A stretch of 64,000 nt of DNA from an uncultured Clostridia bacterium. GTDB lineage: Bacteria; Acidobacteriota; Aminicenantia; UBA2199. Under the pieces are notes generated by a model that had not been told where the DNA came from, did no database searches, and was given only the letters and a program-made list of their open reading frames with translations. The stretch spans positions 9,975 to 73,974 of the forward strand of contig CAYXHZ010000003.1 of assembly GCA_964465065.1 (NCBI GenBank), given 5' to 3'. Both the position numbers and the translations under genes were made by a program. Shown piece after piece: positions 1-64,000 of this stretch (the stretch's first letter is position 1; each line of letters starts with the position of its first letter).

Positions 1-1
1 C

Positions 2-484
2 ATCTTCGCCTACTACGTCAAGGACCCCGAACGCTACGGCGTTGTCGAATTCAACGAGGCCGGGCAGGTGCTGTCCATCGAGGAGAAACCTGCCAGGCCC
101 CGTTCCCGCTACGCCGCCGTCGGCCTGTACTACTACGACAACGACGTGGTCCGGCTGGCCAAGTCCATCAAACCCTCCGCCCGCGGTGAAATCGAGATCA
201 CCGACCTCAACCGCTGTTATCTGCAGCAGGGGAAACTGACCGTCAAACTGATGGGCCGCGGTTTCGCCTGGCTGGACACCGGTACCCACGAGTCTTTCCT
301 GGACGCCTCGACCTTCGTCAAGACCATCGAGGATCGCCAGGGCCTCAAGATCGCCTGTATCGAGGAGATCGCCTACAACCTGGGCTACATCGATCTGGAG
401 GGCCTCAAAAAGGCCGTCGAACCGGTTTCCAAGAGCAGTTACGGCGAATACCTGCAGCAGATCATCGACCAGTCCGGAGGCTGA
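2..484 (+). CDS. rmlA: Glucose-1-phosphate thymidylyltransferase, 5'-truncated by the window edge
   Basis: Frame open from base 2 (IFAYYVKDPERYGVVEF...EEKP...KPSARGEIEITD...GRGFAWLDTGTHESFLDAS) matches RmlA/RfbA motifs. Confidence 0.97.
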   Translation: MFAYYVKDPERYGVVEFNEAGQVLSIEEKPARPRSRYAAVGLYYYDNDVVRLAKSIKPSARGEIEITDLNRCYLQQGKLTVKLMGRGFAWLDTGTHESFLDASTFVKTIEDRQGLKIACIEEIAYNLGYIDLEGLKKAVEPVSKSSYGEYLQQIIDQSGG

Positions 485-490
485 CATACC

Positions 491-1051
491 ATGCCCTGCA
501 GTTTTTATCCCTGTCAATCCATCCAAGGCCCCGTGGTCGTCGAACCGCGTCTCTTCTCCGACAAGCGCGGCTTCTTCATGGAGACCTTCAAGCGAAGCGA
601 ATTCATGCAAGCCGGCATCGAAGTGGATTTCGTCCAGGACAACCAGTCCCTGTCCGTCGGTCCGGTCATCCGCGGCCTGCATTTCCAGCTGCCGCCCCGT
701 CAGCAGGGCAAACTGCTGCGGGCCGTCGAAGGGCGGATCTGGGACCTGGCCGTCGACCTGCGCCCGGACTCGCCCACCTTCCTGCGCTGGCTGGCGGTGG
801 AACTCGACGACCAAAGCAACCGCATGTTCTACATCCCGCCCGGCTTCGCCCACGGCTTCGCCACCCTGAGTCCGCGGGCGCAGCTCTTCTACAAATGCAG
901 CGCCGAATACGATCCGCAGCTGGACAGCGGTATCCGCTGGAACGACCCGACTCTGGCCATTCCCTGGCCGATCGACGACGCGCAGATTTCCGCCAAAGAC
1001 AACGATCTGCCGCTGCTGGACAGCGATTTCTTCCGGAGTCTCCGATGGTAA
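491..1051 (+). CDS. rmlC: dTDP-4-dehydrorhamnose 3,5-epimerase
   Basis: DKRGFFMETF, VQDNQSLS, IRGLHFQ, FYIPPGFAHGF and GIRWNDP motifs. Confidence 0.97.
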   Translation: MPCSFYPCQSIQGPVVVEPRLFSDKRGFFMETFKRSEFMQAGIEVDFVQDNQSLSVGPVIRGLHFQLPPRQQGKLLRAVEGRIWDLAVDLRPDSPTFLRWLAVELDDQSNRMFYIPPGFAHGFATLSPRAQLFYKCSAEYDPQLDSGIRWNDPTLAIPWPIDDAQISAKDNDLPLLDSDFFRSLRW

Positions 1052-1938
1052 GCCCGGCTCCGGTCTGGCTGGTCGGCTGCAACGGCATGCTCGGTCGTCA
1101 GCTGCAACGCCGCTTCCAACGCACCAACACCCCGCTCATCGCCAGCGACCGGGAAGTGGACATCTGCGACATCGACGCCCTGCGTCGCTTTACAGAGCGC
1201 AAACCCTGCAGCTGGATCGTCAACTGCGCCGCCTACACCGCCGTCGACGCCGCCGAAAGCGATCGCTACAACGCCTTCGCCCTCAACGCCAAGGGTCCGG
1301 AGAACCTTGCCCTGGTCGCCCGTGAGCTGGATTGTCCGCTGCTGCACATCTCGACCGATTACGTCTTTGACGGCCGGCTCGACCGGCCCTACCGCGAAGA
1401 TGACCCCACCGCGCCGCAATCGGTGTACGGTCAGAGCAAACTGGCCGGTGAACAGGCCGTCAGGTCCGTCGGCCGCGACCACATCATCCTGCGCATCAGC
1501 TGGTTGTACGGCGTCCACGGCAAAAATTTCGTCGAGACCATGTTGCGCCTGTTTCAGGAAAAAGGCCAGGCCCGGGTGGTCAACGACCAGATCGGCGCGC
1601 CGACCTACGCCGCCGTTCTGGCCGACAACATCAGCAGCCTGGTCAGCACCCCGGTCAAGGCCCGCGGCACCTTCCATTACGCCGACGACGGCGAAATCAG
1701 CTGGTACGATTTCGCCTGCGCCATTGCCGAGGAGGCGCTGAGCCAAGGTCTGCTCGGCGAACCGCCCCGGATCGAACCCATCCCCGGCAGCCAGTGGCCC
1801 ACACCGGCCAAACGTCCCGACAATTCCAGGTTCGACAAAGCGAAGGCCAAAACCGAGCTGGCACTGTCCATACTGCCCTGGCGCCGGAATCTGCGCCAGT
1901 ATTTCCAAGAACGGAGGACCCTGCATGCGCAACCCTGA
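1045..1938 (+). CDS. rmlD: dTDP-4-dehydrorhamnose reductase
   Basis: GCNGMLG Rossmann motif, VNCAAYTAVDAAE, HISTDYVFDG, YGQSKLAGE, VVNDQIGAPT. Start placed at ATG 1045, overlapping the rmlC stop. Confidence 0.96.
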   Translation: MVSPAPVWLVGCNGMLGRQLQRRFQRTNTPLIASDREVDICDIDALRRFTERKPCSWIVNCAAYTAVDAAESDRYNAFALNAKGPENLALVARELDCPLLHISTDYVFDGRLDRPYREDDPTAPQSVYGQSKLAGEQAVRSVGRDHIILRISWLYGVHGKNFVETMLRLFQEKGQARVVNDQIGAPTYAAVLADNISSLVSTPVKARGTFHYADDGEISWYDFACAIAEEALSQGLLGEPPRIEPIPGSQWPTPAKRPDNSRFDKAKAKTELALSILPWRRNLRQYFQERRTLHAQP

Positions 1939-3016
1939 CACCCTGTTGATCACCGGTGGCTGCGGCTTCATCGGCGCCAATTTCATCCGCACTCTGCTCA
2001 ACGACTCCGGCTTCCAGGGGCAGATCGTCAACCTGGACAAGCTGACCTACGCCGGCAACCCGCTCAGCCTCGACGACATCGCCGGAACCCGGCCCGACCG
2101 CTACCATTTCGTCAAGGGCGACATCGGCGACAGCGCGCTGCTGCAACAGCTGTTCGACCGTTTCCATTTCGACGCCATCATCCACTTCGCCGCCGAAACC
2201 CATGTCGACCGTTCCATCTTCGGACCGGCGGAATTCATCCAGACCAACATCAACGGCACGTTCACGCTCTTGGAGTGCGCCCGTAAAAACTGGCCGGCCG
2301 GGCAGGGTCTGTTCCACCACATCTCCACCGACGAGGTGTTCGGCTCCCTGGGCCCCGACGGCTATTTCCGCGAAGACACGCCCTACGATCCACGCAGCCC
2401 CTACTCGGCCGCCAAGGCCGCCTCCGATCACCTGGTCAAGGCCTACCATCACACCTACGGCTTGAACATCACCCTGTCCAACTGTTCCAACAACTACGGC
2501 CCCTACCAGTTTCCCGAAAAACTGATCCCCCTGGTCATTCTCAACGCCCTGCAGGGCAAGAAGCTGCCGGTCTACGGCGACGGGCGCAGCATCCGCGACT
2601 GGCTGTACGTGGAGGACCACTGCCGGGCCATCTGGCTGATCGTTCGGCAAGGCCGCAGCGGCGAGACCTACACTGTTGGCGGACGCAGCGAGAAGAACAC
2701 CCTGGAAGTGATCCACCCCATCTGCGACGCCCTGGAAGAAATGGTACCGGCGGCCCAAAACCCCGCACTGCGTGCGCAAGCGGTCACGGAGTATCGCCAG
2801 CTGATCCAGTTCGTCAAGGATCGCCCCGGCCATGACCGTCGTTACGCCATCGATTGCGGCAAGATAGAACGGGAACTGGGCTGGCGGTCCACCGTCAGTT
2901 TCGCCGAAGGCCTCAAGAAGACCGTCCGCTGGTACCTCGACAATCCGACCTGGGTCGACAGCATCCAGAGCGGCGCCTACCGCCAGTGGATCGAGCAGCA
3001 GTACGGTAAAAGCTAG
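1925..3016 (+). CDS. rmlB: dTDP-glucose 4,6-dehydratase
   Basis: TGGCGFIG, HFAAETHVDRSI, HISTDEVFG, PYSAAKAASD, NNYGPYQFPEKLIP, DRPGHDRRYA. Confidence 0.97.
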   Translation: MRNPDTLLITGGCGFIGANFIRTLLNDSGFQGQIVNLDKLTYAGNPLSLDDIAGTRPDRYHFVKGDIGDSALLQQLFDRFHFDAIIHFAAETHVDRSIFGPAEFIQTNINGTFTLLECARKNWPAGQGLFHHISTDEVFGSLGPDGYFREDTPYDPRSPYSAAKAASDHLVKAYHHTYGLNITLSNCSNNYGPYQFPEKLIPLVILNALQGKKLPVYGDGRSIRDWLYVEDHCRAIWLIVRQGRSGETYTVGGRSEKNTLEVIHPICDALEEMVPAAQNPALRAQAVTEYRQLIQFVKDRPGHDRRYAIDCGKIERELGWRSTVSFAEGLKKTVRWYLDNPTWVDSIQSGAYRQWIEQQYGKS

Positions 3017-3033
3017 GGCCCGACCGGAACAAA

Positions 3034-3822
3034 TCAGCGGATCGTCTGGACGTGCTTGCGCTGGGATCGGGGGATGTCCAGTTCGGGATCCCCGCGGTAG
3101 TAGAGATCGCCGTGACTGGTGATCGAGGCTTCCAGGCGCCGGGTGGCGTGCACCTTGGCCGTCCCGTGGCTGCTGAGATCGACGACGGCGTCCCGGCTTT
3201 CCAATCCTTCGGCCAGATAATCGCCGTGACTGGACAGGTTGATCTCCTGGCTGTCGACTTGACCGGAACGGATCTGCACCAGACCGTGGCTGCTCATCTC
3301 GGTCCGCAGGCGTTCGGCGGCCAGCTTGCCGATGCGCAGATCGCCGTGGCTGCTCAGGTCGATTTCCACCCGCTCGGCCTTGATCTCTCCGATTTCGACT
3401 TCTCCATGGCTGCTCAGCTCGACGCTGACCCGCTGGCCCTTGAGCTCGGGGACGCTGATATCGCCATGACTGCTGGCCACCAGGTGATCGAGCTGCTCCG
3501 GCAATACCGTCAGGCTGAAACGCATGGGCTTGATGCGACGACTGCCGAACAGCTCCTGCAGCCAGTGCGATGTGCGCTCTTTTTTCCGAATGATCAGGGT
3601 ATCGCCCCGGACCTCGGTGACGATCCGGTCTATGATCTCCTCGTCGGCCTCGACCACGAGTTCGACTTTCTCGCCAAGCTTGACCAGCAATTCTCCATGG
3701 GTGGCCAGCTCGATGCCGCTGAATTCCGTGTTGATCTTGCGCACCTCTTTTTCCTGCCTCGCCGGCAATCCGACTCCCATCCACATCGTCACCGCCAAAA
3801 AAACAGTCCATACCTTTGTCAT
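3034..3822 (-). CDS. Exported DUF2807 / GIN-domain beta-repeat protein
   Basis: N-terminal signal peptide, VRGDTLII segment, ~19-20 aa beta repeats, C-terminal GDLYYRGDP typical of DUF2807. Confidence 0.75.
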   Translation of the reverse strand: MTKVWTVFLAVTMWMGVGLPARQEKEVRKINTEFSGIELATHGELLVKLGEKVELVVEADEEIIDRIVTEVRGDTLIIRKKERTSHWLQELFGSRRIKPMRFSLTVLPEQLDHLVASSHGDISVPELKGQRVSVELSSHGEVEIGEIKAERVEIDLSSHGDLRIGKLAAERLRTEMSSHGLVQIRSGQVDSQEINLSSHGDYLAEGLESRDAVVDLSSHGTAKVHATRRLEASITSHGDLYYRGDPELDIPRSQRKHVQTIR

Positions 3823-3891
3823 GATTACGCCTCCGATTATCCGATCACGTCCAGAAAACGAAAGAAACCGTCTTTTTGTTCCCGGCCGCGT

Positions 3892-3920
3892 TTGACTCCC
3901 GCTGCGGGATCGGCTATATC
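3892..3920 (+). promoter_or_regulatory. Putative sigma70 promoter for the Lon-like gene
   Basis: TTGACT-N17-TATATC, with AAGGAG Shine-Dalgarno before ATG 3954. Confidence 0.45.
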
Positions 3921-3953
3921 ATGTAGCAAAGCGTTCTTTTTTAAGGAGAGACC

Positions 3954-6353
3954 ATGTTCGAAGCCAAACGTGTAGCCAGCCGGGATTTGCGAGGGAGATG
4001 CGACCCCGACCAGTTCACTTTCAAAAACACCGCCGAATTGGAACCCCTCGACCAGGTCATCGGCCAGGAACGCGCCGTCTCGGCCATCCAGTTCGGACTG
4101 GGCATGAAGGGAAACGGCTACAACATTTTCGTCACCGGCCAGGAAGGCACCGGAAAACAGACCATCGTCCGCGACCTGATCAGCCAGTATGCCGCCGGCC
4201 AGCCGGTACCGTCGGACTGGTGCATGGTCAACAATTTCAAGGACGAATTCCGCCCCCTGCCCATCCGCCTGCCTCCGGGCAAGGCCCATGTCTTCGCCAA
4301 GGCCATCAACCGCTTGATCAACAGTCTGCAAATTCGCCTGTCCAGAAAGTTCCAGAACCGCAGCGTCCAGGGCAAGATCATGGAGATACAGTCCCGCAGC
4401 GACCAGCAGCAGCAGATCCTGATGGAGCGGCTCCACAGTCAGGCGGCCGAGAAAGGCCTACAGATCACCAAGACGGCCAACGGCTATCAACCGGTCCCCG
4501 TGATCGACAATCATCTGCTCAGCGAGGAAGAATTCGAAAAACTGCCAGCAGAGCAGAAAAAGGCCCTGGAATCAGCCATGCGTGAGATTCAGGGCGTCAT
4601 GCAATGGACCCAGGGCGAGATCAACAAGATAAACCAGGCCCACAACAAGGCGCTGGACGACCTGATCGAGGAACTGGCCAACAAGGTAGTCGGCGCGCGT
4701 ATCGACACTCTGCGCAGCGAGTACCGGGATAACCGCGAGATTCAGGCCTACCTCAACCAGCTGCAGGGAGCCATCGTCGACGACCTCGACGAGTTCATCG
4801 ACGACGAGGGGGAAGGCCCGAGCGGCGAACCGAGCCACGAGCCCCCCAGAAAACCGGATTTCGACCGCTACCGGGTGAACGTACTGGTCGATCACCGCGG
4901 CGGCAACGGCGCACCGGTCGTCTTCGAGTCCAACCCCAGCTATAAAAATCTGTTCGGACAGATCGAAAGGCGTTTCAGCGTGGAAAACCAGACCAGCGAC
5001 TTCAACATGATCAAGGCCGGCTCGCTGCTGCAGGCCAACGGCGGTTACCTGATCATGGAACTGGAAGCGCTGCTGATGAACCCCTATGCCTGGGAAGCCC
5101 TCAAGCGGGCCTTGCAGACCCGGATGCTGTACATCGAGGACGTTCCCTCCGAAATGGGCCCGGCATCGGTGTCGTTGCGTCCCGAGCCCGTGCCGCTGGC
5201 CATCAAGATCGTCCTGCTCGGCGAATACGATCATTTCGAACAGCTGCAGTCCGAAGACCTCAAGTTCAACAAGCACTTCAAGGTCCGGGCCGATTTCGAT
5301 TACGAGACGCAGCGCACCCCCCAGACCGAGCAGCTTTACGCCCGCTTCGTGGCCCGGGTTTGCCGGCAGGAAGGACTGCTGCCCTTCAACCGCAGGAGCG
5401 TGGCCGCCATCATCGAACTGAGCAGCAAGAGCGTCAGCAACCAGCAGAAGCTGTCCCTGCGCTTCGGCCCCATCGTCGGCATCATCAAGGAAGCCGAGTA
5501 CTGGGCCCGCCGCGAAGGTAAAAAGATCGTCAGCGAAAGTCATGCCCACAAGGCGTTCAGCGAATACCGATTCCGGCACAATATCTATGAAGAGAAGATA
5601 CACGAGTCCTACGCCGACAACACCATCATGATAGACGTCAGCGGCGCCGTGACCGGTCAGATCAACGGCCTGGCCGTCTTCTCGGTGGGCGATCTGGCTT
5701 TCGGCCGGCCGACGCGCATCACCGCCGAAACCTTCATGGGTCCCAGCGGCATCATCAACATCGAACGCGAGGCCGAGATGAGCGGGTCGACCTACGACAA
5801 GGGCGTTATGGTCCTGTCCGGCTACCTGGGCCGCACTTTCGCCCAGAACCACCCCCTCAGCCTGTCGATCAGCCTGGCTTTCGAGCAGAATTACAGCGGC
5901 GTCGACGGCGACAGCGCCTCGTCCACCGAACTCTACGCCATCCTGTCCAGCCTGGCCGAACTGCCGATCCAGCAGGGTATCGCCGTCACCGGATCGGTCA
6001 ATCAGAAAGGGGAAATCCAGGTCATCGGCGGGGTGAACCAGAAGATCGAAGGCTTCTTCGAAGTCTGTCAGAGCAAGGGGCTGACCGGTAAACAGGGCGT
6101 GATCATTCCGGCCGCCAACGTCAAGAACCTGATGCTCAAACGGGAACTGGTCGAAATCATCGACAAGGGACAATTCCACATCTACCAGATCAGCTCCATC
6201 CAGGAAGGCATCGAGATCCTGACCGGTGTGCCGGCCGGGCTGGCCGACGAAAACGGCCGTTTCCCCGCCGACACGGTTTACGGACGGGTGCAAGCGAAGC
6301 TGGAGCGTTTCCTGGAACAATCGCTCAAGCTCAAGGACCGGCCGCTGCGCTGA
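3954..6353 (+). CDS. Lon-like (LonC / AAA_32-type) serine protease
   Basis: IGQERA, GYNIFVTG, coiled-coil insert, KAGSLLQANGGYL, GQINGLAV, catalytic GDSAS serine and GGVNQKIEGFF lysine. Confidence 0.9.
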   Translation: MFEAKRVASRDLRGRCDPDQFTFKNTAELEPLDQVIGQERAVSAIQFGLGMKGNGYNIFVTGQEGTGKQTIVRDLISQYAAGQPVPSDWCMVNNFKDEFRPLPIRLPPGKAHVFAKAINRLINSLQIRLSRKFQNRSVQGKIMEIQSRSDQQQQILMERLHSQAAEKGLQITKTANGYQPVPVIDNHLLSEEEFEKLPAEQKKALESAMREIQGVMQWTQGEINKINQAHNKALDDLIEELANKVVGARIDTLRSEYRDNREIQAYLNQLQGAIVDDLDEFIDDEGEGPSGEPSHEPPRKPDFDRYRVNVLVDHRGGNGAPVVFESNPSYKNLFGQIERRFSVENQTSDFNMIKAGSLLQANGGYLIMELEALLMNPYAWEALKRALQTRMLYIEDVPSEMGPASVSLRPEPVPLAIKIVLLGEYDHFEQLQSEDLKFNKHFKVRADFDYETQRTPQTEQLYARFVARVCRQEGLLPFNRRSVAAIIELSSKSVSNQQKLSLRFGPIVGIIKEAEYWARREGKKIVSESHAHKAFSEYRFRHNIYEEKIHESYADNTIMIDVSGAVTGQINGLAVFSVGDLAFGRPTRITAETFMGPSGIINIEREAEMSGSTYDKGVMVLSGYLGRTFAQNHPLSLSISLAFEQNYSGVDGDSASSTELYAILSSLAELPIQQGIAVTGSVNQKGEIQVIGGVNQKIEGFFEVCQSKGLTGKQGVIIPAANVKNLMLKRELVEIIDKGQFHIYQISSIQEGIEILTGVPAGLADENGRFPADTVYGRVQAKLERFLEQSLKLKDRPLR

Positions 6354-6365
6354 GCGGCCGCCGCC

Positions 6366-8033
6366 TCAACCCCGTGACCGGGTGTACAGGAAGCGCTTGA
6401 TCTTCTTGGTGGGCGTTTTCTCGAACTCTTCGGGAAAAATTTCGATGGCCGATATGCGGCTGAAGATGGGCAATTGCTCGTTGAGAAGATCCAGGTTCTC
6501 CTTCATGCGCGCCTGCAAGCGGGCCTCGTCCATCCCTTCGACATCGACCGTTTCCATGTTGGGATAGACCAGGGCCACCAGTTTGTCTCCCCTCTCGATG
6601 ATCAGGGATTCCTCGACAAAAGGCATGATGTTGAGCCGGGCCTCGATCTCCTCCGGGTAGATGTTCTGGCCCGAAGGACCGAGCAACATGCTCTTGTGCC
6701 GGCCCTTGAGGTAGAGGAAACCGTCTCCGTCCAGGCTGCCGATATCGCCGGTGTGCAGCCATCCGTCCTCGGTGAACGCCTCCCGGCTGGCCACCTCGTT
6801 CTTGTAATAGCCGCTCATGACGTTCTCGCCCCAGACCTGTACCTCTCCGGAACCGTCCGTCGATTGGGTGACGGTTGGATCGATGCGCAGCTTGAGCGTG
6901 TAGATGGGCTTGCCGACCCCGCCCACACGGTGGACGTTCCAGGGGGAATAACTGATCAGGGGGCCGCATTCGGTCATGCCGTAGCCGAGCGTGTAGGGAA
7001 AATTGATGCGGTGCAGAAACGACTCGACCTCGTCGTTTAGGGCCGCTCCGCCAATGACGATCGAAAGGAAGCGGCCGCCGAACACCTCGACCAGTGCGGC
7101 GCGGATCTTGTTGTAAACCAGGTTCCGCAGCCCGGGCACCTTGGTCAGGGCTCGGACGGAAGTCTTGTCCAGTTTGGGTTTGATGTTTTTGCGGTAGAGT
7201 TTCTCGATGACCAGGGGTACGGTCAGGATCAGGTGCGGTCTGACCTGAGCCAGGGCCTGGACCAGGATCTTGGGCGATGGAATCTGGCTGAGGAAAGAAG
7301 TGTGACAGCCGGTGCAGATCGGAAACAGAAAATCGAAGGCGCAGCCGAATGCGTGAGCCGCCGGCAGGAAAGAAAGCAGGTTGTGACCGGCCTTGAGATC
7401 GATGCTGTGCTGGGCGTAGTCGACGTTGGCGGCCAGGCAGTTGTGGGACAGCATGGCCCCCTTGGAGAAACCGGAGGTGCCGGAAGTGTACAGAATGGCG
7501 GCCAGCTCGTCGTTGGCGATTTTGGGCAGTGCGAAGCGCTCGCGCCGGAGCACGCCGCCGAACGGCTCCAGATAGCGGTCTTCGGCCTTCTCGCGCGCCT
7601 TCTGCAATCCCTTCTTGCGCGCCTCGATCAGGTGCAGGTCCTGCAGAGAGATGATCCCCTCCAGGTTCGGCATGCGTGCCTCGTCGAGCTTGTCGAAGAT
7701 GGCGTCGGCGACGAACAGCAGCCGGGCGTCGCAATGGTTGACGATGTGGTGGATATCGCCGCTGTGAAAGTCCGGCAGAACGGGTACGATCACGGCACCG
7801 TAACTGACCGTGGCCAGGTATATCAGGGCCCAGTTCACCGAATTCCGTCCGAGCAGGGCGATCTTGTCGCCATTCTTGATGCCGTATTCGGAGTAAACTG
7901 CATGCACCAGCAGGATACGGTCGGCCAGGCGGCCGTAACTGATCGGCTCTTCCGAATAATTGGACAGGGCCGGCAGGTCCCAGTTGGCACGGATACTGCC
8001 CTGTACCATTTCATTGAAACTCACTTTCATCAT
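6366..8033 (-). CDS. fadD: Long-chain fatty acid-CoA ligase (AMP-binding family)
   Basis: YTSGTSGFSKG A3 motif, GYGMTE, WLHTGDIG, GQNIYPEEIE. Confidence 0.88.
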   Translation of the reverse strand: MMKVSFNEMVQGSIRANWDLPALSNYSEEPISYGRLADRILLVHAVYSEYGIKNGDKIALLGRNSVNWALIYLATVSYGAVIVPVLPDFHSGDIHHIVNHCDARLLFVADAIFDKLDEARMPNLEGIISLQDLHLIEARKKGLQKAREKAEDRYLEPFGGVLRRERFALPKIANDELAAILYTSGTSGFSKGAMLSHNCLAANVDYAQHSIDLKAGHNLLSFLPAAHAFGCAFDFLFPICTGCHTSFLSQIPSPKILVQALAQVRPHLILTVPLVIEKLYRKNIKPKLDKTSVRALTKVPGLRNLVYNKIRAALVEVFGGRFLSIVIGGAALNDEVESFLHRINFPYTLGYGMTECGPLISYSPWNVHRVGGVGKPIYTLKLRIDPTVTQSTDGSGEVQVWGENVMSGYYKNEVASREAFTEDGWLHTGDIGSLDGDGFLYLKGRHKSMLLGPSGQNIYPEEIEARLNIMPFVEESLIIERGDKLVALVYPNMETVDVEGMDEARLQARMKENLDLLNEQLPIFSRISAIEIFPEEFEKTPTKKIKRFLYTRSRG

Positions 8034-8064
8034 GGTTGACTCCTTGAAAAGTCCATTGCGAGTT

Positions 8065-8865
8065 CTATCTGCCGCCGATCTCCCGGAGCCAGGCCTCGGC
8101 CTCGGCCCGGGCGGCCTGGACGCAGGCCTTGCCGGCGCGGTAGAGCAGTTTCCACTCGCCGGGCTTGGCTTCCAGCGCAGGGTCGATAAAGCGACGCAAC
8201 CCGCCGCGCAACTCGGTGCGGGCGTTGAAGTCCACGCTGCCTGAAAGCTCGAGAAAGGACTGCAGGTGACGGGCGATCAAGCGGCGCGGCTCGGCGGGGT
8301 AATCGCGCTCGAAGTCCTGACGCCGGCGCTGGTCATCGGCGGTCTGCTGCCTGGCCTGCTCCTGGTAACCCTGTTTCAACAGCGCCTGGTATTGCGGATT
8401 GTCGAACTGTTCCTTGAACTGACGCTCCATGTCGCGGATGGTCTGTTCCATCTGCGCCCGCATATCGGCCGGCATCTGCTTGAGATTTTTGCGCATCTCC
8501 TCGATCTGCTTGCGGAATTCGCTCTGCTGTCTGGCCAGTTCCTCATCGGCCGACCGGGTTTCCGCAGCGGCCGCCGGTGCGGCCTGACCGCGTCGAGTCC
8601 GGTATTCCTGCACGAATTCGGGACTGGCGGTATAGGAGCGGGCCCAGACGAACACGGCGCGGATCCAGGTAATCCGGGTTGACAAGGGAGCGGCCAGAAA
8701 AACCCGACTGATCTGCCGGTAGGGAAAAGAGGCGCTGAAGACCGCCTCGAGAACGGAGTCTTGAACCTGGTCGGAAGACAGGCCCATCTGGCCGAACACA
8801 TCGTCCTGGGCGAAGGCGCCGCCGATCAGACCGAACAGCAGAATCGGCCAGATTATTCTCTTCAT
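8065..8865 (-). CDS. Hypothetical exported protein with Gln/Glu-rich coiled coil
   Basis: Signal peptide MKRIIWPILLFGLIGGAFA; GAGGAGG SD 8 nt before ATG 8865; coding-like codon usage. Confidence 0.75.
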   Translation of the reverse strand: MKRIIWPILLFGLIGGAFAQDDVFGQMGLSSDQVQDSVLEAVFSASFPYRQISRVFLAAPLSTRITWIRAVFVWARSYTASPEFVQEYRTRRGQAAPAAAAETRSADEELARQQSEFRKQIEEMRKNLKQMPADMRAQMEQTIRDMERQFKEQFDNPQYQALLKQGYQEQARQQTADDQRRRQDFERDYPAEPRRLIARHLQSFLELSGSVDFNARTELRGGLRRFIDPALEAKPGEWKLLYRAGKACVQAARAEAEAWLREIGGR

Positions 8866-8896
8866 TGCCAAGCCTCCTCAAGCGAATACCAGGGAA

Positions 8897-11602
8897 TTAT
8901 ACCCGCATCTGCGCACCGATAACAAGTCCGCTCATCTCCCCCCAGTTCACGCCGCTTTTCAGATCGACCCTGAGCGGCACCTCCAACCGGGCGACCTGTT
9001 CCATTTCCCGTTTCACCAGCTCGCTCAGGAAAAGCTCTTCATCGGCCGGATACTCGAAGACCAGTTCGTCGTGAACCTGCAGCAGCATACGGCTCCGCCT
9101 GCCCCGAAGCCGGTCGGCGATACGGATCATGGCCAGTTTGATCAGATCGGCCGCCGAGCCCTGAATGATGGTGTTGACAGCCATGCGCTGGCCGTTCTCG
9201 CGCACGCTGCGGTTGGAACTCTGAATTTCCGGGATATCTCGACGCCGACCCAGGAAGGTGGTGACCATGGCCTCCTGCTCGGCCCGGGCCAGCGTGTCGT
9301 CGATGAAACGGCGCACCCCGGCATAGGTGGAAAAGAAACGGTCGATCAGTTCCTTGGCCTCGTTGAAAGATACCCCCAGCTCCTTGCCCAGCGAATAGGC
9401 GCCGGTGCCGTACAGGATGGAAAAGTTGACGATCTTGGCCCGGCGGCGTTTCTCCATCGCGCTCAGGTCGTCACGGCCGGCAAAGACCTGGTCGGCCGTA
9501 TGGCGGTGAATGTCGAGATTGTTCGTGAAGGCCTCGATCAGCGAGGGATCGCGGGCGAAATGGGCCATGACCCGCAGCTCCACCTGAGAATAATCGGCCG
9601 CCAGCAGCTTCAGACCCGGAGCGGCCACGAAAGCCTTGCGCATGGAAATTCCGCCGATCTCGCCGACCGGGATGTTCTGCAAGTTGGGGTTGGAGGAGGA
9701 CAACCGACCGGTGGCCGCCACCGCCTGGTTGTAGGATGTGTGCACCCGGCAATCCCCGTCCAGCTCTTCGGCCAGAGCGACGACGTAGGTCGACAGCAGT
9801 TTCTTGAGGGCCCGGTATTCGATGATCCGGTCGACGATCGGCACACCGGCCAGCTCGGCCAGGACCTCGGTATCGGTGGAATAGGCGCCGGTCTTGCGGG
9901 TTTTTTTTCCGGAAGGCAGGTTCATCTTTTCGAAGAGCAGCTCGCCCAGCTGCTGCGAGGAATTGATGTTGAAGGAAAAACCGGCCAGGCTGCAGATCTC
10001 CAGGGTCAGGCTGTCGATACGCCGGGTCAGGGCCCGCCGCGACAGTTCCAGAAAGGTCTTGTCCACCCGGATACCCAGCGATTCCATATCGGCCAGCACA
10101 CCCAAGAGCGGCATTTCCACGTCCCGGTAGAGAGACTGCAGGCCTTTCTCGGCCAGCGTCGGCGCCAGGAGCTGCACCAGTTTCAGGGCGCACTGCGAAT
10201 CGTCGGCGCAGTACTCGGCGGTTTCGGCCACGGGTACATCCTGCAGCGGACGGCTGCCCTTGCCGCTGCCGGTCAAATCGGCGTAGCTGCGTTGCCTGAT
10301 CTTGAGATATTCGCCGGACATGTCCTTGAGCTGATGGTTGCGCCGGTTGGGGTGCAGCAGGTAGCCCAGAACCATCGAATCGTCGAACTCGCCGCGAACC
10401 GTGAACCCTTTGTGCAACAGGTGGATGAGATCGAACTTGAGGTTGTGACCGGCCTTGGCGATGGCGGGCTCGCCCAGAAGCGGCGCGGTGGCCGTGACCG
10501 CCTGTTCCAGGCTCAGAAACGGACCGTCGGCCGCCGGCCCGGCCAGCGGGATGTAGAAACGGCCGGATTCGCCGACCATGGACAAACCGATCAACCGGGC
10601 CGCATGGGGACGCAGATCGCTGGTCTCGACATCGACGCCGATGCGCGGCTCTGTACGCAGGGCGGCCTGCATGGCGGCCACATCGTCCGGATTGCGCACG
10701 ATAAGCGTGTGCCCGACGGGCCTGACGGGCTCCTGTTCGTCAACTTCGGTCTCGATCCCCAGGCGGGTGGCCAAGCTGCTGAATGCCAGCCGCTCGAGCA
10801 GCGGTGCCAGGGCCTGGCGCGGAGCCGGATCGAAGCCGGGAACCGTTTGCGTGAACGGCGGCAGGGCGGCAGGCGACAGGTCCACCAGACGGCGCGACAG
10901 GCGCAGTGACTCCAGGTTCTGGGCCACTTTCAGCAGCAGCTTGTCTTTGCTTTCCAGCACGGCGGCCGCAATCAGGCTGTCCAGGCTGGCAAACCGGTCG
11001 AGCAGCTTCTGGGCGCTCTTCTCGCCGATACCCGGAACGCCGGCGATGTTGTCGGAACTGTCCCCGCACAGCGCCAGGAAATCGACAATGCGATCGGGCC
11101 TGACTCCGTACAGGTCGTGGATCCCCCGTTCGTCCAGCAGAGTTTTCTCTTTGGGATGGTAGACCCGGACGCCCGGTCCGACCAGCTGGAACAGGTCCTT
11201 GTCGGCCGTAAAGATGATCGCTTCACCACCTGCCTGCCGCTGACGGTGGGTCAGGGCGGCGATGATGTCGTCGCCCTCGACGCCGGGCTGACGCAGGAGC
11301 GGTATGTTCCGCAGCTGCAGGTATTCCTCGATCAAAGGCAGTTGCCGGATCAATTCCTCGGGCGGGGCATCCCGTTTGGCCTTGTACTGGGGCAGCAGCT
11401 GGTGACGGAAGGTTTTCTCGCGGGAATCGAAGGCCACCACCACCTGGCCGGGACTCAGCTCGTCGAGCATGGCCTCGACCCGGCTGATGAAGCCGAAAAC
11501 CGCCCCGGTCGGGACACCGCCCATGGTCCGCATCTGCGGGTTGGCGTAAAAGGAACTGAACGTCAGGTACATGCCGTCGATCAGCAGCAGGGGGTGCGTC
11601 AT
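8897..11602 (-). CDS. polA: DNA polymerase I
   Basis: 5'-exonuclease (LLLIDG, VEGDDII, GVPGIGEKSA), 3'-5' exonuclease (DVETS, HNLKFD, YCADD), polymerase (TGRLSSSNPNLQNIP, ADYSQVELR, LLQVHDEL). Confidence 0.98.
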   Translation of the reverse strand: MTHPLLLIDGMYLTFSSFYANPQMRTMGGVPTGAVFGFISRVEAMLDELSPGQVVVAFDSREKTFRHQLLPQYKAKRDAPPEELIRQLPLIEEYLQLRNIPLLRQPGVEGDDIIAALTHRQRQAGGEAIIFTADKDLFQLVGPGVRVYHPKEKTLLDERGIHDLYGVRPDRIVDFLALCGDSSDNIAGVPGIGEKSAQKLLDRFASLDSLIAAAVLESKDKLLLKVAQNLESLRLSRRLVDLSPAALPPFTQTVPGFDPAPRQALAPLLERLAFSSLATRLGIETEVDEQEPVRPVGHTLIVRNPDDVAAMQAALRTEPRIGVDVETSDLRPHAARLIGLSMVGESGRFYIPLAGPAADGPFLSLEQAVTATAPLLGEPAIAKAGHNLKFDLIHLLHKGFTVRGEFDDSMVLGYLLHPNRRNHQLKDMSGEYLKIRQRSYADLTGSGKGSRPLQDVPVAETAEYCADDSQCALKLVQLLAPTLAEKGLQSLYRDVEMPLLGVLADMESLGIRVDKTFLELSRRALTRRIDSLTLEICSLAGFSFNINSSQQLGELLFEKMNLPSGKKTRKTGAYSTDTEVLAELAGVPIVDRIIEYRALKKLLSTYVVALAEELDGDCRVHTSYNQAVAATGRLSSSNPNLQNIPVGEIGGISMRKAFVAAPGLKLLAADYSQVELRVMAHFARDPSLIEAFTNNLDIHRHTADQVFAGRDDLSAMEKRRRAKIVNFSILYGTGAYSLGKELGVSFNEAKELIDRFFSTYAGVRRFIDDTLARAEQEAMVTTFLGRRRDIPEIQSSNRSVRENGQRMAVNTIIQGSAADLIKLAMIRIADRLRGRRSRMLLQVHDELVFEYPADEELFLSELVKREMEQVARLEVPLRVDLKSGVNWGEMSGLVIGAQMRV

Positions 11603-11651
11603 TTCGGCCTCCGGAAGAAAGATTCGCGAAAGAATGGGCTGGCGAGAAGGG

Positions 11652-11981
11652 TCAGCTGTTTTCCATCAGGTAATCGAGCACCATTTCGTCCAGGGTCTGC
11701 TCATCCATCATCTGCGTGTCCATGGACAGAAGATGCATGAACTTGCCGCCCTTCAACTCGCCGATCACCTGGTCATGCTGGGTTTTCATCATCGATTTGA
11801 TGCGTTTGCGCAAATCTGTCTTGTCCATCAGATGACCGTAGGACACCCGTCTGGAAAGCAGAATCTCGCCATTGTGGTAAACCAGGGTTTCAATGGTCGG
11901 ATTGTTCTCCCCTTTATCCTCGGTCTGGATATGGAAGACCTCGTTGCGGTACTTGATGTCTGTATTGAAGCCGACAATCAT
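11652..11981 (-). CDS. Conserved-looking hypothetical protein (109 aa)
   Basis: MIVGFNTDIKYRNEVFHIQTEDKG...; resembles a small family I recall from Acidobacteria/Myxococcota (GFNTN...FHVQTED); directly upstream of polA. Confidence 0.75.
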   Translation of the reverse strand: MIVGFNTDIKYRNEVFHIQTEDKGENNPTIETLVYHNGEILLSRRVSYGHLMDKTDLRKRIKSMMKTQHDQVIGELKGGKFMHLLSMDTQMMDEQTLDEMVLDYLMENS

Positions 11982-11987
11982 GGTTCT

Positions 11988-12016
11988 ATGATAAAAAAAA
12001 CCGCTTGAACTGTCAA
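11988..12016 (-). promoter_or_regulatory. Sigma70 promoter, probably producing a leaderless mRNA
   Basis: Minus strand TTGACA-N17-TATCAT, then 6 nt (AGAACC), then ATG 11981. Confidence 0.7.
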
Positions 12017-12122
12017 GCGTGCTCGAAAACTGCATGTTCCGGGTGGAAACGGGAACCCGACCGACGGCGGATCCGTTATAATACCGGTGGCGGCCGCAGC
12101 GATTGCGGCAGGAGGTATACAC

Positions 12123-12314
12123 ATGATCACATTGCTGGTTTGGCTGTTCGTTCTGTTTTTCTGTTGGCCCATCGCCCTCCTGGCGCTGATCCTGTACCCG
12201 ATCTTCTGGCTGCTGCTGCTGCCCTTCCGCCTGCTGGGTATCGCCGTCGACGGCGTTTTTTCCTTTCTGAACGCGCTGTTGCACCTGCCGGCCCGCCTGC
12301 TGGGAGGACGGTAG
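12123..12314 (+). CDS. Small hydrophobic membrane protein (63 aa)
   Basis: AGGAGGT SD and upstream TATAAT (12077-12082); highly hydrophobic (LFFCWPIALLALILYPIFWLLLLPFRLLG). Confidence 0.75.
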   Translation: MITLLVWLFVLFFCWPIALLALILYPIFWLLLLPFRLLGIAVDGVFSFLNALLHLPARLLGGR

Positions 12315-12341
12315 AATCCGTAGCTCGTTCGACAGCCGCCG

Positions 12342-13220
12342 CTACAGGTAGATGATGTAGGCGAACAGGCCCAGCCAGACCAGGGCGTTGGCCAGAAACG
12401 GCAGGTCGGAAAAGAGCACCTGGGCCGGATTTTCACCCATCTGACGTTCGATGGTCAAATACAGGTAACGGAACAGACCGAAGCAGACGAACGGCACCGT
12501 CCAGAACAGGGCGTCGGCGGCGACGAACTTGGCCTGAGTCTGCGGCAGGGTGATGAAGATCATGTAGCCGAGCAAGGTGGCTGTGGTGGCGATGGTGATC
12601 AGCTGGTTGAGCAATTCGATGCTGTACTCTTCCAGGGTCTGACGGCTCCGCTGGACCTTGCTGTCCCGGCCCATGCGCACCAGTTCGGAGCGCCGTTTGG
12701 CCAGACCGAGCAAAACCGCCAGGGTGAAGGTCATCAGCAGAATCCAGGGCGTGACCTCGATATGGTTGACCGCGCCGCCGATCAGCACCCGTAAAATGAA
12801 GCCCATGGCGATGATCATGACATCGATGATCACCACCCGTTTGAGCACCAGGCAATAGAACACGTTCAGAGCGGCGTAGGCCAGAAAATACTGCCAGGCC
12901 GCCGGAAAGAATCTCCAGGCAGCCAGCAGCGCCAGAGTCGCCAGCAGCAGACTGATCAGCGCCGCCGTTTTCTTGGGCAGACGACCGCTGGCTATGGGCC
13001 GGAAACGTTTGATCGGGTGGGCCTGGTCATGACGGAAATCGATCAGGTCGTTGAATATGTAGACCGCGCTGCACAGGACGGAAAACAGGCCGACCACGGC
13101 AGAAGTGCGCAGCAGCATGCCGGAGTGCAGCAGATTGTGCGAGAACAGCAGCGGAGCGACGATAAAACCGTTTTTGACCCACTGCAGGGGACGCAAAGAC
13201 TTGACAATCGCCATCAGCAC
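12342..13220 (-). CDS. UbiA-family prenyl-phosphate phosphoribosyltransferase (DPPR-synthase-like)
   Basis: LRPLQWVKN, YIFNDLIDFRHDQAHPIKRFRPIASG, KRVVIIDV, GFILRVLIGG, LAKRRSEL, MGENPAQV. Confidence 0.88.
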   Translation of the reverse strand: MLMAIVKSLRPLQWVKNGFIVAPLLFSHNLLHSGMLLRTSAVVGLFSVLCSAVYIFNDLIDFRHDQAHPIKRFRPIASGRLPKKTAALISLLLATLALLAAWRFFPAAWQYFLAYAALNVFYCLVLKRVVIIDVMIIAMGFILRVLIGGAVNHIEVTPWILLMTFTLAVLLGLAKRRSELVRMGRDSKVQRSRQTLEEYSIELLNQLITIATTATLLGYMIFITLPQTQAKFVAADALFWTVPFVCFGLFRYLYLTIERQMGENPAQVLFSDLPFLANALVWLGLFAYIIYL

Positions 13221-13234
13221 GAATCACCTCTCTC

Positions 13235-15325
13235 TCATCGCAGTACCCGGATATCCAGCCGGGTCGGCCTGGGACAACGAATTTTCAACACCAGTTCCCG
13301 TCCGTTCGGAACAGGCTCCGTTTTCCAGGAAAGATCCATTCGGCCCGCACATGGCAGCCGGCAGGGCGGACCGTCGGCGAGCGACCATTCCAGCCACTCG
13401 CACCCGCTGCCCAGTATTTTAACTTGTATCCGGCCGCCCAGCAACTGCCCTCGCGAGAAAGTTCGCAGAAAAACCGTCTGCGCCTGCGCATCGACGACCC
13501 GGTATAGCGACTCGCTCCCGTTCTGGTACAGCGGTTGCAACCAGGCGTCCAGGCGCTGTGTCATGGCCCGGATATCGCCGATGAGCGGCGAACCGGCACC
13601 GTAATATTCATTCAGCCAATCCCAATGGATGGCCAGATGGCTCAGTGCATGCCCGTCGATCAGCCGACGCAGGGAATTCTCATCCAGACGGCCATGGTCG
13701 ATCAGTTTGTGCAACTCCGGGTAATAGGCGGTCGGGGTATGGCTGGTACGGCCGCCGATCAGCGTCAGGTTGTGAAAAACCTGGTTGACCATGTAGCGGG
13801 CGTTCTGCACCTCGCCGAATTCGTCCCGGTAGGCAGGCAGGGCCAGCAGGCTGCCCCGTTCTTCTTTGGCGATGCTCCGATAGATTTCGGTCCGCAGCGG
13901 CAGCCGGCCCAGATGATCGAACTGGTTGCTGTAATAATGTTCGACGGTCATCAGCAGGGCCGAAACGGCCAGGAGAATGTGGATGACACGCCGTGTCGCT
14001 CCTCTGGCGGCCAGCATGCGCAGTCCGCTGGCGGCCATGATCAGCAGCAACGGCAGCAGCAGCGGAAAAATACGGTCGACGGCCCGCAGACCCCGGAAAC
14101 CGGGCGCATGTTCCCAGATCAGGCGGTACAGCGAAAAGCGGGCCTGCGGGTCCCAGTGCGGCAGCCCCCACAGCAGCAGCAGAAAGCCGGCGCAGGCCCA
14201 GGCCGAGTATCGGCTCCAGAAATCGGTTTTCCGGTTTACCCGGAACAGAAAGAGCAGAGCCAGAACGACCAGCAGCGTCAAGGTCAGCCAGTCGAGCCAG
14301 ACGGGCGAAACGAAAAACAACACGGCCGCCGCCGCCGTCAGCGCCAGCAGCAGACTCCAGACCGGCCAGATTTTCGTCCCCCAGGCCGTAAAGAAAAAAA
14401 ACAGGAGCATGGCCAAACCGATGCCCAGATACAGACTGTGGCCGGTGATGGCGGCCGCGGGGAAAAAACCGTGCAGCAGATGACTGTAGCAGAACAGATC
14501 CCCGGCTCCCAGCAAATGAGCGGGATCAAAGCCGCTAGCCGCCTGCACCTGCCGTCCTCTATCGAGCAGCGGCCAATAGATTGTCAGAATCAGCGGCACC
14601 GATGCGGCGAACGGCAGCAGCAGGCTGAAAACACGGCGGATTTCCGAACGGTGGGCGGCCAGGAGCGCAATCAGCAGCGGTGCCAGCAGAAACAGGTAGA
14701 AATGGATCCCGTAATACTCGCAGGCCGCAAACAGCATGACGCTGCACAGGGCGGCCAGCCACCCGTCCGACCACGAAGGCTTGCGGTGCCAGCGCACCAG
14801 GAACAGCAGACAGAAAGGCAGCCAGAAGACGGACAGAAAATTGAGCCAGATGAAGTGGACCGCGTTCAGTCCCCAGACCAGGGTGAAAAAGGCTAGAACC
14901 AGGGCGACGGCCCGTGAGGCTTTCAGGCTGCGCAGCAGCAGAAAATTTCCCAGGGCGTTGAGGTAGAGCGCGCTGACCAGGTACAGGCTGTGGCTCGTGC
15001 CCAGATCGAATCCCAGCAGGGCGAACAGCTTGAAGAAGGGGTAGAGTCCGAGCAGCGGGTGCCCATAGGCCAGCATGCCCGGCAGAGGCTGGAAGACCGG
15101 CAGCTCGTACAGGTGGGCCCAGTCGGTTTTGAGCAGATGAGCGATAACGCCCCAGATATAGTTCAAATCGGCGTGACCGGCGAAAGGCACTCTGTCGCCG
15201 AAAGCGGCGAACAGAGCCGGATAGAGCAGCGGAATGGCCAGCAGCAGCGCCAGCGGCGCCAGCAGACGGCGCAGCCAGGGCTTTTCGGTCGACAGCAAGC
15301 GAGTAAGGGCTGAACGCATGGCCAT
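13235..15325 (-). CDS. Large polytopic membrane protein, putative GT-C-type glycosyltransferase (YfhO-like)
   Basis: About 12 hydrophobic segments, early acidic loop (GHADLNYIW), PGFRGLRAVDR, and NARYM...HNLTLIGGRTS periplasmic C-terminal domain. Confidence 0.55.
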   Translation of the reverse strand: MAMRSALTRLLSTEKPWLRRLLAPLALLLAIPLLYPALFAAFGDRVPFAGHADLNYIWGVIAHLLKTDWAHLYELPVFQPLPGMLAYGHPLLGLYPFFKLFALLGFDLGTSHSLYLVSALYLNALGNFLLLRSLKASRAVALVLAFFTLVWGLNAVHFIWLNFLSVFWLPFCLLFLVRWHRKPSWSDGWLAALCSVMLFAACEYYGIHFYLFLLAPLLIALLAAHRSEIRRVFSLLLPFAASVPLILTIYWPLLDRGRQVQAASGFDPAHLLGAGDLFCYSHLLHGFFPAAAITGHSLYLGIGLAMLLFFFFTAWGTKIWPVWSLLLALTAAAAVLFFVSPVWLDWLTLTLLVVLALLFLFRVNRKTDFWSRYSAWACAGFLLLLWGLPHWDPQARFSLYRLIWEHAPGFRGLRAVDRIFPLLLPLLLIMAASGLRMLAARGATRRVIHILLAVSALLMTVEHYYSNQFDHLGRLPLRTEIYRSIAKEERGSLLALPAYRDEFGEVQNARYMVNQVFHNLTLIGGRTSHTPTAYYPELHKLIDHGRLDENSLRRLIDGHALSHLAIHWDWLNEYYGAGSPLIGDIRAMTQRLDAWLQPLYQNGSESLYRVVDAQAQTVFLRTFSRGQLLGGRIQVKILGSGCEWLEWSLADGPPCRLPCAGRMDLSWKTEPVPNGRELVLKIRCPRPTRLDIRVLR

Positions 15326-15476
15326 ACCTTACCATTGCGAGGCCCGCCAAGACAAGAGACGGAATCGTTTGTGCGGGCAATCGGCACGATTTTTTCGCTG
15401 CCCGTTCCACGGTTTCAGCAGGATTCCTGACGATCCGCTCTGTGTATTCCCGGTAAAACCATGTATAAACAATACC

Positions 15477-16313
15477 ATGAGACTGATCACCCTCGGACCG
15501 GACAAGAAAGTGTCGTCACGTCACCGCCTGCGCTGCCGTTACCCGGTGCTGCTGGTGCACGGATTGAGCCTGCGCGACGATCTGCCGCTGCTGCGCTACT
15601 GGGGACGCCTGCCGGGATACCTGCGCAGCCAGGGCGTCAAGGTTCACCTGAGCCGCCACGATGCCTGGGCATCGGTGCCGGAAAACGCGTTGGCCCTCAA
15701 GAAACGCATCGAGGAACTGCAGCGGAGCGAAGACTGTGCCAAAGTCAACCTGATCGCCCACTCCAAAGGCGGAATCGAGAGCCGCCTGGCCGTGCACCTC
15801 TTCGACGGAGCGCCGCCGGTAGCCAGCGTCAGCACCATCGCCACCCCGCACCGGGGTGCCGCCCTGGCCGACTGGCTGCTGAAATTCAAACCGGCCAAGA
15901 ACGAAAAGCTACACCAGGCACTCAACCTGTTCGGCCGCCTGATCGGCGACCGCTCCCCCGACAGCCTGATGGCGCTGAGCCAGCTGACCGGCGAGTTCAT
16001 GTCCGAATTCAACCGGCTTACCCCGGATCATCCGGATGTGTATTACCAGAGTGTGGCCAGCCGCCTCCACAAACCGGTTTTCGACCCGCTGTTCATCGTC
16101 TCGCACCGCCTGCTGATGGAACTGGAAGGGGACAACGACGGCGTGGTCGGCACGGAAAACTGCCGCTGGGGCGATTCCTTTCAGCTCTGGGGAGAAGAGA
16201 AGGGCCTGTCCCACATCGATGTCTGCGACATGTCCGGCTTCAAACGACGCGGCTTCGATATCCTGAGGGCCTACGCCAAGCTGCTGGGATCCCTCGGTAA
16301 GCGCGGCTTTTGA
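15477..16313 (+). CDS. Alpha/beta-hydrolase lipase/esterase
   Basis: YPVLLVHGL oxyanion motif, AHSKGG nucleophile elbow, TIATPHRG, NDGVV, HID; no obvious signal peptide. Confidence 0.88.
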   Translation: MRLITLGPDKKVSSRHRLRCRYPVLLVHGLSLRDDLPLLRYWGRLPGYLRSQGVKVHLSRHDAWASVPENALALKKRIEELQRSEDCAKVNLIAHSKGGIESRLAVHLFDGAPPVASVSTIATPHRGAALADWLLKFKPAKNEKLHQALNLFGRLIGDRSPDSLMALSQLTGEFMSEFNRLTPDHPDVYYQSVASRLHKPVFDPLFIVSHRLLMELEGDNDGVVGTENCRWGDSFQLWGEEKGLSHIDVCDMSGFKRRGFDILRAYAKLLGSLGKRGF

Positions 16314-16317
16314 CCGC

Positions 16318-17619
16318 TTACGCCCTCCGGCTCCGGTGCGGAAAGGCGGCTCGCGGCGCCGGCCGGCCGCGGAACTGGGTCTGCGGTTCCTCGGCAGGGG
16401 CGGCCCGTCTGGCCGATTCGGAATGGTAGCCGTGCTGGGTATCGACCGTCACCGGGCGGCGGATGAAACGTTCGATCCGGCTCAGGTAACCCCGTTCGGC
16501 GGCCGTGCAGAAGGAAATGGCCTGTCCACCGGCTCCGGCCCGGGCGGTACGGCCGATGCGGTGCACATAGGTTTCGGCCTCGATGGGCAGATCGTAGTTG
16601 ATGACATGGGAAATTCCGTCCACATCGATGCCCCGGGCGGCGATGTCGGTGGCCACCAGCACCCGGATCCGTCCCTGCTTGAAATTGGCCAGGGCCTCGG
16701 TACGAGCGTTCTGACTCTTGTTGCCGTGAATGGCCACGGCCTGGATGCCGTGGTCGGCCAGTTTTTTCACCACCCGGTTGGCCATGTGCTTCATCTGGGT
16801 GAAGACGATGACCCGTTCGCAGTCGCGCCCGTCGAGAAGCGATGACAGCAGGGCATCCTTGTCGCTTTTTTCCACAAAGAGAACCCGCTGACCGATGCGG
16901 TCCACGGTCGGGGCTTCGGGGGTGATGCGGATGGTGACGGCATCCCGGACCAGAGTGCGGGCCAGGGCGGCCACTTCCGCCTCGATGGTCGCTGAAAAGA
17001 ACAGGGATTGACGACGCGCCGGCAATTTGGCGATCACCTTGCGCACATCGGGCAGAAAACCCATGTCCAGCATGCGGTCGGCCTCGTCGAGAACGAAGAT
17101 CTCGACGGTCCCCAGGTCGATGTAGCCCTGCTGGATCAGATCCAGCAGCCGGCCGGGTGTGGCCACCAGGATATCGACTCCGCCACGCAGGGCGCTGATC
17201 TGGGCGGCCTGACCGACGCCTCCGAAAATGACGGCATGGCTGTGCCGGAGGTACCGGCCGTAGACGCGGATGCTGTCGTCGATCTGGGCGGCCAGTTCAC
17301 GGGTCGGCGCCAGGATCAGCACCCGGGGGTGCTTGGCCAGCGCCGGTTTCCGGTTCGAGGTCAGATACTGCAGAATCGGCAGAGTGAAGGCCGCGGTTTT
17401 ACCGGTTCCGGTCTGGGCGCAGCCGATCAGGTCCCGGCCGGCCAAAAGGTGGGGAATGGCCTGTTCCTGAATTGGAGTCGGCTTCTGATAGCCCTCTTGG
17501 GTTACGGCCTGCTGCAATTGCGGCAGCAGCCGGGAAAAGGATCCGGAGAGTTGCGGAATGACGTTGCGAGAAATGGAGCCGGTTTGTCTGGTTTTTGCGG
17601 CAGATTCAGAAAAATTCAT
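16318..17619 (-). CDS. rhlE: DEAD-box RNA helicase (RhlE-like)
   Basis: Q motif PTPIQ, AQTGTGKT, PTRELA, LDEAD, FSAT, ATDIAARGID, YVHRIGRTARAG. Confidence 0.93.
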   Translation of the reverse strand: MNFSESAAKTRQTGSISRNVIPQLSGSFSRLLPQLQQAVTQEGYQKPTPIQEQAIPHLLAGRDLIGCAQTGTGKTAAFTLPILQYLTSNRKPALAKHPRVLILAPTRELAAQIDDSIRVYGRYLRHSHAVIFGGVGQAAQISALRGGVDILVATPGRLLDLIQQGYIDLGTVEIFVLDEADRMLDMGFLPDVRKVIAKLPARRQSLFFSATIEAEVAALARTLVRDAVTIRITPEAPTVDRIGQRVLFVEKSDKDALLSSLLDGRDCERVIVFTQMKHMANRVVKKLADHGIQAVAIHGNKSQNARTEALANFKQGRIRVLVATDIAARGIDVDGISHVINYDLPIEAETYVHRIGRTARAGAGGQAISFCTAAERGYLSRIERFIRRPVTVDTQHGYHSESARRAAPAEEPQTQFRGRPAPRAAFPHRSRRA

Positions 17620-17791
17620 AAAAAATCCTTATGTCGTTAAATTTGTTCCCGCCTGTTTGTGAAATGATGAAACGATGCAAAAATCCGATGTCGTATCGAA
17701 TATCGACCAGGCCAGGGGCCCGGTGTCATAGTTCATGTATTCCCTGTTGAAGCGATTGCCATACGGCAAGGCCCACGGGCTCAACGAAATC

Positions 17792-17820
17792 ACTATACGC
17801 CGGATCGGGGCGGGTGTCAA
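17792..17820 (-). promoter_or_regulatory. Sigma70 promoter for the DEAD-box helicase
   Basis: Minus strand TTGACA (17815-17820)-N17-TATAGT (17792-17797). Confidence 0.7.
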
Positions 17821-17992
17821 GGAAGAGGAGAAGTGGACAAAAAATGGACGGAAGTGGACAAAGAGAAGAAGTGGACGAGGAGTGGACGAAGAGATCGCTC
17901 AGTTTTTCTTTACGTCCACTTCTCTCTGTCCACTTCTTTTTCCAGTCCACTTCACTCCGTCCACTCCCGTCCACTTCTTCTCCTCCTAGACA
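17815..17992. repeat. Palindromic array (left element): five (G/A)TGGAC units followed by five GTCCAC units
   Basis: Purine-rich arm then pyrimidine-rich arm; termini 17815-17838 and 17969-17992 are inverted repeats matching at 21/24. Confidence 0.92.
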
Positions 17993-18015
17993 AACAATCA
18001 ATCACTCCCTATAAT
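17987..18015 (+). promoter_or_regulatory. Sigma70 promoter for the four-helix-bundle gene
   Basis: TAGACA (17987-17992)-N17-TATAAT (18010-18015), GGAGG SD before ATG 18043. Confidence 0.7.
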
Positions 18016-18042
18016 GTTACTATTGTTTTCATAGGAGGGGTC

Positions 18043-18624
18043 ATGCCGGAAAAGATCCTGGGTGCCCACGGAGGCTACCGTCAACTGAAAAGTTTTCAAC
18101 TGGCCCGGCTCGTTTACGATCTGACCGTGGACTTCTGCAACAACCATGTCAGCCGCTTCAGCCGCACCCGGGACCAGATGATCCAGGCCGCCCGGAGCGG
18201 CGTGCAGAACATTGCCGAAGGCAGTCTGGCCGCGGCCGCCTCTACCAAAACGGAAATCCGGCTCACCCAGGTGGCCCGCGCCAGCCTGGAAGAGCTCAAG
18301 CTGGATTATGAAGACTTTCTGAGACAGAACGAGCTCGAGCCATGGCCCAGAAACCATCTTTTCAGACAGACCCTCATCGATCGCCGTTACCGTCACTCCA
18401 GAGATGTCCTCGACTGGATCGCGGAGATTACAGAAAAAACAGCTCAGCATGGGCTAACTTCCCCGCCGGTTGCGCTGACTTACGCCAATGCCGTTCTGAC
18501 TTTGATCCATGTCGCCTGCTTTCTTCTCGACCGCCAGGTGGCGGCATTGGCGCGGCGCTTCGAACGGGAAGGCGGGTTCAGCGAACGGCTGTATCGGATC
18601 AGGAGGGAGAAGAGACGGGGGTGA
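18043..18624 (+). CDS. Four-helix-bundle protein with suffix domain (23S rRNA IVP / Avd-like superfamily)
   Basis: GGYRQLKSFQ, RTRDQMIQAARSGVQNIAEGS, ARASLEELKLDYEDFLRQ and C-terminal FEREGGFSERLYRIR. Confidence 0.88.
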   Translation: MPEKILGAHGGYRQLKSFQLARLVYDLTVDFCNNHVSRFSRTRDQMIQAARSGVQNIAEGSLAAAASTKTEIRLTQVARASLEELKLDYEDFLRQNELEPWPRNHLFRQTLIDRRYRHSRDVLDWIAEITEKTAQHGLTSPPVALTYANAVLTLIHVACFLLDRQVAALARRFEREGGFSERLYRIRREKRRG

Positions 18625-18736
18625 GGAGAAGAAGGGGACTAAGAATAAAGAAGTGGACAAAGAGTGGACGAAGAGATCGCTCATTTTTTTCCCGTCCACT
18701 TCTTCTCCTCCTCAACTTCTTCTCCCCCTCCTCCGC
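18623..18736. repeat. Palindromic array (right element), related to the left element
   Basis: 18623-18639 and 18694-18710 are inverted repeats (16/17); two 22-nt blocks are identical to the left element (18662-18683 = 17880-17901; 18691-18712 = 17966-17987). Confidence 0.9.
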
Positions 18737-18765
18737 TTGAAATAAGCCCCGAAAGCCCGTAAAAT
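18737..18765 (+). promoter_or_regulatory. Sigma70 promoter for trpS
   Basis: TTGAAA-N17-TAAAAT, AAGGAG SD before ATG 18795. Confidence 0.65.
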
Positions 18766-18794
18766 GACGGTTCGGGAACAAGGAGAATCCGACC

Positions 18795-19832
18795 ATGAAC
18801 CTCTACCGCGATCAAAACGGCTACCTGTGCTATAAAAACGCCGACGGCAAACAGCGTACCTTCTCGGGCATTCAGCCGACCGGTGACATCCACATCGGCA
18901 ATTACCTGGGCGCCATTTCCAACTGGTTGAAATTTCTGGACGAGTACGAGTGCGTCTTTTGCATCGTCGACCACCACGCCACCACCATCGAGTACCGGGT
19001 CGACGAAATGCCTCAGCGCATCGTCAACGCCGCCATCGCCAACATCGCCGCCGGTCTGGCCCCCGAGCGCTGCATCCTGTTCGTGCAGAGCGAAGTGCCC
19101 CAGCACACCGAACTGGCCTGGATTTTCAACACCGTCACCCCGTTCGGGGATCTCACCCGCATGACCCAGTTCAAGCAGAAAGCCAAAGAGCACGAAGAAA
19201 ACGTCAACGTCGGCCTGTTCACCTACCCGGTACTGCAGGCGGCCGATATTTTACTGTACAAGGCCAGTGCCGTACCCGTCGGCGAGGATCAGGTGCAGCA
19301 TATCGAACTGGCCCGCGAAGTGGCCCGCAAGTTCAACGCCCGCTTCGGCGAGGTTTTTCCCGAATGTCAGGCCCATGTCACCACCGCCAAACGCATCATG
19401 GGGCTGGACGGCGAGAAAAAAATGTCCAAGTCCATCGGCAACACCATCGGCCTGCTGGAAACCCCCGATCAGATCTGGCAGAAACTGGCTCCCGCCAAAA
19501 CCGACCTGCGCCGCCAGCGCAAGACCGACCCCGGCGTGCCAGCCGACTGCAACATCTTCACCAGCTACCACCAGCACTTTTCACCGGAAACGGATCTGGA
19601 CTGGATCCGGGAAGGCTGCACCCGGGCCGGAATCGGTTGTCTGCAATGCAAAAAGAAACTGCTGGAAAACATGGAAAAGACCCTGGGTCCGATCCGTGCC
19701 CGCGCCGACGAACTCCGCAAGCGCCCGGACACGGTTCACGACATCCTGGACAGCGGCGCCCGCAAAGCCCGGACCATCGCCGAACCGGTCATCGAGGAGA
19801 CGCTGCGGACCATGGGACTCAAGAGAAGCTGA
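18795..19832 (+). CDS. trpS: Tryptophan-tRNA ligase
   Basis: FSGIQPTGDIHIGNYLGA (HIGH-type), YPVLQAADIL, VPVGEDQ, KMSKS. Confidence 0.98.
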   Translation: MNLYRDQNGYLCYKNADGKQRTFSGIQPTGDIHIGNYLGAISNWLKFLDEYECVFCIVDHHATTIEYRVDEMPQRIVNAAIANIAAGLAPERCILFVQSEVPQHTELAWIFNTVTPFGDLTRMTQFKQKAKEHEENVNVGLFTYPVLQAADILLYKASAVPVGEDQVQHIELAREVARKFNARFGEVFPECQAHVTTAKRIMGLDGEKKMSKSIGNTIGLLETPDQIWQKLAPAKTDLRRQRKTDPGVPADCNIFTSYHQHFSPETDLDWIREGCTRAGIGCLQCKKKLLENMEKTLGPIRARADELRKRPDTVHDILDSGARKARTIAEPVIEETLRTMGLKRS

Positions 19833-19844
19833 ACCGGAGACCCG

Positions 19845-20567
19845 ATGCTGGAGCTGATCGATCTGCAAAAAAATTATGGGCCTGTACAGGCACTCAAAGG
19901 GCTGAACCTGCAAGTCAAACGCGGCGAAATCTACGGACTGCTGGGTCCCAACGGCGCCGGCAAGACCACCACCATCAAGATTCTGGCCTCGCTGCTGCAC
20001 GCCGACGGCGGTAAAATCCAGCTCGACGGTCAGGATTTCGACCCGACCCTGACAGACAACAAGAAGAAGGTGGCCTACGTCCCCGACCAGGGTTTCCTGT
20101 ACGGTAAGCTCAGCGGCGAGGAGCACCTCCATTTTTACGCCGACTTGTACCGCATGCCCATGCGGCAGCGGCAGCAGGAAATCGATTTTTACTTCGACCT
20201 GTTCGAATTCGCCGCCTACCGCGACCAGCTGGTCGAGTCCTACTCGGCCGGTACCAAACGCAAGCTGATGCTGGCCCAGGGTTTCATCGTCCACCCGCAG
20301 ATCCTGCTGCTCGACGAACCGCTGACCTCGCTGGACCCGCTGGTCAGCCGCAAGGTCGCCCTGCATGTCGCCGATTTCGCCAACCGCGGCGGTCTGGTCA
20401 TCCTGGCCACCCATATCCTGGACATCGCCCGCACGATCTGCCAGACCATCGGCGTCATCGTCTCGGGCCGCATGGTAAGGGAAATCCGCCGCGGTCAGGC
20501 TGGAGAGTTTCCCGGCAGCACCGAAGCCCTCGAAGCCCTGTACATGGACACGGTTCTCCAGACATGA
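19845..20567 (+). CDS. ABC transporter ATP-binding protein (ABC-2 exporter type)
   Basis: GPNGAGKTT Walker A, LLLDEP Walker B, ATH switch; signature YSAGT. Confidence 0.92.
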   Translation: MLELIDLQKNYGPVQALKGLNLQVKRGEIYGLLGPNGAGKTTTIKILASLLHADGGKIQLDGQDFDPTLTDNKKKVAYVPDQGFLYGKLSGEEHLHFYADLYRMPMRQRQQEIDFYFDLFEFAAYRDQLVESYSAGTKRKLMLAQGFIVHPQILLLDEPLTSLDPLVSRKVALHVADFANRGGLVILATHILDIARTICQTIGVIVSGRMVREIRRGQAGEFPGSTEALEALYMDTVLQT

Positions 20568-22210
20568 AGACCCTGCTGAGCAGCCGCCGACGCATGCTGC
20601 AGAATTCTCTGCGGCAGCTGGGTCACGGCAAGAGCGTTCTGCTGCTCTTGTTCGTCGTCCTGCTCCTGGGCAGTATCAGCTGGATCGTCGCCGCCCTGTT
20701 CAGCCATATCGCCAACGAACCGATGTTCAGCGTCGAATTCAAGCTGTTCATCAGCGCCAGAATTCTGCAGATGGCCTTCATGGCGGCCTTCGTCATGACC
20801 ATCATCTCGGCCCTGGTGTCGACGGTCAACATCCTCTACCTTTCCAAGGACCTGCCCATGCTGATCAGCTCCCCGCTGCCCCTGCACCGGCTGATGAACT
20901 GGAAGACCGTCGAGGTGGCCGCCGCCAGCAGTTTCATGGCCGTTCTGCTCAGCCTGCCCATGCTCATCGGCTACGCCTATTATTTCGCCCGCGGACCGCT
21001 GCAGGTCCTGCTGATCGGCACGGCCACAGTTCTGCTGTTCGCCGGCGCCGTTGTCATCGGCATGCTCATCGGTCTGATACTGCCGGCTTTCGTGTCCATA
21101 CGCACCCTGCAGCCGCTGCTCAGCGTCATCTCCATCGTCCTGATCGCCGCCGCAGTCATCGGTCTGCGCCTGCTCCGCCCCGAAAAACTCTTCTCCCCCC
21201 AGGCGATCGACAACCTGGTGTCGTTCATGAACCAGTTCCAGTTGGGGCCGGCCGACACCCTGCCTTCGGCCTGGTTGTCCCAGGCCATCCTGCAGATCAG
21301 CCGGAACAACTGGTCGGCCGCCTTGCTCGAACTGAGCCGCCTGGCGGCGCTGCTGGCCATCAGCTGGACTCTTTTCCATTATCTGAACCGGCGTTACTTC
21401 CTGAACACCTTCGAAAAGCTCTGGCAGGGGAAAAGCCGCCGCTACGGTCCAAACCCGGGCATTGACCGGCCGCTGCGCTCACCGGCCAGGGCCATGCTCG
21501 GCAAGGAAAGGGCCATGTTTTTCCGATCGACCGAGCAATGGTCCCAGCTGCTGGTGGTCATGGCCATCCTGGCCATCTTCATCCTCAACATCCAGAGTCT
21601 GCCTGTCAGTCACCCCTTCCTGCGTCAGGTGCTGACCTTCTTCACCTTCGGCATGGGGGCCTTCATCATCGCCGGGCTCAACATCCGCTTCACCTTCACC
21701 GCCCTGCCCATGGATTTCCCCGGCCTGGTTCATGTCCTGTGCGCCCCGCTCAGCCGCTCGCTGATCTTCTCCCAGAAGTTGTCGCTGCACCTGTCGTTTC
21801 ACTGTTTCAGCGCCGTTTTCCTTTTCTGCGCCACCAGCCTGATCCTGAAACCGGATTTCTTCATGAACCTGATCGGCGGCCTGTTTCTGCTCTCGTCGCT
21901 GCCCCTGTACACCGTGTACGCTCTGGGTTCGGGCATGAACCTGTGCCAGGGGAATTCGCTCTCCCCGCAGCACCTGATCATCAGCCGTCAGGGGATTGTC
22001 TACATGATCGCCACCTTTTTTCACACCCTGCTGCTGGCCGCCCTGTTCGGTCGTCCCCTGTACCTGTACTATCGGAACATGTACCGGGGCGATCCCCTTC
22101 CCGTCGTCCGAATCATGCTCTGGCTGCTGCTGATCGTCGCCGTCAACCTGCTGCTGACCCTGTGGCTGTACCGGCGTTACAGAAAATGCTGGCTGTCACT
22201 GGATTTCTAG
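20564..22210 (+). CDS. Putative ABC exporter permease (duplicated membrane domain)
   Basis: About 12 TM segments; ATGA overlap with the ATPase; LYLSKDLPMLISSP motif. Confidence 0.75.
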   Translation: MKTLLSSRRRMLQNSLRQLGHGKSVLLLLFVVLLLGSISWIVAALFSHIANEPMFSVEFKLFISARILQMAFMAAFVMTIISALVSTVNILYLSKDLPMLISSPLPLHRLMNWKTVEVAAASSFMAVLLSLPMLIGYAYYFARGPLQVLLIGTATVLLFAGAVVIGMLIGLILPAFVSIRTLQPLLSVISIVLIAAAVIGLRLLRPEKLFSPQAIDNLVSFMNQFQLGPADTLPSAWLSQAILQISRNNWSAALLELSRLAALLAISWTLFHYLNRRYFLNTFEKLWQGKSRRYGPNPGIDRPLRSPARAMLGKERAMFFRSTEQWSQLLVVMAILAIFILNIQSLPVSHPFLRQVLTFFTFGMGAFIIAGLNIRFTFTALPMDFPGLVHVLCAPLSRSLIFSQKLSLHLSFHCFSAVFLFCATSLILKPDFFMNLIGGLFLLSSLPLYTVYALGSGMNLCQGNSLSPQHLIISRQGIVYMIATFFHTLLLAALFGRPLYLYYRNMYRGDPLPVVRIMLWLLLIVAVNLLLTLWLYRRYRKCWLSLDF

Positions 22211-22232
22211 CATGGCTTTCCCATAGCGGCGG

Positions 22233-22261
22233 TTGATTTCCAATGCCCTTTAAGGTACACT
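22233..22261 (+). promoter_or_regulatory. Putative sigma70 promoter for argF
   Basis: TTGATT-N17-TACACT, GGAGG SD before ATG 22310. Confidence 0.55.
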
Positions 22262-22309
22262 GATCAGTCGTGCACCAAAAAAAATTCTAAAATAGATGGA
22301 GGATTAACC

Positions 22310-23311
22310 ATGGCTCTGAACCTTAGAAACCGAAACTTTCTCAAATTGCTCGACTTCAGCCCCAAAGAGATCCAATTTTTGCTGGATCTGGCTATCGACC
22401 TGAAAAAAGCGAAATACGCCGGCACCGAACAGAAACGGTTGCTGGGCAAGAACATCGCCCTGATTTTCGAAAAAGCCTCGACCCGGACCCGCTGCGCCTT
22501 CGAAGTGGCCGCTTACGACCAGGGCGCCCATGTCACCTACCTGGGCCCCAGCGGATCGCAGATCGGCCAGAAGGAATCGATGCGCGACACCGCCCGTGTC
22601 CTCGGCCAGATGTACGACGGTATCGAATACCGCGGCTTCGGCCAGGCCATCGTCGAAGAGCTGGCCAAGTACGCCGGCGTTCCGGTCTGGAACGGCCTGA
22701 CCAACGAATTCCACCCCACCCAGATCCTGGCCGATTTCATGACCATGATCGAATACAGCGACAAACCGCTCAACCAGGTGAAATTCGCTTACCTGGGCGA
22801 CGCCCGTTTCAACATGGGCAATTCGCTGATGGTCGGCGCCGCCAAGATGGGTATGGACTTCCGTTCGGTGGCCCCCAAATCCCTGCAGACCGGTGCCGAA
22901 CTGGTACGGACCTGCCAGCAAATCGCCAAAGAGACCGGCGCCAAGATCAGCCAGACCGAAGATGTCGCCGCCGGCGTCAAGGGTTGCGACTTCATCTACA
23001 CCGATGTCTGGGTGTCGATGGGTGAACCCGACTCCGTCTGGGAAGAACGCATCAAACTGCTCAAGCCCTACCAGGTGAACGGCGAGCTGATGAAAAAGAC
23101 CGCCAACCCCAAATGCAAGTTCCTGCACTGCCTGCCCGCGTTTCACAACCGCGAAACGACCATCGGCGAGCAGATTTTCCAGAAATACGGCCTGGACGGC
23201 ATGGAAGTGACCGAAGAGGTTTTCGAATCGGAAAATTCCATCGTGTTCGACGAAGCCGAAAACCGCATGCACACCATCAAAGCGGTGATGGTGGCCACGC
23301 TGGGCGCCTGA
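22310..23311 (+). CDS. argF: Ornithine carbamoyltransferase
   Basis: STRTRCAFE carbamoyl-phosphate motif, [19 protein letters not shown]. Confidence 0.97.
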
Positions 23312-23322
23312 GCCAGCAACTG

Positions 23323-23349
23323 GAGGCCCGGTCGGACCGGCCGGGCCTC
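23323..23349 (+). terminator. GC-rich hairpin after argF (no U-tract)
   Basis: GAGGCCCGG-N9-CCGGGCCTC. Confidence 0.4.
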
Positions 23350-23360
23350 TCCGCAGCGCC

Positions 23361-24173
23361 ATGATCGCCGGATTCAAACCCTTTCACGAACTTTTTCTCG
23401 CTTACGCCGGCACTTTCCTCAGCGGTGACGCCGAAGCGGACGCCCCGTTCCAGCTCAAGATCGATCACACCCTGCGCGTCGTCGCCCACAGCCTGCAGTA
23501 CACGCCAGACCTGCCCCAGACCGTCCGTCTGAGCGCCGCTCTGGCCGCCCTGTTCCACGACCTGGGCCGTTTCTCCCAGTTCAGCGAACATGGCACCTTC
23601 CATGACGGCTCGTCCTGCAACCACGCCCAGCGTTCGGTCGAGGTGCTGGAAAAGCTGCGCTGTCTGCCTCCGGGCCTGCCCCACCGCGCCGAAATCGTCG
23701 ACGCCATCCGCCTGCACAACCAGAAGTCGCTGCAGGAACCACTGTCTTTGGCCGGCAGCTTTTTTTACCATCTGCTGCGCGACTGCGATAAAACCGACGT
23801 GCTGGCCGTACTGCGCGGTCATTACCAATCCGCCGACGACCGCGACCGTTACCTGACCCTGGGGCTGAGCGATCAACCGTCCATCAGCCCGGAAGTGCTC
23901 GCTGATCTGCACAGCGGCCGGATCGTCGACATCCGCCATCTGCATACCGTCCACGATTTCAAATTGCTGCAGATCGGCTGGATTTACGACATCCATTTCG
24001 AACCGGCCTACCGCTTCATTCTGTCGCGGCAGGATTTTCAGGCCATTCTGGCCACCATCCCCCCCCGGCTCCTGCCGACCGGTTTTGCCGCCCTTTTCGC
24101 AACCATGCAGGCCAGAGAACACTCCCGCAAACATCCCGTGCTGCAGACAGCCGTCGCTGCCGGTCTGGCCTGA
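23361..24173 (+). CDS. HD-domain phosphohydrolase
   Basis: HTLRV...LFHDLGRF...NHA...HN...RDCDKTD metal-ligand pattern. Confidence 0.85.
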   Translation: MIAGFKPFHELFLAYAGTFLSGDAEADAPFQLKIDHTLRVVAHSLQYTPDLPQTVRLSAALAALFHDLGRFSQFSEHGTFHDGSSCNHAQRSVEVLEKLRCLPPGLPHRAEIVDAIRLHNQKSLQEPLSLAGSFFYHLLRDCDKTDVLAVLRGHYQSADDRDRYLTLGLSDQPSISPEVLADLHSGRIVDIRHLHTVHDFKLLQIGWIYDIHFEPAYRFILSRQDFQAILATIPPRLLPTGFAALFATMQAREHSRKHPVLQTAVAAGLA

Positions 24174-24191
24174 CCGCCAGCCGAATTCTCC

Positions 24192-24761
24192 CTAGCTTTC
24201 AAGCAGGTTGAGCAAACAACCGATGTGGGGAACGATGGCGTCCGGCATCTGCACTTCCCCCCGGATCACCTGGGCCATGGTTTTCGCTCCCAGGCCGCTC
24301 AGTACCAGCACCGTCCGGCAACCGGCGTTGCGGCCGACACCGATGTCGACCGGGCTGTCGCCGACCATCCAGGAACGGCTCAGGTCCAGATTCAGGTCCT
24401 TTTCCGCCTGCAGCAGCATGCCCGGCTGCGGTTTGCGGCTGGGGTGGGCGCAGTTGTAGGGAAACACAGTGCCCTCGGGGTGGTAAGGTGAATAGTAGAA
24501 GGCACTGATCTGAACACCCTCCTTTCGCAGACGCTGGTCGAGGCAGGCATGGAAGGACTCCACCGCGGCGCAGCTGCAGTAACCGCGGGCCACAGCCGAC
24601 TGGTTGCTGACGACGACCAGTCGGTAGCCGAGCTTTTGCATGATTCTCAGGCAGTGATAGACCTGGGGATACCAGCATATTCGGGCCGGATCGTTGTTGT
24701 AGCCGCGGTTGGTGATCAAGGTTCCATCCCGATCCAGGAAGACAGCTCTAGCCAGACTCAT
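24192..24761 (-). CDS. gmhB: D-glycero-D-manno-heptose 1,7-bisphosphate phosphatase
   Basis: AVFLDRDGTL HAD motif, VVSNQSAVARG, RKPQPGMLL, MVGDSPVDI; follows waaF. Confidence 0.9.
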   Translation of the reverse strand: MSLARAVFLDRDGTLITNRGYNNDPARICWYPQVYHCLRIMQKLGYRLVVVSNQSAVARGYCSCAAVESFHACLDQRLRKEGVQISAFYYSPYHPEGTVFPYNCAHPSRKPQPGMLLQAEKDLNLDLSRSWMVGDSPVDIGVGRNAGCRTVLVLSGLGAKTMAQVIRGEVQMPDAIVPHIGCLLNLLES

Positions 24762-25840
24762 CCGCCTGTTCCCCCGGTCTGGCCGACGGCCGTTTTTTCC
24801 CGGAGCGCTAGCAAATCCGCCAGGCCCTGCACCACCTCGTCGACGGAGATGGCCGTCATGCAGCGATGGTCGATCGGGCAGTGCCGGTGCGGGCAGGGCG
24901 AACACTCCACCGCCTTGTAGATGACCCGTGAATCGGCAGCCAAAGGTCCCGACACCTGCGGATCGTTCGGTCCGAACAGAGCCAGCAGCGGCACGTTCAG
25001 GGCCCAGGCGGCATGCATCAGGCCGGAATCGTTGGCTAAAGCGCAGACCGCTCCGGCGATCAGCGTCAGGGACAGGTCCAATGGCAACAAACCGGCCAGA
25101 TTGCAGCAGACGCTGCTGTCCAGTCCTGTCAGTATCTCTTGGATCAACGGTCTCTCCGCCTGACCGCCGAGACAAACCACCGTCCGTTCGGGATAATCCT
25201 CCATCATACGGCGGATGACGGCCGCGAACCGTTCCTTGAGCCATTGCTTGGCGCTTCCAAAGGCCGCACCGGGGGCGATGACGATCGGTGCCGGCTTCAG
25301 GTTTACGCCCAGCTGTTGCAGCCTGCGGTCCAGCTCGTCTTTTTTCTCATCCGGGATCCGCAGCGGATTGGCGACGGGCAGGGGTAAGGGCCGGCCGAAA
25401 GCCTGCAGCAACCGTTCGTAGTAATCCGTCTGATGGATTGGTCCGGGATTGGGCTGGGCATGGCTTAGCAGGAAAGCGCGGCCGTCACGGGCGTAGCCCA
25501 GGCAACGCCGGATCCCGGCCAGACGAAATTCGAGCGCGCTGGCAAACGAATTGGTGAACAGGAGCCCCAAATCGTAGGCTGTACCCTGACGGCGTATGGT
25601 CTTGACGGTCGCCGCGATCCGTTCCCGGCTATTGCCTGTCTGCACCGTGATGATCCGGTCCAGCGGAATTCCCAAACGGAACAGATCGACAAGATGGGGC
25701 CGGCAGATCAGGTCGATGCGGCTGTCCGGAAACAGCCGGCGCAAATGATGGATTGCCCTGGAGGACATGATGCAGTCGCCGATCCAGTTCGGCGCACGCA
25801 CCAGAATGGAATGAATAACCGGATCAGCCTTCGACAGCAA
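24758..25840 (-). CDS. waaF: Lipopolysaccharide heptosyltransferase II (GT9)
   Basis: VRAPNWIGD, APGAAFGSAKQW, NDSGLMHAA, ALFGP, CSPCPHRHCP. Start codon uncertain. Confidence 0.9.
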   Translation of the reverse strand: MLSKADPVIHSILVRAPNWIGDCIMSSRAIHHLRRLFPDSRIDLICRPHLVDLFRLGIPLDRIITVQTGNSRERIAATVKTIRRQGTAYDLGLLFTNSFASALEFRLAGIRRCLGYARDGRAFLLSHAQPNPGPIHQTDYYERLLQAFGRPLPLPVANPLRIPDEKKDELDRRLQQLGVNLKPAPIVIAPGAAFGSAKQWLKERFAAVIRRMMEDYPERTVVCLGGQAERPLIQEILTGLDSSVCCNLAGLLPLDLSLTLIAGAVCALANDSGLMHAAWALNVPLLALFGPNDPQVSGPLAADSRVIYKAVECSPCPHRHCPIDHRCMTAISVDEVVQGLADLLALREKTAVGQTGGTGG

Positions 25841-26144
25841 CGGGGTCGTCGATTTCGTCTTCGTTTTCCTCTTCTTCTAGAATATCGGCTTCGTCATTGT
25901 CGTTTTCGGTTTCTTCCGTCTCGGGCGGCGGATCCTTGAACATCTCGTCGAGCAGGTTTTCGTAGGTATCTTCGTTGAAGTTCTGCAGATCGATTTTGCC
26001 CTGATTGATCTCTTCGAGGGCTACAGTCAGAGGATTTTCGGCCTTGATATCGACACGTTTCCGCGAACCGTTTATCAACTGTTTGGCCCGGCGAGCCGCC
26101 AGAATGGCCAAACGGAACTTACCGACTTGTTGTTGTTCTTGCAA
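25824..26144 (-). CDS. rpoZ: RNA polymerase omega subunit with acidic C-terminal tail
   Basis: GKFRLAILAARRAKQL...NPLTVALEEI; AAGGAGG SD before TTG. Confidence 0.92.
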   Translation of the reverse strand: MQEQQQVGKFRLAILAARRAKQLINGSRKRVDIKAENPLTVALEEINQGKIDLQNFNEDTYENLLDEMFKDPPPETEETENDNDEADILEEEENEDEIDDPVAVEG

Positions 26145-26183
26145 ATGATGCCTCCTTACGTTAATCCCGGAAACAGCGGGAAC

Positions 26184-26211
26184 ATTGTACCAGACTTGCG
26201 CCTGATGTCAA
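26184..26211 (-). promoter_or_regulatory. Sigma70 promoter for rpoZ-waaF-gmhB
   Basis: Minus strand TTGACA-N16-TACAAT with TGn extended -10. Confidence 0.65.
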
Positions 26212-26221
26212 GAAAAGCCGT

Positions 26222-26698
26222 TCACCACTTATTGTATTCCACACCGTTCAGACCCTTGTTTTCCGAAGAAGTGTACACGTCCCAGACGTTTTCGCCCCCC
26301 CAGCTGCGACTGTCACGGTCATCCTGGTAGGAACGCTTGTTCCAGTCGGTCGTCCCGGTCATGGGGTCCAGCGGGATACGACGCAGAAAGCGCCGGATCC
26401 GGGTCTCACCGCCCTCTTCTTTGTATTCCACTCCTTCAACCAAATCCTCCAGAGTGGGGGGATAACCGTAGGTCTCTTCCTCGAAATCGATTTTCTTGTC
26501 GATCACGAACTGATGGTAATCATCGATGGCCTGGCGGATGTCCCGCAGGGCGGCGCGCAACTGTTGTTCGCGGTCCCGCTTGATCGACATCTCGACCATG
26601 GGAACGGCCAGAGAAGCCAGCACGGCGATCACCGCCGTAACGGTGACCACCTCGATCAGGGTAAAGCCGCGCCGGTGATTCCTCGGTCCGTCACTCAT
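26222..26698 (-). CDS. Type II secretion / type IV pilin-like (pseudo)pilin
   Basis: Class III signal RRG|FTLIEV with Glu5; LRRIPLDPMTG...DVYTSS pattern of GspG-like pseudopilins. Confidence 0.85.
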   Translation of the reverse strand: MSDGPRNHRRGFTLIEVVTVTAVIAVLASLAVPMVEMSIKRDREQQLRAALRDIRQAIDDYHQFVIDKKIDFEEETYGYPPTLEDLVEGVEYKEEGGETRIRRFLRRIPLDPMTGTTDWNKRSYQDDRDSRSWGGENVWDVYTSSENKGLNGVEYNKW

Positions 26699-28809
26699 CC
26701 ACGTCGCTGCGGTCGGGGGCGGGGAGCCGGCGGCCGGAAGCCCTCATCGCTGACTGCACGGCGGCTGACCCGGATGCGGTTGTCGCGGTCGACATCGATG
26801 ACCCGGACTTCCATGGAGTCGCCGATATTCAGATTCAGATCGCTGATATTGCGTACACGCTGGTCGGACAGTTCCGAGATATGGACCAGACCGGTGGCGC
26901 CACGAAAGAGTTCGACGAACACGCCGTACTCCTCGATGCGGCTGATTTTACCGGTGTACAGCTTGCCGATCTCGACGCCCTGGGTGATTTCCCGGATGCG
27001 TTCGATCACCTGCTGGGCCAGATCATGGGTGGCGGCGGCGATGGACACCTTGCCGTCGTCCTCGGTATTGATCTTGACATCGAAGGTGGCCACCAGTTCC
27101 TTGATGGTCTTGCCGCCGGGTCCGATCAGGTCCTTGATTTTCTCGCGGTTGATCTGGATGGTGGTGATGACCGGAGCGTATTCGGACAGTTCCTTGGCCG
27201 GTTCGCAGATGGCTTCGTGCATCTTGTCCAGGATGTGCAGTCTGGCCTGACGGGCCTGTTCCAGTGTGCTGTCGATGATGGCGTCGTTGAGACCGTCGAT
27301 TTTGATGTCCAGCTGTACGGCGGTGATGCCCCGACGGGTGCCGGCGACCTTGAAGTCCATATCGCCGAAATGGTCCTCGTAACCGGCGATATCGGTCAGC
27401 ACGACGAAATCGTCGCCTTCCTTGACCAGGCCCATGGCGATTCCGGAAACCGGAGCGCTCAGCGGGACACCGGCATTCATCAGCGCCAGCGAACCGCCGC
27501 AAACCGTGGCCATGGAGGAGGAGCCGTTGGATTCGAGGATGTCGGAAACGACCCGTACGGTGTAGGGAAATTCCTTGGCCTCGGGCATGACCTGGTACAG
27601 GGCTTTTTCGGCCAGATTGCCGTGACCGACTTCACGACGGCCGGTACCACGCAGGAAACTGACTTCACCGACCGAAAAAGGCGGGAAATTGTAGTGCAGC
27701 ATGAACCGTTTGTTCTCGCCGGACGGAGCCAGGTCGTCGAGCCGCTGGGCGTCGTCTTCCGAACCCAGGGTGATGGTGGCCAGGGCCTGGGTTTCACCGC
27801 GGGTGAAAACGGCCGAGCCGTGAACGCGGGGCAAAACCCCCAGCTCGATGGAGATGTCGCGGACCTGATCGAAGGCGCGACCGTCATTCCGTTTCTTCTC
27901 GCTGATCAGAGCGCGGCGGAAAACGGTGTATTCCAATTCGTGGATGGCCTTCTTGAGCAGCCAGAGTTTGGCGTCGTCGGTCTCATCGCCGATGATCTCC
28001 TTGGTGAGAGTCTTGATCTGTTCGGCCCGTTCCATCTTCTTGACGGTGTAGATGGCGTCGCGGTAGCGGTCGCCGAACTGCTCCAGCAGCTTGCCGACCA
28101 GTTCCTTGAGCTCCAGGTTGGGTTCGACCACCATCTTCTCGGGGTTGATGAATTCCTTCTGGGCCACACAGATGTCATGAATGATGCTTTTACCGTAGGC
28201 CAGCATATCCTTGAACTGGGCTTCGCTGAATTCGTTGCCGCCGGCTTCGATCATGACCACTTCCTTCTCGGTGCCGGCCACCTGAACCACCACGTCCATG
28301 TCCTTGAGCTTTTTCAGACCGGGGTTGATGATGTATTCACCATCCTTGAGGCCGAGCTTGACCGCGCCCACCGGGGTGTTGAAGGGAATGGTCGAGGTGA
28401 GCAGCGCCACCGAGGCGGCGATGATGCCCATGCTGTCGAAATCGGTGTCCAGGTCGGCGGAAAGCAGATTGGTGATGATCTGGGTTTCGTTGTAGAAGTT
28501 GTCGGGGAACAGCGGCCGGATCGGGCGGTCGATCAGACGGGACAGCAGGACTTCCCTTTCGGACGGCTTGCCTTCCCGTTTGAAGTAACCGCCGGGAATT
28601 TTACCGGCCGAATAGTTGTTTATGCGAAAATCGACCATCAACGGGAAGAAGTCCTGGTCGCCCTTGCCTTCATCCTTCATGTTGGCCGTAGCCATGACTA
28701 CGTTGTCGCCGTACTGTACCACGGCCGATCCATTGGACTGCTTGGCCCAACGACCGGTTTCGATAATGAGTGGTATCCCCCCCACTTCAAACTGCAAAGA
28801 TTTTTTCAT
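26695..28809 (-). CDS. pnp: Polyribonucleotide nucleotidyltransferase
   Basis: FFPLMVD, RLIDRPIRPLF, FTRGETQ, SNGSSSMATVCGG, DMDFKVAG, KH and S1 domains. Confidence 0.98.
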   Translation of the reverse strand: MKKSLQFEVGGIPLIIETGRWAKQSNGSAVVQYGDNVVMATANMKDEGKGDQDFFPLMVDFRINNYSAGKIPGGYFKREGKPSEREVLLSRLIDRPIRPLFPDNFYNETQIITNLLSADLDTDFDSMGIIAASVALLTSTIPFNTPVGAVKLGLKDGEYIINPGLKKLKDMDVVVQVAGTEKEVVMIEAGGNEFSEAQFKDMLAYGKSIIHDICVAQKEFINPEKMVVEPNLELKELVGKLLEQFGDRYRDAIYTVKKMERAEQIKTLTKEIIGDETDDAKLWLLKKAIHELEYTVFRRALISEKKRNDGRAFDQVRDISIELGVLPRVHGSAVFTRGETQALATITLGSEDDAQRLDDLAPSGENKRFMLHYNFPPFSVGEVSFLRGTGRREVGHGNLAEKALYQVMPEAKEFPYTVRVVSDILESNGSSSMATVCGGSLALMNAGVPLSAPVSGIAMGLVKEGDDFVVLTDIAGYEDHFGDMDFKVAGTRRGITAVQLDIKIDGLNDAIIDSTLEQARQARLHILDKMHEAICEPAKELSEYAPVITTIQINREKIKDLIGPGGKTIKELVATFDVKINTEDDGKVSIAAATHDLAQQVIERIREITQGVEIGKLYTGKISRIEEYGVFVELFRGATGLVHISELSDQRVRNISDLNLNIGDSMEVRVIDVDRDNRIRVSRRAVSDEGFRPPAPRPRPQRRG

Positions 28810-28925
28810 TTTGGTTTTTCTCCTCTGCCGCTGCTGGATCGCGATTCTACTAAAACGTGTTCTAGAGAACGACGTGAACGCGGCAGGCTATTTTTTTAAT
28901 TGATTGTACTGCTCAAAAATGTCTA

Positions 28926-29195
28926 CTACTTGCGCAGACCGAGATCCTTGATCAGGGTGGAATATCCCTGAAGATCGCTGCGCTTGAGATACTGCAGCAA
29001 GCGGCGCCGCCGGGCGACCATGATCAGCAGACCCCGTCGGGAATGATGATCCTTCTTGTGGACCTTGAAGTGCTCGGTCAGATATTTGATCCGTTCGGTC
29101 AGAACGGCCACCTGGACATGGGTCGATCCGGTATCGTTGCTATTGCGCTGGAATTTATTGATCAGCGTCTGCTTTTGTTCGCTCGTAATGCTCAC
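28926..29195 (-). CDS. rpsO: 30S ribosomal protein S15
   Basis: [13 protein letters not shown]...[12 protein letters not shown]; GTG start with AGGAGG SD. Confidence 0.98.
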
Positions 29196-29221
29196 GCATT
29201 CCTCCTGACATATTTTTGGTT

Positions 29222-29250
29222 ATTCTATCAGATTTTTCATCGGCTGTAAA
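29222..29250 (-). promoter_or_regulatory. Sigma70 promoter for rpsO-pnp
   Basis: Minus strand TTTACA-N17-TAGAAT. Confidence 0.6.
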
Positions 29251-29407
29251 CCAATACATTTTTTTTGGGGGAATCCGGGCTGCCGGGAAGAGACCAATAG
29301 ATCCCGTTTCGCCCATGCTGGCCATGACTCCTATCCGGCGACTCCTCTATATATCTGACACTCTGATATACAATATCTATATAATATAATGACAGTTTTC
29401 AAAACCC

Positions 29408-29428
29408 TTTTGCAATTAATTTGCAAAA
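29408..29428. promoter_or_regulatory. Perfect dyad, possible operator upstream of gcvT
   Basis: TTTTGCAA-TTAAT-TTGCAAAA in the AT-rich divergent intergenic region. Confidence 0.4.
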
Positions 29429-29620
29429 ATCTTTTGTTTTGCCAAATTTTATTTGTTATTTTGCTATATTATAAAAATATTCAGCAATAAATGCTCGATA
29501 AACCCCTTACGGCATCCCTTGATTTTTCAAAAGGGCTGTGTTACCTTTGAGCTTACTGCGCAGCTCTCATATGACGGGATCTGCGTACATCCTGAAATCA
29601 CCAATGCTGGAGATTTAGAC

Positions 29621-30715
29621 ATGAAGAAAACAACCCTCAACAGCGCCCACCACAAGCTGGGCGGTAAAATGATCGATTTCACAGGCTGGGAGCTCCCGGT
29701 ACAGTACAGCGGAGTCAGCGAGGAGCACATGGCCGTCCGTACCTGCGGAGGCTTTTTCGACGTCAGTCACATGGGCGAAGTCTATTTCCGGGGTCCTGAC
29801 GCCCTGGCCGCCGTGCAGCACATCACCTCCAACAACGCCGCCAAGCTCACCCCGGGCAAAATTCAATATTCGGGGCTGATGACCGAAAGGGGCACCTTCG
29901 TCGACGACCTGCTGGTCTACATGATTTCCCCCAGCGAATACCTGCTGGTGGTCAACGCCGCCAACCGGGACAAGGACGTGTCTTACATGAAGAAAAACTG
30001 CGCCCGGTTCCAGACCGTCATCAGCGACGAGAGCGACGAGATCACCCAGATCGCCATCCAGGGTCCCTGCTCCGAGAAACTCCTGCAGCAGTTCACCAGG
30101 ACCCAACTGGCCCCCATCGGCTACTATTGCTTCGAAATGGGTCAGGTCGACGGCATCGACACCATCATCTCCCGCACCGGTTACACCGGCGAGGACGGTT
30201 TCGAAATCTACTTTCGCGCCCAGCCCGAACAGGCCTGCGCCCTGCTGTTCAAACTTCTCGAAGCCGGTAAGCCCATGGGCATGATCCCGGCCGGCCTGGG
30301 CGCCCGCGACTCCCTGCGTCTGGAAGCCTCGATGTCGCTCTACGGAAACGACATCGACGACCAGCACACCATCCTGGAAGCCAACCTGGGCTGGATCCTC
30401 AAGTTGCAGAAAGGCGATTTTATCGGCAAAGCCGCCCTGGAAAAACAGAAAGCGGAAGGCATCAAGCGCAAGCTGGTCGGCTTCGAAATGATCGAACGCG
30501 GCATCGCCCGCCACGGTTACCCGATTTTCGTGAACGGTCAGCCCTTCGGCACCGTCACCAGCGGCACGCAGCCACCATTTATCAAGAAAGCGATCGGCAT
30601 GGCCTACCTGCCCATCGAATACACCGAGGTCGGCAGCCGTTTCGAAGTCGAGATCCGTGACAAGCGGGTGGCGGCTCAGGTTGTCGCCATGCCGTTCTAC
30701 AAACGTGAGAAATAA
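29621..30715 (+). CDS. gcvT: Glycine cleavage system aminomethyltransferase T
   Basis: FDVSHMGE, LVVNAAN, SRTGYTGEDGFEI, GLGARDSLRLEA; start at ATG 29621 after GGAG. Confidence 0.98.
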   Translation: MKKTTLNSAHHKLGGKMIDFTGWELPVQYSGVSEEHMAVRTCGGFFDVSHMGEVYFRGPDALAAVQHITSNNAAKLTPGKIQYSGLMTERGTFVDDLLVYMISPSEYLLVVNAANRDKDVSYMKKNCARFQTVISDESDEITQIAIQGPCSEKLLQQFTRTQLAPIGYYCFEMGQVDGIDTIISRTGYTGEDGFEIYFRAQPEQACALLFKLLEAGKPMGMIPAGLGARDSLRLEASMSLYGNDIDDQHTILEANLGWILKLQKGDFIGKAALEKQKAEGIKRKLVGFEMIERGIARHGYPIFVNGQPFGTVTSGTQPPFIKKAIGMAYLPIEYTEVGSRFEVEIRDKRVAAQVVAMPFYKREK

Positions 30716-30755
30716 TTCCGGATTTTATCAATAACGAAAAGCAAGGAGGCAATCG

Positions 30756-31145
30756 ATGAATCTCAGCAATCTCAAATTCACCAAAGAACACGAGTGGGTC
30801 CGTGCGGAAGGACAGGAAGCTGTCATCGGTATCACCGATTACGCCCAGAAGGAATTGGGAGACGTGGTTTACGTCGAATTACCCGCCGAAGGTGAAAAAT
30901 TCAAGAAAGGCGACGCCTGCTCCAACATCGAGTCCGTCAAGGCGGTCAGCGACATCTATATCCCCATCTCCGGCGAGGTCATCGCCGTCAACAGCCAACT
31001 CGAGGACAAGCCCGAGCTCATCAACCAGTCCCCCTACCAGGACGGCTGGATTTTCCGCATCAAGATCGGCGATGCCCAGGAACTGAACGCCCTGCTCACC
31101 CCCCAACAGTACGAAGAATACCTCAAAGGCATATCCGAGGAGTAA
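30756..31145 (+). CDS. gcvH: Glycine cleavage system H protein
   Basis: KEHEWV, GITDYAQKELGDVVYV, lipoyl-lysine ESVKA. Confidence 0.98.
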   Translation: MNLSNLKFTKEHEWVRAEGQEAVIGITDYAQKELGDVVYVELPAEGEKFKKGDACSNIESVKAVSDIYIPISGEVIAVNSQLEDKPELINQSPYQDGWIFRIKIGDAQELNALLTPQQYEEYLKGISEE

Positions 31146-31147
31146 TC

Positions 31148-32493
31148 ATGCAGTATTTCCCATTAACCGATGCAGATCGGCGGGAAATGGCGGCATGTAT
31201 CGGCATCGGGGATGTCCGGGAACTCTTTTCGGACATTCCCGGCGATGCCGCATACTATGCCCTCGACGCATTACCCGAAAGCTTGCCGGAAAACCGCCTG
31301 ATCAAGCGCTTCGAGAAATGGGCCGATAAGAACCATTACGCCGAATATCTCAGCTTTCTCGGTGCCGGAGCCCACGACCATTTCATTCCCGAAGTGGTCA
31401 ACCAGCTCAGCATGCGGGGCGAATTCCTGACCCCCTACACGCCTTATCAGCCCGAAGTAAGCCAGGGCAGCCTGCAGGCCATGTTCGAATATCAGACCAT
31501 GATCTGCATGCTGACCGGCATGGATGTATCCAACTCCTCCCTTTACGATGGCGGTACCGCCGCTGCCGAAGCCTTGCTGATGATGACCCGCAAGAGCCGC
31601 AAGCACAAAGTCTTGGTTTCCGAGGCCCTGCACCCCGAATACCGTGAGATCATCCACACCGTCATCCAGAACCTGGATATCCAGGTACAGACGATCCCCG
31701 TCGACAGGCAGAGCGGTGTCACCAGTCTGGATGAACTGCGCAAGGCCATAGACGCCGACACGGCCGGAATGATTTTCCAGTCCCCCAATTTCTTCGGTGT
31801 AGTCGAAAACGGCAGGACCATCAGCGAACTATGCCAGGGTCAGAACATCCTGTGCACCCAGGTCGTCGCCGAAGCCATGTCGCTGCCGTTCCTGTCCACT
31901 CCAGGCGAAGCGGGTGTCGACATCTGCGTCGGTGAGGCCCAGAGTTTCGGTCTGCCCCTCAGTTTCGGCGGTCCTTACCTCGGCTTCATGGCCGTCAAGA
32001 ACGACTTTTTACGCCAGATGCCCGGTCGTCTTGTCGGCCAGACCGTGGACCAGCAGGGCCGACGCGGCTACGTGCTCACCCTGTCGACCCGCGAACAGCA
32101 CATCAAGCGCGAGAAAGCCACCTCCAACATCTGCTCCAACCAGGCCTGGTGCGCCCTGCGCGCCGGCATGTACCTGGCCACCATGGGCCGCAAGGGCCTG
32201 CAGGACATCGCCGAGCAGAACCACCGCAACGCCGCCTATTTCGTCTCCTCCGTCACCGGCCTCAGCCAGGTGGAGGTCGTCTACCCGCGCAATTTCTTCA
32301 ACGAGGTGCTGCTGCGTTTCAAGAAGACCAACGCCGCCGACGCTCAGGCCAAACTCCGTTCCGCCGGCATCCTGGCCGGACTGCCGCTGGGCTGGTTCTT
32401 CCCCGAACTCAACGATTGCGTCCTGCTCAGCTTTTCCGAATTGCATGACCGCAGCGATATCGACCGTCTGGTCGCTGCCCTGGGAGGTCTGTG

Positions 32494-32494
<1 letters not shown>
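31148..32494 (+). CDS. gcvPA: Glycine dehydrogenase subunit 1
   Basis: YTPYQPEVSQG, SLYDGGTA, GGPYLG, REQHIKREKATSNICSN. Confidence 0.97.
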
Positions 32495-33933
<1,439 letters not shown>

Positions 33934-33937
33934 ACGC

Positions 33938-34785
<848 letters not shown>

Positions 34786-34789
<4 letters not shown>

Positions 34790-36873
34790 GCACCTTCCTG
34801 TTCGAACTGGGCGTGGAAGAGATCCCCACCGCCGACATTCTCCCCCTGCAGACCCAGCTCAAAGAAGGTCTCTCCGCACGTCTCAAGGAAGCGCGGATCG
34901 CGCACGCCGCCATCGAATCCAGCGCCAGCAACCGGCGCATCATGCTCTACATCTCGGAAATCTCCATGAAGACCGAGGAAATACGTGAAGACCTGATCGG
35001 GCCCGCCAAACGGATCTCTTTCATGGAAAACGGCCAACCGGCCATCCCGCTGCAGAAGTTCATGGAGTTCAACAGCGCCGAACTGGACGACCTGCTGGAA
35101 ATCGACACCCCGAAAGGGGTGTACATGGGCATCCGGCGTATGGTTCCGGGCGAATTGACCAGTGAACTGTTGCCCGACATCCTGACCCAGCTGCTATCCT
35201 CTTTGACCTTTCGGAAAACCATGGTCTGGAACAGCTCCCGCGTGCCCTTCATCCGGCCGATCACCCACATTCTGGCCATGCTCGACCGTCAGCTCCTGCC
35301 GATATACTTTGCCGGCATCAACTCCAGCCTGACCACCCGGGGCCACCGCCTGCTTTCCGACGGCATGATGGTCGTCGAAAGCTTCGAAAACTACCTGGAG
35401 GAGCTCAACCGCAATTTCGTCATGCTCGACGCCGAAGACCGCCGCAACAAAATCGAGACCGAGCTCAAGGATTTCGAGGAAGAATACGAAACCAGGATCG
35501 ACATCCCGGCCCAGATGATGGACCACTACGTCTTTCAGAACGAATATCCGGTCGTTTTCAGCGGCCGTTTTCACAAGAAATACCTGGAACTGCCCCAGGA
35601 AATCATTTCCGCCTTCATGGTCAGCGAAAAAAAGCTGATTCCGGTCTACGACAAAGACGGTCAGCTCAAAAACGCCTTCATCGGAGTCAGCAACATCCCC
35701 GACGAGATCGGCAACGTGGCCAGCGGCAGCGAGCGTGTGATCACCGCCACCTTCGAAGACGCTCAGTTTTTCTGGGACAGCGACCGCAAAAGCGATTTTT
35801 TCTCGCTGCGAAACAAGCTGAACAGCCTCAATTTTCAGGAAGACCTGGGCGATTATCTGCAGAAATCGGAACGCCTGGCCATTCTGGCCGTCAGCCTGGC
35901 CGAAATGACCGGTCAGGACGCCTTCAAGGAAACCCTGATCAAGGCAGGACAGAACTGCAAGAACGACCTGCTGACCCAGATGGTGCGGGAATTCCCTTCC
36001 CTGCAGGGGGTGATGGGTGGTCTGTATCTCAAGGAAAGCGGAGCCGACGAAGCGCTCTGGAAATCTGTTTACAACCAGTACGAGCCCAAAGGCTTTCTGG
36101 ATTCGAGCCGGATGTGTCCCGAGGCGGTGCTGCTGTCCATGGCCGACAAGCTGGACAACATCTGCGGGCTGATCAGCAAGGGAGTAAAGGTCAGCAGCTC
36201 CAAGGATCCGTTCGGCATCCGCCGCGACGCCAGCGCCATCATCCGTCTGATCTACGACCACCGTCTGGATTTCGACATGTGGGATGCGGTCAGGCTGGGA
36301 ATATCCCTGTATAACAAGCTCGATGACGATTCCCAGTTTCTGGAACAGATCAAGAGCCTGTTCGTTTCCCGTTTGGAACAGATCCTCAAAGAGCAGCTGA
36401 ACATCCGCTACGACCTGGCCAACAGCCTGCTGGCTGTCTGCGATCCGCACCTGGCCGCCATTTTCATGCGCGCCGAACAGATCGAGCCGCTGCTGCGCAA
36501 CCAGGCCTGCATGGATTTGATCATCCTGCAGAAGAGGTTGAAGAATATAACCCATAAAAACCAGGGGATCGAGTTGAACCCCAAACTGTTCAAACATCCC
36601 CACGAAGAGATGCTTTTCGAGGTTTTCAACGAGACCGCCGCTCCGTTCGAAGCCTGTATCCTCGGCCATCGCTACGCCGAGGCCTGTTCGCTGATGCTGG
36701 AGATGAAACCGATCGTCGACAGCTATTTCGACGACATCCTGATCATGGATCCGGACCTGCTGGTCCGGGAGAACCGCCTCAGCCAACTGGCCCAGCTGGC
36801 GGCACGCATCGACCGGGTCATCGATTTTTCCCTGATCGTCGAACAGGACAATCCGCCTTCAGCCGCTGTCTGA
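34786..36873 (+). CDS. glyS: Glycine-tRNA ligase beta subunit
   Basis: FLFELGVEEIP, FIRPI, TRGHRL, EFPSLQGVMG, SSKDPFGIRR; overlaps glyQ. Confidence 0.96.
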
Positions 36874-36886
36874 ACCCATAGCGACC

Positions 36887-38263
36887 ATGTCCGCCAAAGC
36901 CGCCTCCAGTCATTTCGAATGCCTGGAGTGCGGCTTTCAGACCGCCAAATACTTCGGTAAATGCCCACAGTGCGGAGAATGGAACAGTCTGGTCGAAAGT
37001 CAGCCCCCCGGCCCGGGCCAGACTGCTGCGAACTCGACCCCCAACCATCCGGTCCTGCTTGCCCAAGTGGAGAACCAGAGTCAGACCCGCCTGTCCACCG
37101 GTATGGACGAATTCGACCGCGTTCTCGGCGGCGGTCTGATCCAGCAATCCCTGATCCTGATCGGCGGCGAACCGGGAGTCGGCAAATCCACCCTGCTCAT
37201 CGAGACCGCCGCCCACATGGCCAAACAGGGACCGGTTCTGTACGTCTCGGGCGAAGAATCGCCCAGCCAGATCAAGAGCCGCCTGGAACGGCTGCGCCTG
37301 GATCCCGGCAAGATCCATCTCCTGACCATGGCCAGCCTGGACGATGTCAAATCCGCCGTCGCCGAACTCAGGCCGCTCCTGTTGATCATCGATTCCATTC
37401 AGACCATCAGCGGCCGCGACAACCCCTGGAACAAAGGCTCGGTGGTCACCATGCGCCAGGTCACAGCCGAACTGATCGAACTGACCAAGCAATCCCGCCT
37501 GACCACCTTCATCGTCGGCCACATCACCAAGGAAGGTCAACTGGCCGGGCCCAAAACGCTCGAGCACATGGTCGACACCGTCCTCTACTTTCAGGGCGAT
37601 CCGCAATCGGACCTGCGCATCCTGCAGGCCGCCAAGAACCGTTTCGGATCGGTGAACGAGCTGGGGGTTTTCCAGATGTTCGAGGATGGGCTGAAATCGG
37701 TTCCGGACCCGTCCGGGCACTTCATCCACCAACGGCACAAGAGCGAGGCCGGCACGACGATATTCCCGGCCATCCAGGGTCAAAGGCCGCTGCTGATGGA
37801 GATCCAGGCCCTGGTCACCGAAAGCCCGCTGGGCGGAAATCCGCGCCGGAATTGCGTCGGTTACGACCCGGCCCGCCTGGCCATGCTGGTATCGATCATC
37901 GAAAAAAAGCTGCACATTCCCTACTACAAGCACGACATTTTTCTCAACATCACCAGCGGTCTGATGCTCAAGGAACCGGCCGCCGACCTGGCCGTGGCCG
38001 CAGTGCTGATCTCCAGTATCCTGGGCCAGCCCTTGCCCGCCAACCAGGTGCTGCTCGGCGAACTGGGACTGACCGGCGAGATCCGGCCGCTGACCTTTTT
38101 GGCCCGGCGCATATCCGAATGCCATCGCCACGGTTTTTCAACCATCATCATCCCCGCCTTCCAGTTGTCGGAACAGAAAACCGAAACCAAGAACATCCGT
38201 GGTATCGAACATATCCGCGAACTGCACCAGATCATCAAATCCAAAGACAAAAGCGCCGGCTGA
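36887..38263 (+). CDS. radA: DNA repair protein RadA/Sms
   Basis: C4 zinc finger (CLECG...CPQC), GEPGVGKST, KNRFG, Lon-like C-terminal domain. Confidence 0.98.
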   Translation: MSAKAASSHFECLECGFQTAKYFGKCPQCGEWNSLVESQPPGPGQTAANSTPNHPVLLAQVENQSQTRLSTGMDEFDRVLGGGLIQQSLILIGGEPGVGKSTLLIETAAHMAKQGPVLYVSGEESPSQIKSRLERLRLDPGKIHLLTMASLDDVKSAVAELRPLLLIIDSIQTISGRDNPWNKGSVVTMRQVTAELIELTKQSRLTTFIVGHITKEGQLAGPKTLEHMVDTVLYFQGDPQSDLRILQAAKNRFGSVNELGVFQMFEDGLKSVPDPSGHFIHQRHKSEAGTTIFPAIQGQRPLLMEIQALVTESPLGGNPRRNCVGYDPARLAMLVSIIEKKLHIPYYKHDIFLNITSGLMLKEPAADLAVAAVLISSILGQPLPANQVLLGELGLTGEIRPLTFLARRISECHRHGFSTIIIPAFQLSEQKTETKNIRGIEHIRELHQIIKSKDKSAG

Positions 38264-38269
38264 AGACGC

Positions 38270-38298
38270 TTGACTTCTCATTCTGATGGAGATAAACT
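38270..38298 (+). promoter_or_regulatory. Putative sigma70 promoter with no downstream ORF
   Basis: TTGACT-N17-TAAACT immediately after the radA stop. Confidence 0.55.
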
Positions 38299-38304
38299 CT
38301 GAAT

Positions 38305-38372
38305 CAACCACTGCTCCTAGCAGCAGTATGCCACAACATCACCGGCCCGCCACCCCCTCGGCGGGCCATTTT
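38305..38372 (+). ncRNA. Candidate ~70-nt small RNA (two hairpins)
   Basis: Lies between the promoter above and a terminator; internal hairpin ACTGCT-CCTAGC-AGCAGT (38310-38327). Confidence 0.35.
38344..38372 (+). terminator. Intrinsic terminator-like hairpin
   Basis: GGCCCGCC-N8-GGCGGGCC followed by ATTTT. Confidence 0.7.
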
Positions 38373-38396
38373 CCTCTTGCCTTTTGGGGGCTTTTG

Positions 38397-38420
38397 GGGG
38401 ACGGTGCGTCACGATGTCAC
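38397..38420 (+). repeat. Solitary copy of the RAYT-associated 24-bp repeat
   Basis: GGGGACGGTGCGTCACGATGTCAC; 22/24 identical to the reverse complement of 51265-51288. Confidence 0.85.
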
Positions 38421-38428
38421 TCGATACA

Positions 38429-38890
38429 TCATTTGAAATTGAGCCGATAGAAAATCTGCCTGCCGTCCCAGCGTTGCGAATAACTGGTAAAACCAAAGCT
38501 TTGGTATATTTTCTGAGAGGCGACGTTGCGCTCGTTCGTATCCAGACACATGGTCTTACAGCCGAGCTGCCTGGCCCGCTGAACGGCGAATTCGATCAGC
38601 TTTCGGCCATAACCGGTTTTGCGGCATCCAGGCTCAACATACAGATCCTCGATCGTGGCCTCGCTACCGGATGCCCACATGCTATGCCGGTAACGCTGCA
38701 GCACATACCCGATAGCCTGCCCGTCGCTTTCGGCGAGGTAGAATTCGGCATCCCCGGCTGCGAGCAGTTCCTGGATGCTGTGCAGGAGCATGGAATCGGC
38801 AGGAAGCGCCCGCTGCAGGTGGTTGCGAAACGCGACAGCCAATTCGGCGATGGCCTTGGCATCGCCTGCCGTGGCAATACGTATGTTCAT
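38429..38890 (-). CDS. GNAT-family N-acetyltransferase
   Basis: IEDLYVEPGCRKTGYGRKLI motif A, N...SQKIYQSFGF motif B. Confidence 0.92.
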   Translation of the reverse strand: MNIRIATAGDAKAIAELAVAFRNHLQRALPADSMLLHSIQELLAAGDAEFYLAESDGQAIGYVLQRYRHSMWASGSEATIEDLYVEPGCRKTGYGRKLIEFAVQRARQLGCKTMCLDTNERNVASQKIYQSFGFTSYSQRWDGRQIFYRLNFK

Positions 38891-38896
38891 GTCAGT

Positions 38897-40756
38897 CTAT
38901 CTCTTTTCCAGTGACAGGTTCCACAACTCGGTCTGCAGTTCCAGCGCCCGGTTCTCGTCGAGAGCCCGGCCGTTATCGCTGAGAACGAGCACAAAAACCG
39001 CCATCGGATGCCAATCGAAACGGGTGAACTTGACCTGCAGGTCGTCGACCTTCTCCAACACCTTTTCCAGCAAGTCGTTTTCCCGGTCGAAGACGATCAC
39101 GAAAATCGTTTTGTTCAAGACCTCCACTGTCCGGTGCATGATCAGCAGTGCCTGATTGTCATGCCGTCGGGAGGTGGCCAGAGCCACGGAACAGGTCTGA
39201 ACCAAAATCCGGAGCAGGTCGATGGGCGCCTCGATGCGGAACATTTCATCCAGGTTGAAAAAGATCTCGCGGATCAGGGCCGGGTCCATATCGGCCAAAG
39301 TCAGCTGCAATTCGGTGAGCACCTTGATGTCGATCTCGCGGATGCCTTCGTCGAAATCGCGGATGGGCTTGTTGAGCAAGGAGGAAATTTCCGATTTGAC
39401 CGCTTCGAAAACGGCGCGGAAGGTCTGAAATTCCGGCAGGTTGGCGCTGAATTTGATGATATCGAGCTCCAGGTTACGGCCGTAACGTTTGGGGGGAATC
39501 ATCGATTTGATGTCCAGGCCCTTGATCCGCGAAATGCGTTTGACGATCTCCAGCAGTCGCTGATCCGTTCCCGGATCGGTGACCAGCAGCATCTTGACGT
39601 CGATGGAGAATTCCGTACGCTTCTCGCTGTTGAAAAAGAGCTGGGTCATGCCGGTTGTCTTGAACTCGTTCATCAGAAACGGGATGATGGCCCGGGCGAA
39701 ATGTTCGAAGCCGCCGACGGCCTTGACCTGATGGATGCCGCGGTTGTAGGTGGCCGTGATCATCTTGTGCAGCTGCGCGCTGACTTTCTTGATCAGTGGA
39801 ACCGGCAAGGGTTTGCCGTAGCGGTTGGTGATTTCCAGCCGGTACACGAATATGCTGTCCTCGGTGACGAAACTCTTGTGGAACTTGATGATGCATTCCG
39901 GCAGTATGTAATTGAGCGCCTTGAGGAAATCCTCGATCGAAATCAGGATCTCCCGGCAGACGAAGGTGATGCCGGTCAGGTGTTCGAAACGGGTCTTGAT
40001 GTTTTTGATGTGGATGACTTCGGTAGCCTTGCCCGTACGAACCCGTTCGACGAAACGGCAGTTGTCCTTGATCTGCTGACCCAGGTCGGACAGTTTGCGC
40101 TCCTCCAGGTATTCCCGGGAACGCGAAGAGATGAACTTGAGCGCCTCGCCTTCTTCCCGCAGCGGCTTGTCCCGTTCGGCCTCGGGTCGGGAATCGTGTT
40201 TGCGCAGCCAGGTCAGCAGGTCGTTGTAAATTTCGAATTTGACCGTCTCGTCGTCCAGGAGCATGGCCTTGCTGATACTGCCGACCGAGGCGTCGCGGAT
40301 CCGGCGCATGAGTTCGTCCTTCTTGGTGATGAACCGGTTGTAATCGGTTTCGTTGGGCAGGTCGAAGGCCAGTATGACCACGCCAATCTGGCGCTCGTGA
40401 TGCGACAGGGTGAACCCTTTGACGAACAGGACGTTCTGCGAATGGTGATGAATGATGCCCATTATCGAATTGGCCATGCCAGGCCAGTCGACGGCCAGGG
40501 CACCGACCATCATGGTGTAATGCAGATCCGGATGGCGGAACTGCTCCAGTATGGTCACCTCGTTCTGACCGCTGAGCTCATGGGTCAAGAGCAGTTCGGT
40601 CACCAGCGCCTTCTGAAAGACCATCGGAAAGACCGACTGCGAATCGTCGATGGCCGCCAGTACGGTTTCGATTTGCTGCCGATCGATGACCAGGCCTTTG
40701 TTTTTGAGCAGTGTCTGTATCGTGGCGATATCTTCTTTGCTGCAATCTTTGATCAT
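38897..40756 (-). CDS. Hypothetical 619-aa protein, possibly with several ACT-like domains
   Basis: Long ORF with host-like codon usage; VDWPGMANSIMGIIHHHSQNV resembles the ACT consensus; no catalytic motif recognised. Confidence 0.6.
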   Translation of the reverse strand: MIKDCSKEDIATIQTLLKNKGLVIDRQQIETVLAAIDDSQSVFPMVFQKALVTELLLTHELSGQNEVTILEQFRHPDLHYTMMVGALAVDWPGMANSIMGIIHHHSQNVLFVKGFTLSHHERQIGVVILAFDLPNETDYNRFITKKDELMRRIRDASVGSISKAMLLDDETVKFEIYNDLLTWLRKHDSRPEAERDKPLREEGEALKFISSRSREYLEERKLSDLGQQIKDNCRFVERVRTGKATEVIHIKNIKTRFEHLTGITFVCREILISIEDFLKALNYILPECIIKFHKSFVTEDSIFVYRLEITNRYGKPLPVPLIKKVSAQLHKMITATYNRGIHQVKAVGGFEHFARAIIPFLMNEFKTTGMTQLFFNSEKRTEFSIDVKMLLVTDPGTDQRLLEIVKRISRIKGLDIKSMIPPKRYGRNLELDIIKFSANLPEFQTFRAVFEAVKSEISSLLNKPIRDFDEGIREIDIKVLTELQLTLADMDPALIREIFFNLDEMFRIEAPIDLLRILVQTCSVALATSRRHDNQALLIMHRTVEVLNKTIFVIVFDRENDLLEKVLEKVDDLQVKFTRFDWHPMAVFVLVLSDNGRALDENRALELQTELWNLSLEKR

Positions 40757-41014
40757 TTCAGCATTTTACTGAAAGGCCGCTTTAAAAGCAATCGAAAAAT
40801 CCACAGCCAAGGCCAGCTGGCGCAGCAGCTGGACACGCCCATGCGATCTATAGTTTTTATTCTTTAATATAGGGTATTTCAACAATATCTCACCCAAAGG
40901 TCCGCCTGCCGGACCACATGGTCTGCGCCAGTGCAAGCAGCGACAAACGGAAAATGGCCGTCCAGGCAGTCGCCATGCCGTCCAGGTCCGGCCTACGAAA
41001 AGTGCTGGCAGGTG

Positions 41015-41043
41015 TTGCAATTTCATTTTTTTTTATTTATAGT
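41015..41043 (+). promoter_or_regulatory. Sigma70 promoter for hup
   Basis: TTGCAA-N17-TATAGT. Confidence 0.6.
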
Positions 41044-41104
41044 ATAGCCGATTTGCTGATCATGAAAGGCTCAGCAGACATTTTTGCATCATGAGGAGGA
41101 GTTG

Positions 41105-41377
41105 ATGAATAAAACTGAATTGGTCAAGTCAATCGCCGAGAAAGCCAACCTGAAGGTCACCGACACTGAAAAGTTGGTCAATTCGTTCATTGACATCGTT
41201 TCTGACGAACTGAAAAGCAACGGCAAGATCACCATGGTCGGCTTCGGAACTTTCGCAGTTGCCCACCGTAAACAGAAAACCGGTGTCAACCCCAAATCCG
41301 GTGCCAAGATTACCATCGCAGCCAAGAACGTTCCGGTCTTCAAACCCGGAAAGGCGCTCAAAGAAAGGGTCAAGTAA
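41105..41377 (+). CDS. hup: Histone-like DNA-binding protein HU
   Basis: MNKTELV...VGFGTF...GVNPKSG...VPVFKPGKALKE; GAGGAG SD. Confidence 0.98.
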   Translation: MNKTELVKSIAEKANLKVTDTEKLVNSFIDIVSDELKSNGKITMVGFGTFAVAHRKQKTGVNPKSGAKITIAAKNVPVFKPGKALKERVK

Positions 41378-41456
41378 GAATCTACCGCCCTTCAAACGGG
41401 CGGCACAGGCTGAACTTCACATCGAAGCGACCCTGTGCTGCCCTGTTTCCCCCCGA

Positions 41457-43646
41457 TTATTTCACCGAAATTTTTTTTGCGATACTGCCCAGATCGATCT
41501 TTTGCCGGTTCAGACCGTAACCGTTGAGTCGACTCAGGGATAAAACGTATTCGCCGGCCTGCTTGAACCGGTAATCGACGATGGCGATTTGCCCCCCGGG
41601 AATCCCTTCGTCGCCGACCGAAGACAGGGCCAGATCGAACCCCGCCCCACGGTTGGTCTGCAGCGCCCTGACCCGGCTGGAATCGAAAAAATCGGTCCGT
41701 ACCGCCACAACCTCCGCCGCCGGTCCGCTGGCCACTCCGCCGAGTGACAGACTCTTGAGCGGAGCCGAGGCCACCAGATTGACGGTGACCGAGACCACCT
41801 CGTTGACGGCGGCGTTTTCCACAGTCTCCATGGTGATTCCACCCGTGATCGGTTCGGTATCCACGGGGTTGCTCTCGATCACCTCCTGTCCGCGTTGCAC
41901 CTGTCCGACGCCCGGAGCAGGCTGGTTTTCCGGACCCGGATCGGCTGTCTCCGCCATCTGATCGGACACCGAAGCGGAATCGGAAGACTCCGCATTGATC
42001 CAGACGGGGATGAGATCCTCCGGCGTGGGCGAAACCTTGCGGACGATGTAGGGCGTAATGATCATGATCAGATCGGTCTGAGACACTTCCTTACCCTTCT
42101 TGCCGAACAGCTGGCCCAAAACCGGGATCTGCGACAAGAGCGGCAGGCCTTTGAGCGAACCGCGTTCTTCGTCGCGGATGAAACCGCCGATGATGTTGGT
42201 CTCCCCTTCCTTGAGACGGATGGTGTTCTTGAGTTCGCGGGTGCCGATGGTCGGAGTGTAGGCGGTCGAACTGCTGGCCAGATAACTGGTTTTCAATTCC
42301 ACCTTCAGGGTGATGTCTCCGTCGTGGTGCACGAAGGGAGTCATCTTGATCGTCAGGCCGACGTCTTTGTACTCGTACTGGGTCGACGGGATGTAGGCCG
42401 AGGCCGAGGTTCCGGTCAGGGAACTGAAGGTGGTCTTGGTGACCGGCACTTCGTCGCCGACTTTGAAGTTGACTTCCTCGCCGCTGATACTGCGCAAATT
42501 GGGCTTGGCGATGATGCGGCTGTTGCTGTCGGAATGAAAGAGTTCCAGAGCGGCCGACGGCAGGACCATGAAGAAATCCAGATCCTTGAGTTCATTGGGC
42601 TTGATCGGCTTGTTGACGATGCTGATATCGCTGCCGTCTTCGGTGTACACGCCGCTGGTGATGCCGACCTTATAGGCCTCGTTGCCTTCTCCGTCGACCA
42701 TGTCCAGTCCGATGCGGTTGATCAGGCCCCGGGTGATCTCCATGATCTCCACCTTGAGCAGCACTTCGCTGCGCGGGCGGTCGATCTGCATGATGAAACG
42801 TTCGATTTCCCTGAGCCCCTGGGCTTCGCCCTTGATCATCAGCGCATTCTGGGCCACATCCTCTATCAGCAGCACCTGCTGGTCGCGAAACAGCCCGCTG
42901 ATCAGCTTTTTGGCGTCGGCAGCCAGAATGTTGGACAAATAGAAGGTCTTGACGCCACGCAGACTCAGCGCGCGGGTCTTGTAAGGGGTGTTGGGGTAGA
43001 TCAGCACCGATGTCGGTCCCAAAACCCGGTACTGGGCGCCGGATATCAGGCAAAGCTGATCGAGCAGTTCCATGAAGCCGATATCGTTGACCTGCAGGGT
43101 ATACACGAAATCGCGGAAATCCTTGTCGAAGACGAAGTTGACGTTGAAGCTGCGGCCCAGGGCCTGGAATATCTGCTTGACCGGCACGGATTTGAGATTG
43201 ATATTGGCCCGTTCATGGTTGTCGATGCGCAATTCGATGGGGGGAACGATCGAACTTTTCGGTTTGCCGACCGCCGCTGCCGTTTCGCCCTTGAGCACCT
43301 TGACCTCTTCGATCAGACGCAGGTTGTCGGGAAAGATGGCCAGGGCCTTGCTGTAGGCCTCCAGGGCCGGTTCTTTTTGGCCGCGTTCGGCCAGGCTGCG
43401 GGCTTTGACCAGTTCACTCAGGTAGAAATTCAAGCGGGCCCGAAACAGACGGACCTGTAAATCGCGGTCGTCCGGAGAATCCTTCAAGGCATTTTCCAAT
43501 AGCGTAATGGTCGCCTCGTCCCCCTTCTCGATCTTGTCGAGTTGCCCGTTGAAGCGCTGTTTGACCGACGCGCAACCCAACAGGGTCATGATCAGCAAGC
43601 CGGCAGTCAGTATATGAACCGCTTTTCCCAGAGCCCTACTATTCAT
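41457..43646 (-). CDS. Secretin (GspD/PilQ family) with lipoprotein signal, TPR-like N-terminus and cohesin-like C-terminus
   Basis: LLGC lipobox; secretin core (DRPRSEVLLKVEIME, KDVGLTIKMTPFV, IIGGFI...GLPLLSQIPVLGQLF, DLIMIITPYIV); start after GAAGGAG. Confidence 0.88.
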   Translation of the reverse strand: MNSRALGKAVHILTAGLLIMTLLGCASVKQRFNGQLDKIEKGDEATITLLENALKDSPDDRDLQVRLFRARLNFYLSELVKARSLAERGQKEPALEAYSKALAIFPDNLRLIEEVKVLKGETAAAVGKPKSSIVPPIELRIDNHERANINLKSVPVKQIFQALGRSFNVNFVFDKDFRDFVYTLQVNDIGFMELLDQLCLISGAQYRVLGPTSVLIYPNTPYKTRALSLRGVKTFYLSNILAADAKKLISGLFRDQQVLLIEDVAQNALMIKGEAQGLREIERFIMQIDRPRSEVLLKVEIMEITRGLINRIGLDMVDGEGNEAYKVGITSGVYTEDGSDISIVNKPIKPNELKDLDFFMVLPSAALELFHSDSNSRIIAKPNLRSISGEEVNFKVGDEVPVTKTTFSSLTGTSASAYIPSTQYEYKDVGLTIKMTPFVHHDGDITLKVELKTSYLASSSTAYTPTIGTRELKNTIRLKEGETNIIGGFIRDEERGSLKGLPLLSQIPVLGQLFGKKGKEVSQTDLIMIITPYIVRKVSPTPEDLIPVWINAESSDSASVSDQMAETADPGPENQPAPGVGQVQRGQEVIESNPVDTEPITGGITMETVENAAVNEVVSVTVNLVASAPLKSLSLGGVASGPAAEVVAVRTDFFDSSRVRALQTNRGAGFDLALSSVGDEGIPGGQIAIVDYRFKQAGEYVLSLSRLNGYGLNRQKIDLGSIAKKISVK

Positions 43647-44106
43647 GTTCATCTCCTTCCACTGCAAACAACATATCGCCCTGTTCGGTACTCATCGTCA
43701 GTCTGGACAGGGTTATCTCTTTGACGATCCAGCCGTTCTCCAGGGTTTCACCCTCCTGGATTACCGTCATCTCGCCATGTATGGCCACCAGCGCACAGCG
43801 CTTGTGCAAACGGGTGATCGCCCCCAAAAAAACGATGTCCATGCGCGGTGCGCTCTCGGCGGCAGCCGCCGGCTGGTCCAAGGAGTTTTCAGGCTGCCCG
43901 GCCTGGGGCATGGAGGCGACGATGAGCGGCGCGGCAACGACTTGGTTCCTGCGGAAATCGGCGAAGGCGAACAGGTCGCGCTGGGTTTTGAAGGAACCGG
44001 CATCGACCTGGCGCGGACTGGTCCGAATCAGAAAAAATTCATCCACGGCGTCCACGGAAACCCAGACGATCCCCAGCAGCAGGAGCAGGATCTTATTTCC
44101 TTTCAA
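43639..44106 (-). CDS. Bitopic accessory protein (PilP/GspC-like position)
   Basis: N-terminal TM, C-terminal FLGAI...ALVAI...GETLENGWIVKEIT beta domain; between pilO-like gene and secretin. Confidence 0.5.
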   Translation of the reverse strand: MKGNKILLLLLGIVWVSVDAVDEFFLIRTSPRQVDAGSFKTQRDLFAFADFRRNQVVAAPLIVASMPQAGQPENSLDQPAAAAESAPRMDIVFLGAITRLHKRCALVAIHGEMTVIQEGETLENGWIVKEITLSRLTMSTEQGDMLFAVEGDEHE

Positions 44107-44614
44107 AGATCACCTCCAGTTCTACGGTGCACTGAATCCGTGCCGGACTTTCCTGACGCAAGGTCAGTTTACCGATACGGGCGGCATGAGGCAGGTGTTC
44201 CAGGTCCCAGATCAAGTGGCGGATCTGCCCGTAGGCGCCGGCGACATTGAACGAATAATGAACGGAAATCAGTTTTCCGTCCGGGCTGTTCTGATTGTTG
44301 TACTTCAACCCGGAATGCATCAGGCCGTTATCGGTGACGATACCGGCCAGGGTACGCCGGAAATCGGCGAAGTGATCCAGACCGATCAGGTATTTCCCCC
44401 GGAACGCGCTGTACTCTTTCTCGGCGTTGAGCCAATGACCGGCGACAGTCTCCTGCCTGTCGGCCTGTTCCTCCAGATCCCGGACTGCCTTCTCCCTGGC
44501 CTGGAGACTGGAGTCGGTCACCCGGCCCAGTCCGGTGTACAGGGCAGTGAAACCGACAAACAGCAAGGATGCCACCAACAATGCAGCCAGCAGGTACGCT
44601 ATCAGCCTTCTCAT
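44093..44614 (-). CDS. PilO/GspM-like protein
   Basis: TM, coiled coil, and ferredoxin-like GAYGQIRHLIWDLE...RIGKL segment. Confidence 0.65.
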   Translation of the reverse strand: MRRLIAYLLAALLVASLLFVGFTALYTGLGRVTDSSLQAREKAVRDLEEQADRQETVAGHWLNAEKEYSAFRGKYLIGLDHFADFRRTLAGIVTDNGLMHSGLKYNNQNSPDGKLISVHYSFNVAGAYGQIRHLIWDLEHLPHAARIGKLTLRQESPARIQCTVELEVIFERK

Positions 44615-44618
44615 CGTC

Positions 44619-45164
44619 TCAGCCCTCGCCGCCGGACAATTTCACAGTCAGGTCAGCCTTGATGAGCCCTTCGTTGCCGGTGCTCTCACTGGAGACGTTC
44701 AGCTCGAAACCGGCCAGACTCTGATACAGAGTGAACAGGTCGTTGCCGCTGGCGGCCAGAACCGACAGGGTCAAGCATCCTTTCTCCTGGCGGGTGAAAG
44801 CCAGGGAGTCCAGCCTGACCCGTTCGGGCAGCAGAGTTTCCAATTGTTCCAGGTGCCGGGAAAGTACCGGCGCGGTGGAATCCAGCAGGCCGTTCGCCCA
44901 GTCGATACGGTCCTGCCATATTTTCTGCTGTGCCGCGATCTGTTTGTCGGCCGCGAGCTTCTTTTCTCCGGCCTGATCCTGACGTTGCGCCAGGGCCGCC
45001 GCCGCATTGCGCAGCGAATGCTGTTGGTTGATGAAACCGGTCAGACGCCAGCCGGCCAATCCGATCATGACCAGGCTCAAAGCGGCCACGACCAGGATGC
45101 GCAAACGGCTGAGCCTGCGGTCCACCCGAGGTCGGCAGGCCAGATTGAAGGTTTTGTTGTCCAT
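44619..45164 (-). CDS. PilN-like protein
   Basis: FNLA, TM, coiled coil, LETLLPERVRLDSL. Confidence 0.7.
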   Translation of the reverse strand: MDNKTFNLACRPRVDRRLSRLRILVVAALSLVMIGLAGWRLTGFINQQHSLRNAAAALAQRQDQAGEKKLAADKQIAAQQKIWQDRIDWANGLLDSTAPVLSRHLEQLETLLPERVRLDSLAFTRQEKGCLTLSVLAASGNDLFTLYQSLAGFELNVSSESTGNEGLIKADLTVKLSGGEG

Positions 45165-45180
45165 GCAGTCTTTCCTCGCT

Positions 45181-45960
45181 CTAGGGCAAAAACAAAGCCA
45201 GTCGGTCAGCGGGATGCGGGAACGGAACCGCTTGCAATTCGCTCAACTGGTCCAGCCAGGCCTGACAATCACAACCGCCCAGGGGGTTGACCAGGTAACG
45301 GCCGGCGTTGACCCCCTGCTGCTCCTGTACGAAGGCGATGGTCTTGCGCAGTGCCAGCACCAACTCGTCTAGCTGAGAAAACCGGATCTTTCGGACAAAG
45401 AGCGGAACGCCGTCCTTGACCAGGGTGACCACCAGCAACTGCCCTTCCTGTTCCAGAATCAACAGGGCTTGCCGACTGAATCGGGCCGATTTTTTCACGG
45501 CGTCGATACTGGAGCAGCTGATATAGGTGACCGGATAACCCAGGTCGCCGAAATGATTTTCACAGGAACGCACGATTTCCCGGCTGACCAGGGCCGACAG
45601 GACTGTCCGGCGCTTGAACACCTGGCAGGTCTGTATCATATCGTCGGCGGCATCGGGGAAAACCCGCTGCAGACGCCACTGGATCAGTTCGCGGCGCTTG
45701 CGGGGGTTCAGCGGCAGCGGACTCTCGAAATTGAACAGGTTGAAAACGAACGGATTGGGGCTGAGGGACAGACCCAAAGGCCCCTTGCTGGCGCCAGGCA
45801 GGGCGCTGAATGAGGCCAAATCGGAAAGAGTGTGGGGATATCGGGCGCTTTCACGCCATTTCCCATCCGCCGCTCTGATCAGCAGCAGCGAGTGTTCCTC
45901 ACCCAGATACAGCATCTGCCCCGGCACCTGGTCGGGGAAAAACCATTTTTCTAGATCCAT
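45181..45960 (-). CDS. PilM/GspL-like cytoplasmic actin-fold protein
   Basis: ELIQWRLQRVFP, LVVTLVKDGVPLFVRKI; position upstream of pilN-like gene. Confidence 0.6.
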   Translation of the reverse strand: MDLEKWFFPDQVPGQMLYLGEEHSLLLIRAADGKWRESARYPHTLSDLASFSALPGASKGPLGLSLSPNPFVFNLFNFESPLPLNPRKRRELIQWRLQRVFPDAADDMIQTCQVFKRRTVLSALVSREIVRSCENHFGDLGYPVTYISCSSIDAVKKSARFSRQALLILEQEGQLLVVTLVKDGVPLFVRKIRFSQLDELVLALRKTIAFVQEQQGVNAGRYLVNPLGGCDCQAWLDQLSELQAVPFPHPADRLALFLP

Positions 45961-47486
45961 TCTCGCACCGTCACCCGATTGAGTTCCTCAAGCGATGTCA
46001 CACCGGCCTTGACCTTCATCAGACCGTCGCGGCGGATCGTGGTCATGCCGCTTTCTATGGCCCTTTTCTTTATCTCGGAAGTGGGTTTTTTGTCCAGAAT
46101 CATTTCCTTGATCTCATCGCTCAGTTCCAGGATTTCACCGATGGCGCTGCGGCCCGAATAGCCCATTCCGTTGCATTCGGGGCAGCCGACCGGACGGTAG
46201 ATCCGTTCACCGACTTCATCGCTGCGGATGTAATTGCGTTCACACTCTTCCGGGGACAAGCGGTCCTCCCTCTTGCAACGCGGACAGAGGGTGCGGACCA
46301 GACGTTGGGCGACGATGCAATTGAGCGCGGATATGAAGCTGTAGCTGTCGACCTGCATGTGGATGAAACGCCCGAGCACATCGAAAACGTTGTTGGCGTG
46401 GACGGTGGTGAAGACCAGATGTCCGGTCAGAGCCGATTGGATGGCGATCTGGGCCGTTTCGGAATCGCGGATCTCGCCGACCATGATCTTGTCGGGATCG
46501 TGACGCAGGATGGAGCGCAGCCCTCTGGCGAAGGTCAGTCCCTTCTTCTCGTTGACCGGGATCTGGGTGATGCCGTCGATCTGGTATTCAACCGGATCCT
46601 CGATGGTGATGATCTTGTCGCTGGGGCGCTTGATCTCGTTGAGAGCGGCGTACAGGGTCGTCGTTTTGCCGCTGCCGGTGGGACCGGTGACCAGGAACAT
46701 GCCGTAAGGATACTCGATGTACTCCCGCACCCGCGCCAGTATGGAATCGGAAAAGCCGAGCAGGTGCAGGTTGAGTTCCCCGAAATTTTCGGTGATCATC
46801 TCACGGTCCAGGATGCGTATGACGGCGTTCTCGCCGTGTATGGACGGCATGACCGACACCCGGAAATCGATGGTCTTGCGGTTGAGTATCATGCGGAAAC
46901 GCCCGTCCTGAGGAACACGACGCTCGGCGATATCCAGTTCGGCGATCACCTTGAGCCGGGTCAGCAGGGGCAGTTGAAAAGTGGCGTCCAGGGGATCCAT
47001 GATCTGACTGAGGATACCGTCGATACGGAACTTGACCAGCAGCGCTTCGGCCTGGCATTCGAGGTGAATGTCCGAAGCCTTCTTGCTGACGGCCGTGAAG
47101 ACGATGTTGTTGAGCAATTTGATGATGGTGTCGTCTTCCTCGGTCAGCGAATCCAGGGTGATCGATTCGGCCTCGATCGCTGTCGTACCGTGTCTGGATG
47201 CGTATCCTTCCGTGTTTTCGGTCAGCACCTTGGTGAAGGTGTCGCTTTTTTTCAGGAAATATTCCAGTTCATCGTTGTCCGCCGGCCGGGCCACCACCTG
47301 CTTCTGACAGAAGTTCTCGATAATCGATATCCGTTCGATATCGTCCGGGTCGTTGATGGCTACGGTCAACACGCCGTTCTCTTCGGTCAGCGGGAAGAAA
47401 TGGTGCTTCACGAGAAATTCGGGAGGAAATTTCTTGAGCAGGTCATAATCGAGGGGGATATCGCGGAGGGACTGTTGCATATTCAT
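45951..47486 (-). CDS. gspE: GspE/PilB secretion ATPase
   Basis: LDIAERRVPQDGR, GPTGSGKTT, TIEDPVE, LRHDPDKIMVGEIRD, tetracysteine CPRC...CPEC. Confidence 0.95.
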   Translation of the reverse strand: MNMQQSLRDIPLDYDLLKKFPPEFLVKHHFFPLTEENGVLTVAINDPDDIERISIIENFCQKQVVARPADNDELEYFLKKSDTFTKVLTENTEGYASRHGTTAIEAESITLDSLTEEDDTIIKLLNNIVFTAVSKKASDIHLECQAEALLVKFRIDGILSQIMDPLDATFQLPLLTRLKVIAELDIAERRVPQDGRFRMILNRKTIDFRVSVMPSIHGENAVIRILDREMITENFGELNLHLLGFSDSILARVREYIEYPYGMFLVTGPTGSGKTTTLYAALNEIKRPSDKIITIEDPVEYQIDGITQIPVNEKKGLTFARGLRSILRHDPDKIMVGEIRDSETAQIAIQSALTGHLVFTTVHANNVFDVLGRFIHMQVDSYSFISALNCIVAQRLVRTLCPRCKREDRLSPEECERNYIRSDEVGERIYRPVGCPECNGMGYSGRSAIGEILELSDEIKEMILDKKPTSEIKKRAIESGMTTIRRDGLMKVKAGVTSLEELNRVTVREWI

Positions 47487-48691
47487 CCTACCACCTGAAC
47501 AGCCGAAAACATCGGCAGATAGACGGAAAAAATAACCAACCCGACCAGAACGCTGATCACGGCCAGAAGAATCGGCTCGATCATCGACACCAGGGTCGCC
47601 ACACGGGTATCGACCCGCGCCTCGTAATGATCTGCGCTCTGATCCAGAACCGGACCGAGATTGCCGCTGCTTTCACCGACACGGGTCAGTTCCAGGAGCA
47701 TGCCCTTCATCCAGGGAATCTTGACCAGCAGCGCCGAAAAAAGCTGCCCTTCGCTGATCTGGGTGCGCAGGGGCTCGACATCGGCCTTGAGTTTGCGGTT
47801 GGTGAAGGTCTCCAGGGCCACGTCCAGCGATTCGGGCAAGGGGATGCCGGCGGTCAGCAAAATCGCCAGGGTGCGTGAAAAGGCAGACAAGGAGTTCTCC
47901 ACGATGAAGCTGCCGATGAACGGAATCTTCAGCTTGAGACGATCGACGAGAACGATTTCCGGCTTACGCCGTTCCAGTACCCGTGCACCCAGGTAGACGA
48001 GGATACCGAGGACAATCAGTCCGGGAGCCCAGGTCTTGATGGCATCACCCAGGGATACGACGAATCGGGTGATGGGCGGCAGTTCGGAGCTGAATCCGGC
48101 AAAAAAACCGGTGAACTTGGGAACCACGACCATGATGACCAGCATGGCCAGAGCGATGACGAAGCACAGGACGAAAAGCGGGTAGATCATGCTGCTGATG
48201 ATGCGCCGCCGCAAGGCCACCATCTTGCTCAGATACTCGTTGAAACGGCGCAACAGGGTTTCCAGTTGTCCGCTGCGTTCACCGGCAGTCAGAGTGGCGC
48301 AGTAAATTTTTCCGTACGGCAACTGCTCGATATTGAAGGCGTCCCGCAAGCTTGTCCCCCGTTGCAAGTCCTCGCCGGCCTTCTCCATTTTGACCTTCAG
48401 GGCGCCGGCCGGAGTGTTCTCCAGCACCAGTTTCAACGATTGGACCAAAGGCACACCGGCGTTGATCAGGGCGATCAGCTTCTGGTTGAAGAGAAAGAAA
48501 TCGGCGGCCTTGATCCGACGGCTCAGCATGGAGCCAAAATCAGCATTGAGCGGAAAATGACGACGGATTTTCAGCAGCTTGAGGTTGCCGCTGCGGTAGC
48601 GATCCCGGATGTCTTTTTTCCCCAGGGCCTCCAGCTGCTTGTTCACCAACCCGCCGCGTTCATTGATGAAAGTGCATTTGTAATAGGGCAT
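47483..48691 (-). CDS. gspF: GspF/PilC platform protein
   Basis: LINAGVPL, AGERSGQL, SMIYP, VGESSGNL, MIEPILL...YLPMF; start ATG 48691. Confidence 0.93.
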   Translation of the reverse strand: MPYYKCTFINERGGLVNKQLEALGKKDIRDRYRSGNLKLLKIRRHFPLNADFGSMLSRRIKAADFFLFNQKLIALINAGVPLVQSLKLVLENTPAGALKVKMEKAGEDLQRGTSLRDAFNIEQLPYGKIYCATLTAGERSGQLETLLRRFNEYLSKMVALRRRIISSMIYPLFVLCFVIALAMLVIMVVVPKFTGFFAGFSSELPPITRFVVSLGDAIKTWAPGLIVLGILVYLGARVLERRKPEIVLVDRLKLKIPFIGSFIVENSLSAFSRTLAILLTAGIPLPESLDVALETFTNRKLKADVEPLRTQISEGQLFSALLVKIPWMKGMLLELTRVGESSGNLGPVLDQSADHYEARVDTRVATLVSMIEPILLAVISVLVGLVIFSVYLPMFSAVQVVG

Positions 48692-49956
48692 CAGTCTATC
48701 GATTCGTTCCCGTCGAAGTATTTTCTCAGCACATCCGGAATCCGGATACGCCCGTCCGGCTGCTGATAATTCTCCAGTATTGCCGCCACCGTGCGACCGA
48801 TGGCCAGTCCGGAGCCGTTCAAAGTGTGCACAAAGCCCTTCTCCTGCCCGTCTTTGTAGCGTACGCGTGCCCGCCGAGCCTGAAAATCGACAAAATTCGA
48901 ACAGGAGGAAATCTCCACGTACTTGCCCCGCTCGGGCATCCACACCTCAAGATCGTAGGTCTTGGCGGAGGAGAACGACATGTCCCGGCTGCACAGCAGC
49001 ATGACCCGGTAGGGCAAGTCCAGCAGCTGCAGAATCCGTTCGGCATGCCCGGTCAATTCCTCCAGGGCCTCCATGGAACGCCGAGGATGGACGAATTGCA
49101 TCAGTTCCACCTTGTGGAACTGGTGCAGACGAATGATGCCGCGCACGTCGCGACCGTGCGAACCGGCCTCGCTGCGGAAACAGGGGCTGGCGGCGACGTA
49201 GCGGACCGGAAGATCCGCCCCGGTCAGGGTCTCATCCCGGTGCAGGTTGGTCAGAGGAACCTCGGCAGTGGGAATCAGATAGTAAGGGTAGCCCTCGAGT
49301 TTGAACAGGTCGTCCTTGAATTTGGGCAGGTTGCCGGTACCGATCAGGCTGTCCTCGTTGACGATATAAGGCGGAATGATTTCGGTATAGCCATGGTCCC
49401 GGGTATGAATTTCGAGCATGAAACTGATCAGGGCGCGCTCCAGTCTGGCCAATTGCCCACGGTAGACCACGAAGCGGGTCCCGGTGACTTTGGCGGCGCG
49501 GTTGAAATCCAGTCCGCCGTTCAGCTCACCCAGATCCCAATGGGGCTTGACCGGAAAAGCAAAGGTCTTTGGGGTGCCGTAGCTGCGCACCAGGCGGTTG
49601 TCTTCGGCATCCCGGCCGATGGGCACGGAATCATCGAACAGGTTGGGCAAGGTCAGCAGCAGAGCCTGAAATTCCTCGTCCAAACGGGCCGTCTCCTGTT
49701 CGATCGCCTCGATCTCCTGACCCAGACCCAAGGATTCAGCCAATTCCTTTTCGGCCGCTTCACCCCGCCGTTTGAGCTGACCGATCTCCTTGGCCATCAG
49801 GTTCTTGCGGTTCTTGAGTTGCTCGATACGGGTGACCAATTCACGGCGCTGCGTGTCCCGTCGTGAAAATTCGGCCTCGTCAAAAGGGAGACCTTTGGCC
49901 TCGATTTTACGTTTAACTTCATCCAGATGGGTTCTGATATATGCAAGGTCCAACAT
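48691..49956 (-). CDS. serS: Serine-tRNA ligase
   Basis: [26 protein letters not shown]...[30 protein letters not shown]. Confidence 0.98.
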
Positions 49957-49962
49957 GAAAAG

Positions 49963-49971
49963 ATTATAACA
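49963..49971 (-). promoter_or_regulatory. Extended -10 promoter; serS probably leaderless
   Basis: Minus strand TGT-TATAAT, then 6 nt (CTTTTC), then ATG 49956; no SD. Confidence 0.7.
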
Positions 49972-50009
49972 CAAATAAACCGGCAAAGAACACAAAAAGC
50001 GCTCACCGC

Positions 50010-50169
50010 GCTCATCGGGGACGGAGCGTCACAACGTCACAGTTTATCCGCCTTTTTTTCTTGTTCGCACCCTTCGAAAAATCATCCTCAAACCACTGAG
50101 ACCAATATCCGCAAAAATATCGAAGCGCGATATATCCCGATACCTCAGCCCTGCCTTTTCTTTTAGCAA
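50010..50169 (+). repeat. 160-bp direct duplication (repeat unit plus 3' end of the transposase gene)
   Basis: 50010-50169 is identical to 50206-50365; an extra repeat unit sits between them (50170-50202). Confidence 0.92.
50017..50040 (+). repeat. RAYT-associated 24-bp repeat, copy 1 (copies 2 and 3 at 50179-50202 and 50213-50236)
   Basis: GGGGACGGAGCGTCACAACGTCAC, containing a GACG-GAG-CGTC mini-hairpin. Confidence 0.92.
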
Positions 50170-50239
50170 GCGCTCATCGGGGACGGAGCGTCACAACGTC
50201 ACGGGGCTCATCGGGGACGGAGCGTCACAACGTCACAGT

Positions 50240-51145
50240 TTATCCGCCTTTTTTTCTTGTTCGCACCCTTCGAAAAATCATCCTCAAACCACTGAGACCA
50301 ATATCCGCAAAAATATCGAAGCGCGATATATCCCGATACCTCAGCCCTGCCTTTTCTTTTAGCAAAAACAACAATTCGTTGCGCAGGCGTTTCCCCTCAG
50401 CACTACCGGGATCGAGTCCATCCAGTTTTACCTGATGGATTCCTTCAAACTCCCGGATTACCTTATCAACGGGATCATGGAACAGATCATCCACTCTACG
50501 ATGTTCCAAACTGAACCCGTCGGAACGTCTTTCCGATCTTTCCAGCGCTGCAGGCACAAACTCATCTCCACCAACAATCAGCCCCATCGGTGTCGGCACC
50601 ACCGGAAGCAAAAGCAAATCCTCGAGCCCGGTAATAAAACCAGACATTTCCTTCATACTTCCAAACAGACTCTCAACATAGGCAGAATCAAGCCATGGCA
50701 ATGGCTCGTTAATGAAGTATGTCCCTGCACTAGACCACCGATAGCTCAAATAATCATTTTGCAAACCAGCCCGGACAGGGTTATTCAGTACATACGCCAG
50801 GACGATCATTAGGTACGCATCATCCTGAACAAGCATCGACTTGTATCGGTCCTGAAACAGGTAGCCTCTTCCACCATACTGTTGCCGATAATATGTTGCA
50901 TATTGGCCATTGAGCTGTTTGAAAAAATCAGCCAAGCGATCACTTGTATCTTGCACAACGAGATGATAGTGATTTTTCATGATACAAAACGCCAATATTC
51001 TTATCTTTTCCTGAGCTTGTAAGATCGCAAGCAGATTTAAAAAAAACTGCCTGTCCTGGTCGGTGTGGAAAATTGTACGTCCCTCGTAACCCCGGTTCAT
51101 CGCATGATGAAATGCCCCTTCGTACGTGATTCTGGCCCGTCTCAT
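50240..51145 (-). CDS. REP-associated tyrosine transposase (Y1_Tnp / IS200-like) with C-terminal HTH-like extension
   Basis: MRRAR...FHHAMNRG, HUH motif MKNHYHL, LFQDRYKS, catalytic YVLNNPVRAG, YRWSS. Confidence 0.93.
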   Translation of the reverse strand: MRRARITYEGAFHHAMNRGYEGRTIFHTDQDRQFFLNLLAILQAQEKIRILAFCIMKNHYHLVVQDTSDRLADFFKQLNGQYATYYRQQYGGRGYLFQDRYKSMLVQDDAYLMIVLAYVLNNPVRAGLQNDYLSYRWSSAGTYFINEPLPWLDSAYVESLFGSMKEMSGFITGLEDLLLLPVVPTPMGLIVGGDEFVPAALERSERRSDGFSLEHRRVDDLFHDPVDKVIREFEGIHQVKLDGLDPGSAEGKRLRNELLFLLKEKAGLRYRDISRFDIFADIGLSGLRMIFRRVRTRKKGG

Positions 51146-51264
51146 GTATTTATAGTTACTATATAATATTTTTGTAATCAAGTCATTGTTTTTTTAAATA
51201 ATTTTTCACTGCAAAAACAATTTCTGAATTAGCATAAACGGATTTGTCGTAGACAAAAATAACC

Positions 51265-51288
51265 GTGACGTTGTGACGCACCGTCCCC
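51265..51288 (-). repeat. RAYT-associated 24-bp repeat, inverted copy upstream of the transposase
   Basis: GTGACGTTGTGACGCACCGTCCCC on the + strand. Confidence 0.92.
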
Positions 51289-51305
51289 CAATAGGGAATA
51301 GGGGA

Positions 51306-53306
51306 CTACTCGCTCAGGTTGAGCTGATGAAGTTCCAAATTCATCGCCTGTTGCAGGAGTTCCAATTCCTCGGCTTCCTTCTCCCAGCTCGGAAGAATCC
51401 GCAGCAATTCATCCTCGATGGCCGCAAGCTCTTTTTGCGCCTCCACCACCAGGGCCGCTTGTTCGTAGATGGCCTGGTCAGCCAACTCTCCCATCAGATC
51501 TTTCTTTCTGGATTCCAATTCCTCGATCCGGATCTCGAAATCCTTGACTTTTTTTTCCAGCTTGCCGCGACGGATACTGTAACGTTGCCGGATTTCGGCA
51601 GCCAGTTTACGCTGTTCACGGCGTCCGGAACGCAGGCCTGCAGGAGAGGGAGTGCCGCCATCGGCATCAAACCTTTCGAACGAGGTTCGGCTCCGGCCCC
51701 TGTTTTCCAGAAACTCGCTGTAATTTCCCAGATAGTCCTGAATGCAACCATTCTCGAGCAGCCAGACCCGGTTGACCAGCTGGTCGAGAAAGTAGCGGTC
51801 GTGGGAGATGAGCAGCAAGGTGCCGTCGTAATTGGCCAGAGCCTTTTCCAAGGCGGTCCGGGCTGAAACGTCCAGATGGTTGGTCGGCTCGTCCATGATG
51901 ATGAAATTGGCCGAGGACAGCAGGATCTTGACCAGGGACACCCGAGCCTTCTCGCCGCCGGACAGCACGGCGATTCGTTTGTTGACGTCGTCGCCGCGGA
52001 TACCGAACAGCCCCAGCAGATCACGGATGACCGGCACTTGACCCAGAGCTGCGCTGCGGCTGATCTCCTCGTAGGCCGTCAGGTCCGGGTCGAGCATGTC
52101 GAGCTGGTGTTGGCCGAAATGACCGATCGTGACTCGTTCGCCGAGTTCGAGCCCGCCGCAAAAGCCAGACAAGGCCCCGGTGATCAGGCGGGTCAGGGTG
52201 GTCTTCCCGGCTCCGTTCTGACCGATTAGCGCCACTTTTTCGCCACGAAACAGTTGGCCGCTCACGGCCGAGAGCACATCGGGACTCTGTTCCGTGTAGC
52301 GGAAACTCAGGTCTTTGAGGGTCAGTACGTTGGAATAACTGCGCACGGCGGTACTGAGCGAAAAATTCATGGAGTGGTGAATCGATTGCCCATGCGCTTG
52401 CGGCAGCGGTTCCAGCTTGTCCAGCAGTTTGATGCGACTCTGCACCTGTTTGGCCTTGCTGGCCTTGTAGCGGAAGCGGTTGATGAACTGTTCGATCCGT
52501 TCCCTTTCCTCAACCGCCTGGCGCCGTTTTTCAGCCTCGAGTTCCCGTTCTTTGTCCCACCATTGCACAAAATCATCGTAACGCCCGGAGAAGGAGTGAA
52601 TCTTACCGCCGTGCATGCCCCAGATCTCGTGAACCATGCGGTTGAGGAAGAAACGATCGTGGGAAACGGTCAGGATGGCCCCAGGAAAGGAATACAGGTA
52701 GGATTCGAGCCAGTCCATGGCCGGAGTGTCCAGGTGGTTGGTCGGTTCGTCGAGCAGCAGCAGGTCCGGATCCTGGCACAGCAACCGGGCCAGCCAGATG
52801 CGCATGCGCCAACCGCCGCTCAGCTCCTGAAGCGGCCGGCCAAACCAATCGGACTTCACTCCCAGGCCACCGAGAATTTTCTTGGCCAGGGCTTCCAGCT
52901 CGTAGGCGGAAACCGCTTCGAGGCGGCTTTGCAGGCGTTCCAGGCGGCCGAGCCATTCGGCATGGTCATCGGCGCCTTCGCGGGCGGCCGGATCCTGGTG
53001 CAATCGCTCCAGCTGCTCGTTGAGCAAGCGTACATCGTCGTTGCCCGACAGGACGGCGTCGAGTACGGTTTCTCCCGGCAGAGGCATTTCTTCCTGCGGC
53101 AGATAACCGATGCGCAGGGAGCGCGGTTTGATGATCTCGCCGCTGTAGTCGCTGCGTTCTCCGACCAGGATCTTGAGCAGGGTGGACTTGCCCACCCCGT
53201 TATCCCCGACCAGTCCGATGCGCCGGCCCAGGTTGATGGTGCCTTCGGCACCGCTGAGCAGCACACGTTTACCCAGGTCAACGGTCAAATTGCGGATTTG
53301 GATCAT
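51306..53306 (-). CDS. ABC-F family ATP-binding protein (YheS/Uup-like)
   Basis: Two ABC domains (GDNGVGKST, LSGGWRMR, LLLDEPTNHLD; GQNGAGKTT, LSGGEKAR, DEPTNHLD), no TM, C-terminal coiled coil. Confidence 0.95.
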   Translation of the reverse strand: MIQIRNLTVDLGKRVLLSGAEGTINLGRRIGLVGDNGVGKSTLLKILVGERSDYSGEIIKPRSLRIGYLPQEEMPLPGETVLDAVLSGNDDVRLLNEQLERLHQDPAAREGADDHAEWLGRLERLQSRLEAVSAYELEALAKKILGGLGVKSDWFGRPLQELSGGWRMRIWLARLLCQDPDLLLLDEPTNHLDTPAMDWLESYLYSFPGAILTVSHDRFFLNRMVHEIWGMHGGKIHSFSGRYDDFVQWWDKERELEAEKRRQAVEERERIEQFINRFRYKASKAKQVQSRIKLLDKLEPLPQAHGQSIHHSMNFSLSTAVRSYSNVLTLKDLSFRYTEQSPDVLSAVSGQLFRGEKVALIGQNGAGKTTLTRLITGALSGFCGGLELGERVTIGHFGQHQLDMLDPDLTAYEEISRSAALGQVPVIRDLLGLFGIRGDDVNKRIAVLSGGEKARVSLVKILLSSANFIIMDEPTNHLDVSARTALEKALANYDGTLLLISHDRYFLDQLVNRVWLLENGCIQDYLGNYSEFLENRGRSRTSFERFDADGGTPSPAGLRSGRREQRKLAAEIRQRYSIRRGKLEKKVKDFEIRIEELESRKKDLMGELADQAIYEQAALVVEAQKELAAIEDELLRILPSWEKEAEELELLQQAMNLELHQLNLSE

Positions 53307-53347
53307 GTAAGCTGGGGATTATACCACAAAAAAACGGGCCAGGTCCC

Positions 53348-54040
53348 CTACCTGAGGGCTCTACGCAGGCTCAGAAATGGCAGCAGCAAGGTCAGCCCGG
53401 CCAGTATGATCGCCCAGAACCAGAATGGCAGCAACAGGACATTGGCGATCTGTCCGGTATCGGAGTACAGAACCCGGCCACCCATGACCACCCGGTTGGT
53501 GAACAGGTAATCGATCTGCAAAAAGACGGATATGCAGGCGTTGACGCCCAGAAACTGGGCTGTCCAGACATGCCACGCCGGTCCGCCTTTGGTCGTCACC
53601 CAAAGCACGATTCCAGCCAGGACCAGGATCAGCACCGCGCCGAATGCGGTTCTGACCCAGAGCAGCACCGACAGGATCATGATCAATGCCATGATGAAAA
53701 GCTGTCGCCGGGCGGAACGCTCCCGCCGACTGGACAAAATCAGCCAAGATCCGGCCAGGGCGGGCCCCAGGGGTCCGAAAGCGGCTACCAGGGCCCAACC
53801 GATCCGCCCCAGAAACAGTTCTCCGGAGTAGCTTGCCAGTCCCGAACCGTTACTGAACAGATCCAGGCGCTGGAACGAAGCACCCAGGGCCAGGGCGCAC
53901 AGTCCGTGCCCCATCTCGTGAAACCAGGTGGCCAGGATCGTCAGCGGGTACAACAGGTAAACGCCGAAAGGCAGCTGCCAGACGACAATGGTCAACAAGG
54001 CCGACAGGGTCAGGCCCCAGACTCGTTTCTGTTTGTTCAT
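53348..54040 (-). CDS. M50B-like membrane metallopeptidase
   Basis: FHEMGH HExxH motif, GPLGP, and SDTGQ aspartate in a hydrophobic context. Confidence 0.88.
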   Translation of the reverse strand: MNKQKRVWGLTLSALLTIVVWQLPFGVYLLYPLTILATWFHEMGHGLCALALGASFQRLDLFSNGSGLASYSGELFLGRIGWALVAAFGPLGPALAGSWLILSSRRERSARRQLFIMALIMILSVLLWVRTAFGAVLILVLAGIVLWVTTKGGPAWHVWTAQFLGVNACISVFLQIDYLFTNRVVMGGRVLYSDTGQIANVLLLPFWFWAIILAGLTLLLPFLSLRRALR

Positions 54041-54103
54041 AATCCGATCATTATAGCCCAAAAGATGGAAAAAAAAACCGATTTGGGGTATGATGCGGTC
54101 ATC

Positions 54104-54313
54104 ATGAATTTCATCATCATCTTCATCATGGCTGTCCTGACCGTCGAGCTTCCGGTATACGGGTACATCGATCCCGGTACTGGAAGTTACGTTTTTCAGA
54201 TCCTGATCGCGTCGCTGCTGGCGGTATCCTTCGTCGTCCGCAGTTTCTGGGACAAGATAAAACTGGCCCTGGCCAGTATGTGGAAAAAGGTCAAAGGAAC
54301 CCCGAAAACCTGA
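54104..54313 (+). CDS. Small membrane protein with YIDPGTGS motif (69 aa)
   Basis: Signal-like N-terminus, YGYIDPGTGS, TM helix, basic tail (FWDKIK...WKKVK); TATGAT 9 nt upstream. Confidence 0.75.
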   Translation: MNFIIIFIMAVLTVELPVYGYIDPGTGSYVFQILIASLLAVSFVVRSFWDKIKLALASMWKKVKGTPKT

Positions 54314-54347
54314 TTTTTCTCAGCCACGGCCACGAGCCCGCTTCCGC

Positions 54348-54377
54348 TGTTGACAGAGACGCCGCGAATTTGCTACC
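54348..54377 (+). promoter_or_regulatory. Putative promoter for the noeA/noeB-like pair
   Basis: TTGACA-N18-TACCAT with TGn extension. Confidence 0.45.
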
Positions 54378-54464
54378 ATCTCACTGACAATCAGGATAAT
54401 CCCCAAGCATCCCGCGACCTGTCGGCAGCATGTCCGGAGGGGATCATCCCCATCAGGTGAAAAA

Positions 54465-55844
54465 ATGACTCGAGAAAAGGCATCGTTTCGCGACCCAAGC
54501 GGTTTTCTTTTCGAACGGGAAGGTCAGCTGTACCGCCAGGTCAACGCCGGGTATCAAACTCAATACGAACATTTGATGAATTCCGGTCTGTACCGGGATT
54601 TGACGGCGGCCGGTCTGCTCGTCCCGCATCAGGAAATCGATATGGCTCCGGAAGATCCCGGATCTTGCTATAAAGTCATCAAACCGATGCGCCTTGCCCT
54701 GATCAGCTATCCGTACGAATGGTGTTTCAGCCAGCTCAAGGACGCCGCCCTGGCCACACTGGAAATCCAATGCCTGGCCATGAAGCACGGCATGAGCCTC
54801 AAGGACGCCAGCGCCTACAACATTCAGTTTCACCAGGGACGTCCCATCCTGATCGACACCCTGTCCTTCGATATGGCCGATATGACCCGTCCCTGGGTGG
54901 CCTACCGCCAGTTCTGCCAGCATTTCCTGGCTCCGCTGTCCCTGATGAGCCACCGCGACATCCGCCTGGGACAACTGCTTCGGATTCACATCGACGGCCT
55001 GCCGCTCGATCTGGCCAGCCGGCTCCTGCCCTCCAGAACCCGTTTTTCCTTCTCGCTGCTTTCCCATATTCACCTGCACGCCCGCTCCCAGCAGAAACAT
55101 GCCGACAGCGCAGCTACCGGCAATCCGCAGCTGCTGGAGCGCAAGATCAGCCCCCTGGGCTTCAAGGGTCTGATCAGCAGCCTGCAAAACACGACCCGGG
55201 CACTGAAGCGGCCAATCCGCAAAACCGAATGGGGGGAATACTACAGCGACACCAATTACAGCGACAGGGCCAGCGACGACAAGGCCGTCTTCATCGGCCG
55301 CTGGATCGAAAAGATCGCGCCGAAAAACCTCTGGGACCTGGGCGCCAACACCGGCCGCTACACCCGCCTGGCCTCTCAGCGCGGTGTCGCGGCGGTAGCC
55401 TTCGATATCGACCCGACAGCGGTCGAATACAACTACTCTGAACTGCAAAAAAAAGGCGAGACCAACATCCTGCCGCTGCTGCTCGATCTCACCAACCCCA
55501 GCCCGGCGCTGGGTTGGGCCAACCGCGAACGCGGCAGCCTCGGCGATCGGGGTCCGGTCGACATGCTGATGGCCCTGGCCCTGGTTCACCATCTGGCCAT
55601 CTCCAACAACGTGCCCCTGCCCATGATCGCCGGCTATTTCGCCAGCCTTTGCCGGCACCTGATCATTGAATTCGTCCCCAAAGAGGATTCCCAGGTCAGA
55701 CGACTGCTGGCCAGCCGTCAGGACATCTTCAGCGACTACCATAGCCAGGGACTGGAAACAGCCTTCCAGGAAAATTTTCATCTCCTGGAGCGACACCAGG
55801 TCAGCGATTCGGACCGTATTTTATATTTATTCGAGAAAAAATGA
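54465..55844 (+). CDS. NoeA-like protein: N-terminal kinase-like domain plus C-terminal class I SAM methyltransferase
   Basis: SFRDPSG, KDASAYNIQF...IDTLS (DxxxxN...D spacing), LWDLGANTGRY SAM motif I, ALALVHHL. Confidence 0.75.
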   Translation: MTREKASFRDPSGFLFEREGQLYRQVNAGYQTQYEHLMNSGLYRDLTAAGLLVPHQEIDMAPEDPGSCYKVIKPMRLALISYPYEWCFSQLKDAALATLEIQCLAMKHGMSLKDASAYNIQFHQGRPILIDTLSFDMADMTRPWVAYRQFCQHFLAPLSLMSHRDIRLGQLLRIHIDGLPLDLASRLLPSRTRFSFSLLSHIHLHARSQQKHADSAATGNPQLLERKISPLGFKGLISSLQNTTRALKRPIRKTEWGEYYSDTNYSDRASDDKAVFIGRWIEKIAPKNLWDLGANTGRYTRLASQRGVAAVAFDIDPTAVEYNYSELQKKGETNILPLLLDLTNPSPALGWANRERGSLGDRGPVDMLMALALVHHLAISNNVPLPMIAGYFASLCRHLIIEFVPKEDSQVRRLLASRQDIFSDYHSQGLETAFQENFHLLERHQVSDSDRILYLFEKK

Positions 55845-57457
55845 ACGAAAAAATCCTTTCGGCCCTGAGCCGCTACGCCCATCCCCTGCTGATGATCCTG
55901 TACCCCATCAGCCAGTTCTACGCCCACAACATCACCGAACTCAGGCCGACCGTTCTCTACCGGCCGCTGCTGGTCAGTCTCGCCATCACCTTCCTGGCCT
56001 GGATTCTTCTCAGCCTGATTCCCCGGGTCCGCCCCAAAGCCACCCTGCTGCTGACACTGAGCTGGTTTTTCTTCTTCAGTTACAGCCACATTGTCGGCAC
56101 CTTCTTCCCCGGTAACATTCCGGTCGCCGCCGAGCTGGGTTACGCGCTGCTCTACCTGGTCCTGGTCTTCCTGCTGCTGGGGGCCCGGTCTGACCTGAAA
56201 AAACTGCATACTCCGTGCACCGTGATCCTTCTGGTTCTCGCGCTCATTCCCTTGGGCCGCATCGTACTGTACCGACTGCAGTCAAAGGTCTACAGCATCG
56301 ACGATATCGCCCAGGCCGCCGCCTTCCCGCCCGAGCTGAAGGCCAGCCTGGAAAATCCGGCGCCCGATATCGACAAGCCCGACATCTATTACCTGATCTT
56401 CGACCGCTACGCCAGCGCCAACACGCTCAAACAGTACCTGAACTTCGACAACAGCGAATTCGAGCGGAAACTTCAGGAACAGGGTTTTTACATCGCCTCC
56501 CGCAGCATGACCAACTACCCCTACACCTTCCTGTCGCTGGCTTCGAGCCTCAACGCCCGCTACCTGGACGAAGTGGCCAAGTTCAAGGACAGCAAGGACC
56601 GGACCTACGCCTACAGACTCATCGGCGAAGCGCTCGTGCCACGCTATCTCAAGGCCCAAGGCTACCGCTACATCCATATCGGCAGCTGGTGGGAGGCCAC
56701 CCGGACCAACCGCTACGCCGATCGGGTTTTTTTCTACAACCCCGTCATATTGGAGAACTGGAATCTGAACGAGTTCGAATTCAAATTGCTCGAAACCACC
56801 TGGTTCGACCTGATCATCCGCCAGCTGGAAGCCGGTTTGTCCCGGGAAAAAAGCGCAAACACCTTCGCCCTGGACGCCCAGAAACCGCTCAACCAGATCC
56901 GGGCGGTCCTGGACAGCGCCCGGGAACCCGGACCCAAATTCGTCTTCTGCCACTTCCTGCTCACCCACCCTCCGTATTACTTCAAGGCCGACGGCAGCCT
57001 GAACCCCTCCGAAAAGCGGGATGTCACCACCGATCCCCGGCTCTACCTGGACAGCGTACGCTTCACCAACCAACAGATCCTGGACATGATCCAGACCATC
57101 GACCGCAACAGTCCGCACAAACCGGTCATCATCATCCAGGCCGACGAGGGCCCCTATTCCCACCTCATCAAGCCCAACAGCCAGTGGAAAAACCATTATA
57201 CCCGCACGCGCATGCGGACCCAGATCCTGAACGCCCTGCGCCTGCCCGCCGCCGGTCAGGACCGGCTCTACCCGACCATCTCCCCGGTCAACACCTTCCG
57301 CCTCCTGTTCAACACCCTGTTCAAAACCAATCTGCCCCTGCTCGACGACCAGACCCTGCTGATCATTAAAAATTCCGACATCTACACCTTCACAAACGAC
57401 ACCCTGTACCTGCGTCAGAACGAGGAGTACTTCGCTTCGCAACCGCTGGATGAGTGA
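55841..57457 (+). CDS. NoeB-like membrane protein with sulfatase/alkaline-phosphatase-fold domain (LtaS/EptA-like)
   Basis: About 5 N-terminal TMs; PDIYYLIFDRY, NYPYTFLSLASSLN, HFLLTHPPY, IIQADEG. Confidence 0.75.
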   Translation: MNEKILSALSRYAHPLLMILYPISQFYAHNITELRPTVLYRPLLVSLAITFLAWILLSLIPRVRPKATLLLTLSWFFFFSYSHIVGTFFPGNIPVAAELGYALLYLVLVFLLLGARSDLKKLHTPCTVILLVLALIPLGRIVLYRLQSKVYSIDDIAQAAAFPPELKASLENPAPDIDKPDIYYLIFDRYASANTLKQYLNFDNSEFERKLQEQGFYIASRSMTNYPYTFLSLASSLNARYLDEVAKFKDSKDRTYAYRLIGEALVPRYLKAQGYRYIHIGSWWEATRTNRYADRVFFYNPVILENWNLNEFEFKLLETTWFDLIIRQLEAGLSREKSANTFALDAQKPLNQIRAVLDSAREPGPKFVFCHFLLTHPPYYFKADGSLNPSEKRDVTTDPRLYLDSVRFTNQQILDMIQTIDRNSPHKPVIIIQADEGPYSHLIKPNSQWKNHYTRTRMRTQILNALRLPAAGQDRLYPTISPVNTFRLLFNTLFKTNLPLLDDQTLLIIKNSDIYTFTNDTLYLRQNEEYFASQPLDE

Positions 57458-59284
57458 TCAGCGTTTCTGGGAACGGCTCAGGATACGCAGCTGCTGAGTG
57501 AGGGTGTCCAGCTCGACTTCCTCGCCCTTGCTGCGGAAATCCCGGCCTTTATCGACGGTGACGGTACCGGTGAAACGCATTTTGCCCCGGTTGCGGTCCC
57601 ATTCCAGTTTGTCGGCGTCCACCTGGTACTGTTTGTCCTGAAAATGGACCGGCTTGTCGGCCAGAATCGTGCTCAGTCCCTGACCGCTCGTCCAGTTCAA
57701 GGTCAGCGTTCCGGCCGTAACCTGATTTTCGGCCATGATGAGCCGGGCCTTCCCCTCCACCATGATTTTCGGCGTTTTCTTGCTGTTGACGATCCGAATC
57801 TTGGCCCCGGTCAGCAGCACCTTGTCATCTCCTTCCTGAAACGAGAACAACACATCGCGGTCGGCGACGATCTCCTGGTCGGCGATATACAGGTCCTGAC
57901 AACGGAGTTTGAGCTTCTCCTGGGTCACTTCCACCGCACCCGTGTAGCGGATACTGCCCTGGCGGTCCTCGAGGTCGACCGTCGCGGCGCGGATCATCAC
58001 CGGTTCGGCGCTGAAGGGCGGGCGCTTTTTCAGGGTCACGCTCGAGGTCACTCCGTTCCCGGATTGCAGAGCGTTACGAGCCGTATCGACCTCGATGCTC
58101 TTGCCGTGAAACAGTTGTCCCCGCTTGCGGATCCAGGTGCCGGGTCCGGAAATGACGGCCAGATTCCTTTTGGGTTTGTAGATCAGCTTGTCGCCTTGTC
58201 CCGAATACGCATTCAGCTTGAAGTCGACCTGACCGTTGGACTCGCTTTCAGCCAGTTCCCCCCGGTCGTCGAAGTCGAAACGTCCCTGGTTGCCGGTCAC
58301 TTGAAAATTTCGCCGTTCTCCCTGGTAAATCCACTCCCCACGACCGGGCATTTCCACCTGTTTGACAAAACCGCCGACCTCGTCGAGGCGCACCCGAAAA
58401 GATTCCGATCTGCCGCTCACATGGCCTGAAGGCGTATCGATATCCAGTTCCACCGTGCCGTGCAATTCCGACTCGCGCAACAGTCCGCCCTGGTAAAGTC
58501 CGAGCATCCGTCCCGCCTTGTAGGCGTAACGGTTTTTATCCTCGGTACCGGGACTGGGGGAGGAAAACAGCTGCACGTCGTCGACGGCCAGAACGCTTTT
58601 GGTTTCCTTCATGGCGTCGTCGAAATCGACGGCCATGCGCTGGCAGACCAGTTTTTTTCCCGCGCCCTCGATGAAGACGTCACCCAGGAAATGGACGCGG
58701 TGGGCGGTGCGGGTCACGGTCAGCTCGCGGCAACGGAAGGTGTGGGGCGAGCCCTCCCAATCCATGACCCCATCGACATCGAAGAGTTTGACGATTTCCT
58801 TGAGCATGTTGTAGTTGAGGCCTTTTTTGGCCTTGCCCGACACCTGGTTGAGACGGAAACTCATCTCGTCTTTTCCGGTCAGATAGTTCTTGTCCTTGAG
58901 CAGCAGGTGGGGACCGGTGAGCAGCAGCGATTTGGATTCGATGCGCACATTGTCGTTGAGCTCGATATTGTACTCGTTGTTGAACAGGTAAGCGTGATCG
59001 GAAAAGGCATGAAAGACCTCGCCCTGAGCGCTTTTAGGCTCTATTTCGGCCTCGAAGCCCTCGAAATGGCGGTCCCGCCCTTCGGCGTTGCGCTGCAGCC
59101 GCGCCTTGATGCGGATCTGTTTCTTGTTACCGACCGCAAAGCTGATGATTTCCACACCCTCGCCGTCGGCCACACGCTGCGTCTTCTCGACCTGGGGTTC
59201 GGGCATGAATATCAGCCAGACCGAAGCGGCCAGGGCAGTCAGGGCCGCGAGCCAACCAGCGAGTTTCAGAATTTTTCTTTTCAT
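57458..59284 (-). CDS. Long LptC/LptA (OstA)-like periplasmic LPS-transport protein
   Basis: N-terminal TM, then beta-rich repeats; LptC-like (IELNDNVRI) and LptA-like (IRYTGAVEVTQEKLKLRCQDL, ADKLEWD...FTGTV) segments. Confidence 0.6.
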   Translation of the reverse strand: MKRKILKLAGWLAALTALAASVWLIFMPEPQVEKTQRVADGEGVEIISFAVGNKKQIRIKARLQRNAEGRDRHFEGFEAEIEPKSAQGEVFHAFSDHAYLFNNEYNIELNDNVRIESKSLLLTGPHLLLKDKNYLTGKDEMSFRLNQVSGKAKKGLNYNMLKEIVKLFDVDGVMDWEGSPHTFRCRELTVTRTAHRVHFLGDVFIEGAGKKLVCQRMAVDFDDAMKETKSVLAVDDVQLFSSPSPGTEDKNRYAYKAGRMLGLYQGGLLRESELHGTVELDIDTPSGHVSGRSESFRVRLDEVGGFVKQVEMPGRGEWIYQGERRNFQVTGNQGRFDFDDRGELAESESNGQVDFKLNAYSGQGDKLIYKPKRNLAVISGPGTWIRKRGQLFHGKSIEVDTARNALQSGNGVTSSVTLKKRPPFSAEPVMIRAATVDLEDRQGSIRYTGAVEVTQEKLKLRCQDLYIADQEIVADRDVLFSFQEGDDKVLLTGAKIRIVNSKKTPKIMVEGKARLIMAENQVTAGTLTLNWTSGQGLSTILADKPVHFQDKQYQVDADKLEWDRNRGKMRFTGTVTVDKGRDFRSKGEEVELDTLTQQLRILSRSQKR

Positions 59285-59415
59285 GTCCGTACAGACCTGC
59301 ATACCGGAAAACGGTATCATTATAACAAAAGATCACCGGCAGGCAATGCCGGCTTTTCAGAAACATACCCCGTTCCGATTGACCCCGCCGGACGCTTTCA
59401 TTATAATTCTGGACC

Positions 59416-60807
59416 ATGAGACTCTTCCTGCTCATCATTCTGGTCGCGACTCTGGGCCTTAATTCCTGCCGGCAGCGGATTGAAACCATTCCCCCTTTGT
59501 CCGCGCCGCTGTTGCAGGAGGAACTCGCCCGCCTGCCCGGAAATGCCCTGCTGATCATTCCCAAACCGGACAGAATCCTCGTTCTGTGCGACAACGGCGC
59601 CCTGATCGAAACCCCGTCCGGTCGAAAACTCCTCGACCTCAACCAGACCATAAGCAAGGCCTTTCTCGTCCAGCCCGACCACCTGGTGATCCAGAGCGAC
59701 AAACGGATCGCCGAGGTTTTCATCAAACCCGGCGAAGTGGTCATGAACCCGCTGCCGCTGCCCGGAAACGCCCGTTTGCTGACAGCCAGCGCATCCGGAC
59801 TGGTTTACGCTCACAAAGACCGGCTGATCTGGGCGTCGCTGAACGGTCTGAAAACCACGGACTTGAAAGAGAATCCGGAACACTTCCTGACCGTACTGGA
59901 AAACGGGGACCAACGCATCCAACTGTTCTGCAACGACACCGTGTACAGCAAACGCTACGCAGACAAGGAATTCCGAAAAACAAGCCTGGATCGCAGACTG
60001 GACTTTCCTCCAACCCTCATCGGCCGGCACATCTGGGCCATGGATTCACAGCGCCGTTTGCTCAAGTACCGAAACGACGACCTGACTCTGCTCTGGTCCA
60101 GGGATCTGGACCATAAACTGCTCTTTGCGCCGGTCAGCGGCCAGCGGGAAAGTTTCCTCATCACGCACTCGGCCACGCTGTTGGCCGTCAACGAGCGAGG
60201 CACCCAGGCCTGGTACGCCTACCTGGGCGGTTTACCTCTCAGCGCCCCGCTGCTCATCGATCAACGCATCGCCGTTCCGGTCCGCGTCCGCGAGACTGTC
60301 CAGCTCCGCATCTACGACCGGCACGGCCGATTGCTCGCCGACCATCCTTTGGGCGAGGACGCCCAAGCGCCCTTTCTGCTTCAGGACGACAGACTGCTCT
60401 ACCTCGGTCGGGCGCAGGACAAGACCCCGACCCTCCAGCAGGCTTCGACTCTGTTCGCGGTCAGCAGCAACCTGGCGGCCATGAGCCAGGTGCCCAAAGA
60501 CACTTTGCTGCCCATCGAAGTGAGCAGCATCAACCTCATCAGGCCAAGCCACAAGCTGACCATAAACGACAGCGGCAAAAAAACCGTCTGGACGGCGCAG
60601 ATCGGCCCGTTGGAACGGAAAACCCCCGTCTGGAAGCCGGAACAGGCCGGAAACTATACCCTGCTCATCGAAACCGACAGTCAGAACCAATCCACCCTGC
60701 AGCTCGAAACCCCCTTCACGGTGTTCGATCGGACGGCTCTTTTCCGCCCCTCCCTGGACAAATACCTGCAGTACATCCTGCGCCAGGAAGACGATCGGAA
60801 ACCATGA
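59416..60807 (+). CDS. Lipoprotein with PQQ-like beta-propeller (BamB-like) and C-terminal Ig-like domain
   Basis: LNSC lipobox; LLW/AW blade repeats with LSAPLL motifs. Confidence 0.55.
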   Translation: MRLFLLIILVATLGLNSCRQRIETIPPLSAPLLQEELARLPGNALLIIPKPDRILVLCDNGALIETPSGRKLLDLNQTISKAFLVQPDHLVIQSDKRIAEVFIKPGEVVMNPLPLPGNARLLTASASGLVYAHKDRLIWASLNGLKTTDLKENPEHFLTVLENGDQRIQLFCNDTVYSKRYADKEFRKTSLDRRLDFPPTLIGRHIWAMDSQRRLLKYRNDDLTLLWSRDLDHKLLFAPVSGQRESFLITHSATLLAVNERGTQAWYAYLGGLPLSAPLLIDQRIAVPVRVRETVQLRIYDRHGRLLADHPLGEDAQAPFLLQDDRLLYLGRAQDKTPTLQQASTLFAVSSNLAAMSQVPKDTLLPIEVSSINLIRPSHKLTINDSGKKTVWTAQIGPLERKTPVWKPEQAGNYTLLIETDSQNQSTLQLETPFTVFDRTALFRPSLDKYLQYILRQEDDRKP

Positions 60808-61691
60808 GGGTCAGCCAGGGAATCGAGGGTCGGCAGCTGACCACCATCCGCATCGGCGGTCCCCTGCGGCAATTGATCCAGACCGATTCGGTTCAGGAGC
60901 TCAGCGAACTGGTTCGAAAATTCCGTAAAGAAAACGAGCCGTTCGTCCTGATCGGCTGCGGCAGCAACATCGTTTTCCCTGAACGGGCCGAACAACTCAG
61001 CGTTCTGCGTTTTACCGGCTGCGCCATTGCCGAGTGCGGACTGGATTGCATCGAGCTGGAAAGCGGTTGTACCATTTCCCGGCTGATGGGCTGGTGCCAT
61101 GGTCACGGCCGCGGCGGCCTGGAATTTCTGATCGGCATTCCCGGCAGCCTCGGCGGTGCCCTGGCCGTGAACGCCGGCGCCTTCGGAGAATCGGTCGGCG
61201 ATCGGCTGATCTCGGCCCAGGTCATCGACGATCAGGGCCGGCTGCAGAGCTGGTCGACACGGGATTTCGCCTTCAGCTACCGGGACTGTCGGATCAAATT
61301 CGGCCAGGAGATCATCGTCAGCGCCATACTGACCGCTCCAGCTGACTGCCGGGAGAACATCGGTCGCCGCATGCGCGAACACATCGCTCACCGTTTGGCC
61401 AACCATCCGGTCAAATCCCCGTCGGCGGGATGTTTCTTCAAAAATCCCCGCCCCGGAAAAGACGGCATCAGCGCCGGCAGGCTGATCGACCAATGCGGCC
61501 TGAAGGGATTTTGCCGCGGCGATTTGCAGATCTCCAGCGAACACGCCAACTTCATCGTCAACAACGGTCGGGCGGACCTCGGCCAGTTGAACGAATTCTC
61601 GCGCTTCATCCAGGAGCAGGTGCAGCGGAAAACCGCCTTCACACTGGAGCGGGAGGTCATCTGGATCGCACCCGACGGGCGTAAATACTGA
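60804..61691 (+). CDS. murB: UDP-N-acetylenolpyruvoylglucosamine reductase
   Basis: IGCGSNI, GLEFLIGIPGSLGGALAVNAGAFG, FSYRD, SAGCFFKNP, SEHANFIVN, LEREV. Confidence 0.96.
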   Translation: MRVSQGIEGRQLTTIRIGGPLRQLIQTDSVQELSELVRKFRKENEPFVLIGCGSNIVFPERAEQLSVLRFTGCAIAECGLDCIELESGCTISRLMGWCHGHGRGGLEFLIGIPGSLGGALAVNAGAFGESVGDRLISAQVIDDQGRLQSWSTRDFAFSYRDCRIKFGQEIIVSAILTAPADCRENIGRRMREHIAHRLANHPVKSPSAGCFFKNPRPGKDGISAGRLIDQCGLKGFCRGDLQISSEHANFIVNNGRADLGQLNEFSRFIQEQVQRKTAFTLEREVIWIAPDGRKY

Positions 61692-61692
61692 C

Positions 61693-62655
61693 ATGTCCGC
61701 CAAGAGCCTGATCTTTCTTTTCCTGGACGGTGTCGGCATCGGCGAAAACGACGGTCAGATCAACCCGTTCCGCCGCCTGAACAGCGACTGGCTGCCTTTC
61801 TTTTCCCCGACTCCGGACAACGACGGCTCCCGCCCCTACTGCCTCAAGGCCGTCGATGCCTGCCTGGGCGTACCGGGAATCCCCCAGAGCGGGTCCGGTC
61901 AGACTACACTGTTCAGCGGACTCTCCTACCCCGGGTTCAGCGGCGAACACGCCGGCAGTTTTCCGACCCGGTCCATGCGGCAATGGCTTTTCGAGCACAA
62001 CCTGCTGAAAAGGCTCATCGCCGCCGGATGCCCGGCGCGTTTCTTCAACGCCTACCCCTTCCATGCCGAACTGTTTGCCGCACCCAACCTGCAGCTGAGC
62101 GCCGACGGTTGTCTGCACTTTTCATCGGCCTTCCCCAGTCTGTTCCGCCGCCGCATATCGGCCACCACCTCCATGATGCTCAGCACCGGACAGGCGGTGG
62201 CCTCGGAGCATGACATGCTCCAGGAAAAAGCGCTCTACCAGGATTTCAGCAATCGTTCGCTGATTCGACGCGGCGCCGATCTGCCCCTGCTCAGCCCCGC
62301 TCAGGCCGGCAGGATTCTGGGCCGCTGCGGCCGGGACAACCCCGGACTGACCCTGTACGAATTCTTTCTGAGCGACCAGACCGGCCACCGCGGCCGACTC
62401 GACGACGCCGTCAGCCTGCTGGGAGACTTGGCGGAGTTCGTCGCCGCCGTCGGCTCCGTTCTGGACGCCGACCGTCACACCCTGCTCATCTGCAGCGACC
62501 ACGGTAACATCGAGGACATGAGCCATCCGGGACATACCCGTAACCCAGTGCCGCTCTGGATCTGGGGGCGCGGCCGGGAACGGCTCTGCGCAGAGGTCGA
62601 CACCATCGCCGACCTGAGTCCGGCCATCATCCGCTACCTGCTGGCGAAAGAATAG
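61693..62655 (+). CDS. Metalloenzyme-domain protein (iPGM / phosphopentomutase-like)
   Basis: FLDGVGIG, PQSGSGQTTLF, DQTGH, SDHGNIED, HTRNPVP. Confidence 0.8.
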   Translation: MSAKSLIFLFLDGVGIGENDGQINPFRRLNSDWLPFFSPTPDNDGSRPYCLKAVDACLGVPGIPQSGSGQTTLFSGLSYPGFSGEHAGSFPTRSMRQWLFEHNLLKRLIAAGCPARFFNAYPFHAELFAAPNLQLSADGCLHFSSAFPSLFRRRISATTSMMLSTGQAVASEHDMLQEKALYQDFSNRSLIRRGADLPLLSPAQAGRILGRCGRDNPGLTLYEFFLSDQTGHRGRLDDAVSLLGDLAEFVAAVGSVLDADRHTLLICSDHGNIEDMSHPGHTRNPVPLWIWGRGRERLCAEVDTIADLSPAIIRYLLAKE

Positions 62656-62688
62656 AACCGCACGGGAAACCGACCCGGCACAGGCCGA

Positions 62689-63999
62689 TTATCGGTCCGT
62701 CGCCACGACGAGCTCCAGGGTCTGCTTCCGGGCATGAGCCGAACGGTACTCCAGAGTCAGCGTCCCCTGGCCTTCGACCAGAAAATCGTAGCACAGCGTT
62801 CCGAAGGCCGGAACCGTGAGAAACTGCACTTGAGGCCGATGGATCTGGTAATCCACCCGGTCGGTGAATTCGTCGCGTACCAGTCCTGCGGCCCGGACCT
62901 TGAGCCCCGAAGCCCTGAGCGTGTCCTGAGGGTAGAGCTGGAGCTGCCGGGCCAGAGCGGACATGGTCGGCAATCCCTGGCTGTTGTGCAAACGAACCCG
63001 TACCCGGCTCAAACCGCCGCCCATGGAGGTCAGACTGATCTTTTCCAGTTTGACCAGCGGCAGGTTCTCGGCGGTGAAGATGACGGCGGCTGCGCTCCGG
63101 TGCACCATGTCCTTGATCATGAACGGCGCCGGCATACGGGAACTCGTCTTGACCCAGCCGCCGATTTCGATGTCGCCGTAGGTCGGATGCCGAAACGGTT
63201 TCCAGGCCTTGTAGAGCTCGCCATGGGCCAGATGGTCGTTGAACTTGAGCCGCTCGCGGTCACGCTCGATACGACTCGAGAAAAAATCTTCTTCCTCCTC
63301 CCGTCCCTTGCGGTCCTGGTCCTGGCGGCTCCGGTAGGTCTCGCTGGCACTGTTGAACAGTTCGCCGACAAAGCCGAAGGCACCCTGCACATTGCTCATC
63401 CATTCCACAAAATCGCCGTAGGTGGGATACAGATCCTTCCAGGAGATCATGTAGCGGTATCCGGGCAGCATATTCTCGGCGTTCTTTCCCAGGTAATCGT
63501 AAACGGCCACATCCTCGCGGGGGTATTCTCCCTGCTCCCTGGCGCTGGGCCCGCGCAGAATCATGCCGCCGCAGTTGTGAAAGGCCCAGGCCACGCAGAT
63601 GTTGGGACGTTTGCGGATGAAACGGGCCAGGGCGCGGATACCGGCTCCGGAAAACGGGTACTGGCCGCTGCCGCTCTCGACATAGGACGGCTGCCAGTTG
63701 AAACCCCAGTTGCGGTTGCCGTCGACATAGCCCTCTCCGTCTTCGTTGATTTCACCATCGTCGTCGTTGTCGATGCCTTCCTCGCCCAGAACACGCCATT
63801 GCCCGGTCTCGCCGGGTTTGATGCGCACCAGCAGCCGACTGTCCTCGGCGTCTTGCTTCCAGCCGCCGAAGGGATCGCGGATGCGCATGGTGGCGATGGT
63901 GCCGTCACCGTCCAGGTCGTCGACGGGATCCTCGTCGCACAAGCCGTCGTTGTCGTCGTCGCTGGGAATGCGCAGGCTGCGGTTGCCGCCGTAGGCGCT
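62689..63999 (-). CDS. M14 zinc carboxypeptidase-family protein, 5' part beyond the window edge
   Basis: DGNRNWG, FPFS-like PFSG, AFHN zinc ligand, YGDFVEW, catalytic GELF; frame open to the window end. Confidence 0.85.
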   Translation of the reverse strand, partial: SAYGGNRSLRIPSDDDNDGLCDEDPVDDLDGDGTIATMRIRDPFGGWKQDAEDSRLLVRIKPGETGQWRVLGEEGIDNDDDGEINEDGEGYVDGNRNWGFNWQPSYVESGSGQYPFSGAGIRALARFIRKRPNICVAWAFHNCGGMILRGPSAREQGEYPREDVAVYDYLGKNAENMLPGYRYMISWKDLYPTYGDFVEWMSNVQGAFGFVGELFNSASETYRSRQDQDRKGREEEEDFFSSRIERDRERLKFNDHLAHGELYKAWKPFRHPTYGDIEIGGWVKTSSRMPAPFMIKDMVHRSAAAVIFTAENLPLVKLEKISLTSMGGGLSRVRVRLHNSQGLPTMSALARQLQLYPQDTLRASGLKVRAAGLVRDEFTDRVDYQIHRPQVQFLTVPAFGTLCYDFLVEGQGTLTLEYRSAHARKQTLELVVATDR

Positions 64000-64000
64000 G

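Follow-up and report, generated by a model that had tools for sequence, protein, structure and literature searches.

The window (the whole 64-kb stretch of DNA that was analysed) carries a four-helix-bundle gene set between two related palindromic repeat arrays, and arrays of the same kind, with periodic NGGAC units in a forward arm followed by a reverse arm, accompany most members of a set of relatives drawn from more than 20 phyla. This partnership of gene and array, of which no published description was found in the literature, suggests a protein-repeat system not yet described. Few bacterial proteins of unknown function are as common as the four-helix-bundle proteins of the S23p/Avd family, whose role outside DGRs has been open since the ORFs of rRNA intervening sequences were described in 1993.

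The cassette gene and its two hairpin arrays

The cassette gene belongs to the four-helix-bundle (S23p/Avd-related) family, as the preliminary description had proposed. Its product scored 69.0 bits against TIGR04258 (cut-off 40), 34.0 bits against TIGR02436 (cut-off 24), and 33.2 bits against PF05635, just under the cut-off of 33.8. The AlphaFold2 monomer model is all-helical (pLDDT 90.7), and its top Foldseek matches were 2RLD (the S23p protein BT_0352; probability up to 1.00) and 8UB7_B (DGR Avd; probability 0.97, TM 0.68), the E-values of both being weak (0.2-0.7) despite the high probability. The protein is basic (pI 9.9) and ends in the tail RIRREKRRG, an R/K-rich feature that is conserved. 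Profile and fold searches recognised no nuclease or recombinase fold or motif in it, no RNase motif was found in it, and the gene carries no transposase domain of the HUH/Y1, IS200/IS605-like kind. A profile search of PDB sequences gave no significant match, and neither PADLOC nor PHROGs matched the protein.

The arrangement first reported, a gene between two related palindromic arrays, was recovered at the same coordinates (Table 1), together with the five forward and five reverse units and the terminal inverted repeat attributed to the left element. The right element had been said to start within the stop codon of the gene; it does overlap 18622-18624, but its outer arm begins further upstream and covers the end of the coding sequence. 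The blocks reported as common to both elements were found as one 42-nt and one 23-nt block. The prediction that both elements fold as long hairpins was borne out in RNA folding, where the left element reached an MFE of -106.5 kcal/mol against -59.1 +/- 4.5 for shuffles (z = -10.5, 0/200 as good) and the right element -65.9 kcal/mol against -48.5 +/- 4.3 (z = -4.0, 0/200 as good). Twelve of the 38 GTGGAC/GTCCAC sites in the window fall within the approximately 312 nt that the two elements span, as against an expectation of about 0.2.

Table 1. Positions of the cassette, its repeat elements and its boundaries in the window
Feature	Position	Strand	Basis or detail
Left boundary gene, rhlE-like DEAD-box RNA helicase (outside the system)	16318..17619	-	Pfam DEAD 5.4e-50, Helicase_C 6.1e-33
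rhlE promoter-like site (TTGACA, 17 nt, TATAGT)	17792..17820	-	consensus matches 11/12
Left hairpin array, imperfect palindrome	17815..17992	.	repeat/inverted-repeat analysis and folding
Left element, outer 24-nt inverted repeat	17815-17838 and 17969-17992		21/24 complementary (88%)
Left element, forward arm	17833-17887		GTGGAC at 17833, 17854, 17871, 17882; ATGGAC at 17844
Left element, centre	17888-17913		holds GAAGAGATCGCTCA
Left element, reverse arm	17914-17974		GTCCAC at 17914, 17928, 17945, 17959, 17969
Cassette-gene promoter-like site (TAGACA, 17 nt, TATAAT)	17987..18015	+	consensus matches 11/12
Ribosome-binding site of cassette gene (GGAGG)	18034-18038		3' of the promoter-like site
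Four-helix-bundle 'suffix' gene, 193 aa, TIGR04258	18043..18624	+	family profiles, AlphaFold2, Foldseek
Right hairpin array, imperfect palindrome related to left	~18601..18734	.	repeat/inverted-repeat analysis and folding
Right element, purine-rich outer arm	18601-18639		overlaps last 8 codons of the gene
Right element, forward units			GTGGAC at 18653, 18664
Right element, centre	18670-18693		core identical to that of left element
Right element, pyrimidine-rich outer arm	18694-18732		reverse unit GTCCAC at 18694
trpS promoter-like site (TTGAAA, 17 nt, TAAAAT)	18737..18765	+	directly 3' of right element; consensus matches 10/12
Right boundary gene trpS, tryptophan-tRNA ligase (outside the system)	18795..19832	+	Pfam tRNA-synt_1b 4.9e-69
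42-nt block shared by both elements	17866-17907 and 18648-18689		93% identity, including exact GAGTGGACGAAGAGATCGCTCA
23-nt block shared by both elements	17965-17987 and 18690-18712		exact
Arms enclosing the gene	17851-17877 and 18693-18719		85% complementary

The -35 box of the rhlE promoter-like site forms the outer left end of the left palindrome, and this promoter with its 5' leader is conserved in two related species (L004 and L398). The -10 region of the cassette gene, TA(T/A)AATGTTA, is kept in L012 and L004, and the trpS promoter-like site is conserved in L004, L012, and L398. No further long hairpins were found in the 64-kb window, and an exact or near-exact search of it for the GAAGAGATCGCTCA core returned two copies only, both in the elements. 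An Rfam scan of 17000-19500 gave nothing beyond sub-threshold matches resembling microRNA precursors, i.e. generic long hairpins, and a scan for intrinsic terminators found none at either element, the T-runs sitting in loops and not 3' of a stem. The four-helix-bundle gene is the only gene of the cassette, which, in agreement with the earlier reading, contains no transposase or integrase. The remaining genes of the window have chromosomal housekeeping functions, and the 25 Pfam families listed, of the 54 matched in the window, include neither a transposase nor an integrase nor a reverse transcriptase. The G+C content of the cassette (0.52-0.60) lies only slightly below that of its flanks (0.59-0.65), so that the cassette bears no clear foreign signature.

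Linkage of arrays and gene across phyla

The arrays are linked to this gene family well beyond the window. In a set of relatives comprising 80 loci from more than 20 phyla, the density of GTGGAC/GTCCAC was 4.46 per kb across the gene and 400 nt to either side of it, whereas the outer flanks (555 kb) showed the random level of 0.49 per kb, a 9-fold difference. At least three periodic units were present in 72/80 relatives as compared with 9/308 control windows. The arm order is fixed, with 41 cases of forward-then-reverse and none of reverse-then-forward among the relatives, and the arms are mostly two to five units long. The possibilities raised at the outset, namely that the element might occur only at this locus, that relatives might have the gene here without repeats, or that the element might be randomly intergenic with no cassette structure, did not materialise: relatives carry the repeats, the same hexamer arrays border distant homologues whose loci are unrelated, and the gene stands between repeats in the window as well as in L004, L012, L045, and L054. 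Between proteins of 50-65% identity the hexamer persists, whereas the spacers are free to vary. Judged by sequence conservation, the conserved feature is the periodic NGGAC array and not the GAAGAGATCGCTCA core, which had been taken for the key shared core and is confined to this clade.

Most relatives bear an array in frame in the same surface loop of the protein, corresponding to residues ~136-142 of the window protein. Within these in-frame arrays, serine is encoded by TCC in 53% of cases, as against 20% elsewhere in the gene, and glycine by GGA in 69% as against 17%, a codon bias which demonstrates selection at the nucleotide level. The internal array is dispensable, since the window protein and its two closest relatives are without it. 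The spacers of gene-linked arrays are not complementary (21%), and the stems therefore carry regular 3x3 internal loops, most of them being 6-bp helices interrupted by such loops. In nine loci the pairing is between a forward arm upstream and a reverse arm inside the gene, and in four between a forward arm inside the gene and a reverse arm downstream. Folding energies revealed no sense-strand bias, with internal arrays slightly more stable on the antisense strand (29 vs 12). It was also observed that in many loci an arm has its sole partner on the far side of a coding module.

Motif and period vary in step with the protein clade. In seven loci ACGGAC/GTCCGT at a 10-nt period replaces GTGGAC at a 9-nt period; the proteins of six of these are mutual nearest relatives, while the seventh, L080, looks recombinant, and the residue differences R108L and L111F set the proteins of this class apart from the rest. 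Within a locus, the variant motif is found in the coding and the non-coding arrays alike (L041, L081, L084, and L085). Shared descent, and not co-adaptation, could be the source of this link between motif and protein clade.

Arrays were further sought by pattern. The pattern GTGGACNNN x3 on its own returned more than 120 viral matches, none adjoining the gene, and was rejected; collagen-like Gly-X-Y coding repeats fit GGA at a 9-nt period, for which reason the forward-reverse pattern was adopted. About 105 metagenome loci carried a forward-reverse array, 15 of them in or beside this gene family, and of the 104 neighbours that solo arrays had, no other family turned up more than twice. A four-helix-bundle gene is missing near most of the arrays detected by pattern alone, solo arrays outnumber gene-linked ones, and an HMM of the N-terminal domain run against all ORFs of approximately 400 loci found no further such gene near solo arrays. 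Two solo arrays occur in the 555 kb of relatives' flanks and many in metagenomes. The similarity of GTCCAC to TTATCCACA or TTGTCCACA suggested DnaA boxes, an idea that was discarded because box positions 1, 2, and 9 fall in freely varying spacers. Taken as a class, these widespread intergenic repeat arrays appear to be uncatalogued.

A proposed cognate pair and competing explanations

The reading preferred here, put at somewhat short of an even chance, is that an Avd/S23p-like oligomer recognises the arrays as its cognate nucleic-acid ligand, in cis and possibly also in trans. The cassette protein would be a basic helical bundle resembling S23p and Avd, whose family is known for pentameric toroids (the pentamer is known from the literature for Xcc0516 and Avd), and would recognise nucleic acid with periodic NGGAC units arranged as a forward and then a reverse arm. 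Such arrays would fold into a stem of 6-bp GUGGAC/GUCCAC helices with unpaired spacers between them, and the regularly spaced unpaired bases may dock between protomers, by analogy with the DGR particle, in which five Avd protomers all contact one RNA stem-loop with flipped-out bases inserted between them (bioRxiv 10.1101/2023.10.23.563531). Binding to the gene's own transcript or locus in cis is proposed because the arrays lie in its leader, coding sequence, or 3' end, and would serve most simply as feedback on synthesis or stability; in trans, the protein could have as its targets the solo arrays that lie at other genes' ends. In the window, the right element would constitute the 3' end of the gene's mRNA, whereas the left element, situated between the -35 boxes of divergent promoters, would act as DNA or only on read-through RNA. 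A purely RNA-level role fits poorly, because the left element is upstream of the predicted promoter. As a side effect, the inverted arms would render the cassette prone to recombination, which would explain its block inversion in the sister species L004. Among the roles suggested in the preliminary description, that of an RNA ligand of the encoded protein is the one favoured by the comparative data; we infer the binding itself, the oligomeric state, the choice of RNA or DNA as ligand, and the regulatory consequence, whereas the linkage, the nucleotide-level selection, the constant order of the arms, the joint shift of motif and period with a protein clade, and the fold are observed. Solo arrays being the more numerous kind, the motif could also be read by some other factor that is widely shared.

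It is unlikely that the locus is a mobile or recombining cassette in the manner of REPIN-RAYT, in which the arrays are the sites of movement, inversion, or excision, the protein supplies specificity or an accessory function, and solo arrays are copies that are non-autonomous or left behind. The preliminary description had likewise proposed a non-autonomous mobile cassette. At the Trp-tRNA ligase locus, the cassette adjoins the trpS promoter in three related species (the window, L004, and L012; contigs L001-L003 are of the same species, 99% identical, and uninformative for comparison), with the rhlE promoter on its other side in the window and L004, the L012 contig ending inside the left element. 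In L004 the whole block is inverted, and a fourth species, L398, has no cassette, trpS being directly followed there by the rhlE promoter, so that presence and orientation vary among species whose TrpS orthologues are 84-85% identical. By this comparison of loci, the gene and its two elements behave as a discrete unit. The empty rhlE-trpS site that was to be looked for is only partly provided by L398, which lacks the cassette but is not a clean empty site, because trpS is itself inverted there with a different partner; more distant Aminicenantes (L399-L401) lack the rhlE-trpS adjacency.

Movement is also suggested by the diversity of the gene's neighbours (72 Pfam families upstream and 70 downstream), by flanking elements that are near-identical within a genome in the way of long terminal repeats (~110 nt in L012, 41 nt in L085), by truncated pseudogene copies adjoining arrays in L088 and L378, by solo arrays that sit tight between unrelated genes like REPs, and by one array type lying inside a 174-bp MITE with terminal inverted repeats and 5-bp target-site duplications. 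Against it stands a protein devoid of any recognisable nuclease or recombinase fold or motif. Many gene copies are well integrated into operons, separated from their neighbours by 5-8 nt or overlapping them at the stop and start codons, and the MITE probably has its own transposase, since it has its own inverted repeats. Mobility as such is plausible, and is put no higher because the gene was found in none of 2.9 million viral contigs or 50,697 phages and on 1/72,556 plasmids, and shows neither a target-site duplication at the window cassette nor a clean empty site.

Distinctly unlikely is the explanation that the arrays are RNA-processing or insulating hairpins of the 23S-rRNA intervening-sequence kind, with RNase III or another host nuclease cutting the stems to release or insulate the four-helix-bundle mRNA, for which protein binding would be unnecessary. 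Intervening sequences of 23S rRNA do enclose genes of this family in inverted repeats cleaved by RNase III (PMC4990558), the window stems are long and near-perfect, arrays also lie at operon junctions, and arms pair across the coding module in the 9 + 4 loci noted above. RNase III, however, needs no conserved hexamer, and a word kept across phyla amid free spacers argues for a sequence-specific reader; moreover, 6-bp helices with 3x3 loops are poor RNase III substrates, the strict arm order is left unexplained, and the left element of the window lies outside the predicted transcripts.

The gene might instead be a passenger of independent selfish or structural palindromes that grow by slippage, act as terminators or stabilisers of mRNA, or are bound by a general host factor, which is very unlikely. 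The predominance of arrays with no four-helix-bundle gene nearby is consistent with it, unequal and long arms (19+3 and 2+42 units) point to slippage, near-identical adjacent units in L004 point to recent expansion, and similar words occur as perfect palindromes in phage contigs without the gene. It is contradicted by the 9-fold enrichment at one gene family over more than 20 phyla, by the codon-biased array in the same loop of most members, and by the joint change of motif and period with the protein clade, and no canonical terminator is present, the T-run being in the loop.

Least of all, and with very little probability, the locus may be a defence module like type III toxin-antitoxin systems, in which the repeat RNA, lying 5' of the gene or within it, neutralises or is processed by the protein and positions in type I restriction-modification operons reflect defence: HsdS is the upstream neighbour in 8/72 loci and HsdR the downstream one in 8/77, AlbA_2, RhuM, AAA_23, and Eco57I-type genes are further defence-island neighbours, and the order of repeat array then gene resembles ToxIN, but the units of 9-10 nt are far below the roughly 36 nt of type III antitoxin repeats, the protein has neither an RNase motif nor a PADLOC or PHROGs match, and most loci, the window included, are in housekeeping neighbourhoods. 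Genes of the Pfam family have, in addition, been reported in cas loci (PMC3936711).

Relation to described systems and significance

With REP/REPIN-RAYT systems the arrays share short palindromes in intergenic space, mostly at the 3' ends of genes, one repeat-flanked gene, and a repeat type that tracks the type of the linked gene. The REP-like character proposed earlier agrees with the distribution alone and fails on the gene, which is no RAYT: a four-helix bundle takes the place of an IS200/IS605-type HUH transposase. Each array repeats a 6-nt word every 9 or 10 nt, as opposed to a single REP hairpin of 20-35 nt, and unlike the species-specific REP/REPIN, the same word recurs across phyla and in frame within the gene.

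The attC-like nature that had also been considered did not hold up. Integron attC sites have the cores RYYYAAC ... GTTRRRY, and integron cassette ORFs are promoterless with an integron integrase nearby. The cassette resembles them in combining a small gene with an imperfect palindrome capable of forming a hairpin, but no such R/L cores were found in the element sequences, there is no integrase near and no cassette array, the gene has its own promoter, elements occur on both sides of and inside the gene, and sequence is conserved here and not structure alone. TRAP with (G/U)AG repeat RNA and ToxIN offer a possible analogy, with a ring-shaped or oligomeric protein that reads tandem repeat RNA beside a regulated or partner gene; their folds are unrelated, and they differ in unit length and in the forward/reverse arm architecture.

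Two further systems have homologous proteins. The 23S rRNA intervening sequences (S23p, PF05635), proposed as selfish or mobile elements helped by their ORF since 1993 (PMC4990558), likewise place the ORF within stem-forming inverted repeats; by contrast, the present locus lies between rhlE and trpS and not in helix 25 or 45 of an rRNA gene, has periodic hexamer arms in two self-complementary elements or an internal one in place of a single terminal stem, and encodes a protein with extra 'suffix' helices. DGR Avd, of homologous fold, grips the stem-loop of the Spacer RNA as a pentamer via unpaired bases, and part of its cis-acting RNA lies within the avd coding sequence (bioRxiv 10.1101/2023.10.23.563531), as the in-frame arrays do in most relatives. 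Unlike in DGRs, no reverse transcriptase was found among the families listed for the nearest ORF on each side of 80 homologues, nor among those listed for the window, and the proposed ligand is a repeated array and not a single 11-bp stem.

A palindromic DNA array carried in frame inside a protein loop and selected at the nucleotide level is a rare and noteworthy arrangement. The finding provides a specific, synthesisable candidate ligand (forward-then-reverse arms of GTGGAC with a 9-nt period or of ACGGAC with a 10-nt period), a natural specificity swap in the form of the two sub-families, and cultured or isolate-sequenced carriers, namely Desulfatitalea alkaliphila M08but, Chlorobium ferrooxidans DSM 13031, and Geoalkalibacter ferrihydriticus, with Prevotella nigrescens carrying a divergent form; with these, the function of the proteins becomes directly testable. 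The broadest version of the proposal, which is doubtful as it stands, is a pan-bacterial two-part system composed of an Avd-like oligomer and its own class of NGGAC arrays, nucleotide-selected even in the reading frame and spread as solo copies and MITE cargo, i.e. a self-recognising nucleoprotein unit with a biology matching no described system. If true, that biology would be one of self-regulation, transcript marking, or a new mode of mobility.

Arrays and gene across the family

The four-helix-bundle (4HB) suffix family is large, with more than 8000 clusters at the 90% identity level and 174 at the 50% level (E <= 1e-30), and members at 50-65% identity occur in more than 20 phyla. Across 80 genome loci, GTGGAC/GTCCAC reached a density of 4.46 per kb in the gene plus 400 nt on either side, as against 0.49 per kb (the random expectation) in the outer 555 kb, and at least three periodic units were present in 72 of the 80 loci versus 9 of 308 control windows. 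A forward arm of three to five units usually lies at -80 to -30, followed, at about +385 to +480, by an in-frame forward and reverse arm and sometimes, past the stop codon, by an extra hairpin or lone reverse arm; forward preceded reverse by 41 to 0.

The in-frame array, located in the model in the loop between a helix ending near residue 135 and one starting near 143, is read as xGT-GGA-Cxx and xxG-TCC-ACx to give G- and S/T-rich linkers. Serine is encoded there by TCC in 53% of cases (20% elsewhere) and glycine by GGA in 69% (17% elsewhere); this codon use shows that conservation acts on the nucleotides rather than on the amino acids. The window's protein has lost the internal array, as have its closest relatives. 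In many of the family's library representatives the alignment covers only query residues about 3-105/130, or falls into two stretches, which would fit gene calls or assemblies that break or frameshift at the internal array.

Seven loci carry ACGGAC/GTCCGT at a 10-nt period instead, and all seven proteins are set apart from the rest by R108L and L111F. Six are mutual nearest relatives; the seventh (L080) is closest to the main class along most of its sequence and looks like a recombinant. The single-locus variants, namely GCGGAC (L041), GTGAAC or GTAAAC (L084) and TGGAC only (L021, L085), are each common to the coding and non-coding arrays of their own locus. The divergent gene of Prevotella nigrescens FDAARGOS_1486 (L402) encodes a C-terminal coiled-coil-like extension but no GGAC linker array, and a hairpin with TAGGAA/TTCCTA units lies downstream of it. 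Two truncated pseudogenes each still adjoin an array; their N-terminal 46-52 residues are joined directly to the stretch that immediately precedes or follows it.

The cassette in the window and its relatives

Both elements reported in the preliminary description were found as it had described them, with left termini forming an inverted repeat at 21 of 24 positions. Single-strand folding gave -106.5 kcal/mol (z = -10.5) for the left element and -65.9 kcal/mol (z = -4.0) for the right, with 0 of 200 shuffles as good in either case. Of the 38 GTGGAC/GTCCAC sites in the window, twelve lie inside the ~312 nt of the two elements, and neither further long hairpins nor further core copies were found in the 64 kb. 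The centre of the elements, which that description had stressed, is confined to this clade.

Features located in the window and at other loci (L-numbers)
Feature	Location	Description
Left element	17815-17992	five (G/A)TGGAC units, 26-nt centre, five GTCCAC units
4HB-suffix ORF	18043-18624	193 aa, basic, pI 9.9
Right element	~18601-18734	common to left element: 42-nt block at 93% identity and 23-nt exact block
rhlE promoter and leader	window 17620-17820; L398:1363-1591	conserved among related species
Tandem duplication	window 50003-50365	196 nt, 1.9 copies, 98% identical
Divergent 4HB-suffix gene (L402)	NZ_CP082843.1 260483-261172	"four helix bundle suffix" gene
Truncated 4HB-suffix pseudogenes	L088:7081-7515; L378:1-345	
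MITE copies	L303:10467-10550; L305; L313 (two copies); L321; L331; L363; L365; L375; L376	
Example phage palindrome clusters	L209:4437-4742; L213:8069-8374	

Three strong promoter-like sites, recognised by consensus matches only, adjoin the elements. At the left palindrome each end coincides with a -35 box, one of the putative rhlE promoter and one of the divergent putative promoter of the cassette; a putative trpS promoter begins directly after the right element. Since such sites abut both elements, the cassette would lie exactly between two host promoters, with the left element upstream of the predicted promoter of the cassette gene. All else in the window is chromosomal housekeeping sequence (glycine cleavage, GlyRS, Pol I, type II secretion, RNase PH), and by its TrpS the organism falls near Candidatus Aminicenantes. 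The tandem duplication occupies an intergenic or promoter-like stretch flanked by ORFs that end near 49995 and start near 50240.

Three same-species contigs are 99% identical to the window, and three other species (L012, L004, L398) have a TrpS 84-86% identical to its own. In L012 the gene and two arrays stand upstream of trpS, oriented as in the window; that contig starts inside the left element, which places the neighbour on the far side outside it. L398 has neither cassette nor arrays, and the rhlE promoter comes directly after trpS, but trpS is rearranged there. That the rhlE promoter and its ~190-nt 5' leader are conserved suggests that the DEAD-box helicase is regulated through its leader. 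Among the three carriers, identity of the 4HB proteins is only 63-67%, and paired flanking elements are far more alike inside one genome (~110 nt almost identical in L012; 136 nt, with 76% identity, in L004) than between genomes. In L004 the rhlE and trpS promoters enclose the whole block of element, gene and element in the opposite orientation, which shows that recombination between the arms takes place, irrespective of what they primarily do. A mobile or recombining cassette of the REPIN-RAYT kind is a rival reading that we judge improbable.

The window's protein scored 69 bits against TIGR04258, "four helix bundle suffix domain" (cut-off 40), and 34 bits against TIGR02436 (cut-off 24), with PF05635 just under threshold. 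Its AlphaFold2 model is all-helical (pLDDT 90.7), and the top PDB matches were the S23p-family BT_0352 (2RLD) and Avd (8UB7_B), the accessory protein of diversity-generating retroelements (DGR). Stems for RNase III processing, of the kind found in 23S rRNA intervening sequences (IVS), are a rival reading given a small chance.

Arrays away from the gene and genes around it

A forward-reverse pattern search of metagenomes returned at least 120 loci, 15 of which overlap a 4HB-suffix gene or pseudogene. The remaining arrays are intergenic and wedged tightly between genes (16 convergent, 21 tandem, 7 divergent) from 124 different Pfam families, none recurrent, and their arms of 2 to 42 units are sometimes very unequal. 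One family of 174-bp MITEs also has a GTGGAC/GTCCAC array at a 9-nt period as its centre; the copies end in inverted repeats CCTGGATTCGGCAGT / ACTGCCGATTTTAGG and are bounded by clear 5-bp target-site duplications (TTCAT, ATGAA, TTGAA, ATTAT, ATCAT, ATAAA). That the arrays are independent selfish or structural repeats seems rather remote, set beside their density around the gene.

Perfect palindromes of the same word are clustered in 70 viral contigs (GTGGACAWTGTGGAC, 16 nt, GTCCACAWTGTCCAC, with extra half-sites within ~300 bp; L209-L277), with no 4HB gene nearby, and look like operator or origin iterons. Three copies of GTGGACNNN recur in more than 120 viral stretches (L089-L168), giant-virus bins included, again with no 4HB gene nearby; by frame logic alone, the 9-nt period with GGA would fit collagen-like Gly-X-Y coding repeats, which can confound searches for these arrays.

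The 4HB gene is often part of an operon, 5-8 nt from its neighbours. Viral contigs and phage genomes yielded no copy of it, and plasmids gave one match in 72,556 (L402, the only plasmid or chromid match). HsdS lies upstream in 8 of 72 loci and HsdR downstream in 8 of 77; the other neighbours are a few defence genes and otherwise unrelated housekeeping genes. A toxin-antitoxin-like or defence module is a rival reading judged very improbable.

A possible reader of the hexamer

A full-text search of open-access papers and bioRxiv returned no published description of the arrays or of their association with the gene. The hexamer is kept across phyla while neighbouring spacers drift, it is held in reading frame through codon choice and in a fixed arm order, and word and period shift together with a protein clade, all of which points to a sequence-specific reader. 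No gene but the 4HB-suffix gene shows a consistent link to the arrays. Known members of the family are pentameric toroids. Within the DGR particle a single RNA stem-loop is gripped by all five protomers of Avd, its flipped-out bases inserted between them (bioRxiv 10.1101/2023.10.23.563531). The spacers of gene-linked arrays are 3 nt long and non-complementary (21% complementarity), and such arrays would fold into 6-bp helices split by these spacers, presenting unpaired bases at regular spacing. A comparison of the two strands favoured neither RNA nor DNA as the acting form of the arrays.

The rival readings do not all exclude one another. Given the signature of a reader, the sole linked gene, the Avd precedent and a regularly unpaired stem, we tentatively favour, at somewhat less than even chances, a cognate pair in which the 4HB protein would act with its arrays in cis, on the transcript or locus of its own gene, and perhaps also in trans on solo arrays.

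Follow-up and report, generated by a model that had tools for sequence, protein, structure and literature searches.

A probable TIRtron with bipartite flanking arms, and a candidate target site for its C-terminal domain

Introduction

RAYT-like genes accompanied by non-palindromic TIRs with a GGGGWSAS head were given the names TIRYT and TIRtron in 2013 (Di Nocera, De Gregorio & Rocco, BMC Genomics 14:522, PMC3733652). There the head motif is stated for 'some' TIRs, so that it is typical rather than obligatory, and TIR copies elsewhere may be single, dimeric or grouped. A survey published in 2018 equated TIRYTs with TnpA_REP subclass 2.1, which has a DnaA_C/HTH C-terminus, and left open whether the DnaA-like HTH recognises the flanking repeats; its authors were sceptical of TIR reading by the HTH, given that GGGGWSAS bears no resemblance to a DnaA box (Quentin, Siguier, Chandler & Fichant, BMC Genomics 19:475, PMC6006769).

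The TnpA_REP of E. coli, a RAYT of 165 residues with a solved structure (PDB 4er8) and without an HTH domain, unites HUH and Tyr chemistry with a single-copy, vertically kept gene and inverted cognate repeats; the E. coli REPs are GTAG-headed palindromes that are recognised as hairpins and occur in hundreds of copies. Elements of IS200/IS605 TnpA have same-orientation subterminal hairpins, no TIRs and multiple identical copies. Iteron-guided HUH Rep proteins are known from rolling-circle plasmids, geminiviruses and circoviruses, and DnaA domain IV binds the 9-bp DnaA box TTATNCACA (PDB 1J1V).

Here we compare with these systems a locus within a 64-kb stretch of DNA (the window), together with about 70 relatives of the element that it holds. 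Going by the published descriptions, we regard the locus as probably a TIRtron, that is, a chromosomally resident, single-copy TIRYT gene of TnpA_REP subclass 2.1, and we use the comparison of relatives to propose which part of the flanking arms the C-terminal domain may read.

The locus and its protein product

The protein encoded at the locus (Table 1) matches the Pfam family Y1_Tnp (8e-11) and scores 58.3 bits with the NCBIfam model REP_Tyr_transpos (NF047646), short of the equivalog cut-off of 80. Its AF2 model (pLDDT 85) has E. coli TnpA_REP (4er8) as the top PDB match, with an E-value of 5.6e-6 over residues ~8-140. In an alignment of 24 family members H59 and Y118 are invariant and Y60 and H61 are retained in at least 90%, while S138 and S139, downstream of the catalytic Tyr, are invariant and W137 nearly so; as modelled, the N-terminal domain is a TnpA_REP fold in which HUH and Tyr are intact. 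It is followed by a C-terminal extension of ~160 aa that is kept at full length in 239 relatives. The GC content is 0.46 for the gene against 0.586 across the window. The first-pass annotation of a low-GC HUH transposase gene, coding for a RAYT-type HUH/Y1 enzyme with a C-terminal extension, is confirmed.

The inverted 24-bp repeats described in the same annotation as flanking the gene are likewise real. The pattern GGGGACGG(A/T)GCGTCACAACGTCAC occurs at 50213-50236 (+) and 51265-51288 (-) with 0 mismatches at each site, had 0 matches in shuffles of the window, and belongs to longer arms of 28 nt that are 93% complementary. We took the division of these arms into head, linker and units from the family comparison described below. 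The gene-proximal downstream arm, copy C, abuts the stop codon at 50240-50242. Altogether the 64-kb window holds five arm copies: apart from the four at the locus there is a single diverged solo copy. Near the solo arm, at a distance of 71 nt, is an inverted GGGACGG (38463-38469) that overlaps the 3' end of an ORF (38429-38890, -); we considered it as a doublet partner and rejected it as unproven because it has no units, forms no fold and lies inside that ORF, the stretch around the solo arm folding no better than shuffles.

A 4-bp hairpin that had been pointed out in the repeat is indeed present in the window arms, with z-scores of -1.0 and -1.8 against shuffles, and is incidental: single arms of the window and of six relatives fold no better than shuffles, and the hairpin is absent from the arms of relatives. 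We therefore rejected it as a functional REP-like stem, its stability being at chance level and the structure missing in relatives. The accompanying judgement that the repeat is not a classical REP stands, as it has no palindrome and no stem beyond chance.

Apart from the arms, the region upstream of the gene contains one promoter-like match, which is weak on its own because shuffles of the region average 2.4 such matches, and a terminator-like hairpin lies beyond the downstream arms (Table 1). Rfam gave no match at the locus. The exact repeat pattern had 0 matches in 185,579 species genomes, representatives that do not include the host genome. A looser pattern found five matches in JGI metagenomes, all of them single, without a TIRYT-type arm and mostly in very GC-rich DNA, which we read as chance.

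Table 1 Features of the locus and of the solo arm, in window coordinates.
Feature	Position	Strand	Basis or remark
TIRYT gene, 301 aa + stop	50240..51145	-	ORF list, Pfam, NCBIfam, conserved residues, AF2
HUH motif H59-Y60-H61	50963-50971	-	codon positions
Catalytic Tyr118	50792-50794	-	codon positions
W137-S138-S139	50729-50737	-	codon positions
C-terminal helical domain, residues 224-301	50243..50476	-	divergent DnaA-domain-IV-like HTH
Arg288 codon	50282-50284	-	within last helix
Upstream (5') arm, GGGGACGG TGC GTCACAAC GTCACGGT	51261..51288	-	pattern match and family comparison
Upstream arm, head	51281-51288		
Upstream arm, linker	51278-51280		
Upstream arm, unit 1	51270-51277		
Upstream arm, unit 2	51262-51269		
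Downstream (3') arm, gene-proximal copy C, GGGGACGG AGC GTCACAAC GTCACAGT	50213..50239	+	
Extra arm copy B	50179..50202	+	exact direct copy
Distal arm copy A	50017..50040	+	exact direct copy
Duplicated last 129 nt of gene, without own start	50041..50169	-	identical to 50237-50365
196-bp segment, polymorphic duplication	50010..50205	.	present/absent among natural populations
Promoter-like site ATGACT-17-TATAGT	51158..51186	-	ends 12 nt before ATG, outside arm
Terminator-like hairpin just outside arm copy A	49997..50013	-	consensus match only
Solo diverged arm, GGGGACGG TGC GTCACGAT GTCAC, in intergenic spacer	38397..38420	+	2 mismatches

A polymorphic duplication beside the gene

On its downstream side the gene is followed by a 196-bp duplication that differs between natural populations. 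The two exact arm copies A and B are both preceded by the identical 9 nt of outside flank, GCGCTCATC, and the outside-flank context of copy A is the site of the downstream arm in the allele without the duplication. In that allele, represented by locus L001, the order is gene, single arm, serS. A contig of metagenome run X8 jumps from 50009 to 50206, and the segment is also absent from run X4 and from L001. Runs X2, X3 and X6 carry it, the unitig 50011-50169 lying at ~2x flank depth in X3, and a junction unitig (50173-50235) was found in runs X1, X2, X3, X5, X6 and X7. Copies A and B, the 196-bp duplication and the solo arm had all been overlooked in the first pass.

At the upstream arm, run X7 has variant junctions at 51281|51282, which is the GGGACG|G bond (one run, low depth), and the foreign ends of these junctions have no match in the window. 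The neighbours of the gene, serS on one side and ABC-F on the other, are unchanged in 8 of 8 metagenome runs, which come from wastewater, biogas, bioreactor and aquatic samples, and the window contains no second copy of the gene. As it occupies one and the same locus in the eight runs, the element does not look mobile as a unit, and the suggestion that it might still move as one finds no support in these constant neighbours and the single gene copy.

Arm structure and promoter geometry across relatives

Inverted arms flank the gene in ~65 of the 70 relatives, drawn from about ten phyla, and most of these carry the head GGGGACGG. The shared layout consists of this conserved outer head, a 3-nt linker and two direct units at an exact period of 8 nt: the identity of unit 1 to unit 2 reaches 0.79 at period 8, and no other period gives more than 0.37. 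Unit identity is also higher within a locus than between loci (0.79 vs 0.56; permutation p <= 1e-4). We thereby show that the arms are bipartite, with a family-wide head and element-specific 8-bp units. The units of the window read GTCAC twice and those of a relative with 65% protein identity (L106) read ACCAC twice, in both arms; the units thus evolve in concert, all four changing together between relatives. Measured against the published GGGGWSAS, the window head agrees at 7 of 8 positions and has G, not A, at position 7.

The family is large, with ~1,800 clusters (50% identity) recovered by a clade profile search at E <= 1e-30, and several genomes carry three to five members. Paralogues within one genome share 40-58% identity and have differing units, and therefore are not recent copies. 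Two relatives with 55-58% identity to the window protein (L003 and L109) both have the same NTP_transf_3 gene as a neighbour, suggesting that they have long been inherited vertically in place. Away from the gene, cognate arms, solo or as doublets, were found in 6 of 67 related loci, and the gene-less doublets fold as long hairpins (z -5.8 to -11.5). As dispersed copies are few, with one diverged solo in 64 kb of the window, the enzyme may contribute little, or no longer, to the spread of repeats. The arm edges themselves show exact tandem duplications of 7-22 nt, made up of outside flank and head, at 11-12 of ~130 edges where ~1 would be expected; four of them end at GGGACG|G, and the boundaries of the duplications scatter between -7 and +8 relative to the cut site that we propose below.

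The upstream arm also has a fixed relation to the start of the gene. In 36 of 58 loci exactly 39-40 nt separate the GG of the arm from the ATG, and the common layout is a TTGACA-like unit 1, 17 nt, TAnnnT, 5-6 nt and the ATG. On these sequence patterns, in most relatives unit 1 appears to double as a -35 box, with a spacing that fits a leaderless mRNA. In the window the upstream arm lies 137 nt from the ATG and the promoter-like site is outside the arm.

The C-terminal domain and the arm units

The C-terminal domain has four predicted helices (AF2, pLDDT 86-94), and we propose the last of them, residues 284-300, as the recognition helix. Its link to DnaA domain IV runs through an intermediate: in hhalign comparisons the C-termini of the window clade match those of a sister clade (96.4%, E 1e-9), and the sister-clade C-termini match genuine DnaA domain IV (99.5%, E 7e-23), nine of ten sister-clade proteins also matching Pfam Bac_DnaA_C. 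Compared directly with DnaA domain IV, the window-clade C-terminus gives no significant match (P 0.024, probability 2%), and the same holds for E. coli DnaA. Pfam returned only sub-threshold HTH_23 and Sigma70_r4_2 matches within the window clade (3-4 of 41 members), the C-terminal profile had no match among PDB sequences, and a single-sequence fold of the C-terminus (pLDDT 71) gave no meaningful Foldseek match. A DUF5070 match (E 0.017 at full length, 0.0012 for the domain only) was disregarded, as it concerned one member only. By way of the sister clade, profile similarity identifies the domain as a diverged HTH of the DnaA-domain-IV type.

Several comparisons between protein and arm bear on what this domain may read. 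Mantel tests link the units to the C-terminal domain (rho 0.15, p 0.017; partial 0.136, p 0.027) and, once the C-terminus is controlled for, not to the HUH domain; the effect for the units is small and comes from about ten exploratory tests made without phylogenetic correction. The same kind of test ties the linker to the HUH domain (rho 0.22, p 0.001). The top mutual-information pairs with unit bases involve residues 288, 289 and 293, on z-scores that ignore phylogeny; in the hhalign registers these residues align with L438, H439 and K443 of the DnaA recognition helix. Wherever every unit of an element begins with G (6 of 6 elements), residue 288 is Arg, and these elements are scattered over at least three separate parts of the tree; in ~57 elements the residue is Gly, and nearly all of these have a T-initial first unit. 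The two Arg288 cases from outside the sample are clade-mates of known ones.

Recognition of the duplicated (C)GTCAC by the HTH, as proposed in the first pass, gains support from the concerted change of all four units, from the small correlation of units with the C-terminal domain alone in Mantel tests that ignore kinship, and from the pairing of Arg288 with G-initial units in at least three lineages. These patterns suggest that the C-terminal domain reads two short 8-bp repeats in each flank.

Discussion

The locus agrees with what the TIRYT/TIRtron description sets out: a RAYT-like HUH/Y1 gene with TIRs instead of REPs and a G-rich head, arms whose short spacing from the coding sequence is roughly constant, single or dimeric arms elsewhere in low number, and divergent genes per genome that each have their own TIR. 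To that description, which in the text available covers only the head motif of the arms, our comparison adds the linker, the units at 8-nt period, their concerted evolution and the embedded promoter, which is proposed from sequence patterns. The window departs from the class in its GC-rich GTCAC units, where most members have TTGACA-like ones, and in its three downstream arms. With TnpA_REP subclass 2.1 the window protein shares its great length as a class-2 Y1 protein, the conserved Ser-containing motif that follows the catalytic Tyr, a C-terminus akin to Bac_DnaA_C, HTH_23 or HTH_28, and the lack of REPs in the vicinity; in the window clade the DnaA_C similarity emerges only by way of an intermediate clade. 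Where the 2018 authors doubted that the TIR is read, our data favour the inner units over the head as the target of the HTH. The window element is thus ordinary for its class except for its unusual units, displaced promoter and polymorphic arm duplication. It fits the described TIRYT/TIRtron class and is not a new RAYT/REP family, as the first-pass annotation had proposed, since RAYT-like genes with non-palindromic TIRs already bear these names (PMC3733652).

Other known systems resemble the locus in part. E. coli TnpA_REP shares its chemistry, its single-copy gene and its inverted cognate repeats, and differs in size and in the nature of its repeats, which here are few and, as single arms, non-folding; the gene-less doublets of relatives resemble REPINs in forming long hairpins. 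In contrast to the IS200/IS605 arrangement, the ends are inverted and non-folding, and the gene is single-copy at a fixed locus across runs. Iteron-guided Reps follow the same logic as the enzyme proposed here, in that short direct repeats beside a conserved nick site set the specificity of each Rep and co-vary with it, but they have neither the Y1 transposase fold nor a DnaA-type HTH nor an inverted pair of sites, so the likeness is one of analogy only, and no replication function is indicated for the window element. DnaA domain IV is homologous to the window HTH by transitive profile match; its target is the DnaA box rather than TTGACA-like or GTCAC units, which here form a fixed pair 8 bp apart, and in the present proteins the domain is fused to a nuclease.

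Three other explanations have to be weighed against a TIRtron. A new classical RAYT family with cognate REP or REPIN repeats is suggested by the best NCBIfam match, a REP-associated tyrosine transposase model, by the JGI label of relatives ('REP element-mobilizing transposase RayT'), by TnpA_REP as the top structural match and by arms inverted around the gene in the manner of REPs around RAYT genes. We consider it very improbable: at 58 bits the protein falls short of the model's cut-off of 80, the arms are non-palindromic, which refutes this reading on the palindrome criterion, and neither a GTAG nor a CGTC head with a stem behind it is present. Only five arm copies occur in the window, the protein is ~2x the length of a RAYT and carries an HTH domain, and the combination has already been named TIRYT. 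An insertion sequence that is autonomous and still moves in its entirety, which we also think unlikely, would account for the IS-like layout, a single gene enclosed by inverted repeats of 24-28 bp, for the GC contrast (0.46 vs 0.59 around it) as a hint of foreign origin, for the three to five family members in several genomes and for the local rearrangements at the arms. It is at odds, however, with the constancy of serS and ABC-F neighbours in every run and across all four sample types, with the lack of a second gene copy in the window, with within-genome paralogues that are only 40-58% identical and have different units, with the NTP_transf_3 neighbour shared by L003 and L109, which suggests long vertical residence, and with the absence of an evident target-site duplication.

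Slightly less unlikely is that the arms are purely regulatory, with an autorepressor or site-specific factor looping the locus via two operator-like arms, nothing being mobilised and the HUH centre serving some other single-strand-DNA task. In favour of such a function, unit 1 appears to supply the -35 box for transcription of the gene itself at constant spacing in 36 of 58 relatives, dispersed copies are rare and the locus is stable across samples. Yet the downstream arm is equally conserved though no -10 box lies behind it, HUH and Tyr are kept in the family, gene-less cognate doublets form long hairpins, and tandem duplications are ~11-fold enriched at the head. The window arm, moreover, is conserved though it is not a promoter element, being 137 nt from the ATG.

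Returning to the TIRtron, which as a whole we think probable, we can outline how it might work. Two HTH domains would bind the two 8-bp units as duplex DNA and so give each paralogue its own address, with residue 288, at the start of the recognition helix, reading base 1 of the unit, Arg with G and Gly with T. The HUH/Tyr centre would act on the conserved head and linker, with a cut at or near GGGGACG|G. Acting in trans, the enzyme may use gene-less arm pairs, which as single strands fold into long hairpins in a REPIN-like manner, and it may also act on solo arms, so that a small dispersed repeat family would be generated and maintained. In most relatives, binding at unit 1 and the -35 box would repress the enzyme's own gene. 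In the window element this promoter coupling would have been lost, because the arm is 137 nt from the ATG, and the units would have moved to GTCAC together with the change from Gly to Arg at residue 288.

A more far-reaching form of this model is put forward tentatively, as one possible reading of the sequence comparisons. TIRYTs would be modular, address-guided HUH nucleases in which a DnaA-type HTH reads an 8-bp iteron pair, can be re-set by single changes in the recognition helix, Gly288Arg together with T-to-G at unit base 1, and brings the conserved Y1 centre into place for a cut at GGGGACG|G within the invariant head; the arm would be a leaderless-mRNA promoter with self-titration, and the short arm-edge duplications and the 196-bp duplication would be nicking footprints in living populations.

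TIRYTs form a large branch of the HUH/Y1 superfamily, and the family comparison offers a candidate answer as to their site: two 8-bp units, a helix with residue 288 that may read them, a likely cut at GGGGACG|G, and unit 1 as a putative -35 box. If the model holds, it would explain how many paralogues can reside in one genome without cross-talk, and the TIRYT enzyme would be a naturally re-addressable nicking enzyme.

Architecture of the element and its protein

The 24-nt pattern GGGGACGGWGCGTCACAACGTCAC occurs in four mismatch-free copies at the locus, and a pattern scan of the window located a fifth copy with two mismatches; no match arose in 100 dinucleotide-preserving shuffles of the window. 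The inverted arms lengthen to 28 nt with 93% complementarity, and the window arm can be parsed as head, linker and two units (GGGGACGG-TGC-GTCACAAC-GTCAC). A single ORF lies between the arms, its start placed at the ATG that agrees with the N-termini of all relatives (MRRARITYEG...), and its GC content is 0.46 compared to 0.586 for the window. Pfam Y1_Tnp matched residues 22-121 of the protein (8e-11), and Pfam returned no match above threshold for the remaining 180 residues. The exact copies, the shuffles, the Y1_Tnp match and the low GC content bear out the first-pass annotation in its description of 24-bp inverted repeats around a low-GC HUH gene.

Features of the window element and of related loci (L-numbers are contigs carrying relatives)
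Feature	Location	Description
Left arm A	window 50017 (+)	exact copy
Left arm B	window 50179 (+)	exact copy
Left arm C	window 50213 (+)	exact copy
Upstream arm	window 51265-51288 (-)	exact copy
TIRYT gene	window 50240-51145 (-)	301 aa
Promoter-like match	window 51186-51158	ATGACT-17-TATAGT, 12 nt before ATG
Repeated stretch	window 50003-50169 and 50199-50365	167 nt; gene's last 129 nt and one arm
196-bp duplication	window 50010-50205	two extra arms and a copy of the gene's last 129 nt
Terminator-like hairpin	window 49997-50013	GAGCGC-GGTGA-GCGCTT, then T run; just beyond distal arm
Solo arm	window 38397-38420	diverged; intergenic spacer
Inverted GGGACGG	window 38463-38469	71 nt from solo arm
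Inverted doublet	L019 12539/12684
Inverted doublet	L080 11290/11392
Inverted doublet	L082 16709/16760
Inverted doublet	L085 466/521
Arms with differing units	L037 5187, 12498; L039 14577; L086 11719	conserved head
Arm-edge duplications	L011 6893-6925; L068 9933-9972; L110 both arms; L023, L024, L031, L034, L044, L051, L072 edges

Relatives of the protein are numerous: 239 sequences of ~300 aa (E <= 1e-5) aligned across 93-100% of their length, and searching 1.84 billion cluster representatives with a profile gave 1,790 clusters at E <= 1e-30. In a 24-member alignment H59, Y118, S138 and S139 were invariant, and Y60, H61 and W137 were conserved in at least 90% of members. In the AlphaFold2 model (mean pLDDT 85) an N-terminal alpha/beta domain is predicted with confidence, and the model's best match among solved structures is E. 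coli TnpA_REP with a REP hairpin (4er8, E 5.6e-6, target TM-score 0.70), followed by IS200/IS605 transposases. The top NCBIfam match is the REP-associated tyrosine transposase model, at 58 bits under a cut-off of 80. One relative in Stahlbacteria (L033, gene at 10001-10888 and further) has a frame of 476 aa, counted from where its tblastn match begins; it extends far beyond the usual C-terminus, which may reflect a fusion or a missed stop.

A common arm design across relatives

Scanning one genome per species with the protein as guide yielded 80 loci in MAGs labelled Aminicenantes, WOR-3, Stahlbacteria, Elusimicrobia, Spirochaetota, Cloacimonadota, Thermodesulfovibrionales, Chrysiogenales, Bipolaricaulota and others, with three to five divergent paralogues in several single genomes. 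Where both flanks were present, inverted repeats of a common design surrounded ~65 of 70 genes. The outer head reads (G)GGGACGG, with variants in some clades (e.g. GGTGACGG, AGCCCGG), and is followed by a three-base linker (TGC in about two-thirds of cases), two direct 8-nt units, most commonly TTGACAnn, and a T-rich tail. Other unit types were TTTAC, TTGTA, TTGAA, TTGCAT, CTGCAT, GTGTGA, GTATAA, GTAAA and ATAACA. Identity between units 1 and 2 was 0.79 with a period of 8 and did not exceed 0.37 with periods of 5-7 and 9-11, and the identity within elements exceeded the 0.56 found between elements (permutation p <= 1e-4). In P0002, the closest relative from another species (65% identity), the upstream arm is GGGGACGG-TGC-ACCACTTC-ACCAC and the downstream arm ACCACAAC-GCCAC; all four units have changed in concert between it and the window. 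Two members (L003/L010 and L109), whose proteins are 55-58% identical to that of the window, have the same NTP_transf_3 (MobA-like) gene immediately downstream and near-identical units (ATAACAAT/ACAACAAT), which suggests that they have long been inherited vertically at a single locus of related genomes.

Class assignment

The structural and NCBIfam matches raise the possibility of a classical RAYT with its REPs; the window element does not fit the defining features of that class, nor those of IS200/IS605. Single arms of the window and six relatives folded no better than shuffles, and are therefore not REPs. Di Nocera et al. 2013 (PMC3733652) describe RAYT-like genes with terminal inverted repeats instead of REPs, termed TIRYTs (the units being TIRtrons), which share a GGGGWSAS motif and constant distances between arm and gene; the TIR families occur occasionally in single or dimeric form, and one genome may hold several differently decorated genes. 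Quentin et al. 2018 (PMC6006769) placed 20 of 26 TIRYTs in TnpA_REP subclass 2.1, whose hallmarks are its length, a motif with Ser that follows the core, and a domain like Bac_DnaA_C, HTH_23 or HTH_28 at the C-terminus, and near whose genes REPs were not found; recognition of the TIR by the HTH seemed questionable to them, as GGGGWSAS is unlike the DnaA box. No more recent study of TIRYTs emerged from a full-text literature search. The window element has the defining features of this class and is best filed as a genuine, well-delimited member of this kind, described in 2013 and 2018 (PMC3733652, PMC6006769), which contradicts the proposal of a new RAYT/REP family. Its peculiarities are an unusual unit sequence, a displaced promoter and a polymorphic arm duplication.

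A DnaA-like C-terminal domain that covaries with the units

Four helices are confidently predicted for residues 224-300. Evidence from the C-terminal domain of this clade by itself is weak: Pfam matches were sub-threshold (Sigma70_r4_2 in 4 of 41 members, HTH_23 in 3 of 41), a profile of the domain had no match among PDB sequences, and comparison with our own alignment of DnaA domain IV gave the expected register at only P = 0.024. Second-tier relatives (314-334 aa, matching the family profile over their full length at E ~1e-41 to 1e-46) carry Pfam Bac_DnaA_C at about residues 234-300 in 9 of 10 proteins tested, four of them over the gathering score. Their C-termini match those of this clade with 96.4% probability (E 1e-9, 73 columns) and genuine DnaA domain IV with 99.5% (E 7e-23). 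Because this intermediate clade bridges the two, we conclude from the homology chain that the window protein ends in a diverged HTH of DnaA-domain-IV type.

We compared arm and protein differences across 55 non-redundant elements using Mantel tests, in which effects were small and exploratory. Linker differences tracked the HUH domain (rho 0.22, p 0.001) and showed no correlation with the C-terminal domain, whereas unit differences tracked the C-terminal domain (rho 0.15, p 0.017; 0.136, p 0.027 as a partial correlation on HUH) and showed none with the HUH domain once the C-terminus was controlled. A column-by-column scan was more telling, with residues 288, 289 and 293 of the last helix as top partners of unit bases 1, 4 and 5. 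Gly288 occurs in ~57 elements, nearly all with T-initial first units, and Ala, Ser or Pro accompanies A- or C-initial or mixed units. Arg288 is found in the window, L029, L030 and L032, where all units are G-initial (GTCAC, GTAAA, GTGTGA, GTATAA). In a neighbour-joining tree these four proteins fall at at least three separate places, each with Gly- or Ser-bearing neighbours; L106, the sister of the window protein, has Ser288. The later-picked L110 and L111, both clade-mates of L029 and L032, also combine Arg288 with G-initial units. By profile-alignment registers the three residues align with E. coli DnaA L438, H439 and K443, a region that we take to be the major-groove recognition helix of the 1J1V complex, and the pairing of Arg with G is a textbook base contact. 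Of the first-pass annotation's interpretation, it is the suggestion that the HTH may read the duplicated CGTCAC motif that gains real support, from sequence covariation.

A putative promoter within the upstream arm

In 36 of 58 relatives (loci L013-L088, e.g. L037 and L044) the arm GG lies exactly 39 or 40 nt from the start codon, with the layout GG, 3 nt, a TTGACA-like unit 1, 17 nt holding unit 2, TAnnnT, 5-6 nt and ATG; downstream arms lack TAnnnT. By this layout the upstream arm embeds a predicted sigma-70-type promoter with unit 1 as its -35 box and transcription starting at or next to the ATG, so that the mRNA would be leaderless. A protein bound to the units would then occlude its own promoter, and typical members may be autorepressed. 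The window is an exception, its arm lying 137 nt from the ATG with GTCACA as unit 1 and its sole promoter-like match lying nearer the gene (see table); L106 shares this displaced arrangement.

A polymorphic duplication of the left arm

The left side of the window element has three arms, which was overlooked in the first-pass annotation, and both extra arms are preceded by an identical 9 nt of outside flank. We checked the locus with Logan unitigs from eight public metagenome runs (X1-X8; wastewater, biogas fermenters, a bioreactor and an aquatic sample). A unitig across the junction of arms B and C (50173-50235) was found in X1, X2, X3, X5, X6 and X7, with a further unitig (50140-50199) in X2, X3 and X6, and in X3 the depth of the duplicated unitig 50011-50169 was 59 compared to 28-30 in its flanks, or ~2x. 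A contig of X8 jumps exactly 196 bp (50009->50206), and the duplication is absent from X4 and from the independent contig L001. As unitigs and contigs of different runs carry or lack the 196 bp, the duplication is real DNA that is polymorphic among natural populations and no assembly artefact. The genes serS and ABC-F border the element in every run examined, leaving the proposed mobility as a unit unsupported. The GAGCGC of the terminator-like hairpin beyond the distal arm falls within the duplicated 33-nt arm units.

Arms away from the gene

The single solo arm in the window comes after a terminator-like GC hairpin (~38340-38365). The inverted GGGACGG near it has no units, lies inside an ORF (38429-38890, -) and is probably a chance match. 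In 6 of 67 related loci (1.02 Mb in total) the flanks contain further cognate arms, one or two per locus, some of which form inverted doublets (see table). The arms of these doublets are spaced 50-145 nt apart, and three doublets form long hairpins as single strands with G+C-rich heads at the foot (z -5.8 to -11.5), a likeness to REPINs. Arms with a conserved head and unit types unlike those of the neighbouring gene are presumably the cognate arms of further paralogues in that genome. Overall, dispersed copy numbers are low, in line with reports for TIR families.

A candidate cut site and its implications

At 11-12 of ~130 arm edges, compared to ~1 expected from the locus-wide rate, there are exact tandem duplications (7-22 nt) of outside flank together with part of the GGGGACGG head. 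Those of L011, L023, L068 and L110 allow a placement in which they end precisely at GGGACG|G, and others stop 2-3 nt before or 2-8 nt after this point. Independently of these, two low-depth unitigs in run X7 only depart from the reference at exactly 51281|51282, which is the same bond in the upstream arm (GGGGACG|GTGC). In one the gene side runs into foreign TGATATCATATAAAAGCCC, and in the other the flank side is preceded by foreign TGTCCTTTTAATGGG; neither foreign end was found in the window. These junctions represent either an insertion at this bond in a subpopulation or a break-and-join product. Together with the duplications they hint that the DNA has been broken and rejoined at the head, but they do not prove it.

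Building on the documented anatomy, conservation pattern, covariation, N-terminal fold, C-terminal homology chain and population polymorphism, we propose that the HTH would bind both units in double-stranded form, whether in ordinary duplex or in the stem that an arm pair makes when the DNA is single-stranded, that the Y1 centre would cut and join within the conserved head and linker, and that the enzyme may work in trans on arm pairs that lack a gene. Combined with the arm grammar shared across the family, the idea that the HTH may read the units brings a standing question on TIRYTs within reach of simple experiments.
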